From Rhizophagus irregularis (taxonomy: Eukaryota), in assembly GCF_026210795.1 (NCBI RefSeq), contig NC_089432.1:4340001-4404000 (forward strand): a DNA stretch of 64,000 bases, given 5' to 3'. Positions 1 through 64,000 of this stretch are shown piece after piece. Position 1 is the first letter of the stretch, and each line of letters opens with the position of its first letter. Made by a program: the position numbers and the translations under genes. The notes under the pieces were generated by a model that saw only the letters and a list, made by a program, of their open reading frames with translations, made no database searches and had not been told where the DNA came from.

Positions 1-77
1 GGCATTATATTCATCTGAATTTTTATCATACTTGCTTATATTATCATCTAATCACTTGATTTATTTTATAGTTTATT

Positions 78-960
78 ATGGAAAAACATATAATTGATTA
101 TCTTAGAACAAGTGAATATCGAAGTTGGGGTGTCCTAAGTGTTTTACAATATTTGTCTGTTAATATTAAATACACGAATGACAATATCAAAGAAAATTTC
201 TCGGATATTACAACAACAATTAGATGTAACATTACAGGATCCCAATATCTTCAAGTTAGCGTGAGATAAAGCAAAAAAAATTTCAGAAAATTTAGCATTA
301 GATATAAATAAACCGGAAGTTCAAGATTTTCTAAGCGTAATGGTGGCTAGTTATAAGCTTACTTTTAATGTTTACTACTAAAATTTATTAAACTAACTAT
401 ACTAATAACTGCCAATAGGAACAAGAGGAAGAAGAAATACCAGCCCAAGACGTTCAACCTTCTCAAGACAAACCAGAACTTTCACAAGAACTTTCACCAC
501 TACCATATACGTTATATGAAAACGATATGCAGTTTGTATTATTTATTTCTGTTGTAAAGGATTTGCATTCAATTTTATATATATTTATGTATTTTTACTT
601 TATTTTACAGTTATACAATCATTATTTATACTCCTAGTATAATTTCAAAGAATTAATTAACAATCGGAGTAGAAAATAAATTACTAGTAATAGAAGGAAG
701 TTCTTACATAAATGATGAAAGTAGCAAATATGGGAAAATAATAAAAAATTCATGGCCCCTAGGACTCAACTTAAAGATACTACTTCCGACTAAGTAAGTT
801 GTGATAAAAATTGGAAGTATTTTATTAATATTTAATATATACTAATTTGCTTGTTTTTTGAGCAGAGTCGATCTAACAGATAAAGTTGTAGTTAACATTG
901 AACAAAAAGGGGTAACAAAACTGGTAATTAAAAAGTCGCGAGTAATGCTAACAATAGCAT
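78..960 (+). pseudogene. Degenerate multi-exon hypothetical gene relic
   Basis: Short ORF 78-269 followed by coding-like blocks bounded by intron-like ends (e.g. aatag|gaacaagagg near 418, gtaagt near 792-801). Stops interrupt the frames; no family recognised. Confidence 0.25.
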
Positions 961-3216
961 AATTTAAATTTTTTTTTGCGGTACCTCGAGCAACAAACCA
1001 GTAAAAAAGATTTGGGTTTGATATGATTAAACATTTAGCAAAAAGACATTATGAATATAATTATTAAAAAATGAATTAAGAATAATATTATGTTACAAAT
1101 CTACATTTCTTTTTGAAGCAAGAAGTTCTTTTCCTTATGTTTGACTAAGCTTATATAGAATATTTGGATTAGTTAATTGTAATTAAATATTATTTTGTGT
1201 GGAGATATTTTTACTATGTACAAGATATCTTATAGGTTACTTGGATATAGTTTTGTAACTTACATGCACAGTTCTTCATAGTATTATTATATTTTACATA
1301 ATATAGTGCTCAAATAATTAATAAATTGATATCACTTTTAATTTTTAATGAAATATGTTTAGATTGTATTTTATTTATTTATTTGTATGTTATTATTATT
1401 TATTTACAGCGCATAGCCGTAAACTATCATTTTCACAAATCATTTTTTGACTAAAAAATGTGTATTGATTTTTTAATAAGGATATAAAATATCGATTTTT
1501 GGAAACTGATCCGATCTTGTGGATACGATAAACACTTCTCTTTAATAATAATTTTATTTTACCAAAACTCGTTCTTGCTGAGGGTAATTACTTGACAAAA
1601 TTCACAGCAGAAGAATTAAATGGATTCTGGGGAGGATATTTGGGTCAACCTCTCAAAGATCATACTCACATCATCATAGAATACCTTATTTGGTTTTGAA
1701 GCAAGAATTAACAGGAGTATTGGCACGTATAGAATTATGGGATCGAGGTAAAAGTTCGTCTAGGGTCTAGAAGTGTCTAATAATTATATATATTCGTACT
1801 ATACTTTGTTTTACACTCTAAACTATAAATTATCCTGTTACTATCACAAGAATGCGACGAAAAGCGGTGGAGTTAATTGTCTATTATTGACATATTGTTA
1901 TTAAAAAAAAATCCTAGAAAATTTTTTTATACCAAACTATTACTAAAAAAAATCTAATTAAATTTTTTATAAATCTCACTAAACACAATCTATTGTTATA
2001 AAAAAATCTTTCATTAATTTATTAGTAGTATTAGTATAAAACTCACTCACTATATCCAAAAGTACACTAGTTTATTAATTAAATCTAACAGCCAATGTTT
2101 TATTATTTACGACAAACATCACTAAAACAAATGTATTGTATATTACTTTATTTGATATAATAAATTTTATTTAACAAATTATAAAATCTATATTTTAATC
2201 TTTACTAGAAAAAAATATAAATTTATTTGTCATACTCCCATAGACCGAACATAGCTTTTAGCCTACCCCCAAATTAAGATAATTTTAAAATTCATATATA
2301 AAAAGGCTTTTAGCTATAATAAAATGATTTAACATTTAAATTCCATAGAATGTTTCAATTTCAATAATATTAATAATTTCATTAATAGGCGAATTATCCC
2401 AACATTTTATCATTAAATCAAATAAGATTTTGGAGTTCCTTTAATATCGAAAATTCATTACGTAATAATAATATATCATATTATAGTATAACACTATAAT
2501 TTGAATCTTCCAAAAAGATTCTGAAAAATTCTTATAAAACGTTTCCCATATGAAAATCGCGATGTATGTATCCATGATCATGTTTAACTGCTATTTCTAA
2601 TAATATTTCTAATCAAGTTGAAAATATTAGAAAGGGAGAAGAATGAAATATAAGATCTTCGGTATGAAAGCCATCTGATCTACTTAATCTTCCATCAACT
2701 TGTGTCCAAAGAACTTTCTAACATTATTTACAGTTATACTAAAAAATATTCGAATCTCCGTTTCATTACTATTGATTTCTTATCTATTACATTCCATACG
2801 GAAATGACAACAATTCACATCCTAAAAAAAATGGAAAAACTCCACTATATCATGACACGACAGAAATCTAATTACTACAAGCAATCTTCTTGTAAAAGCA
2901 AACAGTGTAATAATGATAGTAAGGTCACTTCCCGCAACATTACCTAGCAAGAACTACCGTTCCAACATCATCACCCAGAATGAACCTGAGTTCTCTTTGA
3001 TGTTTGACTCGTCATCAATACCATTTTGTACCTCTTAGGATGGTGAATGGTGTCTAAATCTGAATGGTAAAAATTCTGGTGGTATGCGTTTATTTTATTG
3101 TCAACAAATTATTTCTATTTTAAAAATAAATTTTTTTTTTAGCTCTATCAATAAAGAATTTGAAGTGATCAGCCAGATTGATGTGCTACGGTAAAATTGC
3201 TTAATATTATTAATTA

Positions 3217-3483
3217 GGCAATTTCTATTTGTACACGGGGTGTTTAAACACGGGTCATATTAGTAGATTAAAAACGGCATTCAAAACCTCCTTTAATGCC
3301 TTAAGTAAATTTGCAGAGCAGGTGAAAATACATATATTTATCTGTAATATAATAAGAATAAAAAGTAAAAGAGTATAATGTTGGTAGCATTCAATTTCAA
3401 ATTAAAAAACAAAAAATTAGTCTATTAAAAATTATATTTATATGACCCGTGTACAAACACCCCGTGTAAACTTAGAAATTTTC
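3217..3483. mobile_element. MITE with ~44 bp imperfect TIRs, TA-flanked
   Basis: Left ggcaatttctatttgtacacggggtgtttaaacacgggtcatat matches the reverse complement of the right end (gaaaatttctaagtttacacggggtgtttgtacacgggtcatat). TA on both sides; no ORF. Confidence 0.8.
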
Positions 3484-4316
3484 TATTAATTATTAAATTT
3501 CTACTATATTTTTTTATTATTATTAATAAAAAAATACATTAACAGTTAAATTAAAATTAGTGTATTTTGTAGTTATTATTAATTATTTGCAAATTATTTA
3601 TTAATAAAGTTCGAATCAAATGAATCAAATGGAGAATTTTGAAACGATCAGCAATACTCTCTATCGTGATTAAAATAGTTGGTCGCATTTTTTAAGGAAT
3701 TGATCACATAGCTAGCTGTACGTAACAAACAATATTAAGAATTACTTGGCGGCTGTTATTCGTACTCTGTAGTAAACCATGTGATTAGAATCACGTAAAT
3801 TGTCAGTTTATTGCGCCAGAAGAGATCTTTCTTGTTTTGAGTTGGTGGATCAAAGAGAAAATGCACTCTATGCCAACAGTCTGGACATAATTCTCACACT
3901 TGCCAATTAAAGATTGATTACAAGGAGGGTGTACCTCCTAAAATCTAACTTAGAACAAAAAACTATATATATATAATGAAAATATTATTTTTAAATTTTA
4001 TATAAAAACTTAATAAAATTTAAACTTGGTTTAATTATTATTCAGTCATGGAGTAATAGTTAGAATGGATTTACTTTATTTATTAGGATTAGTTGTTTTG
4101 AAAAATTAATGAAGGATCCCGTTGAAAAGCACATTATTTTTATATAAACTTCTGAAAATTCATAAGCAATATATACTAAAACAATATGTGGGTGAATCAA
4201 TTATTTAAAATATTAGAAATTTCATATTACTTGTAGTAGGACGTCCAAAAATTTAAAGAATAAAATTTAAGTTTATTTATAAAATTTACAAAATTTTCTA
4301 TGTTATACCACTAATA

Positions 4317-5894
4317 TTAAAAATCTTCCAATTCTTCTACAAATTTTAATTTAGAATCAATAATTAAATCACGATATTTTTGAATTTTAATATTATATAA
4401 CTCAAATTCCTTCACTTCATCTTTCAATGAAAACAAATCAGTAGTGATATTAATAATAGCCAAATATTTGACTCTTTTCTTTTTCATAATATATTCTTTT
4501 ATATAGGATAATATAAGATCATTAGTATCATCACAACCTTCCTTATCTTTACTTCCCCTATTATTGATTAACAATTTTTTAATAAAAGTATTCTGAGAAT
4601 TTTTTAAGAACATTTCAAAATCATTCTTATATTTAATACTAAGAGTTAAACTTAAATATTCTAATTTAATAGGAAGTAATTGACCTAAATTTTGTAATAT
4701 AATTGAACTAAGTTCAATAGTACTTGAAAGACCATAACTGTCAAAGATATTAATAGAAAGATGATTAAGATTTTGTTTTAAATTTTCAATTAAATTGAAT
4801 AATGGGTAAATAATTCGACTATTAAATACAGTCAAATCAAGAAATTTGATACTTTTACAATATTTTATAATTAATTCAAGTAATTGTTTCTCCTTAGATA
4901 ACAAAGCAGAACCAAATCTAAATCCAAAATTTTCTAAATAATCACCATATTTTTGTAATAATGATTCAACAATTTGTAATTCATTATTACTATATAAGAA
5001 TATAGATTTTAACTTAAATGGTCTATTTAAGTTAATTATTTGTTGAATAAAATCAGTACCTAGAATACAATCAATGATATGAACAGATTCTAAAACATTT
5101 AACTGTTTAAATAGTTTGCCTAAATTGGTCATAACTTTGAAATTGAGGCTAGAAAATATGATTGTATTTAAAGTATTTGATGAATGATTATAATCTTTTG
5201 ATAGCAATGATGATTGATATATAGGAAAACTATTATAAGTCAATGAAATTTTTTTAAGATTTTGACATAAATTAATCATTTGAGATGTACGATTTTTTGT
5301 ATGGCTAAATGAGGCATCAGTACAACTGAGTTTTAAATTTCTAATATTATGAAAGAAACCTGGGTTATGTAACATTAATTCAATCATATCATCTATATAG
5401 GAATCATAACAGTGATAATAGGTGATGAAAATATCAAAAGTATGTATGTTTACTTCATTTTCAATAAATATTTTAAATAATGACATGTAAATTAATCTCT
5501 TAAATTCAAGTATTGAGCTATTTTCAAGTTTTAAAATTCTATCAACATCTTTAGACCATTCTTCAATAGAAGAAATAATTTTTTGTGTATACAAATATTT
5601 TAAAAAAATGGGATAATTAAAAAGTGTATTTGAAGGAAATAAATTATCATCAATTTTATATTCATTTAATTGTGCTTTTAAATCACCATTTAAATTATAT
5701 AAATAAATTCCAATAAAATTATAATTTTTGTTAGGAATTGAAAATGGATTTTCCCATAATAATGGAATCGCTAAACGACACCATAATCTGTTAACTAATA
5801 TACATGAATGTAAAGTTGAAAAATCATTCTTAAAATATTTTATAACATCATATGTTAATTCAGGTAAATCTGAAAATATTTTTGAATATGACAT
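4317..5894 (-). CDS. F-box-like / RNI-type leucine-rich protein, 525 aa, intronless
   Basis: N-terminal LPELTYDVIKYF..LHSCILVNRLWCRLAIPLLWENPF is an F-box-like motif; Leu-rich repeats follow. Typical of a family expanded in Glomeromycotina. Confidence 0.85.
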   Translation of the reverse strand: MSYSKIFSDLPELTYDVIKYFKNDFSTLHSCILVNRLWCRLAIPLLWENPFSIPNKNYNFIGIYLYNLNGDLKAQLNEYKIDDNLFPSNTLFNYPIFLKYLYTQKIISSIEEWSKDVDRILKLENSSILEFKRLIYMSLFKIFIENEVNIHTFDIFITYYHCYDSYIDDMIELMLHNPGFFHNIRNLKLSCTDASFSHTKNRTSQMINLCQNLKKISLTYNSFPIYQSSLLSKDYNHSSNTLNTIIFSSLNFKVMTNLGKLFKQLNVLESVHIIDCILGTDFIQQIINLNRPFKLKSIFLYSNNELQIVESLLQKYGDYLENFGFRFGSALLSKEKQLLELIIKYCKSIKFLDLTVFNSRIIYPLFNLIENLKQNLNHLSINIFDSYGLSSTIELSSIILQNLGQLLPIKLEYLSLTLSIKYKNDFEMFLKNSQNTFIKKLLINNRGSKDKEGCDDTNDLILSYIKEYIMKKKRVKYLAIINITTDLFSLKDEVKEFELYNIKIQKYRDLIIDSKLKFVEELEDF

Positions 5895-7044
5895 ATTGTA
5901 AGCGGTGAGAAATAAAAGTGGTATTAGTGTATGGGAGTATCGCTTATATTAATTTCAGAATTATAATTTCCGAGTATTGTCGATCCATGTGGTGTAACAT
6001 ACTCAATAATAGGGTATTAAGTTGTATTATGTCAATCAAAGTTTACCGATGATGATCACGGAAATTATCATTTGACGCTTTAATACTCAAAAATTTTATT
6101 TATTAAACCATTTCATAAAATAAATAGTATGAAATGGAATACACATATTATTAATTTCTTATCAATTATAAATTATTTAAGTTGGTCTTTTTTTTAACGG
6201 AAATTTGCTAAACGTCACATACATATTACATAATTTCTTTATTTGATAAATACATAACGAATTTATTGTGAGAAATCCAAAGTCAAATTTTTGCTGGAAA
6301 ATTTTAATTTGATCATTTATTATTGAGAAATTATTTTTGGTTTATCTACTTTTAAATTTAGATAATTAAATGGGTCGGATACCATAGAAGTAATGTTTCT
6401 TGCTAAAAATTTTTTGATTTTTTTTGGCTGATTAGCTGGAATCACTTACGTATTACATTGATTTATTATGTCAATCTTAAGACTATTAGAGCGCTAAAAA
6501 AAGAAAGTTTTTCAATATTCAATACTTTACAATTTTTAATTTTAACTATAAATAAATTATTCCGAAATAAAATTGGTATTTCTACAATTTACCGTATATT
6601 TTTTTTCATCGGTAAAATGTTTATCATAAAAAATAAAAAAACGAGGAAAAAGAATTTGAGATCAAATCATTCCAAAATAAGTTTAGATAATTTTAACTAA
6701 ATAGTTTATTTTGAAACAAGGTATAATTGAAACTTGGAGGCTTAACTCCGAAGTCCACTAAAATGACGTGACGATGTACAATATAGATTATAAGTTACTC
6801 ATATCAGTCATATGAATAACAAGTGAGTCACAACACGTCATGAGTAATTGAGTATATAATTTAAAAAAATATAAATATCTTTTATCTTCTTTTTTTTCAT
6901 CTTCTTTATCTTCTTTTTTTTAGGTCTATTTTTTTCGTCCAGGTCTTCTCTTTATTAGGTCTCTTAGGCTCCTTTCTTTACGTCTTCCTTTAGGTATGTG
7001 GGTTGGGAGTGTGGGTTTGTGTTGTGTGTTGGTAGTGTGTGTAT

Positions 7045-7930
7045 TTTTCGTATTCCCTCCTTCCCTTCGTCTCCCTTTCCCTTTCGTACTCCCCTTTCCT
7101 TTTCGCCCTTTTCGTACTCCACTTCCCCTTTCGTATTCCCCTTTCCCTTACGTTCTCCCCTTTCGTTCTCCCCTTTCCCTTTCGTATTCCCCGTTCCCTT
7201 TCGTATTCCCCATTCCCTTTCGTACTCCCCATTCCCTTTCGTATTCCCCATTCCCTTTCGTATTCCCCATTCCCTTTCGTATTCCCCTTTCCCTTTCGTA
7301 TTCCCCTTTCCCTTTCGTATTCCCCTTTCCCTTACGTTCTCCCCTTTCGTTCTCCCCTTTCCCTTTCGTATTCTCCGTTCCCTTTCGTATTCCCCTTTCC
7401 CTTTCGTATTCCCTTTTCCCTTTCGTATTCCCCTTTCCCTTTCGTATTCCCCTTTCCCTTTCGTATTCCCCTTTCCCTTTCGTATTCCCCTTTCCCTTTC
7501 GTATTCCCCTTTCCCTTTCGTATTCCCCTTTCCCTTTCGTATTCCGTATTTCCCTTTCCCTTTCGTATTCCGTATTCCCCTTTCCCTTTCGTATTCCCCT
7601 TTCCTTTCGTATTACCCCTTTCCCTTTCGTTCTCCTCTTTCGTATTCCCTTTCCCTTTCTTACTCCCCTTTCCCTTTCGTATTCCCTTACACTTTCGTAT
7701 TCCCCTTCCCTTTCGTATTCCCCTTTCCCTTTCGTATTTCCCTTTCCCTTACGTTCTCCCTTTCGTTCTCCCCTTTCCCTTTCGTATTCCCCCTTTCCTT
7801 TCGTTCTTCCCTTTCCCTTTCGTTCTCCCTTTCCCCTTCGTTCTCCCTTTCCCCTTCGTTCTCCCCTTTCCCTTTCGTATTCCCCTTTCCCTTTCGTACT
7901 CCCCTTTCCTTTCGTTTTCCCCTTCCCCCC
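7045..7930. repeat. Polypyrimidine minisatellite, unit about CCCTTTCGTATTCCCCTTT
   Basis: Dozens of ~19 bp units read directly. Explains the stacked low-complexity ORFs on both strands at 6964-8028. Confidence 0.95.
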
Positions 7931-9397
7931 TGATCAATGTTGCTGCACCTCAACGTGGTGATCAGGTGACAACAAGTTTTTTAAAAGACTTGGCTAAGTC
8001 AGCAACAAATAATCATGAATGGATTTAATAGAACATGCCGCAAGTTTTAATTTTGAAAGAGCCGTTTATATTAACTTATTAACTCGTTTTCCGGAGATCC
8101 AAATACTATCGTAAATATTATCATTGAAGCCAGTTCAGAATTCGGATGAATATGGAAGTATGTATATATATATAAATTTCAACAAGTTCTGTGATTAATA
8201 ACTATTTAATTAATATTTATTAGTTATAATAGGTATTATCAACTTTTGTGTGGTACTCTTCAGAGCTACTTCCAAAATACGCATTGAAATGTCCTTTCCC
8301 AACTTTGTTTTTTTATTATCCCATTTCCTGTCAGTCCATATTGCTTTATAAAAACACCTTGAAAAAACCCTGACCTTAATAAACCAAATATAATGATCTA
8401 CATATAATTCCGAATGATTTTTCTATTCCTAATTAATTTATTATTATTCTTGAAGAAATTAATTAAATATATAAACAAAATTAAAAATGCTTGTTTCAAT
8501 AATAATAAAAGATCCCTACAAAAGTTTCTAATAATAGTAAGTTCATAGAATAATTTTAACTTCTTATTAAAAAATTTAGTTGCCATTCTTCAAAGAATTT
8601 CAATAATTTTTTTACCTGAATAAACACATTGTTTATCAACGATTCTTTTCATTCATTAGCTGAATAGTAAATAGACATGAATATTCTTTAAGTTATTTCA
8701 AAATTCCTATAAGTAATACAATACATTCCTTGGAAGACCTTTTTTTCCTTTTTAATTGAAGGTAAAAAACTTAAAGACAGAAAAAAACGATTTATTCATG
8801 TTTATATGATATAATTTATAATGCGGATTATATACACTCTTTTTTTTTATTTTAATCGTTCTGCCATGATGATCTTGAGAATAATATGATTTCTTTATCT
8901 GTTATACAGTAATTGCTTTAGTTTGCACTCCAATTTTCTTAAACTTGATTTATCTCCCTTTAAAAATCAACTATATAAATGATAAATTTAGAAAATTTTA
9001 TAGGATTCTAATATTATATATAGAGAACTAAATTCTATAAAAGAAGAACTTTGAGTGATTAAATACGAATGTTACAATTAATTATTCAATTAAAATTCAA
9101 GCAATTATTCCATTTTTATAATTGTTAAGGTTAATAACTTTTATTTATTTTATTAATTTATTTATTTATTCTATTTTTTTTTGATGGGAAAAAGTTAGAA
9201 AAGCTAAAATCAAGTTTATCAAAAATCATTTTGTAAATGTTTTACGTTTTTACTTATTTATTATCTGAGTTTTTTCTTATAATTTATTTTTAAAAAATAG
9301 AAAAGAATGCAAGCATTAAATTTTTATCCTTTTAAATTTCAATATTTGAAAAATATTTTAAATTAAAAACGAAAGATATATTATTATTAATAATAAA

Positions 9398-11673
9398 TTA
9401 TTGATCATCTTGAAATGTCTTTAATTTAATTTGTGCATCTAGATCACCTTGTTCGGCAGATTTTTCATACCAATAAATTGCTTTTCCTATATCTTTTGTA
9501 ATTCCATCTCCTTCTTCAAACATTAAAGCAAGATTATATTGTGCCGTATTACTTCCTAAATTTGCAGCATTTTGATATAATTCAAATGATTTTTGTTTAT
9601 CAATTGTAGTTCCAATACCTTTATAATAACAATATCCTAACATTGTTATTCCATCTGGATAACCTCCTTCAGCTGATTTCTTATATAATTCAAAAGCTTT
9701 ATTATAATCTTTTTCAACAAAAATTCCATCTTCATAAAATCTACTAAGACTATATATTGCTATTATATTACCATTATTTGCAGCTTTTTCATACCAATAA
9801 AAAGCTTTTTGATAATCTTTTTCAACACTTATTCCTTTTTTATAAAAATAACCAACTCCTAATTGACCACTTGAAAAATTTTCATTAGCCACTTTTTCAT
9901 AATAATCAAAAGATAATTTTTCATTTTTAACCGTTCCATATCCATGAAAATAACAATGACCAGTAAAATATTGTGATAATAAATGATTTTTTTCTGATGC
10001 ATTAATAAATAAATTAAATGCTTTCTCATTATTTTCACTTATTACAATACCATAATGATTAAAATATCCAAGTAAAAAAATAGAATTTAAACTATTTTGA
10101 TTACTTAATAACCAATTATAAATATCTTGTGAATTTATATTATGATTATTAAAATATTCTATAACTTTCTGTTTCACTGAATTTCTTTCAAATCCTTTAT
10201 TCATTAATCTAAAAATAAAATCATTTATTTCATCAACTATAATATTATAATCTTCAATTGCTTGTTTACTTAATATTACCATAGGATCAACTTCTTTTAT
10301 ATTAATTCTATCAAAATCTTGAATAAGTTGAGATAAATCTCCTTGTGATTCTGAATTATTATTACTTAAACAAGCTTCTTTATTTGATATTTGATGATTT
10401 TTTAATATTATATCTGTTTTTTTAATTATGCCGTTTAGCCAATCAACTACTTGATATATCGTTGGACGATTATCTGGTTCCCCATCCCAACATTCTGAAA
10501 CAAATATAATTTAAAATTAATAATGATTAAATTACAAAAAATTACAAATTTTAAAATTTAAAATACTACTTACTAGTATAGACTTTAACATATTCATTAG
10601 GAGTATCAGGAACAATAGTTTCTCTAAGACCTTGCGAAATTTCCAAAGCTAAATCAATATCATATTGTTCATCCTCAACATAAAAGGGAGGTCGCCCACT
10701 AGATATCTCCCATAATAATACACCAATACTGTAATTATCACTTGTTTCATTTAATGTGTACATCTGTATTGATTGGTTATTATTATTTCCTTGTCTACTA
10801 AAGCTTTTTGGATCGACATAAGGAACCATCCCAAACAATTTAGATTGAAAATTGGATGATGCTTCAATTCTTTTGGATAATCCAAAATCCGATAATTTAA
10901 TTGTATTATTATGGACTAATATACTACAGGAGTGCTATTAGAGAAACATACAGTATGTATATTCAAATGAGTAATATAAATAAATGTATCATTATTATTA
11001 ATCATATAATGTTAAATGAATTACCAAATCATAATGCACAATTTCTTTGTTATGTAAGTACGATACAGCACAAGATAACTGGTATGCCATATTATATTTG
11101 TCATTCCAAGTAAGCTTACTAAAATTTTCTTTCAAATAACTTCGAAGAGTACCACCGTTAGCATATTCCATCACTAACTGGTAATTATTATGATTTTCTA
11201 ATGAATAAAAAAAAAATAATTAATAAAATGAACTTTATGAAATTTTGCAATCAAAAGATATGCTTAATAATACCTGACTCAAGTTTCGTTATTCCATAAC
11301 AACGAATAATGTTATTATGAAAATCAACTTCACGCTGAATTTTTAACTAATGAAAATTTTTAAAAATAAGTATATTAAACAAAATCATTAAACATAAAAA
11401 AAAATGTATTTTATATTAAATTACCTCACGAATGATCTCTTTCATGGTGATGTTATCAAGATTAAAAAAAGATTTTAACGCAAATTGGGTTTCTGAATTT
11501 TTCCAATTTGCACGATATACGCTTCCAAATTTTCCAGTACCAATATGTTGAATATTATTAAATTGTTTATATTCATAAAGTTTTAAATATTCCTTATCAA
11601 CAGTTTCTTCAATCCAATTAATCCATTCATTTGTATACTCGGTATCTTGCATTTTGATATTATCAAATGACAT
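9398..11673 (-). CDS. TKL-type protein kinase fused to C-terminal SEL1-like repeats (5 exons); catalytic loop altered
   Basis: Exons join IGTGKFGSVY..ALK, LVMEYANGGTLRSYL, HYDL|HSCSIL, DFG, WEISSGRPPF and CWDGEPDNRP, then SEL1 repeats (AQYNLALMFEEGDGITKDIGKAIYWYEKSAEQG). GT-AG introns. Start at 11673 or 11652. Confidence 0.88.
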
Positions 11674-11860
11674 CGAACGTATTGAATAATAATAAGTTAA
11701 CAATAAAGTTGGAAAAAAATAAAAAGTAAAAATTATTGAGTATGCCTATTTTATGAATTTATTTAGTCGTACAAGTTGTACAGTGTTTCTGAATTACCTT
11801 TTACTAAACAAAGGTACAAAGGCGTCACCTGTTACTAAACAAAAGCGTCCAATCAATCAT

Positions 11861-11900
11861 GGTACCGCAGTACCGCAGTATATAATGACATCATCATGAA
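11861..11900 (-). promoter_or_regulatory. Conserved upstream motif TACTGCGGTAC of SEL1-family genes
   Basis: Same GC-containing motif upstream of all four family members (about 11861, 42955, 55643, 62512) in otherwise AT-rich DNA. Confidence 0.4.
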
Positions 11901-12558
11901 ATTTTTAAATTTTTAAGAAATACTATTAGTAATATCAATGTCGTAGAATTTATTAAAAGTATTATTTCAAGCCACAATTATTTCTGGGTATTATTAAAAT
12001 ATATACAACTTCTTAGATAATCAGATTAAAGAAAATGAAAAAAAAAGCTTTAACTCCTACCGTAATCATTCTAAACAACGTATTGAAAATCAAGTTATCA
12101 AAAGTAATCATTATAAAGTTTACATTTATATTGTTTAGAAATTTTATCAAAAAAAAAAAATATCATGATTTTATTACATTTATATCAAAACAAATTATAT
12201 TTTTTAAATATTCTAAAGGTTTTTATCCAAAAATTAAAAAAAATATTTAGTTCTAAATTAGTAAATTTTATTACCATGTGGTAAATATTATTAATTACAA
12301 ATTTTTAAAATTTAACTTTATTTATAGTTAAAAGTCTAATATCTCGAATAAATTTAATAATTTATAATAAGATTAAAGAATCGTTCGATAATTTAAATTG
12401 TTTATTGATTTTTTATTTTTTTTTTGGAAAAAGAAAAAAAAATTTTATTGAATGTTCGAATCTAAACTTTATCTAATAAAGTGACTTTTAATTTATACTA
12501 TCGTAAAAATATTAATCTTTTTTCTTAATAATAATAAAAGAATCAAAATCAACAATTA

Positions 12559-12823
12559 CCCTGTAAAAAAAAAATGTCCGGAAATTGTAGCTAAAAACAT
12601 CCGGAAAATGTCCGTGTGTCCGGAAAACGTCCAGAAAATTGCAATATTCCGGACACTTTTCGGACGCCGGGTCTGAACCCTCCTAGACATTTTCTGGACA
12701 TTTTCCGGAAAATGGAAATTTTCCAACGTCCGGAATATTGCAATATTCCGGACATATTCCAGACAAATAAACATTTTCCGGACGTTTTCAGCTACAATTT
12801 CCGGACATTCTTTTTTTATAGGG
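12559..12823. mobile_element. MITE with long TIRs starting CCCT and internal TCCGGA repeats (CMC/CACTA-like termini)
   Basis: ccctgtaaaaaaaaaatgtccggaaattgtagctaaaaacatccggaaaatgt is mirrored at the right end (...ttttccggacgttttcagctacaatttccggacattctttttttataggg). TSD not clear. Confidence 0.85.
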
Positions 12824-13483
12824 TTAAATAGTATACTAATTCATTAAGAAAAAGTTGGAAGCTATAATATATAATTACTAATATGATAACTTAAAATTTA
12901 TCAGATAACAAATAATAAGCTAAGAAATTTTATGCATGGAATCTTATTATTCTAATCTTAGTATCGAAAATATATCATTTATATCACCAAATATTAGGAT
13001 TATTGTAAAAAGAATGTTTCGTTACTTGTTATGTGAATTTTTCTGCATACCAAACTACTTTATAAGTTTCTTAATACTTTTAATGCAAAATCAATATTAG
13101 CAAGAGGTTATTGTAAACATAAACTATTTATTATAAAAAAAAATAAATTTGTTAATATAGAACGTGTGCACAATATCTTGTTATACTTTCATGAGGTTGA
13201 TAAGATTCTTACAACTTGTTTTAATAAATTCATATATAACGAATAGAATAATCTGTCATGATTCTATAATGACATAAATTTACGTTAAGATACTTAATTT
13301 TCGCCTAAATTAGTAAATACATTTAATAATTTGAATAAATTTATTAAAATTATTTAAATTACAAACTAAGAATTTTGTAAAACATTTACTACTCTAATCT
13401 TAGTGTTTAAATAATATAAGATAAATAAATAAATAAATAAATGATAATAATTTAAAATATAAAAAAAAAACATTGTTAAATGA

Positions 13484-15904
13484 TTATTCAAATCCATCTA
13501 AAGTTAAAAAAATAACAAATTATAAATTAATTATTTGCTTTAAAAAAAAAATCTTATTTAAGAACTTACCATCAGGAATTTCGAATTCATCTTGTTCTTT
13601 TGAATGAAGATTTGGATTATTATATACTTCGTCTTCATCTGTAAGAAATAAATAATTAAATTAAAAAATAACATAAAATTAAATTAAAAATTAGCATACC
13701 ATCAATATCATCAATATTTTGTCTTTTCATTTTTTGTTGAATTATTTCTTTTTCATCATCTAAATATTTAAATTAAAGCTAAATTAAATAAAAATATTAA
13801 CAAAATAATTTTTACTTTTTTTTGCTTACCATCAATATCAATTTCTTTCCTTTCCATTTGTTGTTGAATTATTTCTTTTTCGTCATATTATTTTTAAAAT
13901 AAAGTCACGTTATTTAATAAATGAAACTGATACAATGAATATTTTTTATTTTTACTTATTTACTCACCATTTGAATTTATTTGTAACTTTATAAATTCTT
14001 CAGGTAATTTTTCGCTATCACCTAAAATTAAGAATATAGAAATAGATTTTAATATTTTAATTTATTATTTCAAACAAATCACCTTTAAAATATTTATTAA
14101 TTATACTTGATAATTTCTTACTATTCTGTTTATTTGATTCATTAAAATCGTTAACTAAAATAAATATTAATTATTAAACATTATTATATAATATTTCAAC
14201 GCTATAACATTAATAAATACAGTACTTACTATTGTTAGGAATGTTAAAATCATATAATTTACTATGAAACACTATTAGTAGTAAAATAAAGTATTTTAAA
14301 AACTAAATTACTATAGTAACCAAAAAATGGTAGAAATTATTATTTATACGGTTAATACCTTCTTGTTCTTCTATTGCAATATAAATTCAGATAATATTAA
14401 TAATGTATTTTTAAAATAAATACATTCGTTAATAAAATATTATACAATTATACCTTCTGTTGCATTTTTTGGTTCAGGTAGATTTCCAAAGTTGTGAATT
14501 TTACTTGTAGATAATCTGCTGCTCGTATAATTTTCTTCTACTTTATTCATTTCTAAATTATTTATTTCTGATTTTAATAATTCATCTGACATATTTTGAT
14601 AATCTAAATTAATTCTTTCCATTCTTTCCCAGAGTGCATAAGCGACAGGTCTTTTTAATGGATCAGCATCCCAACATTCTTTCATTAAATTTTTATATTC
14701 TATTGGAGTTCCTGGCACAATTTTTGGTCTTATACCGTTAATAATATTCACTACAATATCATTTTCATGTTCATAATTTATAAATGGTGTTTGTCCAGAT
14801 GAAATTTCCCACATAAGAATTGCAATACTATAAATATCTGATGCAAAAGTATATTCTCTTCCAACAATAACTTCGGGTGCTATGTAAGGAAGATTTCCAT
14901 ATATACTTGTTGAAGATTTATCAGCAGGTCCACAAAATCCAAGATCACTAATATACCAACAATCATTAAATTGTGAATATAATATATTTCCAGAATGTAA
15001 ATCTCTATGAATTGCTTTCTCATCATGAATATAATAAAGTGCAAGAATTATTTCAAAAGTAATATTAATTCTCTTTTTCCATGTAAGTTGATTATGATTT
15101 TGTTGTAAATATTTTCTTAAATCTATATCCATTTTATGCATTACAAGCATATAATTTCCATTTGATGGATTTTGCGTTAAACCATAACATCGAATAACAT
15201 CCGCCCATTTATTACTTATAGTTAAATGTGATTTAGCCTAAATAACAACATGCTATTGTTAATATAAAACACTTAAATTTTACGAATAAATTTATAAATA
15301 CAATAATACAAACCTCTTCAAACCAACTTTTATTTGCACTTTCAACATTTTCTAATTTTTTTAATATTACTTCGAAATCTCCAATTCTTTTTAATTTTTT
15401 TTTTTCAGAATACCATTCATCATATCTTCCATTTATCCAATCTGCTGTATAAATTTCTGAGAATCCACCTTTTGTTAAATATTTAATATTTTCTAAATTA
15501 CTATATGGGATCCATTCAACTACCATATCTGGCGCCAATGTTTCCATTTGACATTCCTGTATTAAATTATCAATTTCATCATTCCCGGATGTCCAATTTG
15601 GAAAATTTTCTTGTAAATAATTTCGGACACAATATTCACAATATAATGTAGCTAAGCATTCTTGGTTACAATTTTCACAAATTCTTCTTGTACCATCATC
15701 TTCCATAACTTTATCTCGATCATAATTGTCAGTTAAAACTCTTATCGCTTCAGTTTTTTCATCATTTGTAAGAATTTTATCAGCAAGGATTGTTTGTTTA
15801 TGAAATTCAAATTGTTTGTGTATATCATTGTAAATATTAGTATCTGTTAATGTTGTTACTCTACTAATTGTTGCAGCAATTAACCCATTTCGAAGAGTGG
15901 ACAT
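13484..15904 (-). CDS. TKL-type protein kinase with N-terminal CxxC-CxxC motif and micro-exon-encoded C-terminal tail
   Basis: Exon 1 15904-15314 (CENCNQECLATLYCEYC, WTSGN, KGGFSEIY); exon 2 15237-14454 (HRDLHSGN, DLG, YIAPE, CWDADP). Short GT-AG exons follow, ending ..HSKEQDEFEIPDDGFE*. Confidence 0.9.
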
Positions 15905-17269
15905 AATGCAATCAATAAGAAAAAAAGAAATAATTATTTTAAGTTCGTTACTCCGAGATAAATTAGTAAAATGCAAATTGTTGATCAAAACTTCATGTTG
16001 TGCACACATAAATTTTGTGATCTTGAGGGCGTAGTATTTTACGCCTTATAACCAAAAAAAGAAAAGTATTACTACCATTTATTATTGTACTTTCTATACT
16101 TAGTATAAAATTAAAAATTCTTTTTTTTATTTTTTTTTTCAACGAATACAATTTGTGCTTAACAAATTTGATTGTCATACTTAATGAATAGATATTTAGT
16201 ATCCCTGATTATTGATTAATATTCAAATAATTTGATAAACAATACTTATTAATTTATTATTATTTTTCAATCTTATTTAAAAAATCAATATAAACATGAT
16301 TGATGAAAAGTCAATTTAGTTATTTTCAATTGAATTTATTTGAAAATAAACAACATGGCGAATAATGAACATGAAAGATTATAAGAAACTATTCAATTTA
16401 TTATTTCTACTAAGAAAGTCAAATCTAAGAGAAGAATTCCTGTAAAATTATATTTATTATTTTTTTTTTTAGGATGTAGTGATGGATCGCAAATATAGGC
16501 TTAAATAAAAATATATGGTTTAATAAAAAAAACAAGTTTTAAAGAGAATTATTACGTAACGATTTAGTGTAATAATAAATAAGGAATAGATCAGGCGCAA
16601 ATATGTCACAGGGTTTTCATATTATGGCACGGGTTTTCATGTTACACAATTCAAATTATTTATATGGAGACTATTCTAAATGGCAGAAAAAATTTCTTTT
16701 AGTTTATATATAAATTAGAAAAATTTTCATTCGCCAATTAAATGAATATTAATTAAAAGGGATTACTGATTTTATGGCCAATAAATGTATATTAAATGAT
16801 TTATGGCATGAATAATAATTTTTTTAATTTTTGAATAAGAATTTCATTAAAATACAAAGAATTGGTCATAATTCTGGCCAAAAAATTGCACAGTAAAAAT
16901 TAAGGAATTATGAAAGAAATGGATTTTTAACCAATTTTCTGATTCTACCCTGAAAATGAAATTTTGATTAGGTATAGACCATTTTACATTCGAATATATA
17001 ATTATTTTTTGCAAATTTGGCATTTTAAAAAATCTCAAAAAGTACCTGATTACTATCTTAATACTTTCTATTTAAATTAAAATCAATTTTTTAGGCATTT
17101 TCTCATTAATTAACTTCCATTTAAAATTGAAATTTTATTAAGCAAATTAATTTTTGTGCACTTTATAATGGTAAAAAAGTCAGTAATTTTTTCATTGGAT
17201 TTTTCAGAATTAACCATCAAAATTTTTTTTAAATAGACGACCTTTATTTAAATTATCTAACCTCAATTT

Positions 17270-17405
17270 CAGTCAGGATTTTGGCTGTCAAGATTTTAGA
17301 TTATCGGGATCTGTTACTACCAGGTTTTTGATTCAATCGGGATTTGGGTTTGTCAGAATTTTGGTAAACTGTCGATATTATGGTTGTCAAGATTTTTTGG
17401 GGATC
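17270..17405. repeat. Degenerate array of GTCRGGATTTT-like motifs, probable DNA-transposon terminus relic
   Basis: About seven copies of gtcaggatttt/gtcaagatttt/atcgggattt spaced ~15-20 bp. A related reverse-complement copy lies near 54490-54520. Confidence 0.45.
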
Positions 17406-19057
17406 CACACACTCAAGGTAAAAAGTAATCCGAGAAATGGATTTTCGAAATAAAAAATGGGAAACCACATTATTTCTCTTTATCCATAGATATTAAAATG
17501 TGAAATCACATTATTTCTCTTTCTCTGTACTGCGTAGATCTCAGAAAGACCAATTATTAATAATTTTTTTCTTGGCAATCTGGTGAACTTTGATTATATA
17601 AAGAAGTCTCTAGGTCCCAATTTCAAGAGCAAGTAAACTGCTACAAAGTGAAAAAAAAACGAAAGTGAGTTATATGAGTGCATTTTAAATATTTTTTTCT
17701 GCTACTTTATACCGAAAACATAATAAATTTTTATTCTTGTTAATATAGCACTTTTTCGCGATTACAATGCAATATTCTACTCTCACTCGTATTATTATCA
17801 TCTATCTCATGATTGTTCACATGTCTCAAGGTAAAAAGCCTAAATATGCATAGCAAATATAATAATGATGCTAATTTTTTGTTTATTTAATAACACATAG
17901 CGTACACACTTTCGGTTTGCCTTGATTTTTTCGCGGTCTGTCATGTATACATAACAGATTGTCATGGAACAATTTTAAGAGATGCTGGAAGGAAAAGTTG
18001 TAGTCAAAATAAATTTCACTGGCCTGATGCTCCCGACACATATTGCTTACATATATATCCTGTAACAGAAAGATAATAGATGGTGTCAAGGATGGAAAGA
18101 TGATTGCTTTGAAGTAACTGGTAACCTTGGCGAGTGGAACATATATAGATGTCCTTGCGATAATACTGAATTTTGTGGAAGAAGATGGATCCCCTTTATC
18201 TGGTCATATATGCACATAAATTTTAATATCTTGTCCCTGATTTATTATTCCTATGATTATATGTAATGTACATTACAAAAATTTATAGCTTTTCTTGAGA
18301 AAAGTAAGACAGTTAATACAATCATGCCTCCAAAAAGACGTAAATCGAACATTAATTTAAAGCAGCTAATTTCAAAAAAATAATTTGCATTTCTAGTGTA
18401 AAACAAAGATAGATCGTTTACTACGCCACATTACTGCGCAATTTTAATTTTGTGAAGATATAATTTGATTGACGAATGACGACAGTAATAAAGACTAACT
18501 TTAAATATTTCGTAATAACAATGTTGTACCAAATTATCATCATCATTAATGCCATCTTTATTATAGTATGAAAACATATTTTTAAATTTGAGGATGTTTG
18601 ATAATTTTCTTTTTGAAAAGATTCACCATCTGTCTGACACATGATTACAAGAGAATTTTTTATTTCTTGTCAAATCATTTAATTATCGTTCTTCCAGCAG
18701 TAATTGCAGTATAATACAACAAATCGTCATAACAATTTATTAACAGTTAATTAATATGTAAATATGAAAGTAATGATTCTTACTGAAAAATACTCAAAAG
18801 ATTTCGAATTTAAAATGGGAAAAAGTGAACAATTATTTATTTATACTATTTACTTTTTTATATTATTATTTTGTATTTTATAACAAGCCTAGTTGATAAG
18901 AGTCTATTTTATTATTAGTTGCCTTCAAAAAACTCTAAAAACTCTTTTAAACTTCTTTTTAATTTACTTCTTTCTTTAAATAAACCGTACTTCACATAAA
19001 TTCTAATAGTTGAAGTTCTAAAATGAAAAATCAATAAAATTAATTAATAAATAACTA

Positions 19058-19086
19058 CTAGCAGTAGCCCGTTGCTTCGCACCGGG
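19058..19086 (-). mobile_element. Helitron 3' terminus
   Basis: Minus strand reads CCCGGTGCGAAGCAACGGG (hairpin) ctactg CTAG|T, the canonical hairpin plus CTRR end followed by T. Confidence 0.7.
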
Positions 19087-19916
19087 TCCAATGAATTTGT
19101 TTAAATAGAACAATTTAGTATTATAATGTAAATTAAAGATGGACTTTATTCATTGTCTTATGTTTTTCGTATTTGTCGGCACCTTCTGTCCTTCTTGCAT
19201 CATTCAATATCATCGGCTATTGTAGCCGTTATTTCTTCCTCTAAAACTGGCTTCTTCTATATCCATTGTAGTGCCATAAACCCAGAATTAACTTTAGTTT
19301 AAATAATAGAGTATTTCGGAATTATAAGGATTATCTATATTTTGTGTAACATTGATAGTCCGAAGTAATTTGGATCAGAAATGAAGATCATCCTATTAGT
19401 AATAATGATGTAATAAGTTACAATTAATTTACGTTGATCAAAGGATTAACATGTAAATTATTATAACTTTTTGACTTAGTATTAGTAGTTCCTTTTTCTT
19501 AGAAGTTTTTATTAGTTCCTTTTAACTCCTTTTATTAAAAACAAGTCTTTTTAATTATCATAATTATTCTATAATGTCCTGACGAAATTTTATGATTATA
19601 TTATTTTACATTTATAAATAACTGTGTTATGATGACATATATAATAAAGAATAAACCTTTTATTAAATTATAAATTTTATGACTTTCATCAGCAAGTTTG
19701 AAAAGTGTTGATTCACACCAGTATACGCGTTGATCAACACCAGCTAGTTGTTCAACGCGTTTTACAATATTAATCAACACCCGTATACTAGAGTATATTA
19801 ACGCATAATGCTAATATACGCGTTGTTCAACTCTAATGTGTAGTTCAACACATTATGCATTGTTGTTCAACGCGCTGTATATTAACACTTAATTAAATTA
19901 AATTATATTTATTTTT

Positions 19917-19992
19917 ACTCACCTTAGGAATTGAACCAACACCTCAACTTATACTATTAATTATCTCACGATCTAACCACTGTACTATTTAA
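19917..19992 (-). other. tRNA-like sequence with Pol III A-box and B-box (not a functional tRNA)
   Basis: Minus strand TAGTACAGTGG (A-box-like, 19987-19977) and GGTTCAATTCC (B-box, 19937-19927) at tRNA-like spacing. No convincing cloverleaf or anticodon arm. Confidence 0.55.
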
Positions 19993-20553
19993 TTTAAGTA
20001 TATATTATATATATTAAAATTAATATTTAAAAAAAATTATTTCGGCATTGCGTAATGTACTCTATATCATGTGTATCACGTGATAATGGATTATTAATAA
20101 TTACCGCTGCGGACTGCGGTATGGCGAAAAAAAATTAAGCTTTTTTTAGCAAAGCTTAATTTTTTTTCGCTTCTCTTTCACTTTCGTTCTATTTCTCCTT
20201 TCACTTTCGTCCCATTTTCCCCCTTTCACTTTCACTTTCACTTTCTTCCCATTTTCCCCTTTTACTTTCCCCTTTCACTTTCGTCCTGTTTCTCCTTCCA
20301 CTTCGTCCCATTTTCCCTTCATTTTCTTCCCGTTTTCTCCTTTCTCTCTCATTTCATTTAGTTCCCTTCACTTTTCTTTCCATTCTTCCTTCGTTTTCCC
20401 CTTTCCCTTTTCGTTCCTCCTTTTCTCTTTCGTTCTGCCCTTCCAACTCCCGTAAAATGAGCTCCATTCAACGGAAATGTAGATAATTTGATAAATTCCG
20501 TAATATAAGGTTATTAATTCCAGAGATATAAGCCTTTTACGGAAAAACTTTTG

Positions 20554-21653
20554 GTAAGTTTCGCAACGAAACGTTGCGAAACTATTTTTCATTTTCTAAC
20601 GAAACGTTGTTTAACGTTTTGAAATAATTTTTTTTAAATTTATTTAATCGGAACGTTATCTAACGTTCTGATTATTTATTTTCTTTTATTTTTTTAATCG
20701 GAACGTTGAAAAACGTTCCGAAATATAATTTTTTTTAATTTCTTTAATCGGAACGTTGGCTAACGTTCCGATTATTTTTTTATTTTATTTTTTTAACGAA
20801 ACGTTGAAAAACGTTTCATTTATTCTTTTTTTTTAACTTCTTTAATCAGAACATTGGTTAACGTTCCGATTTACATTTTTTTCTTGTTTTAATGAAACGT
20901 TTTTAACATTTCGTTATTAACTTTTTTTTCATTCCTTTTAATCGGAACATTGAAAAATGTTCCGATTTACATTTTTTTTCTTTTTTTAACGAAACGTTTT
21001 TAACGTTTCGTTAATAACTTTTTTTTCTTTTTTTTAATCGGAACGTTGGCTAACATTCCAATTTTTTTATTTTTTATTCTTTTTTTAACGAAACGTTTTT
21101 AACGCTTCGTTAATAACTTTTTTTTCATTTTTCTTTAATCGGAACATTGGCTAACGTTCCGATTATTTTTTTTTATTCATTTTTTTAATCAGAACATTGA
21201 AAAATGTTCCAAATTATTATTTTTTTTATTTTTTCTTTAATCGGAATGTTGGCTAACGTTCTGATTCTAGTTATTTTCTTTTATTTCATTTTTTTAATCG
21301 GAACGTTGAAAAATGTTCTGAAATATTAATTTTTTTTTCATTCTTTAATCGGAACGTTGGCTAACGTTCCGATTAATTTTTTTATTTCATTTTTTTAACG
21401 AAACGTTGAAAAACGTTTCAAATATTCTTTTTTTTAAATTTTTTTAATCGGAACGTTGGCTAACGTTCCAATTTTTTTTATTTCATTTTTTAACAAAACG
21501 TTTATTAACATTTCGTAATATAATTTTTTTTTTAATTTTTTTCAATCGGAACGTTGGCTAACGTTCCGATTTTTTTTTATTACATTTTTTAACGAAACGC
21601 TTATTAACGTTTTGTAATTTTTTTTTTCATTTTTTTTTCCTTTCTTCTTTTAG
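20554..21653 (+). repeat. Tandem array of ~22 palindromes (period ~50 bp) filling a putative intron
   Basis: Units AATCGGAACGTT-ggct-AACGTTCCGATT and AACGAAACGTT-n-AACGTTTCGTT separated by T-rich linkers. Starts at GTAAGT (20554) and ends at a pyrimidine tract plus TAG (21653). Confidence 0.9.
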
Positions 21654-22790
21654 GTCAGCGGGTGGGCTTTCAAGTTCTGAAGAACGGAAAACCAAGATTC
21701 GTAAGATAAGTACGAATCTTGGTTTAATTTTTTTTTCTTTTTTTTTTTAATATTATTAATGAACGGTTACTAATAACCGTTTTTTTCTTTTTTTAGGTTT
21801 CGGGTGGGCTTCCAAAGATCGGAAAACCCCAAAGATTCATAAGTAAGAATCTTCATATATATATTTTTTTTGTTTTTTTTATTAATGAACGGTTACTAAT
21901 AACCGATCTTCTTTTTATTTTTTTAGGTTCGGTGGGCTTTCAAAGAACGAAAACCCAAAGATTCGTAAGTACGAATCTATATTTTTTTTTGTTTTTTTAA
22001 TTTTATTAATGAACGGTTACTAATAACTATTCTTTTCATTTTTTTAGGTTCGGGTAGCTTATGGTCTTTGGAAAAAGTGGAACCAAGTTTCGTATTACGA
22101 ATCTTGGTTTTATTTATTTTTTTTTTAATATTATTATAAATGGTTACTAATAACCGTTCTTTTTTTTTGTTTAGGTTCGGGTAGTTTTCCAAAAATCAGA
22201 GGAACCAAGATTCGTAAGTATTCCGAATCTTGGTTTTAATCTTTTTCTTTTTTTAAAAAAAATACTATGGACGGTTACTAATAACCGTTTTTTTCTTTGA
22301 TTTTTATAGGTTCGGGTGATTTCCGACGAATGGATGAACCAAGATTCGTAAGGTATGAATACGAATCTTGGTTTTATTATTTATTTTTTATTATTATTTT
22401 GGAACGGTTTACTAACCGTTCTTGTATTTTTTTTTATAGGTTCGGGTGGGCTTCCGAAGAACGGAAAACCTAAAGATTTGTAAGAAATCTTTACTTTTTT
22501 TTTATTTTTTTAATTTTTTTATTATTACAAACGGTTTACTAACCGTTCTTGTATTTTTTTTTTAGAAGTTCAGGTGGGTTTCGGACAAACGAAGGAACCA
22601 AGATTCGTAAGTACGAGTACGAATCTTGGTTTTTGTTTTTTTATTATTATTTTGGAATGGTTTACTAACCGTTCTTTCTTTTTTTATAGGTTCGGGTGGG
22701 CTTCCGAGTTCCGAATAATGGAAAAAAAAACCAAAGATTCGTATTATGATACGAATCTTGGGTTTTTTTAATTTGTTTTTTTTATCTATT
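21654..22790 (+). repeat. Nine ~130 bp tandem units, each resembling a micro-exon plus intron
   Basis: Unit: tttag|GTTCGGGTGGGCTTCC..AACCAAGATTC|gtaagt..acgaatcttggttt..aacggttactaa(t/c)..aaccgtt..ttttag. Exon-like blocks start at 21654, 21797, 21927, 22048, 22175, 22310, 22440, 22566 and 22690. Confidence 0.88.
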
Positions 22791-23559
22791 TTTTATAGGT
22801 ATCCGGTTCCTTCAGCGTTGGACTTTTAATTAGATTTCTCAACGTTAGACATGGCGTTGCTGTAGATTAGCATTTTGGAATGAATTGGTAAGTTTTGAAT
22901 AAAACTTACATTTTTTTATTTTATTTTTTTTATTTTTTTTTTAAATTTCTCTTTTCTTTTTGTAGTCCTCAGTCAGATTTTTAGAATAAGATTGTGTAAG
23001 TTTCGTTAACGAAACTTAATTTTTGTGTTTTTTTTATTTGAAACCTTATCTTGTTATGGTTGTGTTACCAGGGGCGCTTTGTCAATGGAAATTTAGTACG
23101 TTGATCGCTTAAAAATCCGCGGCAATCCAATTATAACAAGAGGAATTGATTTTTCATTAGATAATTTGATAATTTAATGTAATTTGTATTGTAACTGTAT
23201 TTATAAATAAATTTACAATTAATGAAATGTTAATAATATACAATAATATATATATTAATAAATTAATACTATTAAATTAACTACATTGCTATACGCGTTT
23301 TTAATATCAATATACGCGTTTTTATACATTATATACACGTTATTAAACTAGTGTTATTTTACTGTATGTTGTTTTACACATAAAACACTGTTGCACTACG
23401 CGGTTTTCAACATTTTTAAGTGGTGTTGATTGACAAAGGGTTTGTATCTTTACACTTTTTGGTGTTGAGCAACACATGGCATTTTTCAACACTTTATACG
23501 CCTGTTTAAAACTTGCTGATGTTATGAAAGAGACGAAATTCTTGTGGTGACAGAGTGGC

Positions 23560-24800
23560 AGAAGCTGTCATTGCACCATTATATTCTTGTCATCATCCAT
23601 TGATTGGTATATGATTTGCTCCTGTTGCATGTTCATTTGTTGATTGTTGTCCATGATGACTGTTGTTCTCACATTCGTTTCCATTGTTATTATTCCTTGG
23701 TTTATATTTATCATTGTTGTAGTTTCCTCTATTTCCATTGAATCTTCTGTTTGTTTTATATTTTCCTTCGTTGCCACTGTATGACTGTATCTATTTCTTC
23801 CATTATAATATCTTTCTCTATATCTAGTCTTTTCATTATAAGTTTGATATTATCATCTTCTGTTATCAAATCTTCCTACTTTATTGTCGTAACCTCTTTG
23901 TCCTTTACTGTAAGAATTTGATCTTTGTCCATAACCACGAAAAAACTGCTGTTTATTATAATAATAATTTTCTTGCGTTAGCCATGTATATTTCTCTGAG
24001 TCACTTTTTGTATATCATAATAATGACTCTTAAAGTAAATTATTAAATCAAATCTGTTACTCCGTCCATATCTAGCAATAAACCATGCATTTCTTGGATA
24101 TTTATGTTTTCGTTGAATCCCATAATTGTTGCTCTAAATTGTGAACTCATTTCTTTTTGTCTTTGAGTTAATCTAGCTGGTGTAAAATTAACTCCTATGT
24201 TTAAATTCTTTATTTGTAATGACCATGTTTCGAAAAATATTCTGTCTGTGCACATGACTCGTAATTCAACTTGTGTTCTTCAGAATTAATATTTTCAAAT
24301 TATGCCCACGTGAGCGATTGATTCAGTTAAATTATTTTTGTCAATATTATTAGTCTTATAAATTTTCCTAGTTTCTCCTGAATTTCTTTGTGTTCGAGAT
24401 ATTTATTCCTCAATTATTTGCGCAGGTAAACATTTGTCCGATTTAAAAAAAAAATAAACATTTGTCTGATTCTCACACCCATATTAGTAATTAGTAATTG
24501 ATAAACATTCTTTTCTATCATCATCGTTATATTGTGTCTCATATTTTTGGAATTACAGTTTTTAGTAGTTATTAGTTCTGTGTATCAAATTATCTAAATT
24601 TAGTGGTTTATTTCTTGTATTCAAAACTATTTGAGCTTTCTGATGTATATGTCGATCATTCATCATTAATTGTTCTTTCCCTTTATTGTTATTATTCTTA
24701 TGGTCAGAAGTCATTTCCATCTCATTATCATAATCCACATGTCTTCCATCTAGACTTTCCCAATCAAGAACTTGTCTTCTTTGTAGAGAATATTTGAAAG
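23560..24800 (-). pseudogene. Fragmented ORF, possibly a retroelement ORF1/RRM-like relic
   Basis: Intronless coding-like minus-strand fragments (WSLQIKNLNIGVNFTPARLT..QFRATIMGF) with several stops and frameshifts. The family call is by resemblance only. Confidence 0.35.
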
Positions 24801-25159
24801 GTTAAATGCGCCGTTTTTATTACTATCATATATTTGGCTAGCTTTAGATGCTTGTATTTGGTTATTGTAGTTCCCTTGTTCTGTTGCCAGTATGTTTCTT
24901 TGGATCTACATTTTTATAATAATTGTCAAGGTCACTTTCTAGCGCCACTACTCTATTTTGTAAAAATGTGTTCTCAGCATTATTGATATCTAGAAGGATC
25001 ATTGCTATTAAACTGAATATATGATAGTTTTAAAACATTCACATCTCCAGTATCAGAAACAAAATATATCAAGCTTAGATAGTCATATTATTCATCTAAA
25101 AGTGTAGTTGTCTGCTATCTTACGTGAAATAAACTTCCATTCTCTAGCTTGCCAGGAAT

Positions 25160-26500
25160 TTATTTATATGGTAGATGTGGTAGATGAAAATTTACCTTTT
25201 TATTAGGCTCTTCAGGTGGAATATCATTAATTTTTGCCAAAAGTATTCCACGAATGGTCGCAAATAGTTTGGTTACTTCACTTTTAAGGTGTTCATCATT
25301 AACCTTAACTTTGTGAAGTCCGAGTATCAAAGGCTCTTTGGTTACTGCCACAAATTTATTTTTGAAAGTGACCATTGTGAAGTACCACTTATCTCCTGTC
25401 ATTACCATACCATATACATATTCAAAATCATTTTGATCTCTTTTTCTCTTGAGATCTTTAAGGTTGTGCTATGTGTGGAATTTTATAATTTTTAAATTCA
25501 CAATTCATACTTAATACAAATAAAGGAATATAATACTTACTTGACAGGCAGTTTGCACTTGAATAAAATTTTCACAAAATCCATACTCTAAATCCACAAC
25601 CTTAACTTCTGTCACACAGAATATTTTTTTAATGTATGTAATGGCAAAATCTGTATGACCTTTCCCGTAAGTACCAGATATATTAAATTCCCGATGCATC
25701 TTAATATTATAATTTTTGTCAAATGTTGAAACCACTCCACGTAAAATAGTTGCAACAAAATCTGTGCGTTCTGCCTCATTCTCACATTTGTCTAAGCTTC
25801 CAGATGTTTTTAAGATTAGCTTAAGAAAATCAGTATGAGTTAGTGAAATTAAACATTAACCATACAAACACAACTGCATGATATAAAAAGATTTTGAAGC
25901 AAACCTTTATGTAAGCTACAGCCAAATTGATATTGTCATCGTATAATGACATATCCGCACTAGGTGCTTAAGAAGAAAATAAAAGTCAGAATTACAATTA
26001 AAGCTACTAATTATCAGATTACTTACGAAGTTCTAACTGCAGCAATTCGTTCATTCTCTCTATTGATACCCCAAAGATAGACTCCAATTGTAAGAACTTC
26101 TTATAGGCAGAGTTCATTCTCTCTATTGATACCCCAAAGATAGACTCCAATTGTGAGAACTTCTTATAGGCAGAGAAATCTTGTTGTGCTATATAAAGTA
26201 ATTAAAAATATCAGAAATGATTGAGTTAATGCATGGAAATGTAGTTTTACAGGTGGAAAAATGATGTATTAATTAGAATAAAGTTAAATACTTACAACAT
26301 TCCACTTTGAAAGAAATTTGTTTTAATTTCTCATTATGATCAGGATGGGCTTCCAGGAACGCTATAAGCCCATCCTGATCATTAATTTTTGCAATTAAAT
26401 TAAGTGGAATTATCAAAATTGTTGATGCATCAATGTCTTGCAACAACTTACCATATTCATTTTTTATTTTTATGGTAAGTTGTTGCCAGACATTTTTCAT
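25160..26500 (-). CDS. PD-(D/E)xK restriction-endonuclease-like protein (Crinkler-type REase C-terminal domain), 5 exons
   Basis: GT-AG splicing (26500-26296, 26188-26027, ~25966-25905, ~25820-25541, ~25468-25160) gives one open frame with NEAERTDFV..E..ISG..GKGHTDFAI..VTEVK..G..NFIQ..VYGMVMTGDKWYF. Confidence 0.75.
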
Positions 26501-29374
26501 ATTGGAAACAAAAAGAAAATTTTTTTTATGTTTCCCACAAATCGGTTCGGATCATAGTTTTCTTAATGTATTTACACCTGGTGTGGCACAGAATGCTGGT
26601 CGGTGAGTACGAATTCACATGATTACGTGAATTTCTTTGTGTATGTGAAATTTTTGTTGGATTGTTGGGTACACTTCGCACATATTAAGAAATTTTCTAT
26701 ATAATTACCTTTTCCAAAAACTTACAATCTGGGCTCTGTTCCGTTCATTAGTAAATTTCTAAAGGTCAAAAAGTCATTAGAAAACTTCTATGACTCAGTT
26801 ACTGACTATACCAAAAACAATTTTTCCACCCAGGATAATACAATTCCTATGCTCCGCATTACGTTAGGAGTGGATCTCCATAATTGCATGCTGGCAGGGC
26901 CACCCAAATATGCGTGATAGCACGAACCATCATCACATACCCGAAGATAGTACTATAGTTTCATACCTTCCGCATTATCAGGCGATCCACTCCATGAAAA
27001 TGCTGGCATGACCCCCCAAATATGCTAGGTTATGTAAATATTATATATATGTATTGTATATATATATATATTCGTACTTTCTTTTGATTTTTTGCAAAGT
27101 AAGATACATAACTGACCCTCCTCTGGAATCAGTAGATCTTTAATCAAAGAATGTACGCGAACCATCATTACATACCTGAGAATAGTACAAATACTATACT
27201 GGATTAGAATAACTGTTTGGTACTTGGGGAGATGGATACTTACTTTTATTGCATTACTTGCTTGTATTTTCTTTTCTGGTACATTTTCTAATAATTTGAG
27301 AAATCGCAAGTAGTTACGATGTTCAATAGTTTGTGTTTCTAACACACCTTTCTCCTTGCAATTACACAAATATCCGAACAATGTCCAGTTTTCGGTATCA
27401 AAGTAGCTACACATAAAAGAGCTTTATAAGTATTTTAACTATTAAAACTTCTATATTGACCATTACGTACTCTGGGAAATTTTCTTTGTCCATGATGAGA
27501 ATAAAAATCGCGTTTACTGAAAAATTATTGAAAAAAGTTGTGATATTTTTATACTTTTTTATATCAACAAATTCATCAGTAAATAAATAGTATCGTTTAT
27601 CAAACTCAGATCACATCAAGCTCAATCAACGTGACACCGCGCAGTTTAATTGAATTATTGTATTTTTATATATACTGTATTTTATAATAGGCAGTTAATA
27701 GGCTTATGACGATAATAGAAATCATTTAAACATATTACCAAGCTCGTTAATAGTGCTAGTAACAATCTTATGAATAAATGTTTTAGGATTACAATATCAT
27801 AATTTCTGGCCCATTGTAATAAGTTTAATTTATACAAGATGATGGGTGCAATATATAAATCTCGTCATTGCAGATGAAAAGCTAGCAGGAACTATTTGGG
27901 GAAAATGAAAAGTATGCTTTAATGGACGGAAGAAAAAAGTTTGGTACGAGATGGTGAATTATTCTTTGACGCAATGGACCAATTAGAAGTTGCAACATCA
28001 ATCTACGTCGATTGTTAACCATAATCACAAGTAAAGAAGTTGTGGAAGAATTTACGAACTAGAATAAAGATTTTAGTGAAAGATTACCGTTAAAACCGTT
28101 AGTTACAACGAAACCAAAAGAAGATAATCTAAGTTCGGATGATTACGACGAGACGAGGGATAGTAATAAGAAAAGCGTAAAAGAAAAAAGTGATAACGAG
28201 GGGTGATATTCAGATTAATATAAATGATATACATGGAATATTGAAATTATTAGTTGATAGAGTTAATATATATTCATACAAATTGTAGTAAAAATTTATA
28301 AACTTTATTAACTTTCACAAATAATTTTAATTTTTAATATAGTTATTTTTAATTTTTCTTATTTTAGGTTACAATTAGTAAGTAGAGTATTTAGCATACC
28401 ATTCGGTAGACTGTTTAGTTATAAGGTTATTCAGTTTTTTTTTTAATTGTTTACCTCTATGTATTTTTTAAATAATGTAATGTATAATATTATAATTTAT
28501 AAATCAAGTAAACTTTAAAGGTATACGATTATGATTTAATAAAAGTTATTATGTGGTAAACAAACAATAATTATCAAATTGGTATTTTTTCAAAACCTCG
28601 TAAATTGATACAAGTTTCCTTTATGCTTCCAAAAAATATTTTGTGCTACGTTTCTTAATTTTGTTACACCATTAATCTTTAATTGACCGATTTATTTCGT
28701 TTGTTTACTGTTTGGATGGTGTTACACACCGTTTTTTTTTGTTTACTGTAGGACTTATTTCGGTAGCTTGTGGTGGTAAACGTCTTTATGACAGGCACAA
28801 GTTTTATTAAATTTAATAAAAATTACTATAATTCCCGAGTTTCATACTAAAATAAAAGTTAATAATAAACTGAAAATTTGAAGAAGGAAAATAAAATGAT
28901 AAAACTAATTTTAAGAAAATTTGAATATCTAATTTAAACGTTAAAGAACCAATTAAATTAATAAATCCCTATTTAAGATATCATATAAATTAATCATTCG
29001 AAACTACACCAATTAAAATAATAATTGCTTTTTCAAGATGTCATAAATTATTATTGGTTCGTTTCCTACTGCCTTCGTCACAATTATGTAAATCATTTCC
29101 AGGGTATTTTTTTTTTAATTGATAATCGTATTTTATTCATAGTAAATGTGAAAGAACATATTACATATATATCAAAAATACATTGAAATTTAGCTAACAT
29201 TAATGAAAACTAAATCTCTCCATATCAAAATTGCCGTATAATAAAACAGAGTAGAAGCTACACTAAAATTTGAATACTAGACTATATACGTTATCCTAAA
29301 ATTTTATCTAAAATATTAAATTTTTAACTATTATCTGATGTTAAATTATCTATCTAATTTCCTACCTCCTTTTG

Positions 29375-30501
29375 TTCAGGTTGTCACGATGCCTAAAAAT
29401 TGACGATGACTCACTTTGTTGCCAATCCATCGAACAACCATTATCTCTTGAGGTGGCATTCTTACCTAAATTTCTACGCTGATTTCTTTGTAATTTTCCA
29501 TCTTAGTTTATAAAATCGTCTTGTTCTTTAACTTGCAATCCAATTCCATAGTCTTCACATCTCCACGAACCTCCTGTCGCGTTCCTTAAGGCGTTCTCGC
29601 CTTTGAAATACAAAATGATGTGGCGAGCCTTACAAACTCTAACTATTTTCCCAAAAAATGCCGTATATTTATTCACATATTCTTTGATAATTAAACTATC
29701 CACTTTCGAATTATCATCCGCTATTCTTTTACTTGCTTGCCAGCAAAATTTATTTCTCATTTGATGATACGTCAATCTTGAATCAAACATCCTAAAGAAA
29801 AATTTCCGATTATTCTTTGTGATCGACACGTTAACGCCACCATCTTTGTATATTTGTTCGTAAGCATTACTAAAATGAATGTGGCATCTAACCGTCTTAT
29901 ATTTATAGCATCGTTTGATTCGCATACTTTTAATTAGTCCTACATTATTTATCAAACGTTCGTAAATTTCCATATCGCTCCAATACTAAGGAATATCGTA
30001 AAACGTGATATCACGTGACATCTCGGCAAAATTGTACACGCTTCCTATTACGATTCGATCTTTTTTTTTGTTGTAGTCTCGTTATGACTTCCATAACAGT
30101 ATTTGCCACTGATTTCCCATTACTTCCTTGAGCTTTGAATTTTCCCCGTATCCTGTTATTTTCTTCCGTTTTTTCCAATATAATTCGTTCCTTTGCCGTT
30201 ACATCAGCTTCTAGATTTTTTGATGTCGTCATTTCCCTTAGCTATGATTTGTTCTTTCACTTGCACTTCGGCTTCTAAATCTCTAACTCTGGCGTTTAAA
30301 CTAACTATCCGATTTTCATAATCAATGATCATTTCTTCAAATACCTTGTGTTCTTTGGTCCAACTTTAGATCTCTTGCTGTTACGTCAGCTTCCAATTCA
30401 CTAATTTTATCTTGTAGATCTTTGCTTCCATGCGCAGTAAAATTCTCACGAAATATATTTTCTATTATTTTCTTGAGGACCTCTCCGCTCCATTTTGCCA
30501 T
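29375..30501 (-). pseudogene. Degenerate coiled-coil plus RRM-like ORF (possible mobile-element ORF1-like gene)
   Basis: MAKWSGEVLKK.. with repeated LEADVTAR/LEAEVQVK/LEADVTAK segments, then ITFYDIP*YWSDMEIYERL.. Intronless; broken by stops near 30337, 30239 and 29986. Confidence 0.45.
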
Positions 30502-31922
30502 GAATAACACTATAAAATAATACACCGAAGAAACTTTCGTCTCTCGTTTGTTAAGCCGTATAGGTGTTTTACCCGGTTTACTAAAAGCGTTCAGTCCCAA
30601 AGTCTTCTTTTCGTACTCTATATATTCGTCTACTTTTTTAAGCTCTAATATATCACTATATATTTTGTCGTATATATCTTAAAACTGTTCATAAAACTCT
30701 TTCAAATAAAGTTTGGTATCAACTTCTATGAGCTCCTCACAAGTTTCTTCGTTTGTTTGCGTCATATTTTTATGTTTTGTTAAGCGTTTTATATATAAAA
30801 ATATGTTTTATTTTTCTCGTAAATTTTTGGTATTGAGGATCGTCAGCCATTTCCAGGGTATTCACTTCATCAAGTACCGATCCCCAAATATATGTAACAA
30901 ATAAAAGTTTAAAGTTATTACCCACCGTTTCCACGATAAAATATCTAAAAATGAAACACTAAAATTCCCAAATAAAAACAAAATGGTAGTTTAACGTCAT
31001 TCCGGACCTTAAATGATCCCTATCTATTACCACACTTGACCATCCTAATTCCCATATTAATGATAGTTTAAGGCAGCAAATTAAAAACACTTTACACTTA
31101 AACTAATACAATACTGCGCCCAAAATTAATATATTCACTAGACACATTACTTAAAATAGATAATTATAATCATGCTTTTTCGATTTCGGAAATTATAACT
31201 AGTTTATGATGGCGAACTTCAACATTGGTGATCAGGAGGTGGAAATGAGTTTTTTTTAAAGACTTTCATCAATAGATAGATTGTATTATATAAATAAAAA
31301 TATAAAAGTTATAATTTCTTATACATTTTTATTCATATTAATAATATATTTGTAAAAATTTAAAAATTTACAAGTTTTGATATAAAACAAAGTTTATTAA
31401 TGTGAAGCGCTTATAACAATTTTGATTTATTATCACAAACAAATTTAAAAAAGTATCAAATAAAAAAATTTAGCATATCAGATATCGTCAAAAATATTAA
31501 AAATAAAAAGATATTATCAATAATAAAATATTATATATCGATATTAATAAAAAAATATGACAATTAAATTTTTCAAGTGGTGTTAAATTGCATGATTTCC
31601 ATTAACCTTAATTATTATTTTCATTAATAAAAAGTATAAATAACTAATAAAAATTATTATGTATTAAATAAATAATATATTAATTTTCTAACAAGCTAAA
31701 TAGAAAAAAAAATAAGCAAGAGTAACTAGCAAATTATCCGATTTTTGATATGATAAAAAAAGTTGCATAATAAATCTTACGATTATAATTTTCTTTATAA
31801 TTTAAATTTATACATTAATTTATTTTCTAAAACGTGATAATACTGTCTTACTAGTTATTAGTATAAAGAAATGTTTATGTAAGTACAGAGCTGTGAGCTT
31901 AATAAATAATTATTCGTTTTCT

Positions 31923-32240
31923 TCAGTCAGGGATTTGCATATGATACAGAAAAGAAATTATTTTTAAAGATTTTAAAGCAACCTTATAATAATTCACATT
32001 ATTATTATTATTCTTATTCCATTGAACAGTTTCATAATTCTTTTTTTCTTTCCAGATTGCTTTATATATTATTTCCAAAACCTCCTTTTGCAACATATTC
32101 AATATTTCATATTCAATCCATTCTAATTTTTCCAAACTATTTCTTGCATTAATCTGAGAATCTCGAATTAATTTATCAACATTAAAATTTCCACTTGTCC
32201 AATTTTTGAAATTTTCTTGAAAATGTTTAGCATTACATGA
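31923..32240 (-). pseudogene. TKL kinase N-terminal fragment
   Basis: CNAKHFQENFKNWTSGNFNVDKLIRDSQ..KLEWIEY..IYKAIWK..VALKSL with frameshift; no C-lobe follows. Confidence 0.8.
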
Positions 32241-32715
32241 TATAAAAATAGAAAATTTAACGTATCAATATGTTAAAAATTTTTTTTAATAAAAATTATT
32301 TAAGCGAAAATGTGAAGTGGTTTAATAGTTTAGTCGACCAATGTTTTTTTTCAATAAATTTGTGTCATTCAATGTACTTCAAAATTGGTAATGATATGCG
32401 GTAATGCGCCACACACCAGGTATATTGGTCACAGAAATAATCACATGATATTAAGTTGTTTTACATTTTTACATCTTTTTGTATTAGATAATATGATATT
32501 ATTGTCTTTATAAATGTACAAGTTGTACTACGATAAAGCGATCAATATAAAAAAGATAAAAAATCATTTTTTAAGTTTGAATAAAAATAAAAAAAAAACT
32601 ATTTCAACAAATAGTAATAGTCACTATTTATTTTTCACTAAAATAATGAATCTATAGATTGTTTTATTTACCAATGCTTATAATTTATCATATAATATTG
32701 ATTAAAAACATTAGT

Positions 32716-32744
32716 CCCGATGCGAAACAACGGCATGATACTAG
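32716..32744 (+). mobile_element. Degenerate Helitron 3' terminus
   Basis: CCCGATGCGAAACAACGGC atgata CTAG|T, closely similar to the terminus at 19058-19086. Confidence 0.55.
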
Positions 32745-32899
32745 TATTCCAATAAAATACATATACTGTAGTAGTAATAAAGAAATTTATATTCCTTTTC
32801 TTTTCTTTAGCTATTTTTATCTATAAAATGAATCATTAAACAAATTGTTAATATTATTAGTAAAATTATACATGTAGGAAGCAAATTAATATAAATGAG

Positions 32900-34491
32900 T
32901 ACCTAGGTTGAGTTTAGTGAAATCTATTGCTTCTATGGATAAAGATAATTTTACATCAATAATTTCAAGAATTTTAAGAATTTTATAAAAATAAACTAAG
33001 ACATTAATTACCTGAATATTTAAATGAATTATCATCATCTTTGTCATCAACAGCATTTTTTGGTTCTGGTAGATCTTTAAAGATTAAAAGTCTACTTGTG
33101 TAAACTGCTTGAGGGTTCGTAGTATATGAAAGAGTAGTACCATTATATGGTAATGAAGAAGAAGTAAACTTTTCATTAATTTTATCTGCTTCTTCAATTT
33201 GTTTATTGATTTCCTGATCACTCTTATAATTTTTACTTGAATAATATAATTCAAATAATGAATTATGTAATTCTTTTGCTTTAGGTCGTTTTAAAGGATC
33301 AGCATCCCAACATTGTTTAATTATGTCCAAAATTAGTTGAGGAATTTTGTAATCAGATTTTGGTCTAAGCCCTTTACAAATGCTAATTGCTAAGATTTTA
33401 TCATGAGCAATATCATGATAAGGAGGAAGCCCTGTACAGACTTCATATGCAATAATTCCAAATCCATAAATATCGCTTTCTTGAGTATATTCTTTTACTC
33501 TTAAAACTTCAGGCGCTACATAAGGTAATACTCCATATACTTTTTTATACTCATCTTGAGAAGATTTTACATTTGCTGGCCGACATAATCCTAAACCAGT
33601 AATACGAATATAACCATCATGATTTAATATATTACCACAATGAATATTATGATGAATTAATCCTTGACTGTGAATATCCTCAAGTCCATTTGCAATCCTT
33701 TGTAAAGAGTTCAACTTTTCTCCCTATTTCATTGAATTAAAACTATTATTTAAACGTTGTCTTAAACTGCCATCTTTTGAATATGGCATTACCATCATAA
33801 AATTATTAGATTCTGGATCTTTAGTAATACCATAACAAAAAGTTACCTTATCCGAAGAAATCGTAGTATGTAATTCAATCTAAAATGATTCGTATATAAT
33901 AACAAATAATAATCAGTTTAGTACTTACAAAAGGAAAATATCTAAAAAATTATACATAAATAAGTAACTTACTTCTCTTAAAAAATCAACTGTGACATCT
34001 TGCGAATTATGTAAACATTTTAAGACAACTGGAAAATTTTCGTAATCCTCAGCCCAATATTTACTTCTTCTCCATTTATTATTTTCAAAATCCCATTCTT
34101 CTATATAACCATCTTTCCAAATTGCTTTATAAATAGTTCCAAATCCTCCCTTGGCCAAATACTCAACATTTTCAAATCTATCATATTCAATCCACTCCAA
34201 AATTTTCTCATATCTATTAGCTTTAAGTTGTGCTTTTTGAATAAGCTTATCAATTTCATTATTTCCACTAGTCCAATTTTTGAAATTTTGTTGAAATTTA
34301 CATTGACACCAAGCAAAAGTAATTTTAGGCTGCTTACAATCTTTGCATAAACCATTCCTTTTATAACGTTTTTTTAATTCTTCATTTAATATTAGCTTAT
34401 CAATTAACAAACTTTGTTTATTTGTTAAACGCCGATGCTTAAAATCTTTTATTTGCTTAATTACATCGCCACTGAGCATAAATTCTTTCAT
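32900..34491 (-). pseudogene. TKL kinase gene with nonsense codon and degenerate catalytic motifs
   Basis: Exon 1 34491-33973; exon 2 from 33879 reads ..NSFNSMK*GEKLNSL (TAG at 33726-33724 where paralogues have Trp). HRD is HHN and DLG is GLG. Confidence 0.8.
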
Positions 34492-35149
34492 ATTTTTGGA
34501 TAATAAAAGTGATATTAACTTTATGTTTAAACAGAGTAAAAGGACTTTTTATTTTTTAAAAAAAAACCCACGGCATTATAAAACGTATTACAGTCGCACA
34601 GCAGCGATCGACAAACCTTGAAAATCAGCTGACGAAAATAATTCCGTTAAGAAATTTCTTTTTATATTCTACGTAATACAAATTTCGCAAAAAATAATCG
34701 CCAAAATCACTATTTGTTATTTATTATTTGTGATCATTATGAGGTTACTGTACAGTACATAGATATCAATTAATTGGATAATATATTTTGTATAAAAATT
34801 TTAATTTAACAATTCTAATGTGATTTTTAAATTATTTTAATTTTTGATGCATGCTATTATTGATAATGATAATCCTTTTATATGTTTAAGTTTCAATAAA
34901 TATAAACCAAAAAAAAAAATTATTTAGTCATAATTAGAAAAAAATGAATTCAATTATATATAATATATATGATCATTCATGTTCATGAAAGAAAAATTCA
35001 ACCGCTGGTAAATAAAAATAATTATTGCTACAGTATTATAAAAAAATAAATATATAAATAAATTAAAATTTCCATTTATCTTAACACCATTCTCTTTATT
35101 AACGTGAACTTTTTTTGTTAATTTATATTTCTTTAGTGCTTCCAAAGCG

Positions 35150-36035
35150 AAATAGTATTTAATAACTACATTTGCATAATCGTGTAAATGGTGCCAGGGG
35201 ATAATAGAACGACGACCATCATTTAAAATGCTATATATACAATTTATTGAATTTAATTTATATTTATATGAATTAAACATAAATAAAACATAGTAATAAA
35301 TAATTCTTTACATAATATTATTAACAAGTATTAATATAAATCAGGTCATTTATAATTTTTTTCCTTTTAAAACCTCGGGTGCTACATGCAGTAATACTCT
35401 TATTCGCTGGTTTGCATAATCCCAAATTAGCAATATTGGCGTAACTGAGTAAACCTTTAATATGTTACCACTATGAAAATCTCAATTAGTTAATCCCACT
35501 TTATGAATATTATAAAGGCCATATGCAATATCACTCAAAATATCGAGCTTATTCTTCAAGCTTAAATAAATTGAAATAATTATCTAATTTCGTCTTAAAT
35601 TACCATAATCTGCATACTCCATTACTATCAGGAAATTATTTGATTTAGAATCTTTAGTAATACCATAAATTTTAATAATACGAGCTGAATTATTTACTTT
35701 CAAGTGTGAATTAATATATAATATTACTACCTCATTTAAAAATTCTAGCGTTATATCTTTTGAATTATATAAACATTTTAAATCAACAATTATTTTTCCA
35801 TATCTATTCCATTGATTTGTTTCATAATCTCATTATCTTCTTATTTAACCAATTATAATTAGTATTGGATTGTTTACATTCTTTACATAAACCATTCTCT
35901 TTAATATAATGTTCTTTTAATTTTAAATATTTGGATTTAACTGAAGAATAAAAATTGATAATTGATAAATTAATAATAAATGAAGAATCTTTTATTTGTT
36001 CAAATGTATCGATACTAATATATTTTTTTGTTCCA
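35150..36035 (-). pseudogene. Heavily decayed TKL kinase gene
   Basis: Recognisable pieces IYGITKDSKSNNFLIVMEYADYGNLR, DFHSGNI and HVAPEVL, with deletions and stops. Confidence 0.75.
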
Positions 36036-37057
36036 TAATACTATAAAATTAAAATATTTAATAGGAAAAATACCACAATAATAAATTGTTTTGATATATT
36101 TAGTCCGTAGTTTGTAATCACTAAATGTCAAAAGTAATCACTGCATAATTTTATGAAGGATCAATATAAAGTTTATAAATGTTTCTTAACAGACTTATTT
36201 ATATGTAAGTTGCTTATAATGTAGGCGTTATAAGACAGTTTTTTTTAAAGTAATTAATTGAGTGGCAAAAGAAAAGAAATCATAACATCTAATAAGTTCT
36301 ATCGAATAAAAACAGAAATGATGGAAATGTTAAAATATACAACTACTTTCAATTTTCGTTTTGATTAATGAATGAATAAAGGAAATTTGTAATACAAATT
36401 TCACCATAAATTTCTCACGGACGTTGCAGTCACTGTTAGTGAATGATTTCTAATCACGTGTATATCCAATCAATTATATCACACGTGACTATTAAACGTG
36501 ATCAATTTTTTTTTTTTTGGATCAATCATTCATTAAATCCATTAATTTCAATATTCTTTTTTGGTACAATTTTCATATCACGAAATTTTAGAATGAAAAT
36601 AAATTAACAGTTTTCTCTTTTCTTTTTATTATCGGTCACCCACATTTTTTGAAAAGGAAGAAATTAATATCCTTTTATTGATGATATAATCGATATGTGA
36701 TTTGCATGATTTTTAAATACGATAAATAATTTATTAAGAGCCGAGAAAAAATATGTTCCATTAAGTTAATGAGTCATTTTTATTAGACATTAACATAAGC
36801 GGACTATAAACAATGAACTCTTGCGTATTTGACTAAATCGGATAAATTGGTCTATTTCTATCCGTTGTTCCTGAACTGCAAATTAAAAATATACGGTAAC
36901 TTGTTGACGTATTTTGATATTGATTTATTAATTTATCCTATCCTCAAATCTGTTAAAAGAAACTTTTTAATAATGATTCTTGGCGTGATAAAATAAAAAC
37001 ATATATATTAATAAAAATATTTATTTATTTATACTTTAATCGCATATAAATAAAGTA

Positions 37058-37102
<45 letters not shown>
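37058..37102. repeat. (AAT)n microsatellite
   Basis: About 15 perfect AAT units. Confidence 0.95.
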
Positions 37103-37327
37103 TTATTTAATAGCAAATATCAATAATCCAACTATAAATAATATTAGTCAATAAATATCCCTAAACCTTTTTGCGATATGACTGCAACGACCATAATTTA
37201 GTTTGACAACTTAAAATATACCGTATTCTATCTTAACGCCTTAAACAGCTAAATTTGGTTACAATATAAAAATCAATGGTATTTTCAAAATTTTCTCAAT
37301 TAGCAAATTATTCATTCTAACCCAATA

Positions 37328-37870
37328 CACAGTAAAATTCGATAAACCGGATCTTCGATAAACCGGATTTGGGCCTAAACCGGACTTTTTTGCTGGAACC
37401 AAATCACGTATATTAAAATAGGCTCGATATACCGGAGTTTACTAGTAAAAGCTCGATATTCGCTATAACGGATCAATTTTCTAACCAGCAATAGTAAAAA
37501 TGATTCGATAAACCGGATCACATGACTGGGAACCAATAAAATTTAAGTAACGTGATGCGGTAAATCTTAAATTTGGCCGGAATTATAAAAATCTTAATTC
37601 CGGCTGAAGTTAAGTATTACTTATATATCAATTAAAATATTTTATATTCATTTTCATGACCTCTATATTCATTTTCATGACCTCTATAACTTAAGTCTTG
37701 ATGAAAAAATCAAATTATAGTGTATATTAGTTTTATTAGCATGAAAATTTTTTAAAAATTCAATATAATAGATTTTCAATATATCGAAATTTTTTCGCTA
37801 AACCGGATATCCCGATAAACCGGATATTTTTAGTGGAACCGATAGATCCGGTTTATCGAATTTCACTGTG
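37328..37870. mobile_element. 543 bp MITE, TA-flanked, Tc1/mariner-pogo-like ends
   Basis: TIR CACAGT(A/G)AAATTCGATAAACCGGATCT at both ends with TA outside each; many internal CGATAAACCGGA motifs. Confidence 0.88.
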
Positions 37871-39236
37871 TACTTTCAACTTCCATCAATAATCTAAGCC
37901 CTTCATCTTTTTCATTCTCATCTTCTTTATTAAATAAAATATTTCCTAATTTTTTCTTGGCGAAAATATCATTATTATTACTAAATTCAATAGCCTTCCT
38001 AAAATAATATTCAGCCTGTTTTTCATCCTTTTTAATACCATCATCACTTTCATAAAGTAAACCAAGATTATAAGCGGATTGACTATCATATAAGTCAAAA
38101 GATTTTTTATACCACTTAAAAGCTCTTTTTAATTTAATTTTAGCTAAATTATTAAGTTTTAAATCACTTAGTTTTTTTACTTTGGTAAGATTATTCACTT
38201 CTAAAGGTCTTATTAAATGGCTATTATGATATATTGAAGCCATATTTCTCATGGCAATTCTAGATAATTCTTTTTCTTCATCATTCTTAGGGTATTCCAA
38301 TTTATTTATAACATCTTTAAATAAACCTTTTGCTCTCGTTGGATCAAAAAATAATTTACCAATAGAATGCATATAACCTAAACATAATTTTGCTTCAAGA
38401 GAACCTAATTTTTCAGCTTTTTTATACCAAGACATAGCTTCCTTACAATTTTCTTTTGGACCTTTCATATAATAACCTGCTAATGCCATCTTATATTTTA
38501 TATCATTGTTTTTTTTAGCATATTCTTCCCATTCTTTTAAAACTTTATCGTCAATTGTATAAAAATTATTACTTTTATCATTTTCACCATTATGAATCCT
38601 TTTTATAAATACTTCGTAAGTACCATCACCTTTTATAGGTTCACCATCAACTAAATTTTTAATTGATTCATCTTTTATCCATTCAGGAAAATTTTTATTT
38701 AAATTTCCACTACTATTCCAATGACTGTTACCTTTACCTGTAATAATAAAAAGTGAAGCATTTTCAATGTAAGGAACATTTTTAATTTTTGTAATAACTA
38801 TATTTTTCGCTTCATCAACAGATTCTCCTTCGTGAAAATCAATTCTAGCAGTAGATAAAGTAATCTTTGGATTTAATAATTCTGAAGTATTTAAACATTC
38901 GTAATAACCTAAAAAATCATTAACCTTATTTTTCTTTATCCTTTGCTTATCACTTGAAAACCAATCTTTTAAATCGTTTTTAACTTTACTACTAAAATCA
39001 TTAGGAATTGTTATCTTATCTATAAGAGATATGACAAATTTTTTCAAACTTTTATTACTAGAAGGTTTTTCTTCAGTAGATGCAAATGTGATATCCATTT
39101 TATCTATTTCTGAAATATATCTTGTACTAACAGTTTTAAATGATTGAGCATCTAAACTTAAAGTATCAAAAGATAAGATATCGGAAAGGCCAGTAGAAAT
39201 CTTATCATTTTCTGAATTTTCTAATGTATCAGTCAT
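37863..39236 (-). CDS. Smr (small MutS-related) domain protein with C-terminal SEL1-like repeats
   Basis: RIDFHEGESVDEAK..LFIITGKGNSH..G.L...FPEWI..GDGTYEVFIK matches Smr motifs (DLHG, ITGxGxH). SEL1 repeats follow (AMSWYKKAEKLGSLEAKLCLGYM; SAYNLGLLYESDDGIKKDEKQAEYYFRKA). The stop codon lies inside the MITE. Confidence 0.82.
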   Translation of the reverse strand: MTDTLENSENDKISTGLSDILSFDTLSLDAQSFKTVSTRYISEIDKMDITFASTEEKPSSNKSLKKFVISLIDKITIPNDFSSKVKNDLKDWFSSDKQRIKKNKVNDFLGYYECLNTSELLNPKITLSTARIDFHEGESVDEAKNIVITKIKNVPYIENASLFIITGKGNSHWNSSGNLNKNFPEWIKDESIKNLVDGEPIKGDGTYEVFIKRIHNGENDKSNNFYTIDDKVLKEWEEYAKKNNDIKYKMALAGYYMKGPKENCKEAMSWYKKAEKLGSLEAKLCLGYMHSIGKLFFDPTRAKGLFKDVINKLEYPKNDEEKELSRIAMRNMASIYHNSHLIRPLEVNNLTKVKKLSDLKLNNLAKIKLKRAFKWYKKSFDLYDSQSAYNLGLLYESDDGIKKDEKQAEYYFRKAIEFSNNNDIFAKKKLGNILFNKEDENEKDEGLRLLMEVESTQ

Positions 39237-41630
39237 GTTACAGAATGTATGTTACAAGAAAATTGGTTTAAAAAATTATAATAAGTAAATAAACCTAAAA
39301 CAACGATATTTTTTTTTTTTTTTTTTTTTGCCGGAAAAAAATGGGACAAGATTTTTTTGTACGCTTTGATTATCATTACTTTATAAGGAATTGATAAACA
39401 AAAAACTTGTTTTTGTCCTGTTTTAATAAAACTTTAAATTTTTTTTTCGGAATTCGCCGTATCAGTATCAGGTATGTCGATCAAAAAAAAAAAAAAAAAA
39501 AAATATAGTAAAATATTTTTTTTTACGAATATTCGAAATATTTTATAAAAAGATATATCGTTTAAAAGTTCCCTTGATTAAAATAATATTAAAGTTAAAA
39601 TGGAATGAAATAGTTTAATAATTCATAAAATAATTTTTTTTTATACGAACCCAATCATTTGAAAATTAATTGAATCAATGTTTAACTTCCTTTAAAAATA
39701 ATTCCAAAAACATTGCATTTTTATACCTATGTGCAATATATCGAAGTTGCACCATTTTATTGCACAGAATGCCAAATAATTTGATAAAAGCCCTAAATAT
39801 TTCAAAATTGATTTTAACGGGACCTTAGACTATGATTAATTAGTCAAAGCACAGATATGCTTCTCCACAAAGATAAAATTAAAAAAAAGCTTATCTATTT
39901 TCTTAATTTTTAAACACATGGGGAAAAGAAATGAAGAAAAATACCTTATAATATTTAAGAATCTAATCTGCGAATACAGAAGTACTATATGATATAGATT
40001 TATTACATTTCCAATAAATCAAGATCGTCTACAATCACTTGTAGTCTAGAAAGTTTATTATATGACATCATCTGAAATAATGGCGTTTTACTAATATTAA
40101 ACTGTAAAACACTAAAACAAACTCCTTTTACATTTAAGTGATACCTCATTCTAAAAGTTGATGTTTCTGCAGTGTTATAATAAAACTGCAGACACAGGTG
40201 GCGCAGTAATATGAGCCATTTAATGTTATAAAAAAAATATAATAGACATCTATATGGAAAATTTCTTAATGCGGAAATATTGATAATTTTCTGCGCCATG
40301 TTTGCATGATTCTATACTAAATTAAATATTTTTTAATCAAATGCATTTTTAATATAATATATTACTATAAATAACGGGAAGTCTCTAGTATATTTTGTAA
40401 ATCGTTGATTTTCGAGTTAGTATAAACTACGCTTTGTCCACCGGAAGAAAGAAATAAATCATTAATTTTAAGAGAATCTAGAAAATTGAAATAAATTTTT
40501 TTTATCGTCGTAACATTCTGCATCTAGTGCTGATCGAATACGATAAAGCATAAATTTTGTTTACGCAATTAAAGATAATTCGTAATAGTTATTTCACTGG
40601 GAACTGTGGATATTGTAATGCCGGAATTTATCTAATGAATTATTAAATGTGGGCGCAGTACTATATTTAGTTTAGATAGAAATTTTGAATTTTATTTACT
40701 GCGGTCCGCGATGACCTTAAACTATGATGAATATTTTCGTCCATACACATGATATTAAACTGTATCATAATTATAGTCCGATTTATTGGATTATAGTTCT
40801 TGTAATTATATTTTTATTTTATTTATTTATTGGTTCGTTTTGTTTATATAGTATAAGACATCATTGTGAATGTGATTTAATCTGGAATGTGATTGTGATA
40901 ATGGTAATGTAGATCAGATAATACAATGAACTTCGGAATTGCGTAGTGATGATCATAGTAATTGTAACATTACAATAAGAATATGAATATAATTTTGGAA
41001 AAATTTGAACTCATTACAAAAGACAAAATTTACAAAGGAATAAGAAAATGCGTAAACAAAAGAAATATTAATGCATAATATCCAAAAAGAGTAATATTGG
41101 ATACAGAACTACGTAGGAACTTGAAAATACATAAAAAGAGTGAATTTTGGAATTTAGAATAAGGCGTAGTATTTTAATAGCTTATGGGGAATCAATCGAT
41201 AAAATGTTAGTAAGGTGGAAATTTGAATAATTTAATAATAATTTTGTCGTTTTGATATTATTTTATTTCATGAAATGCAATACGAGAATAATGTTAAGTA
41301 GGGAGAATTATCGCAGTCTGAAAATGATAATCGGGATTTTGAAGTTTTATTAATGTATTAAGAAAGTTGTAATATGTTAAGTATGGGGAAACTATCAAAA
41401 GCAAATTAAGAAAGTATATTGAGTAATGAATTTTGGATGAGAAAGTTATTTTTTATTATTTTATTTTAGTTTTATTAATATTATTATTATATTTTATATT
41501 TAGAAATCAAGCATAGACCTCGGGATAATTTTAGTTGTTTTGTATTAATTATCTTTATGAATAAAAGAAACAATGTTCAATGACGTGGTGGCAAATGTAC
41601 AATAGTACAGGCACGTCATTACAATATCAA

Positions 41631-41659
41631 TGATTTTCACGGCGCAGCCGTGAAAATCA
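41631..41659. repeat. Perfect 13 bp-stem hairpin, probable transposon end
   Basis: TGATTTTCACGGC-gca-GCCGTGAAAATCA; a degenerate relative at about 1403-1421 (tttacagcgcatagccgtaaa). Confidence 0.6.
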
Positions 41660-42511
41660 GTGACTCCGTGAAATAACTGATTTATCTCACGGTATCCGTA
41701 CCATAAAGCCCTTTGATATACTTATTTTGACTAATAATGATAGACTTTTTGTTCCAGGCTTTTTATCCATCTTTTTAAATAAACCCACCCGCGAGAATAT
41801 CAAGAAAGAAAAATAACAAATTTTAACTAGGACCGTGGGATAAATAAGGTATACCGCTATAGGATTATACTAATATTATTTTCTTATTATCTAATTAAAT
41901 ACCAAACTGTGTTGTACTATAATGAAAATTTAATGATACGATTGTAAATTTTGATTTTAATGTTTTAAAACATTAGGTTGTAGAATTTAAGACCTTTTAA
42001 CACTGATTAATAAAAGTTATCAATTGTAAACTGATAAAATATTAATTATGTATCTCTGCTTTGTCAATAACATATTTGTTATTACTATACTTCAAATGAT
42101 GATAATTTCATTTCAGTCGGAATTATTGTAAATTCCGGTGAATAAACCAAAATTATATCGTTGTTATGGAATACTGATGGAATTCAATTTTATTAATTAT
42201 CATTGGAATGATAAGATTTGCAAATATAGTCAAAAAAAATTTAAAGATGAAAGAAATAAATTTTATATTTGATTTACAAAAAAATTGTTATGAAACTTGC
42301 TAAAAAATTAGTTCTTAACAAAGTTTATTTTGAATGTTCGTGAAATTTCGTGTAATTTTAAAAAAATAATTTATTATAAATTGATAGCGGTAAGTTTGAA
42401 ATGTACTAAATACATCTTTGAATTTACATTCTCAAATAATACCAATTTTATTAAAGATATCAATACTTTCAATTGAACAATTAGTGCAAAATTGTTTCTA
42501 TATTTCAATAG

Positions 42512-42677
42512 ATTGAACGTAGCTAGACGTGGTAATACTCGTTCTAGCCGTGAAAATAATATCTTTGTTCCTTTAATGAACGTTCATATCCAAGAACGTA
42601 GTTATGGTTGTTTTATTCGTAGAATCTCATTACCACCGAATGTAAAATCAAATGATGACACAGCTGAAACTTCCTAA
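42512..42677 (+). pseudogene. Small heat-shock protein (HSP20/alpha-crystallin) fragment
   Basis: HIQERSYGCFIRRISLPPNVK matches the HSP20 ERxYGxFxRxIxLP motif, joined directly to FVPLMNVH; the central part of the domain is missing. Confidence 0.65.
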
Positions 42678-43160
42678 GAGCTTTTCTAAATCACTATCTG
42701 ATATAGTAGGTATAAAGATGTAATGGGTAGATGAAATAGAAAAAGAAAAGAATAAAGGACGATAAAAGAAGATATAAAGCAATACAAGATAAAGAAGATG
42801 AAGTGACATTTAGGAAATAAAATGCAGAAAAAAAGAAAAAAAAATTTAAAATAGAAAAAAAATTTAATTAACAATAATTAATGTACCGACGTAAATAGAA
42901 AATATTACATAGTTTAATAGCGTAAAAATTTAGTTATTTAATGAAAATTACTGCGTACTGCGGTACCAAGGTGATCATCGACTGGAATGTTTGGTGATAC
43001 GAAATAACGCTGTACGCTTGTACGACTATTATCGGAGAAAAAAAATATAAAATAGGCAGACACAATAAACTTTAATAATTATTACTTTTCATTTTTTTTC
43101 TTAACTTTATTGTTAACTTATCATTATTCAATACGTTTGATAACGCTCAATAATATCAAA

Positions 43161-44204
43161 ATGCAAGATACCGAGCATACAAATGAACGAGAATTTAATG
43201 ACACCTCTTTAAGTATTAATAATTCAGAATTTCAAGGAGATTTATCTCAACTTATTCAAAATTTTGATAAAATTAATATAAAAGAAATTGATCCTATAGC
43301 AATATCAAGTATACAAGAAAATCCTTCAACTGAAATAGATTTTAACATGATAGTTGATGAAATAAATAATTTGATTTTTAAATTATTAAATAAAGGATTT
43401 AAATTTAATTTAGTGAAACAGCAAGTTATTGAATATTTTAATGATCATAATATAAGTTCACAAGAATTTTATAATTGGTTATTAAATAATCAAAATAGTT
43501 TAAATTCTATTTTTTCACTTGGATTTTTTAATTATCATGGAATTGAAACAAATAAAAATGATGAGAAAGCATTTAATTTGTTTATTAAAACTTCAGAAAA
43601 AAATCATATATTAGCACAATATTTTGTTGGTGAATTTTATTTATATGGTTATGGAACTATAAAAAATGGTAAATTAGCTATTGAATATTATAAAAAAGTA
43701 GTTGATAAAAATTTTACACCTGGACAAGTAAGCATTGGTTATTGTTATTCAAATGGAATAGGTGTTGAAAAAGATTTAATAAAGGAAATTTATTGGTATA
43801 AAAAAGCTGCAAAGAATGGAAACTTAATGGCAATATATAATCTTGGTATCATATATGAAGATGGAATTGGTATCGAAAAAGATAATAATAAAGCTTTTAA
43901 ATTGTTTAAGCAATCAGCTGAAGGAGGATATTTAGATGGAATAATGATGCTAGGATATTGTTATGATAATGGTATTGGAACTAAAATTGATAAATATAAA
44001 GCATTTGAATTATATCAAAATGCTGCAAATTTGGGAAATGATATAGCACAAAATAATCTTGCTTTATTGTATGAAGAAGGAGATGGAATTGCAAAAGATA
44101 CAGAAAAAGCGATATATTGGTATGAAAAATCTGCCAAACAAGGATATGGGTTAGCAAAAAATAATTTAAGTAACCTTCTCGATAATTTATACTTTGATTA
44201 TTAA
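43161..44204 (+). CDS. SEL1-like repeat protein lacking the kinase domain (copy 1)
   Basis: ATG at 43161 (MQDTEHTNE); about six SEL1 repeats (AQNNLALLYEEGDGIAKDTEKAIYWYEKSAKQG); single exon. Confidence 0.88.
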   Translation: MQDTEHTNEREFNDTSLSINNSEFQGDLSQLIQNFDKINIKEIDPIAISSIQENPSTEIDFNMIVDEINNLIFKLLNKGFKFNLVKQQVIEYFNDHNISSQEFYNWLLNNQNSLNSIFSLGFFNYHGIETNKNDEKAFNLFIKTSEKNHILAQYFVGEFYLYGYGTIKNGKLAIEYYKKVVDKNFTPGQVSIGYCYSNGIGVEKDLIKEIYWYKKAAKNGNLMAIYNLGIIYEDGIGIEKDNNKAFKLFKQSAEGGYLDGIMMLGYCYDNGIGTKIDKYKAFELYQNAANLGNDIAQNNLALLYEEGDGIAKDTEKAIYWYEKSAKQGYGLAKNNLSNLLDNLYFDY

Positions 44205-44620
44205 ATTAAAACATTAAATTATTTTATTTACAGTGTTTATTTTTTCTAAAAATTTACAAAGATAGTAAATACACTGCTTTAAAAATAAAATAAATAAATT
44301 GTTATAATTTTATTATATATTTTATATAATCATTTTTATATACTTTTCTTTTATGTTTAAACATATTAGTGATTTTGTGTATGCCATAGTATCTTTCAAA
44401 TGTCTTTCAAATATGTTTGTATTTTTTTCTATTTTAAAAATAAATTATAGGAAAATAACTCAATTGTAAAATGATAATAAGTAAGTGAAACATAAATCTT
44501 AAAGCTAAAATAAAGGAAAGTTAATAGTTCAGTTTTCAATATTTTAGTTTTCTAACTTTTCCCAATAAAAAAAAGGATTCATTAATTAAAAGTTTTTAAA
44601 CTTAATTGCAACTATACTTA

Positions 44621-44791
44621 TCGCCGTTTTCAAAATAGTGTACGCAATTTATTTGTGGTTGTATATTCGAATACCAATATTGGCCGGTTTTCGTCCGTTT
44701 TTTGTCCATATTTCGTCCGGTTTTCGTCCGGTTTTCGGTTTTCTTTTTTTTTTATTCAATTTAACTGAGTACATCATTTTGAAAACGGCGA
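44621..44791. mobile_element. 171 bp MITE, TA-flanked
   Basis: TIR TCGCCGTTTTCAAAAT..TGTAC at both ends; internal ttcgtccg repeats; absent from the paralogous site near 57450-57465. Confidence 0.88.
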
Positions 44792-46419
44792 TAATACTAA
44801 CAATTATAAATATACAACGAATATTACTGAATTTTAATTAGTATTTTAATTATTCAAAAGCTTTTCTTTTACAGAATTCAATTCTTTATAACTAGTAGTC
44901 CTTGAAAATGAAGATTATCTGCAGCGGCAAAGACTTTAAAAGAATCTGAAATGTCATGTACATTCAATGAAAGAATACCACCATAAATATACCTACAGTA
45001 TATAACAAAAATTTCATGAACGTGAGAAACAATTTTTATTATTCGGTAATATAGTGTATATTTATTAAATTCAATTAGAAGAAATTACTTACTCTAAAAT
45101 AATTTGAATTCTGGTGAAATTTTTGGTAATTTTATGTGAGCCAATAAATTCGTCGTAAATATGGAGAACGGTAACACAAAATATTCATGTGAGCACGAAA
45201 TAATTTTACGTTAGGATCTTCACAAACTTCAATTGTAATATCATAATATTCATCATCCTTTAATAATTCAATGTAATTTCGACTTAATTTTGAAAAAAAT
45301 TGAGCAGACATTTTGTTAAAAAGAATAAAGTCTTAAATTGGAGGAAGACTATTTATATTTGTTTCATATTCGACCAAATTAGATATTTGTGTACAACTTT
45401 AAACTCGTTACGCCAATCTCCCATAACCTGTGACTTGTTTTCTCAAAAATTTGGCTGAACAAAAATTTACTTTATTTAAGAAAGTCTATTTTAATTAAGC
45501 AAATTATCGGTTCTTTCGATCTCTTGGAAAAAAAAAATGATTCAAGATCGACAAATTAAAATTAGCTGAAATCAACTATTGTGCAGGCTGAAATTATTAT
45601 TCAGATCACGAGATAGTTGACGTCATGTTTTATTTAGTGAGCATAATAAAAGAAGAAGCGAGAATAAAAAATGAATAAAATTTATATTCCATATTTATTA
45701 GTATATAGTCCAAAATATTATAAAACATTATTTAATTCATTAATAAGCAAAATTAATAAATATGAATCTTTTCCTTTACTAATTAATCTTATTTTGTTTT
45801 TTTAAAACAAACAAGTTGGTTGTGAAAAGAAAATATCATTACAAAGACAAAATAGAATCAGCGAGAAAATAGACGAATTTATAGATTCTAAGTATAATGT
45901 ATTACGAATCTATAAAACTTTGTTCGTATTATAGATTTAAAAAAGGAAGCTGTCTAATTATCTTCAAAGTATGACTATGATATTAAAATTATCAAAATTT
46001 TTTTTTTAGATATGATTATATCAATTTTATAATAAACTCTTCAATTACTAGTGGTAAATTTATCCATTCAAGAATTCACTGATTATTAAATTTACAAAAA
46101 TAAATAAAAAAAATACAAGCAATTGAAATAATTGCTAAAGTTTGACAATAATTTGTCATCGCTTGTAAATAATAATGTAAGGTGTAAACTATACAAACTT
46201 GAAATTTTATTGTGACAATTATCAAAAATAAATATTTCATTAATTTTCGTAACTTCTATAAATCAATAGTATATGATTTTAATAATTTTATAAAGTAATT
46301 TATTAATACAGTAAGTTATATGAAAGAAAAAAAAAATTATTTAAATTACAAACTAAGAATCTTTAATCTTACTACTCTAGACTTAGTGTTTAAATGTAAT
46401 AGTGTAATACTAATGTCAG

Positions 46420-48713
46420 TTAGTTTTCATCCATATCTAAATACGTTAAATTATTTTAAATAAAAAATCGAATTTAGTAATTAAAGAAATTTTTGACTAA
46501 ACAAACTTAATCTTTTAAAATACTTACTCTCGGGAAGTTCAAATTCATGTTGTTCTTCAGAATGAAAATTTGGATTATTATATATTTCATCATCATCTAT
46601 AAATAAGAAATTCGGAAGTATAAAATTAATTAATTATCATTATTACAAAAAGATAATTATTTATGTACCATCAATATTAACGTGATATTTCTTTATTTGT
46701 TCTTGCATTATTTCTTGAACATCTAAAATTAAACAAAATTACATTTAATATTAAGTGATTAAGTTAATACGTTAATTTATTAATTTACTTACCATTTTTT
46801 GAATTTCTCTTGAATATTTTTAATAATTTTTTACTATTAACTAAAAAAATTTAGCCATATATTATTATTGATTTATTTGATTAATTCCAATAAAAAATAA
46901 TAAAATTACCTTTGAAAAAGCTACTTATTTTTGATGAACTGTTCTTCCGAATATTTAATTTATCAAAATCATCAACTAAAAAAAAGAAAACAATCAAAAA
47001 ATATTTTAGAATTATTAGATTTATAATATTAATGTTACAAAAAATCAAATACTTACTATTATTAGGGATATGAAAGTCATATGATTTGTTACTGTGAAAT
47101 GCTAATAAAAGGAGACAATCTATCATTAATTATTAATAAATAAAAATTGTAAAATAATTGCTTAATTTATACCCTGTTGCTCTTCTATATGTTAAAAAAT
47201 GAAAATATTATATTAGTTATTGAACTTTTTTATAATATTTAATACTAAAATAAATACCTTCTGTTGCATTTCTTGGTTCAGAAAGATTTTCAAATTGATG
47301 AACTTTACTTGTAAATAATCTGCTACTGCTAATATAATTTTCTAAGCTATTCATTTCCGATCTATTATCATTTTCTTCTAATTTAGTTGATTCATTTGAG
47401 TTAGAATTTTGGTAATATAAATTAAGTTCTCTTATTTTTTTCCAACTTGTAACAATGTCTGGTCTGTTTAATGGATTAGCATCCCAGCATTGTATCATTA
47501 AACTTTTATATTCTATAGGAGTTCCTGGTACAATTTTTGGTCTTATACCTTTAATTATATTCATTGCAAGATAATAATCATGTTCATAATTAATAAATGG
47601 TGGTTGGCCAGATGAAATCTCCCACATAAGCATTGCAATACTATAAATATCAGATTTAAAAGTAGTTTCTTTTCCTGCAATAACTTCTGGTGCAATGTAA
47701 GGAAGATTTCCATATATACTTTTTAATGGTTTATCTGCAGGTCCACAAAATCCAAGATCACTAATATCAAATTTTTGACTTCTTTGAGCAAAAAGTATAT
47801 TTCCAGAATGCAAATCTCTATGAATTGCATTTTCATAATGATGAATTTTATAAAGTGCATCAATTATATTAACAGCAATTTGAATTCTTTCTTTCCATGT
47901 AAATTGATTATGATTTTGTTGTAAATATTTTCTTAAATCTGTATCAAATTTATCCATTACAAGCATATAATCTCCATTTAATAGATCTTGTGTCAAACCA
48001 TAACATTGAACAATCGAATCTGACCATTTATTACTTATATTTAAATGTGAAGTAGCCTATAAAATAAAGAAATGTTATAAAAGCTTTTAAATAAATAATT
48101 GTAACATTATTAGATTACAAACCTCTTCAAACCAACGTTTATTTGCACTTTCAAAATTTTCTAATCTTTTAAGTACCACATCTTGTTCCCCAAATCTTTT
48201 TAATTGTTGTTCTTTAGAATCCCATTCATCATATCTTCCATGAATCCACTCGGCTGTATATATTTCAGAGCATCCACCTTTTGTTAAATAATTAATATTT
48301 TTTAAATTACTATATGGAATCCATTCAACTATACTATCTGGTTCAATTGCTTTCATTTGACATTCTTGTATTAAATTATCAATGTAATCATTTCCAGATG
48401 TCCAATTTGAAAATTTTGCTTTTAAATAATTTCGAACACAAAATTCACAATATAATGTAGCTAAACATTTTTGGTTACAATTTTCACAAACTCTTCTTAT
48501 TCCTTCATTAAAAACAATTTTATTACTGTCATAAATTTTAGTCAATTTTCTTATTGCTTCAGATTTTTCATCTTTTGTAAGTGATTCATCGGCAAGAATT
48601 ACTTGTTTTTGAAATTTATTTAATTCATGTAAATTATTGTAAATATTATAATCTATTAGTGCATATGCTCTATCAATTGCAGCATTAATTAAATTTTCTC
48701 TAATAACAGACAT
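46420..48713 (-). CDS. TKL-type protein kinase with CxxC-CxxC motif and micro-exon tail
   Basis: Same exon plan as 13484-15904. HRDLHSGN, DLG and YIAPE are intact; terminal exons give ..HSEEQHEFELPENMDEN*. Confidence 0.9.
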
Positions 48714-51024
48714 AATGAAATAAATATACTGTAAAATTTTTTAAAATAAGCTTGAAGCAAAAAAGCAGAAAAAAAAATATTTTTGGAATGGTCTCTGAAA
48801 TTCTATTTATAAAGTTATATTATAAACATTATGTAACCAAATAATTCATTAAGTAATCTATCTCTAGTACAAACTAATTATTGTAGAGTAAAAAACAGGC
48901 AATAACTTTTTTCTGTTTGGTAATCTGTTGTACTCTTTAAAATACTGTATTACAATTTTTTGTGTCAAAATGATGATCATATCCCGGAATGCATTAGATC
49001 ATTGACAATCATATCTTAAAATGAAAAATTGTGCGTTTTTATGGATTAGTTAGTGCATTTTTATGGATTAGATTTCTAACCATAACGATAAGTCCAAATA
49101 ATTTTATATATATGTTAGTATAGTAGAGCAATTAATTCTTATCCCCCCTTAGTTAGAGCTTTATTTTTGTAACTCGCGTTTTGTATCTTTATTTTAAAAA
49201 TAAATTTATGAGTTGAACCTTAAAAAAAAAAAAATAGCAAAGCTAACGTTTTTTAGATTTTTTTTGATTGAAAAAGGAAATAATTTTCTATTTTTGCTTT
49301 AATTTATTCTCTTTTCGTAAAAAACTTTTTTTTTTGTTGAAAAAAAAAATAAAAAAAATTTATATATTTTTTTTTCATGAAAAAAATTTATAAAAATGAA
49401 AAAAGGAAATGGGTTTCCTTTTTAATTTATTTTTTTTTCCTTTGTAAAAATTTTTTTTCGTAAAAATCAAATAAAAATTTATAAAATGAAAAAGGAAATG
49501 GGTTTCCTTTTTAATTTTTTTTTTCTCTTTTGTAAAAAATTTTTTTTGTTAAAAACTTTACGAACTCTTTCCGCTAAACGTCTGGACCATATTTTTTGAA
49601 AAAAAATAATTTTTTATTTTTTATTTTTTTATTTTTTCGCTTATTGTTTATACACTTTTATTTTATTTTTACATACTTCAAGCAAAGTCTTGACAGCAAT
49701 GAAACCCATAGCGGTTTTATTTTAGTATAGCCAAAAATTTTTATTTTATTTTTTGGACATTTCTTACGCGTTTTTTTCTCTCTTCTTTGTGGTGTTCCTG
49801 GACTCAAGACGGTCTGGAGAGGCGTATTGCCTAGAATAAGCAAGCTTTGAGATAACGACAAGATGTGGACACTCTTAAGCTACCTTTTTTAAGCGGAAAA
49901 TAATACCTTCGACATACTATTATTATAATCATTAATTAATGTGAAATAATTAAATTTAACACTACCAAAAATAAATTTCTTTTTTTTTTCCTGAAAAACT
50001 AGAATTGAGACGCACCGGACCTTCTAACTGTTTCATCGCTAGTTTATTACTTAATTATCATTTGTAGAATCATTTAATTTAATTCAAGAATTAAAATTCA
50101 AATTCAAAATAGTTTTTAATGCAATTATATAGTAAATAATTCATATATAGTAAAGGATTTTACTGGTATATTATATATTGCTTTTTCAACATTCATGGCT
50201 TATTGTAAGGAAATACTTCTAAGGAACAAAAGTTTAATTCAAATTAAAAAGTTGAAGTTTATAGAAAATCTGTCCATAATTCTTTATTTAATTTAGAGAA
50301 AAGAAGAACATATATGAAAATTTTCAATAAAATGGAGAATACGGTACATTATTTTTTAATCCCTTATTTTTCTTCATAATACGAAATTCTTATTGAGGAT
50401 TATTTTTTTTAATAAAACCAAATAAAAGCTTATGGTTTATCACTAAATGGCTATATTATAAGTTACCCGCTACGACGCTACGTTTAACTTCGAAAATAAT
50501 GACTAAAGTCACGTATGCAGAATAGACCAATAAGAAAGCAGAATAAGACTGGGATATAAATTAATAAAATGGCAAGTTGATTAGTATAACTAAAAAGTTT
50601 TTTTACGCTGCAATTAACAGTAATGTATATTTATTTATTGTATATATTTAATTAAGTTTTTATATTACAGCGTTAACAAATTTTTAAAATAATGACCAAT
50701 TATGTACCTTTAAAATCAGTTATAAATTGTAAATGAATTAAAATTAAAAATAAAAATGGTTGTTATATCGGTCATGAATTATTTTTTTTTTTATGATGGA
50801 TAACAAGACAAGATTTTCTCATTTAATAATGTTTAAGACGAAATATCTTTTATAATAATATTTGTTAATATTTCCTTAATTATTTTTATTTAGTTATTGT
50901 TATTTATGATGTGATTCGTTTCAATTAATTAATAAAGGCACCAAAATCTGATTTTAAAGTCTTTAAATGGACTAAGGATAGGTTGATAATATATACATAT
51001 ATATATATATAGTTTTTACTTCAA

Positions 51025-51141
51025 ATCACCGGGGGTGATCATCACCGTTGGCCAGAATTATCAATTTTTACCGGCACTATATTTTTTTAATGCTGGTCGA
51101 TTGTCATAATTTCAGTCACCGTTGATCATCACCCCGGTGAT
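51025..51141. mobile_element. 117 bp fold-back element
   Basis: atcaccgggggtgatcatcaccgttgg.. is mirrored by ..cagtcaccgttgatcatcaccccggtgat; imperfect pairing extends over most of the length. Confidence 0.7.
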
Positions 51142-51465
51142 AGTTAGGAAAATTCATTTTTTTGCATTTTATCATAAAATTATATAATAGAACAACTGTT
51201 TACAGAACCTATAAATGAAATTTTTTTTTTTAACGTAAAAAAAATAATCTTTTTTTTTTCATGCATATCACATATCATAAATTGAGGTGGTACATTGTTG
51301 TTTTATGTAACATTTTTTGGGTTACGCTTGGTGAACTCAATAAATAGAATTTCGGAGTCATAATTCCAGCTCAGCCTTTCTATTCTTTTTTTTTTTTGTT
51401 TCAAAATCCATAACAGAAAAATTTATTTTAAAGAAATTAAACCTTTATACAGTATATATTTCATT

Positions 51466-53686
51466 ATGTCTTATGATGAAAATCAATCAGTTAACGCTGC
51501 AATTATTAGAGCAATTGCATTAATGGATTATAATATTTGTAATAATATACACAAACAATTTGAATTTGTGCGACAAACACTTCTTGATGATAATTCACTT
51601 ACAGAAAATGAAAAATATGAAGCAAAATTAATATACACTAAAGTTTATGATTCTTATAAAATTATGAATAATGATGGATCAAAAAGAATTTGTGATAATT
51701 GTAATCAAGAATGTTTAGCTACATTATACTGTGAACTTTGTATTCGAAATTATTTAAAAACAAAATTTTCAAATTGGACATCTGGAAATGTCAATATTGA
51801 TAATTTAATAAAAGAATGTCAAATGGAAACATTAAAACCAAATAAGATAATGGAATGGATTCCGTATAATAATTTAAAAAATATTAAATATTTAACAAAA
51901 GGTGGATTTTCAGAAATTTATACAGCAATCTGGATGGATGGGTATTTTATTGAATGGGATTCTAAAGAAAAGCAACTAAAAAGATTTGGAAATCGATGTG
52001 TAGTGCTCAAAAATTAGAAAATGTTAATAATGCAAGCCAAAGTTGGCTTGAAGAGGTTTGTAATTTAAACTATTATTTAACATTTTGACAATATTCTAAT
52101 AAGGTATTAATGAATTTTTTGATAGGCTAAATCCCATTTAACCCTGAGCACTAAATACCCAAATATTGTTCAATGTTATGGTTTAACACAAGATCCATCA
52201 AATGGAAATTATATGCTTGTAATGAATGAAATGGATACAAATTTAAGAAAATATTTACAACAAAATCATAGACAACTTACATGGAAAGAAAGAATTCAAA
52301 TTGCTGTTAATGTAATTAAATCAGTTAGAATAATTCATAAAGAAAATGCAATTCATAGAGATTTGCATTCTGGAAATATATTATTTAAAACTAGATTTTA
52401 TATTAGTGATCTTGGATTTTATGGACCTGCAGATAAACCATTAAAAAGTATATATGGAAATCTTCCTTATGTAGCACCTGAGGCTATTATTGGAAAAGAA
52501 CAGACTTTTAAATCTGATATTTATAGTATCGCAATGCTTATGTGGGAAATTTCATCTGGACAACCACCATTTATTAATTATGATAATGATTATGATCTTG
52601 CAATGAATATTGTTAATGGTATAAGACCAAAAATTGAACCGGGAACTCCTTCAGAATATAAAAATTTAATGAAACAATGTTGGGATGCTGATCCATCAAA
52701 CAGACCTGATATTAATACACTTCGGAAAAAAATAAATGAAATTAATTTATTTTATCAAAAAGAATTAGATGAACTATTAACTCAACCAGAAGAAAATAAT
52801 AGTTTCGAAATAGAACATCATACTAGCAGTAACATATTATCTACAAGTAGACTTCATCATTTTGAAAATCTTCCTGAACCAAGAAATGTAACAGAAGGTA
52901 TTATATTATGAACCTTGTATTAAATATTTTAAAAAAGTACTAATATCACGCTAAATATAATTAATGATATCTTTTTATTTATTAAATCGATAGGGGAATT
53001 AGAGGGTATGAATTATTTTTAAATTCATTTACCTTTTATAAATTATTAAATAATTAATAAAATTTATAGAATTTTATAGTAAATCATTTAACTTTTACAT
53101 TCCTGACAATAGTAAGTATTATTGGATTTGTATTATTTTATACTTTAAAATAAAAATATTTCATCAATATAAACTTTTTTTTTAGTTAATGATATTGGTA
53201 AATCGAATAATCAAGAAAATAGTACATCAAAAATAAGCACTATATTTAAAGGTGATTTGATATTTTTCATAAATAAATATTAATTTACGAATCATTTAGT
53301 TAATAGTAAAAAATTATTCAAAATATTTAAAAAGATTTTAAAAAATGGCAAGTAAAATGATTATTAATTATTTTAGTACGTTCACTAAATTTTTAGATGT
53401 TCAAAATGAAGATAAAAGAGAAATGATGCAACAACAAATAAATAAACATCATCATAATGTTAATTGTATGTAATTTATTTCATAATAATAGTAATTGATT
53501 TTATATTATTGTGTTAATTATAATATATTTTTACAGATGAAGATGATGTATATAATAATCCAAATTTTCATTCAGAAGAACAAGATACATTTGAACTTCC
53601 TGATGGTAAGAATTTTTTTTTGTAAATATTAAATTTTTTAAATAGTCCTTAAATTACTAAAATTATTTTTGCTCCTAGATATTTAA
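51466..53686 (+). CDS. TKL-type protein kinase paralogue with a 1-bp frameshift (pseudogene or sequence error)
   Basis: Same exon plan as its paralogues. ctcAAAAAttagaaaat at ~52005-52021 lacks one A relative to the LKKLEN of paralogues. Downstream HRDLHSGN/DLG/APE intact; ends ..FELPDDI*. Confidence 0.75.
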
Positions 53687-54639
53687 ATATAGCGGATGAT
53701 GAGATGAATTTATAAATATTATATATTATACTATTATCATACTTATTATTTATTATTATGATTTTTAAAGTTTATATTAAATATTATTTAAACACTAAGA
53801 CTAGAGTACGTAAGATTAGACATCTTTCAAAATTCTTAGTTTGTAATTTAAATAATATTAATAAATTACTGTATAAAATTATTTCATGAACATACGTCCG
53901 TATATTTAACAAGTGTAATTTGATAAAATTAATCAAATTGTTGATTTTTTCGAAATAATAAGTCCAAACCCGTGAAAATCTAATATTGCTAAAGTCCCAA
54001 ATGACTTGCAATACTTTTTCGTTCGAATCTGTTGCAATTTTCGTACTTTCAACATGAATTATTTGTCAAATCCAAACCTATATTTTATTTTCTTAGGATA
54101 ATGGCATAATTTTGCTACAAAAAAAAAAAAACTTTGAAAAATTCATTATCTTTTTACTTCAATAGTTTAGCCTCCATTTCTGATTACACTATAATGTTAC
54201 CATATTCAGTTTCAATTTTATCCGCCCTTTTATTGAGTTACCATATTTGTCATTCTGTCGCTTAATTTGATCAGTTAAATAGTTAAATCCTTCATCTTTC
54301 CCTTATTCGGACGAAAAGTCCTTTTTTAGGCAAGACTAATGAGTGAGGTAGATAACAAATATAGATTCGCTATAATTGTTATTATTATTATTATTTTACA
54401 AATTTTGATTTAAAATATGAGAAATCTTGATTTTACTCGTGCTATATGATATATCTGTTATCATATAATAACTGACGTCAGATATCGTGTCAGAAAATCC
54501 TGACAGTCAAATCTCGAAGATTTTTTTTTTAAAAAAAAGAATAATTTTTTAAATTAAGCGTATTAAAATGATGTATTATATTCGGTCATTTGAATCGCTA
54601 ATAAAATTACTATCACAAAATATACAAAATAATTAAATC

Positions 54640-55060
54640 AACACAAAATTGTATTTTTTCAAAACAATATGTAATTTGCGAACTTGTTATAATGATAATA
54701 TAAGTATTTTAATCTTTCAAAAAATTCGAGAGAATAAAATTATATACATCAGACAGATGGTGAATCTTTTAAGAAGAAACTTTTATAATTTAGAAATTCT
54801 TGAACTTTGTAATCGCAATTACTTTAATTATTTGCCAATTCAAGCAATTTCAAATTTATTAATTTAACAAAATTGAAAGTTTGCTAATGATAATAATTTA
54901 AGAGGAATTTATTTGCCAATACTTGATATTTTCCTTTATATATTTTAGAGAAAATAATTTAATATTCATTGCTAAATAAATAGAAACCACAATGTAACAA
55001 TTGAAGTGGCAACAAATAATACAAAATATACAATTGATACAACATAGTTATTATGAAATA
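54640..55060 (+). pseudogene. F-box/LRR-like gene relic (duplicate of about 58500-58970)
   Basis: Near-identical blocks (aattcgagag..aaattatatacatcagacagatggtgaatc; tttgccaattcaagcaatttcaaattt) in both places; Leu-rich translation with stops. Confidence 0.5.
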
Positions 55061-55851
55061 TATCTCCATAATTTCCATAATCATCGTCAATCGTATTATA
55101 TTTTCACAATTAAAATAACATTTTCAAATATTGAAATTTTACCGGTGTGGTTAGGGTCGACATCTTTGAAATTTTAATAATTTTAATGAAAATCTTGTTC
55201 ATAACGCAAAAAAATTTATTATTCATGCCACATGATATTTTAACCAAAATAATTTTGTATTTGTTGGTTATAAAATCGTCATCCCCCTTTTGAATTAATT
55301 TTTATTTAATTTAGAACTAGAAAGTTTTTTTAATTTATGGAAAGAAATGAAAACTTCGGAATTTTTTTCAAAAAAATACTAACACTTATATTAAATCAAA
55401 TTATACTAATAAAACTCCAATATGTTATGGAAAGAATCATTTATTCAATTTTATTCAAATAACGTCAACACTATACCGAATAAAAAAATTTGATCTTTAT
55501 TAAGAAGAGAGTTATATATATCTTAATAACACTCTGTAAATAATTATGTGACTTAATATTTTTATTATATTCTTTTTACGGTACGACATTTAATAATGTT
55601 ATATTTTTTTTTATGGCGTCATTATATAATAAAAATTACTGCGTACTGCGGTACCAAGGTGATCATCGACTGATTGTTTGGTGATACTAAATCACGCTGT
55701 ACGCTTGTACGACTATTGTCGGAGAAAAAAAAAATATAAAATAGGAATACACAATAAAACTTTAAATAAATTTTTACTTTTCATTTTTTTCTTAACTTTA
55801 TTATTAACTTATCATTATTCAATACGTTTGATAACGCTCAATAATATCAAA

Positions 55852-56880
55852 ATGCAAGATACCGAGTATACAAATAAACGAGAATTTAATGACACCTCTT
55901 TAAGTATTAATAATTCAGAATTTCAAGGAGATTTATCTCAACTTATTCAAAATTTTGATAAAATTAGTATAAAAGAAATTGATCCTATAGCAATATCAAG
56001 TATACAAGAAAATCCTTCAACTGAAATAGAGATAGTTGATGAAATAAATAATTTTATTTTTAAATTATTAAACGAAGGATCTAAATATTTAGTGAAACAG
56101 CAAGTTATTGAATATTTTAATGATCATAATATAAATTCACAAGAATTTTATAATTGGTTATTAAATAATCAAAATAGTTTAAATTCTATTTTTTTACTTG
56201 GATTTTTTAATTATCATGGAATTGAAACAAATAAAAATGATGAGAAAGCATTTAATTTGTTTATTAACTCTTCAGAAAAAAATCATATATTAGCACAATA
56301 TTTTGTTGGTGAATTTTATTTATATGGTTATGGAACTATAAAAAATGGTAAATTAGCTATTGAATATTATAAAAAAGTAGTTGATAAAAATTTTACGCCT
56401 GGACAAGTAAGCATTGGTTATTGTTATTCAAATGGAATAGGTGTTGAAAAAGATTTAATAAAGTCAATTTATTGGAATAAAAAAGCTGCAAAGAATGGAA
56501 ACTTAATGGCAATGTATAATCTTGGTATCATATATGAAGATGGAACTGATATGAAAAAAGATAATAATAAAGCTTTTAAATTGTTTAAGCAATCGGCTGA
56601 AGGAGGATATTTAAATGGAATAATGATGTTAGGATATTGTTATGATTTAGGTATTGGAACTAAAATTGATAAATATAAAGCATTTGAATTATATCAAAAT
56701 GCTGCAAATTTAGGACAAGATTTAGCACAAAATAATCTTGCTTTAATGTATGAAGAAGGAGATGGAATTGCTAAAGATATAGATAAAGCAATATATTGGT
56801 TTGAAAAATCTGCCAAACAAGGAAATGAGTTAGCCAAAAATAATTTAAGTAACCTTCAGGAAAAAATCAATAATTTATAG
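55852..56880 (+). CDS. SEL1-like repeat protein lacking the kinase domain (copy 2)
   Basis: ATG at 55852 (MQDTEYTNK); close paralogue of 43161-44204. Confidence 0.88.
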   Translation: MQDTEYTNKREFNDTSLSINNSEFQGDLSQLIQNFDKISIKEIDPIAISSIQENPSTEIEIVDEINNFIFKLLNEGSKYLVKQQVIEYFNDHNINSQEFYNWLLNNQNSLNSIFLLGFFNYHGIETNKNDEKAFNLFINSSEKNHILAQYFVGEFYLYGYGTIKNGKLAIEYYKKVVDKNFTPGQVSIGYCYSNGIGVEKDLIKSIYWNKKAAKNGNLMAMYNLGIIYEDGTDMKKDNNKAFKLFKQSAEGGYLNGIMMLGYCYDLGIGTKIDKYKAFELYQNAANLGQDLAQNNLALMYEEGDGIAKDIDKAIYWFEKSAKQGNELAKNNLSNLQEKINNL

Positions 56881-57018
56881 TAATTTTTTAATTATTAAAT
56901 TAAAACATTAAATTATTTTATTTACAGTGTTTATTTTTTCTAAAATTTACAAGTTAGTAAATACACTTTAAATATAAAATAAATAAATTGTTATAATTTT
57001 ATTATATATTCCATATAA

Positions 57019-57173
57019 CTAGGAAACGGAAGCCGTTGTAAGTCCGGAGCGAAAAAAAAAGATAAAACTCCAGATTTGCATTGGATGATGTCACGTGAAG
57101 GACAGAGAAACTCACGTGATCAATCATTTTTCATAATGCGTAGACATATATGGTCCTTCGCTTCGCTCCGGAC
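57019..57173 (-). mobile_element. 155 bp non-autonomous Helentron/Helitron2-type element
   Basis: Minus strand TT|GTCCGGAGCGAA..(internal)..TTCGCTCCGGAC ttaca ACGG-ctt-CCGT ttc CTAG|TT: asymmetric subterminal inverted repeat, 3' hairpin and CTAG. Empty site atataatcattt at ~44324-44335. Confidence 0.8.
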
Positions 57174-58269
57174 AATCATTTTTATATGCTTTTCTTTTAT
57201 GCTTAAACATAATTTGTGTATGCCATAATATCTAAAAATTCAAAAGTATAAAATTTTAATGCTTGTATTCTTTTCTAAAATTATAGGAAACTAATTCAAT
57301 TCTAAAATGATAATAAGTAAGTAAAACATAAATCTTAAAGTTAAAATAAAAGAAAGTTACTAATTTGGTTTCGATATTTTAGCTTTTCTAACTTTTTCCC
57401 AACAAAAAAAAACAAAAAAAAGAATTAATTAATTAAAAGTTTTTAAGCTATACTTATTAAACTAACAATTATAAAAATGCAACGATTATTACTGAATTTT
57501 AATTATGTAATATTTCATTCCTAATCTATTTATATTTTAGTATTTTAATCATTCAAAAGCTTTTCTTTTACAGAATTTAATTCTTCAAGTTTCATATCTA
57601 ATTTGAATAAGAATTTACACAAAATGACATAATATCTATATATTAATTTATAATATTCATTAAATAATTACTATCCATTTACTGATGGGCATTTTTTTTC
57701 TAATTTATCATTTATATAGGTGATTTTTAAAGGAAGATAAATTAAATTTTTGCGAAAATAGAATAAAAAGCAAAACAATTATAAAGAAGTCATATTATTC
57801 TTAAAGATTATCATGGCAGAGGAACTAGTAACTGAAAATAAAAGGAAAATATATAATTCATAATGTAAATTAAATCGCATAATATGAATAAGTCGCTTTT
57901 CTTTGTTTCTGTTTTTTCACCTTCAAATAAAAAAAGAAAACAATAGGTAACTTTCAAAGTATGTATTGTATTATTATTAAACAAATCATGGAATATTTTT
58001 CAGAAATAAACTGAAGAATCTTTATATTCATGTCTAGTATTTACTAATGGAAAGTAATCTGTGATAAATAATGTATTTATTCAGGAGAAAAATTATCGAA
58101 ATTCTTAACTAAAATGTTTTATTAAAAAAATCAAAATTTTCCTCATTATTTATTATTGAAAAAATAATAAAAAATGATTTTTTATTATTACAAAAACACC
58201 CACTTTTAAGGTTAGTTTACATATTCTTCAAGAATAATAAATTAGTATGAAAAGAACGTTAAAAATTAA

Positions 58270-58970
58270 ATATTTTAATATGCCAAAATTTGTGTATTTT
58301 CGAATATTCTGCATTGAAATCTTTATCATACTTTTAATTTTAAAGATTTAATATTATATCCTGTCCTGAAGAAATGATTCATAAATTAAAACGTATCAAT
58401 TTTTGATTGCGATAATATTAAAAATATTAAATCTAAAAATTCAATTATCATAATAATATAAATGATCTCTCAAACTCAGACTCAGAAGAAATTATGTCTG
58501 AAGAAAGTTTAAATTATAATGATAATATAAGTATTTTAATTCTCTCAAAAAAAATTCGAGAGAAATAAAATTATATACATCAGACAGATGGTGAATCTTT
58601 TTAAAAGGGTAAACTATTCTAATTCTTTAGGAATTCTTGAACTTTGTAATTACAACTGTTTGAATTATTTGCCAATTCAAGCAATTTCAAATTTATTGAT
58701 CTAGCAGAATTGAAAGTTTGCATTTATAGTTTTGATTATACGATGATGATGATAGTGTTAACGATAATAATTTAAGAGGAATTTATTTGCCAAAACTTGA
58801 TATTTTCCTTATATATTTTTAGAGAAAAGGATTTAATATTCATTGCTAAATTAACAGAAACTACAAAAGGTACTTTAAGAATTCTAACTATTCATTCTCA
58901 TACAAGCAATGCAACAATTGAAATGGCAACAAATAATACGAAATATACAATTTATACAACATAATCATCG
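58270..58970 (+). pseudogene. F-box/LRR-like gene relic
   Basis: Longer copy of the 54640 relic; coding-like with many disruptions. Confidence 0.5.
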
Positions 58971-59903
58971 TCAATCGAACTATATCTTCACAATTAAAGT
59001 AACATTTTCAACTATTGAAATTATACTGGGGTGGTTAGGATCGACATCTTTGTGAAAATTTTGGATAAAATCTTCAAAAAATTTATTTGATGATATTTTA
59101 ACTGAAATAATTTTGCATTTGCTTGTTGGTCATAAAATAATCATCCCAATTTTATTTAATTTAGAACTAGAAAGTTTTTTTAATTAAAACTTCAGAATTT
59201 TTTTCAAAAAATAACATTTATATTAAATCAAATTATATACCAACAAAACTCCAATATGTTGTTGATATGATTATAGTAAATTCATTCAATTTTATTCAAA
59301 TAACATCAACATTATAGCGAATAAAAAAATTTGATTTTTACCAAAAAAGGAGTTATATCTCTCCTAATAGTACTCTGTAAATAATTATGTGGCTTATAAT
59401 ACTTTTAATAAATTCTTTTTACAGTACGACATTTTTTTTAAAAAATTTCTTAATGTCTACTTGTTTGCAATAAAAATAGTAGTTAAGATTAATTACTTTC
59501 CATTTATTTATTCATTTATTTTTATTTTTTTTTTGACTTTTTATAAAGAAAAAAAGAGTAAGAAACTGGAATGGTTTTTAACCAAAAATACTTATATACA
59601 ATATTAAAAATAGACTGGTTTCATTTTTTATCTCAGCTTTAAATTTTTATATTTTACTTTTTATTATCTGTTATCTGTTTATAATTGATTTTTTCCCAAA
59701 ATTATTTTCTGAAAATAAAAAAGAACGAATTTCCACGTTTTTAAATTTCTGTTGTTGATAGATAGTATGGCAGACACAAAACACGTTTTAGCATGAAATA
59801 AAATATATATAAAAAATAATTATAATAGTTTATTTATGTTTCTAAATTTTTAAGAAAAATAAATGCTGTAAATTAATGATCTACAATTTTAAGGAAAATT
59901 AAA

Positions 59904-62177
59904 TTATTGATTATTTTGAAGTATCTCTAGTTTATTTTGTGCATTCTGATATCCTTGTTCAGCAGCTTTTTTATACCAATGAATTGCTTTATCTATATCT
60001 TTTGCAATTCCATCTCCATTTTTATACATATTACCAAGATTATATTGTGCTACATCATGTCCTAAATTTGCCGCTATTTGATATAATTCAATTGCTTTTT
60101 GTATATCGATTTTAGTTCCAATACCATAATTATAACAATATCCCAACATCATTATTCCACGTGAATATCCTCCTTCAGCTGATTGCTTAAACAATTCAAA
60201 TGCTTTATTATAATCTTTTTCAACACCATTTCCATTTCTATAACAATTACCAAGGTTATTTAATGCTAATATGTTTCCATTATTTGCAGCTTTTTCATAC
60301 CAATAAAAAGCCTTTTTTAAATCTTTCATACCTATTCCACATTTATAGCAATAACCAAGAGTTAATTGACTATATGATAAATTTTGATTAGCCACTTTTT
60401 CAAAATATTTTAAACCTAATTTTTCATTTTTCATAGTTCCATTTCCATCTTGATAACAATAACCAATAAAATGTTGTGCTAATAAATGATTTTGTTCTGA
60501 TGCATTAATAAACAAATTAAATGCTTTCTCATAATTTAAACTTGTTACAATGCCATGATAATTAAAATATCCAAGTAAAAAAATAGGATTTGCATTATTA
60601 TTTTGATTAATTAATAACCAATTATAAATTTCTTGTAAATTTAAATTTTGATCATTAAAATATTCAGTAACTTTTTCATTTACTAATTTCCATTCAATAC
60701 CTTTACTTAGTATTTTAGAAATAAAATCATATATTTTATCAACTATTATGCTAAAACCTTTTTCAGTTGAAAGAGTTTTTTGTTCACTTGATATTGCCAT
60801 AGAATTAATTTCATTTGTATCCATTTTATCAAAATTTTGAATAAGTTGAGATAATTCTCCTTGTAATTCTGAATTGTTAGTACTTAAAGAGGCCTCATTA
60901 GGTTCTTTGTTTGATAATTGATAATTTTCTTCTATTGAGTCTGTTTTTGAAAATATGCCATTTAGCCAATCAATTACTTGATATATAGTTGGTCGATTAT
61001 CTGGTTCTCCATCCCAACATTCTAAAAGTCAAACATAATTAGAACTAATAATATATAAAATTCAAAACTAAAAATATTACTCACTGGTATAAATTTTAAC
61101 ATATTCATCAGGAGTATCAGGAACAATAGTTTCTCTAAGACCTTGTGTAATTTCCAAAGCTAAACCAATATCATAATGCTCACCTTCAGTATAAAAGGGA
61201 GGTCGTCCACTGGATAATTCCCATAATAATATGCCAACACTGTAAACGTCACTCTTTTCATTTAATGAATACATTTGTGTTGACTGGTCATTATTGTTTC
61301 TTTGTCTTCTAAAGCTCTTTGGATCAACATAAGGAATTATTCCAAATAATTTAGATTGAAAATTAGATGATGCTCCAATTCTTTTTGATAATCCAAAATC
61401 TGCTAATTTGATTATGTTATTACGGACTAGTATATTACAGGAGTGCTATTAAAGAAACATATATATATTCAAATAAGTAACACAACTACACTATTATTAA
61501 TGGTCAAATAATGTTAAATATATTACCAAATCACGATGCACTATTTTTTCATCATGTAAGCATGATACGGCACAAGATAACTGGTATGCCATATTATATT
61601 TGTCGTTCCAAGTAAGATTATTAAAATTTTCCTCCAAATAACTTCGAAGAGTACCACCATCAGCGTATTCCAATACTAACTGATAATTATTATGATATTC
61701 TAATGAATAAAAGAAATAATTATCAAAATGAACTTTGTGAATTTTGCGATAAAAAGTAAATTATATTTATTAAGGTGACTTTAATAATACCTGATTCAAG
61801 TTTTGTTATCCCATAGCAACGAATAATATTATCATGAAAATCAACTTCGCGTTGAATTTTTAACTGAATAAAAAATAAAATATTTGAAATAAATATATTA
61901 TATAAAATTTTATAGACGAAAAAAAAAAATATATTATATATTAAAATACCTCACGAACTATTTCTTTCATGGTGAAGCTATTAAGACTAAAAAAAGACTT
62001 TAACGCAAATTGTTTTTTTGAATTTTTCCAATTTGCACGATATACATTTCCAAAACCTCCGGTACCAATAGGTTGAATATTATCAAATTCTTTATATTCA
62101 TAAAATTTTAAATGTTCTTTATCGATAGCTTCCTCAATCCAATTAATCCACTCATTTGTATTTTCGGTACCTTGCAT
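59904..62177 (-). CDS. TKL-type protein kinase fused to SEL1-like repeats (5 exons), catalytic motifs intact
   Basis: IGTGGFGNVY..ALK, HRDL|HSCNIL, ADFG, KSDVYSVG, CWDGEPDNRP, then SEL1 repeats (AQYNLGNMYKNGDGIAKDIDKAIHWYKKAAEQG). Intron positions match 9398-11673. Confidence 0.9.
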
Positions 62178-62325
62178 TTTAATATTATTGAACGTTATCG
62201 AATGTATTGAATAATGATAAGTTTAACAGTAAAGTTAAAAAAATAAATAAAAATTTTTAAAGTTTTATTGTGTGTGACCATTTATAATTTTTTTCGTAGC
62301 ACAACGTTATTTAGTATTACCATTT

Positions 62326-62478
62326 GGGCATCCTTAACGTACAGTAGGGGTGTACAATATTAACGTACAAACTGGCCCGCGTTTAGGAGTTATGCACTTG
62401 CACGTGATAGCGTTAACGTTAATTCTGGTCAGTTCGTACATTAATATCGTACACCCCCACTGTACATTAAGGAATCCC
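62326..62478. mobile_element. 153 bp Mutator-type MITE with 9 bp TSD
   Basis: ~50 bp TIRs starting GGG; exact direct repeat TTACCATTT at 62317-62325 and 62479-62487; empty site in the paralogous promoter near 11794. Confidence 0.92.
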
Positions 62479-62959
62479 TTACCATTTACCAAACAAAAAG
62501 TCAAATCCTCAGTACCGCAGTAATTTCAAATAATGACGTCATCATGAAAATTTTTTTGAAAAAAATATATCAATGTCATTAAAGTATTTTTTTATTTTTA
62601 TCAGAAGTACTATAGGCGACATACAGCTCCTTTCTTGACAAAAATCTGATATTATTTGAATAAAATTGAACTACCACAATCATTTCAACATGATATTGGA
62701 GTTTTTTTTCAGAATGTATAAGATTAAAATAAGAACAAATAAATGAATTTTAATTGAAGTGAGAAGGTAATGATTTTATGGCCAATAAATTCATTACTTG
62801 AATAATTTATTTTAATCGTGAGAAGATTTATTTAATTCGATTAATGATGCCATGATGGTGATGGTAATTTATTTCGTAATAATAATTTTGTATACTGTAT
62901 TGTATTATTTATTATTATTTCAATTTACATTATTTGTATGAGGACGAATATTAATTCAG

Positions 62960-63620
62960 CAACAGATTTTAAATCTTTCTCTCTAAAATATTTAAAGAAA
63001 GAATTTCATGTTTTGGTAAATAAGCTCCCTTTAAATTAAATATTATCCAAACAAAATTAAATATGTATCTTTTCAGAACGAGATATAATATTAATACTCT
63101 GAAGAAATTATGTGAATATATATAATAATTTAATTTTCCAAAAAGTAAACGCTTATTTATAGATCTTATTCGAATTATGTGATGTGGCGTACAATATTGA
63201 AATGATAAATATTTACTCCAGATATTTACAATATTCATTGTAAATTTCCGTATATATATCAAGTCAACTAATTAATAATAATAAAATATTATCTGATATT
63301 GTTGGATTTAATTTCTAGTAATAAGAATATAAAAGAAAGAAAAAGTTTATTGATAAATACAGCCACTTCGTGACGTTAACCGATATACAATAAATACAAT
63401 ATTCATAAAATATTTGATCATTCTACTGAATAATCTTAAATTAAGAATAATATGACTTTTATGAACTCTAATACTTTTGCTAAAATTTGACATACTATAT
63501 CTTCCCAAAATTAGATTATTTAAAGATTTATTAGTATGATATCAATTAGTTAATATTGTCGTTTTATGGAAACTTTTATTAAAATTAGATATGAACCTCT
63601 AATAATTATGAAGAAATCTT
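62960..63620 (-). pseudogene. Third, inverted and more diverged F-box/LRR-like relic
   Basis: NLKGAYLPK corresponds to NLRGIYLP in the plus-strand relics; the adjacent intergenic block 62590-62800 also resembles the reverse complement of about 59100-59390. Confidence 0.4.
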
Positions 63621-63724
63621 TCAATTGGAATCATGTTATTATTCAATTAAATTCATAATAAATAATTATTATTATTTTCTAAATGATGCGACTAAAAGAA
63701 TATTATATTTATTATGGTAACTTT

Positions 63725-64000
63725 AATAATACCATAGCAACGAATAGTGTTATCATGAAAATCAACTTCATGCTTGAATTTTAACAAAATAAAATTCAAA
63801 TTTTTGAAATAAATATATGGACTAAAGATCATAGACAAAAAACATTATTATTAAGTTAAATTACCTCATGAACGATTTGATGTTGTCAAAGATTTTAATG
63901 CGAATTGTTTTCTGTTTTTTACTAATTTGCACGATAAACTTTTGTAAAACCTCCGGTACCATATTGTTAAATTGTAATTGTTTGTATTCATAAAATTTGA
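63725..64000 (-). pseudogene. Decayed exons 1-2 of another kinase-SEL1 family gene (runs off the window)
   Basis: GTGGFTKVYRAN*, FALKS, gag|gtaatt and EVDFHDNTIRCYG match exons 1-2 of 59904-62177, with stop and deletions. Confidence 0.75.

Follow-up and report, generated by a model that had tools for sequence, protein, structure and literature searches.

The window that we analysed is the whole 64,000-nt stretch of Rhizophagus irregularis contig NC_089432.1 (positions 4,340,001 to 4,404,000), with a GC content of about 24%. It carries kinase and Sel1 genes in tandem, as recognised by Pfam, and a neighbouring gene for an F-box-like protein whose clusters are 100% eukaryotic, with Mucoromycota as the commonest group. 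For R. irregularis, expansions of kinase and Sel1 genes are on record and unclassified repeats are reported to make up 24% of the genome (10.1101/2021.03.30.436303). The subject of this analysis is a probable repeat element in this setting, the core of which is a series of nine tandem exon-intron units preceded by a leader and a long predicted intron and followed by further predicted exons. The coordinates of all these features are collected in Table 1.

Table 1. Features of the probable element and of its tandem units, in window positions (L004 is one of the four metagenome loci described in the text).
Feature	Coordinates	Strand	Remarks
Left end of probable element	19687..19900	.	17-nt terminal motif and ACGCGT/TATACGCG cluster
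Perfect palindrome	20124..20170	.	47 nt, 16-bp arms; directly upstream of the CT-rich leader
CT-rich leader and predicted first exon	20171..20553	+	matching layout in L004
Predicted intron 1	20554..21653	+	1100 nt; hairpinned GTAAGT donor, then tandem hairpins
Unit 1	21654..21796	+	exon 21654-21700 (47 nt), intron 21701-21796 (96 nt)
Unit 2	21797..21926	+	exon 21797-21842 (46 nt), intron 21843-21926 (84 nt)
Unit 3	21927..22047	+	exon 21927-21964 (38 nt), intron 21965-22047 (83 nt)
Unit 4	22048..22174	+	exon 22048-22091 (44 nt), intron 22092-22174 (83 nt); GTATT donor
Unit 5	22175..22309	+	exon 22175-22213 (39 nt), intron 22214-22309 (96 nt)
Unit 6	22310..22439	+	exon 22310-22347 (38 nt), intron 22348-22439 (92 nt)
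Unit 7	22440..22565	+	exon 22440-22479 (40 nt), intron 22480-22565 (86 nt)
Unit 8	22566..22689	+	exon 22566-22606 (41 nt), intron 22607-22689 (83 nt)
Unit 9	22690..22798	+	exon 22690-22740 (51 nt), intron 22741-22798 (58 nt); without branch hairpin
Non-repeat exon and intron	22799..22965	+	exon 22799-22887 (89 nt), intron 22888-22965; donor self-paired, homologous to the first donor of L004
Exon and predicted intron	22966..23071	+	exon 22966-22995 (30 nt), predicted intron 22996-23071; donor self-paired, acceptor is the first downstream AG
Predicted last exon	23072..23262	+	AATAAA at 23206 and 23257
Right end of probable element	23290..23521	.	ACGCGT/TATACGCG cluster; inverted terminal motif ends at 23521

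The nine units of about 130 bp described by the sequence-only reading, an earlier annotation made on the letters of the DNA, are all present, each with a GC-richer block of 38-51 nt and a GTAAG or GTATT donor. The blocks, considered here as exons, have a GC fraction of 0.41-0.49, and the introns between them run from GT to AG in 9/9 units, starting with GTAAG in seven and with GTATT in two, with TACTAAT or TACTAAC in eight of the nine. The signals of a U2 spliceosomal intron (GT donor, YTRAY branch, pyrimidine tract and YAG acceptor) thus occur in the right order and at the right spacing. In unit 2 the GT at the stem position is mutated, and a GTAAG lies 4 nt downstream, in the loop. The units are arranged head-to-tail as a tandem repeat with a period of 126, 7.6 copies and a match of 73%, and no further unit was found in the window outside the array. 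Since they are tandem copies, we counted them as one design and not as nine independent events, and in this respect the earlier count, although every unit in it is real, has to be read differently.

The sequence-only reading overlooked the make-up of the first intron (20554-21653), which consists of 21 hairpins in an array. These are tandem hairpins of about 50 bp (20585-21636, tandem-repeat period 50/99), 15 of them with YTAAC; loops with and without YTAAC roughly alternate, and the observed/expected ratio of CpG is 4.3. Only 3 AG dinucleotides occur inside intron 1, a scarcity that is due to the repetition of an AG-free unit. At the other side of the units, the AATAAA copies of the predicted last exon correspond to AAUAAA, which is reported to be the predominant poly(A) signal in R. 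irregularis (10.1101/2022.10.19.511543).

The two ends of the element match each other in inverted orientation at 16/17 nt (19687/23521), a score equalled by 5 of 514 control windows. Five of the six ACGCGT copies of the window and 4/4 of those of TATACGCG lie in these two ends (clusters at about 19720-19870 and 23290-23400). The ACGCGT clusters carry what we take to be the sequence of the yeast MCB box and are possibly transposase or transcription-factor sites. As for a target duplication, matches of 2 nt only were found (TT or AT, depending on the end chosen) and none of 3-10 nt. No second copy of the element ends was found in the window, the flanks of three metagenome loci (L001, L002 and L004) did not match them, and the shell was found in this one copy. 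The element has no transposase of its own, its internal ORFs being short low-complexity frames, and a Pfam search of 10 ORF fragments flanking it gave no match and hence no transposase neighbour. Two candidates were rejected: a 400-nt inverted repeat of the ends, obtained by permissive alignment, fell under stricter scoring with controls, and CACTAG in L004, considered as a CACTA-type terminus, fits better as a donor of the opposite strand. The earlier suggestion that the array is transposon-borne is weakly favoured by the inverted match of the ends, with the control frequency given above, and by the ACGCGT cluster that they share, and from its sequence we consider the element a probable non-autonomous DNA transposon. 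It resembles in its surroundings the non-autonomous DNA transposons of R. irregularis, since DNA transposons of this species are reported to adjoin kinase and Sel1 genes (10.1101/2021.03.30.436303) and both kinds of genes are present in this window, further off from the element.

Several other repeats were observed in the window. Positions 6880-7930 hold an acceptor-like tract, a short exon and a GTATGT donor, followed by a 0.9-kb CT-rich array of 19-bp repeats that is open in several frames and resembles the CT-rich leader at 20171-20440. Two perfect palindromes with 16-bp arms stand side by side at 26336-26382 and 26440-26486, outside the element. Broken frames on the minus strand (23530-25000 and 29500-30700), without a Pfam match, look like a decayed repeat-borne ORF and bear a resemblance to a retroelement ORF1. 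A 130-bp internally palindromic repeat at 51013-51142 is 95% identical to the flank of the metagenome locus L002, and represents another dispersed family.

We folded the region from -20 to +32 around each donor and compared it with 200 shuffles each. As had been claimed, most donors lie in a stem-loop formed with the end of the exon: strong stems were found in 7/9 units (z from -4.8 to -7.5), and the folds were weak at the donors 21843 (z -2.5) and 22480 (z -1.9). The stems pair positions -8 to +2 or +3 and leave +4 to +6 open, and the donors have a non-consensus TTC at -3 to -1. Donor folds of -17 kcal/mol or lower occurred in 6/9 units vs 0 of the 1008 donor-like sites of the window outside the element, only 3 of which reached -12. 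Self-pairing was also confirmed for the flanking donors at 20554 (z -5.3), 22888 (z -2.3) and 22996 (z -2.4), the last of which had been placed at 22997, one base inside. The hairpins at the branch point beat their shuffles in 8/8 cases (z from -2.4 to -5.6). The earlier placement of the branch motif in the loop of a second hairpin in eight introns holds for the presence of motif and hairpin in all eight, but not for the loop in the three TACTAAC units, where TACT forms the loop and the branch A falls within the paired 3' arm.

An exact-pattern scan of metagenome contigs with the donor hairpin gave 4 loci, all from soil, and runs of the unit, with 72-76% identity, occur in 4/4, so that the repeat is multi-copy as the sequence-only reading had supposed. 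The flanks of L001, L002 and L004 are unlike each other and unlike the element ends of the window. In L004 a CT-rich leader is followed by a hairpinned first donor, a single branch hairpin and then the units, and intron 1 of the window is, to judge by the sequences, an amplified form of this single branch hairpin. Among the anchored introns of the five loci, 25/27 have a branch hairpin, a length of 75-96 nt and a TAG end 16-32 nt past the branch A, where the first AG was taken as the 3' end by construction. Anchoring on the stem arms, with no requirement for GT, gave 28 unit stems (8/36 raw matches were discarded as not being unit stems), of which 26 show GT in the donor position and 21 show GTAAG, with spacers of 3 to 17 nt. 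As the GT belongs to the stem, its conservation is tied to that of the palindrome. The exon is copied along with the intron in 26/26 units examined. No match to the branch-hairpin pattern was found in prokaryote genomes, and none to either the branch-hairpin or the donor-hairpin pattern in viral contigs.

In L004 we also observed a second, sequence-unrelated set of micro-exons (L004:1101-1366, + as stored, opposite strand to the units) facing away from the array. Its exons of 36 and 42 nt encode similar short acidic peptides, and the introns preceding them have TACTAAT in a different hairpin. This set may be a micro-exon gene that codes for protein and uses the same promoter region.

In coding micro-exon genes the exon lengths are divisible by three and the frame stays open. 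We rejected this class for the tandem units, as multiples of three make up only 9/26 exons and stops occur in all frames. Exon lengths modulo 3 are distributed as 9/8/9 of 26, that is, randomly, and among the nine window exons only 2/9 are multiples of three, in accordance with the earlier remark that most are not. The form spliced in silico has stops in all three frames and no ORF, which agrees with the non-coding character proposed before. In snoRNA-host or mirtron-type genes the intron holds a C/D or H/ACA RNA, or forms one end-to-end hairpin. Here, Rfam gave 4 weak matches, all far below the gathering score, a C or D box was found in 0/10 introns and an ACA near the end in 1/10, and the folds of the excised introns were weak (-2.3 to -16.2 kcal/mol), with local stems only and no end-to-end hairpin. 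The earlier idea that the excised introns are the product finds no support in these results.

For the RNA evidence we considered four of the 24 raw-read runs listed under the species label (X6, X21, X22 and X24; X1-X5, X7-X20 and X23 were left out), and reads were aligned to positions 22530-22762 (233 nt), which hold one whole intron (22607-22689). In the poly(A) runs X21 and X22, 426 and 596 of 11.05 million reads each were aligned (39 and 54 per million), which places the family in poly(A) RNA, in line with the transcript proposed by the sequence-only reading. The aligned reads came mostly from other copies, those with at least 99% identity to the window copy being 34 in X21 and 45 in X22, and both read directions were about equally frequent, so that the RNA may come from either strand. 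The depth of the window copy was about twice or more the 11x expected if the whole read sample were DNA of a 147-Mb genome (the size for R. irregularis), so that DNA carry-over is not the explanation, unless many nearly identical copies of it exist. Runs of A occur on the antisense strand, and through these oligo-dT could capture antisense RNA. At position 22572 the window has A, whereas G is found in all the near-matching reads from X21, in most of those from X22 and in the X6 contig; either the strains differ here or the window sequence contains an error.

The depth was flat over the acceptor AG at 22689 (148/155 vs 147/152 in X21) and the loose ends of reads continued into intron sequence, hence most of the aligned reads are unspliced. 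Precisely, we required at least 3 reads for a clean joint between 22606 and 22690, and none was found in X21 or X22, with position 22572 covered by 21 and 32 reads, respectively; joints with 18-nt sides were detectable, as the joints seen have sides of 18-34. The search for junctions in RNA reads, which had been proposed as a check, thus gave no clean junction at the unit 8 intron of the window copy. The X6 contigs with 0-1 differences from the window copy (records 1 and 8) are unspliced too, X6 being RNA only by our guess, and X24 gave 23 reads and no joint reaching that number of reads, with a mixed loose-end consensus that may hide spliced reads.

Intron-less forms were found in 11/426 (X21) and 20/596 (X22) reads, about 3% of the aligned reads, and they came from other copies. 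In 3 (X21) and 7 (X22) reads the donor region passes straight into the next exon-like sequence, and these parse as use of a GT four bases on, in the open loop; tandem donors four bases apart are reported to be common in human (PMC2423196). In 8 (X21) and 13 (X22) reads and in one X6 contig the motif of the exon 5' end recurs 9 letters on, in three variants, and one X6 contig has an exon end directly joined to an exon start. The intron-less reads could also come from DNA copies with deletions or short duplications. The alignment favours unspliced reads, in that spliced reads of other copies give anchors of 12-18 nt, and the true spliced share may be much higher. In favour of a multiply spliced RNA, some intron-less junctions of other copies fall at the predicted boundaries; as a description of the main form the claim has found no support so far, since most aligned reads keep the introns and the whole intron of this copy gave no clean junction.

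As to what maintains the stems, the donor stem covaries at 6/13 pairs, with 18 cells vs 7.2 in shuffles (0/500), and the covariation of the branch stem is not above the shuffles (127/500); in both cases the aligned rows are related to each other and were picked by motif. Mismatches in the donor, branch and intron-1 stems were 18 G-U vs 24 A-C (p=0.44). An excess of G-U is thus absent, and with it any preference for pairs tolerated only by the sense RNA. Moreover, one unit of L002 has its loop inverted, and one unit of L001 keeps a perfect stem with two double changes after having lost GTAAG. Polymerase template switching is reported to give both homogenisation of arms and inversion of the spacer (PMC8604942). 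On account of the missing G-U bias, the inverted loop and the perfect stem lacking a donor, we read the stems as self-repairing DNA palindromes, and the apparent compensation in the stem sequences reads as at least partly mutational. The structure-controlled splicing that had been proposed is not borne out as selection on an RNA fold, because of the absent G-U bias, the branch stem indistinguishable from shuffles and the signs of arm repair.

We give about even chances to the reading that the window copy is a tandem repeat of exon and intron, transcribed but poorly spliced, which lies in a probable non-autonomous transposon and in which the masking of splice signals by hairpins is a by-product. 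It starts from what was observed: how the units are built, that they form a family without coding capacity, that RNA reads match this family, and that the introns are retained among the aligned reads. A module of one exon of about 40 nt and one intron of about 85 nt with palindromic tips would have been tandemly amplified inside a transcribed non-autonomous repeat, whose two ends would be the transposon termini, and a Pol II promoter near the CT-rich leader would drive sense transcription. Template switching in the DNA is likely to keep up the palindromes around the splice signals, and these would hide the 5' splice site and slow down splicing as a by-product. Poor splicing would result from the pairing of the donor's exon side together with the non-consensus TTC at -3 to -1, and this masking would cause the intron retention. 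Some splicing may escape via the loop donors, that is, the second GT four bases on, and the few intron-less reads would be its products. The RNA of the family would then be a selfish or near-neutral by-product and not a dedicated regulator. Against this reading it has to be considered that covariation of the donor stem would also follow from selection on the RNA.

The same covariation is among the arguments for a selected decoy RNA, in which many branch points and half-hidden donors bind SF1/BBP, U1 or U2 without finishing splicing, the RNA acting either as a Gomafu-like sponge for splicing factors or by stalling spliceosomes and so setting off small RNAs directed at the carrier transposons. 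We consider this unlikely. In its favour are the retention of introns among the aligned reads and the 15 YTAAC hairpins of intron 1 with 3 internal AG; moreover, the branch-in-hairpin arrangement recurs with at least three stem sequences, including the micro-exon set on the other strand of L004. Precedents are reported for the binding of SF1 to tandem UACUAAC repeats in Gomafu (PMC3116199) and for siRNA production from stalled spliceosomes in Cryptococcus (PMC6643885). However, a decoy agrees poorly with the absence of a sense-strand G-U bias, with a branch stem that equals shuffles, with the pairing of the branch A in the TACTAAC units and with the about equal read directions, and the scarcity of AG in intron 1 is explained by the repeated AG-free unit. 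Its broadest form, to which we give a slightly lower and clearly small probability, is that AM fungi carry dispersed, transposon-borne 'splice-signal display' RNAs, hairpinned intron arrays on which spliceosomes load and seldom finish. Such RNAs would titrate U1/SF1 or seed RNAi against their carriers, and different shells would have amplified one cassette, either as the donor-plus-branch unit or as the branch hairpin alone.

Two readings that pull in opposite directions appear to us quite improbable, and equally so. In one, the locus gives an efficiently spliced multi-intron non-coding RNA whose hairpins pace splicing and whose chain of exons either decays quickly or escapes the aligner, the introns either raising expression or being the product. 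The preservation of splice signals over 25-28 units in five loci, the several sequence variants at one boundary among the intron-less reads and the bias of read sampling towards unspliced reads go in its favour, as does the cumulative increase of mRNA with intron number reported in Cryptococcus (PMC3744415). Yet exons of 41 and 51 nt suit the aligner and still no junction reached 3 reads in X21 or X22, the X6 contigs near-identical to the window copy are unspliced (with X6 as RNA a guess), and in the introns neither a C/D box nor a mirtron-type fold was found, nor an Rfam family at the gathering score. In the other, the array is simply a minisatellite at the DNA level, made up of palindromes that bind proteins, and its splice motifs are left over from the single ancestral intron that was duplicated. 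No splicing would take place, and the reads would be due to read-through or to antisense RNA, rich in A, that oligo-dT captured. This would fit the strand-symmetric decay of the stems, the loop inversion and the donor-less perfect stem, the equal read directions and the presence in the element of a palindrome away from splice sites (20124-20170). It leaves unexplained that the loop keeps GTAAG in 21/28 units while its length varies sixfold, that the branch motif stays at a fixed distance from TAG, that the intron-less joins coincide with predicted boundaries, and that non-repeat exons, more donors and AATAAA follow in the same direction.

In our literature searches no paper described such a layout in its title or at the start of its abstract, and repeat libraries or supplements of R. 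irregularis may hold its consensus as an unclassified repeat; in the R. irregularis paper the main text has neither 'intron' nor 'splic', and unclassified repeats were excluded from its expression analysis (10.1101/2021.03.30.436303). The anatomy of the window repeat is real and undescribed, as a variant of the transcribed tandem repeat. It provides a readable anatomy for one family from the unclassified quarter of a model mycorrhizal genome, and a natural array of more than 25 variants of one intron in which 5' splice site and branch point are buried to varying degree, so that available RNA-seq, once a genome is mapped, can show how local structure affects splicing in fungi. It also calls for caution in claims of covariation, since template switching in DNA can mimic compensatory change around splice sites. 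If the decoy or RNAi trigger were true, it would be a new interaction between a repeat and the spliceosome in a symbiont with a large small-RNA system.

As regards known systems, the fungal introner-like elements and the sister (stw)introns of Hypoxylon are likewise repeated, related spliceosomal introns with palindromes or predicted hairpins; each of them is described as a single, seamless insertion in a coding gene, the genes being unrelated, and as folding end to end (PMC8469720). The window units, in contrast, copy exon and intron together, in tandem and in a non-coding context, with short local stems, one of them spanning the exon-intron junction, and they show neither unrelated exon contexts nor symmetry of the whole intron. 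Quasi-palindrome template switching is described with arm homogenisation and spacer inversion, both of which occur in the stems of the family; it is a mutational process and not an element, and in the window family it acts on splice signals (PMC8604942). Stalled-spliceosome RNAi (SCANR) on transposon transcripts of Cryptococcus also concerns repeat-derived transcripts with poorly spliced introns in an RNAi fungus, whereas the window introns are palindrome-masked tandem copies in another phylum, so that the comparison is an analogy only (PMC6643885); the same holds for the cumulative effect of introns in Cryptococcus (PMC3744415). The Gomafu/MIAT lncRNA shares with the window family the non-coding character, the many tandem branch-point motifs (here 15 YTAAC hairpins in intron 1 and 8 TACTAAY in the units) and a possible role as a sink for splicing factors (PMC3116199). 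Gomafu is reported as one gene of vertebrates, with its repeats in exons and with demonstrated SF1 binding (PMC3116199), while the family described here is multi-copy and fungal and has hairpinned motifs in complete sets of donor, branch and acceptor.
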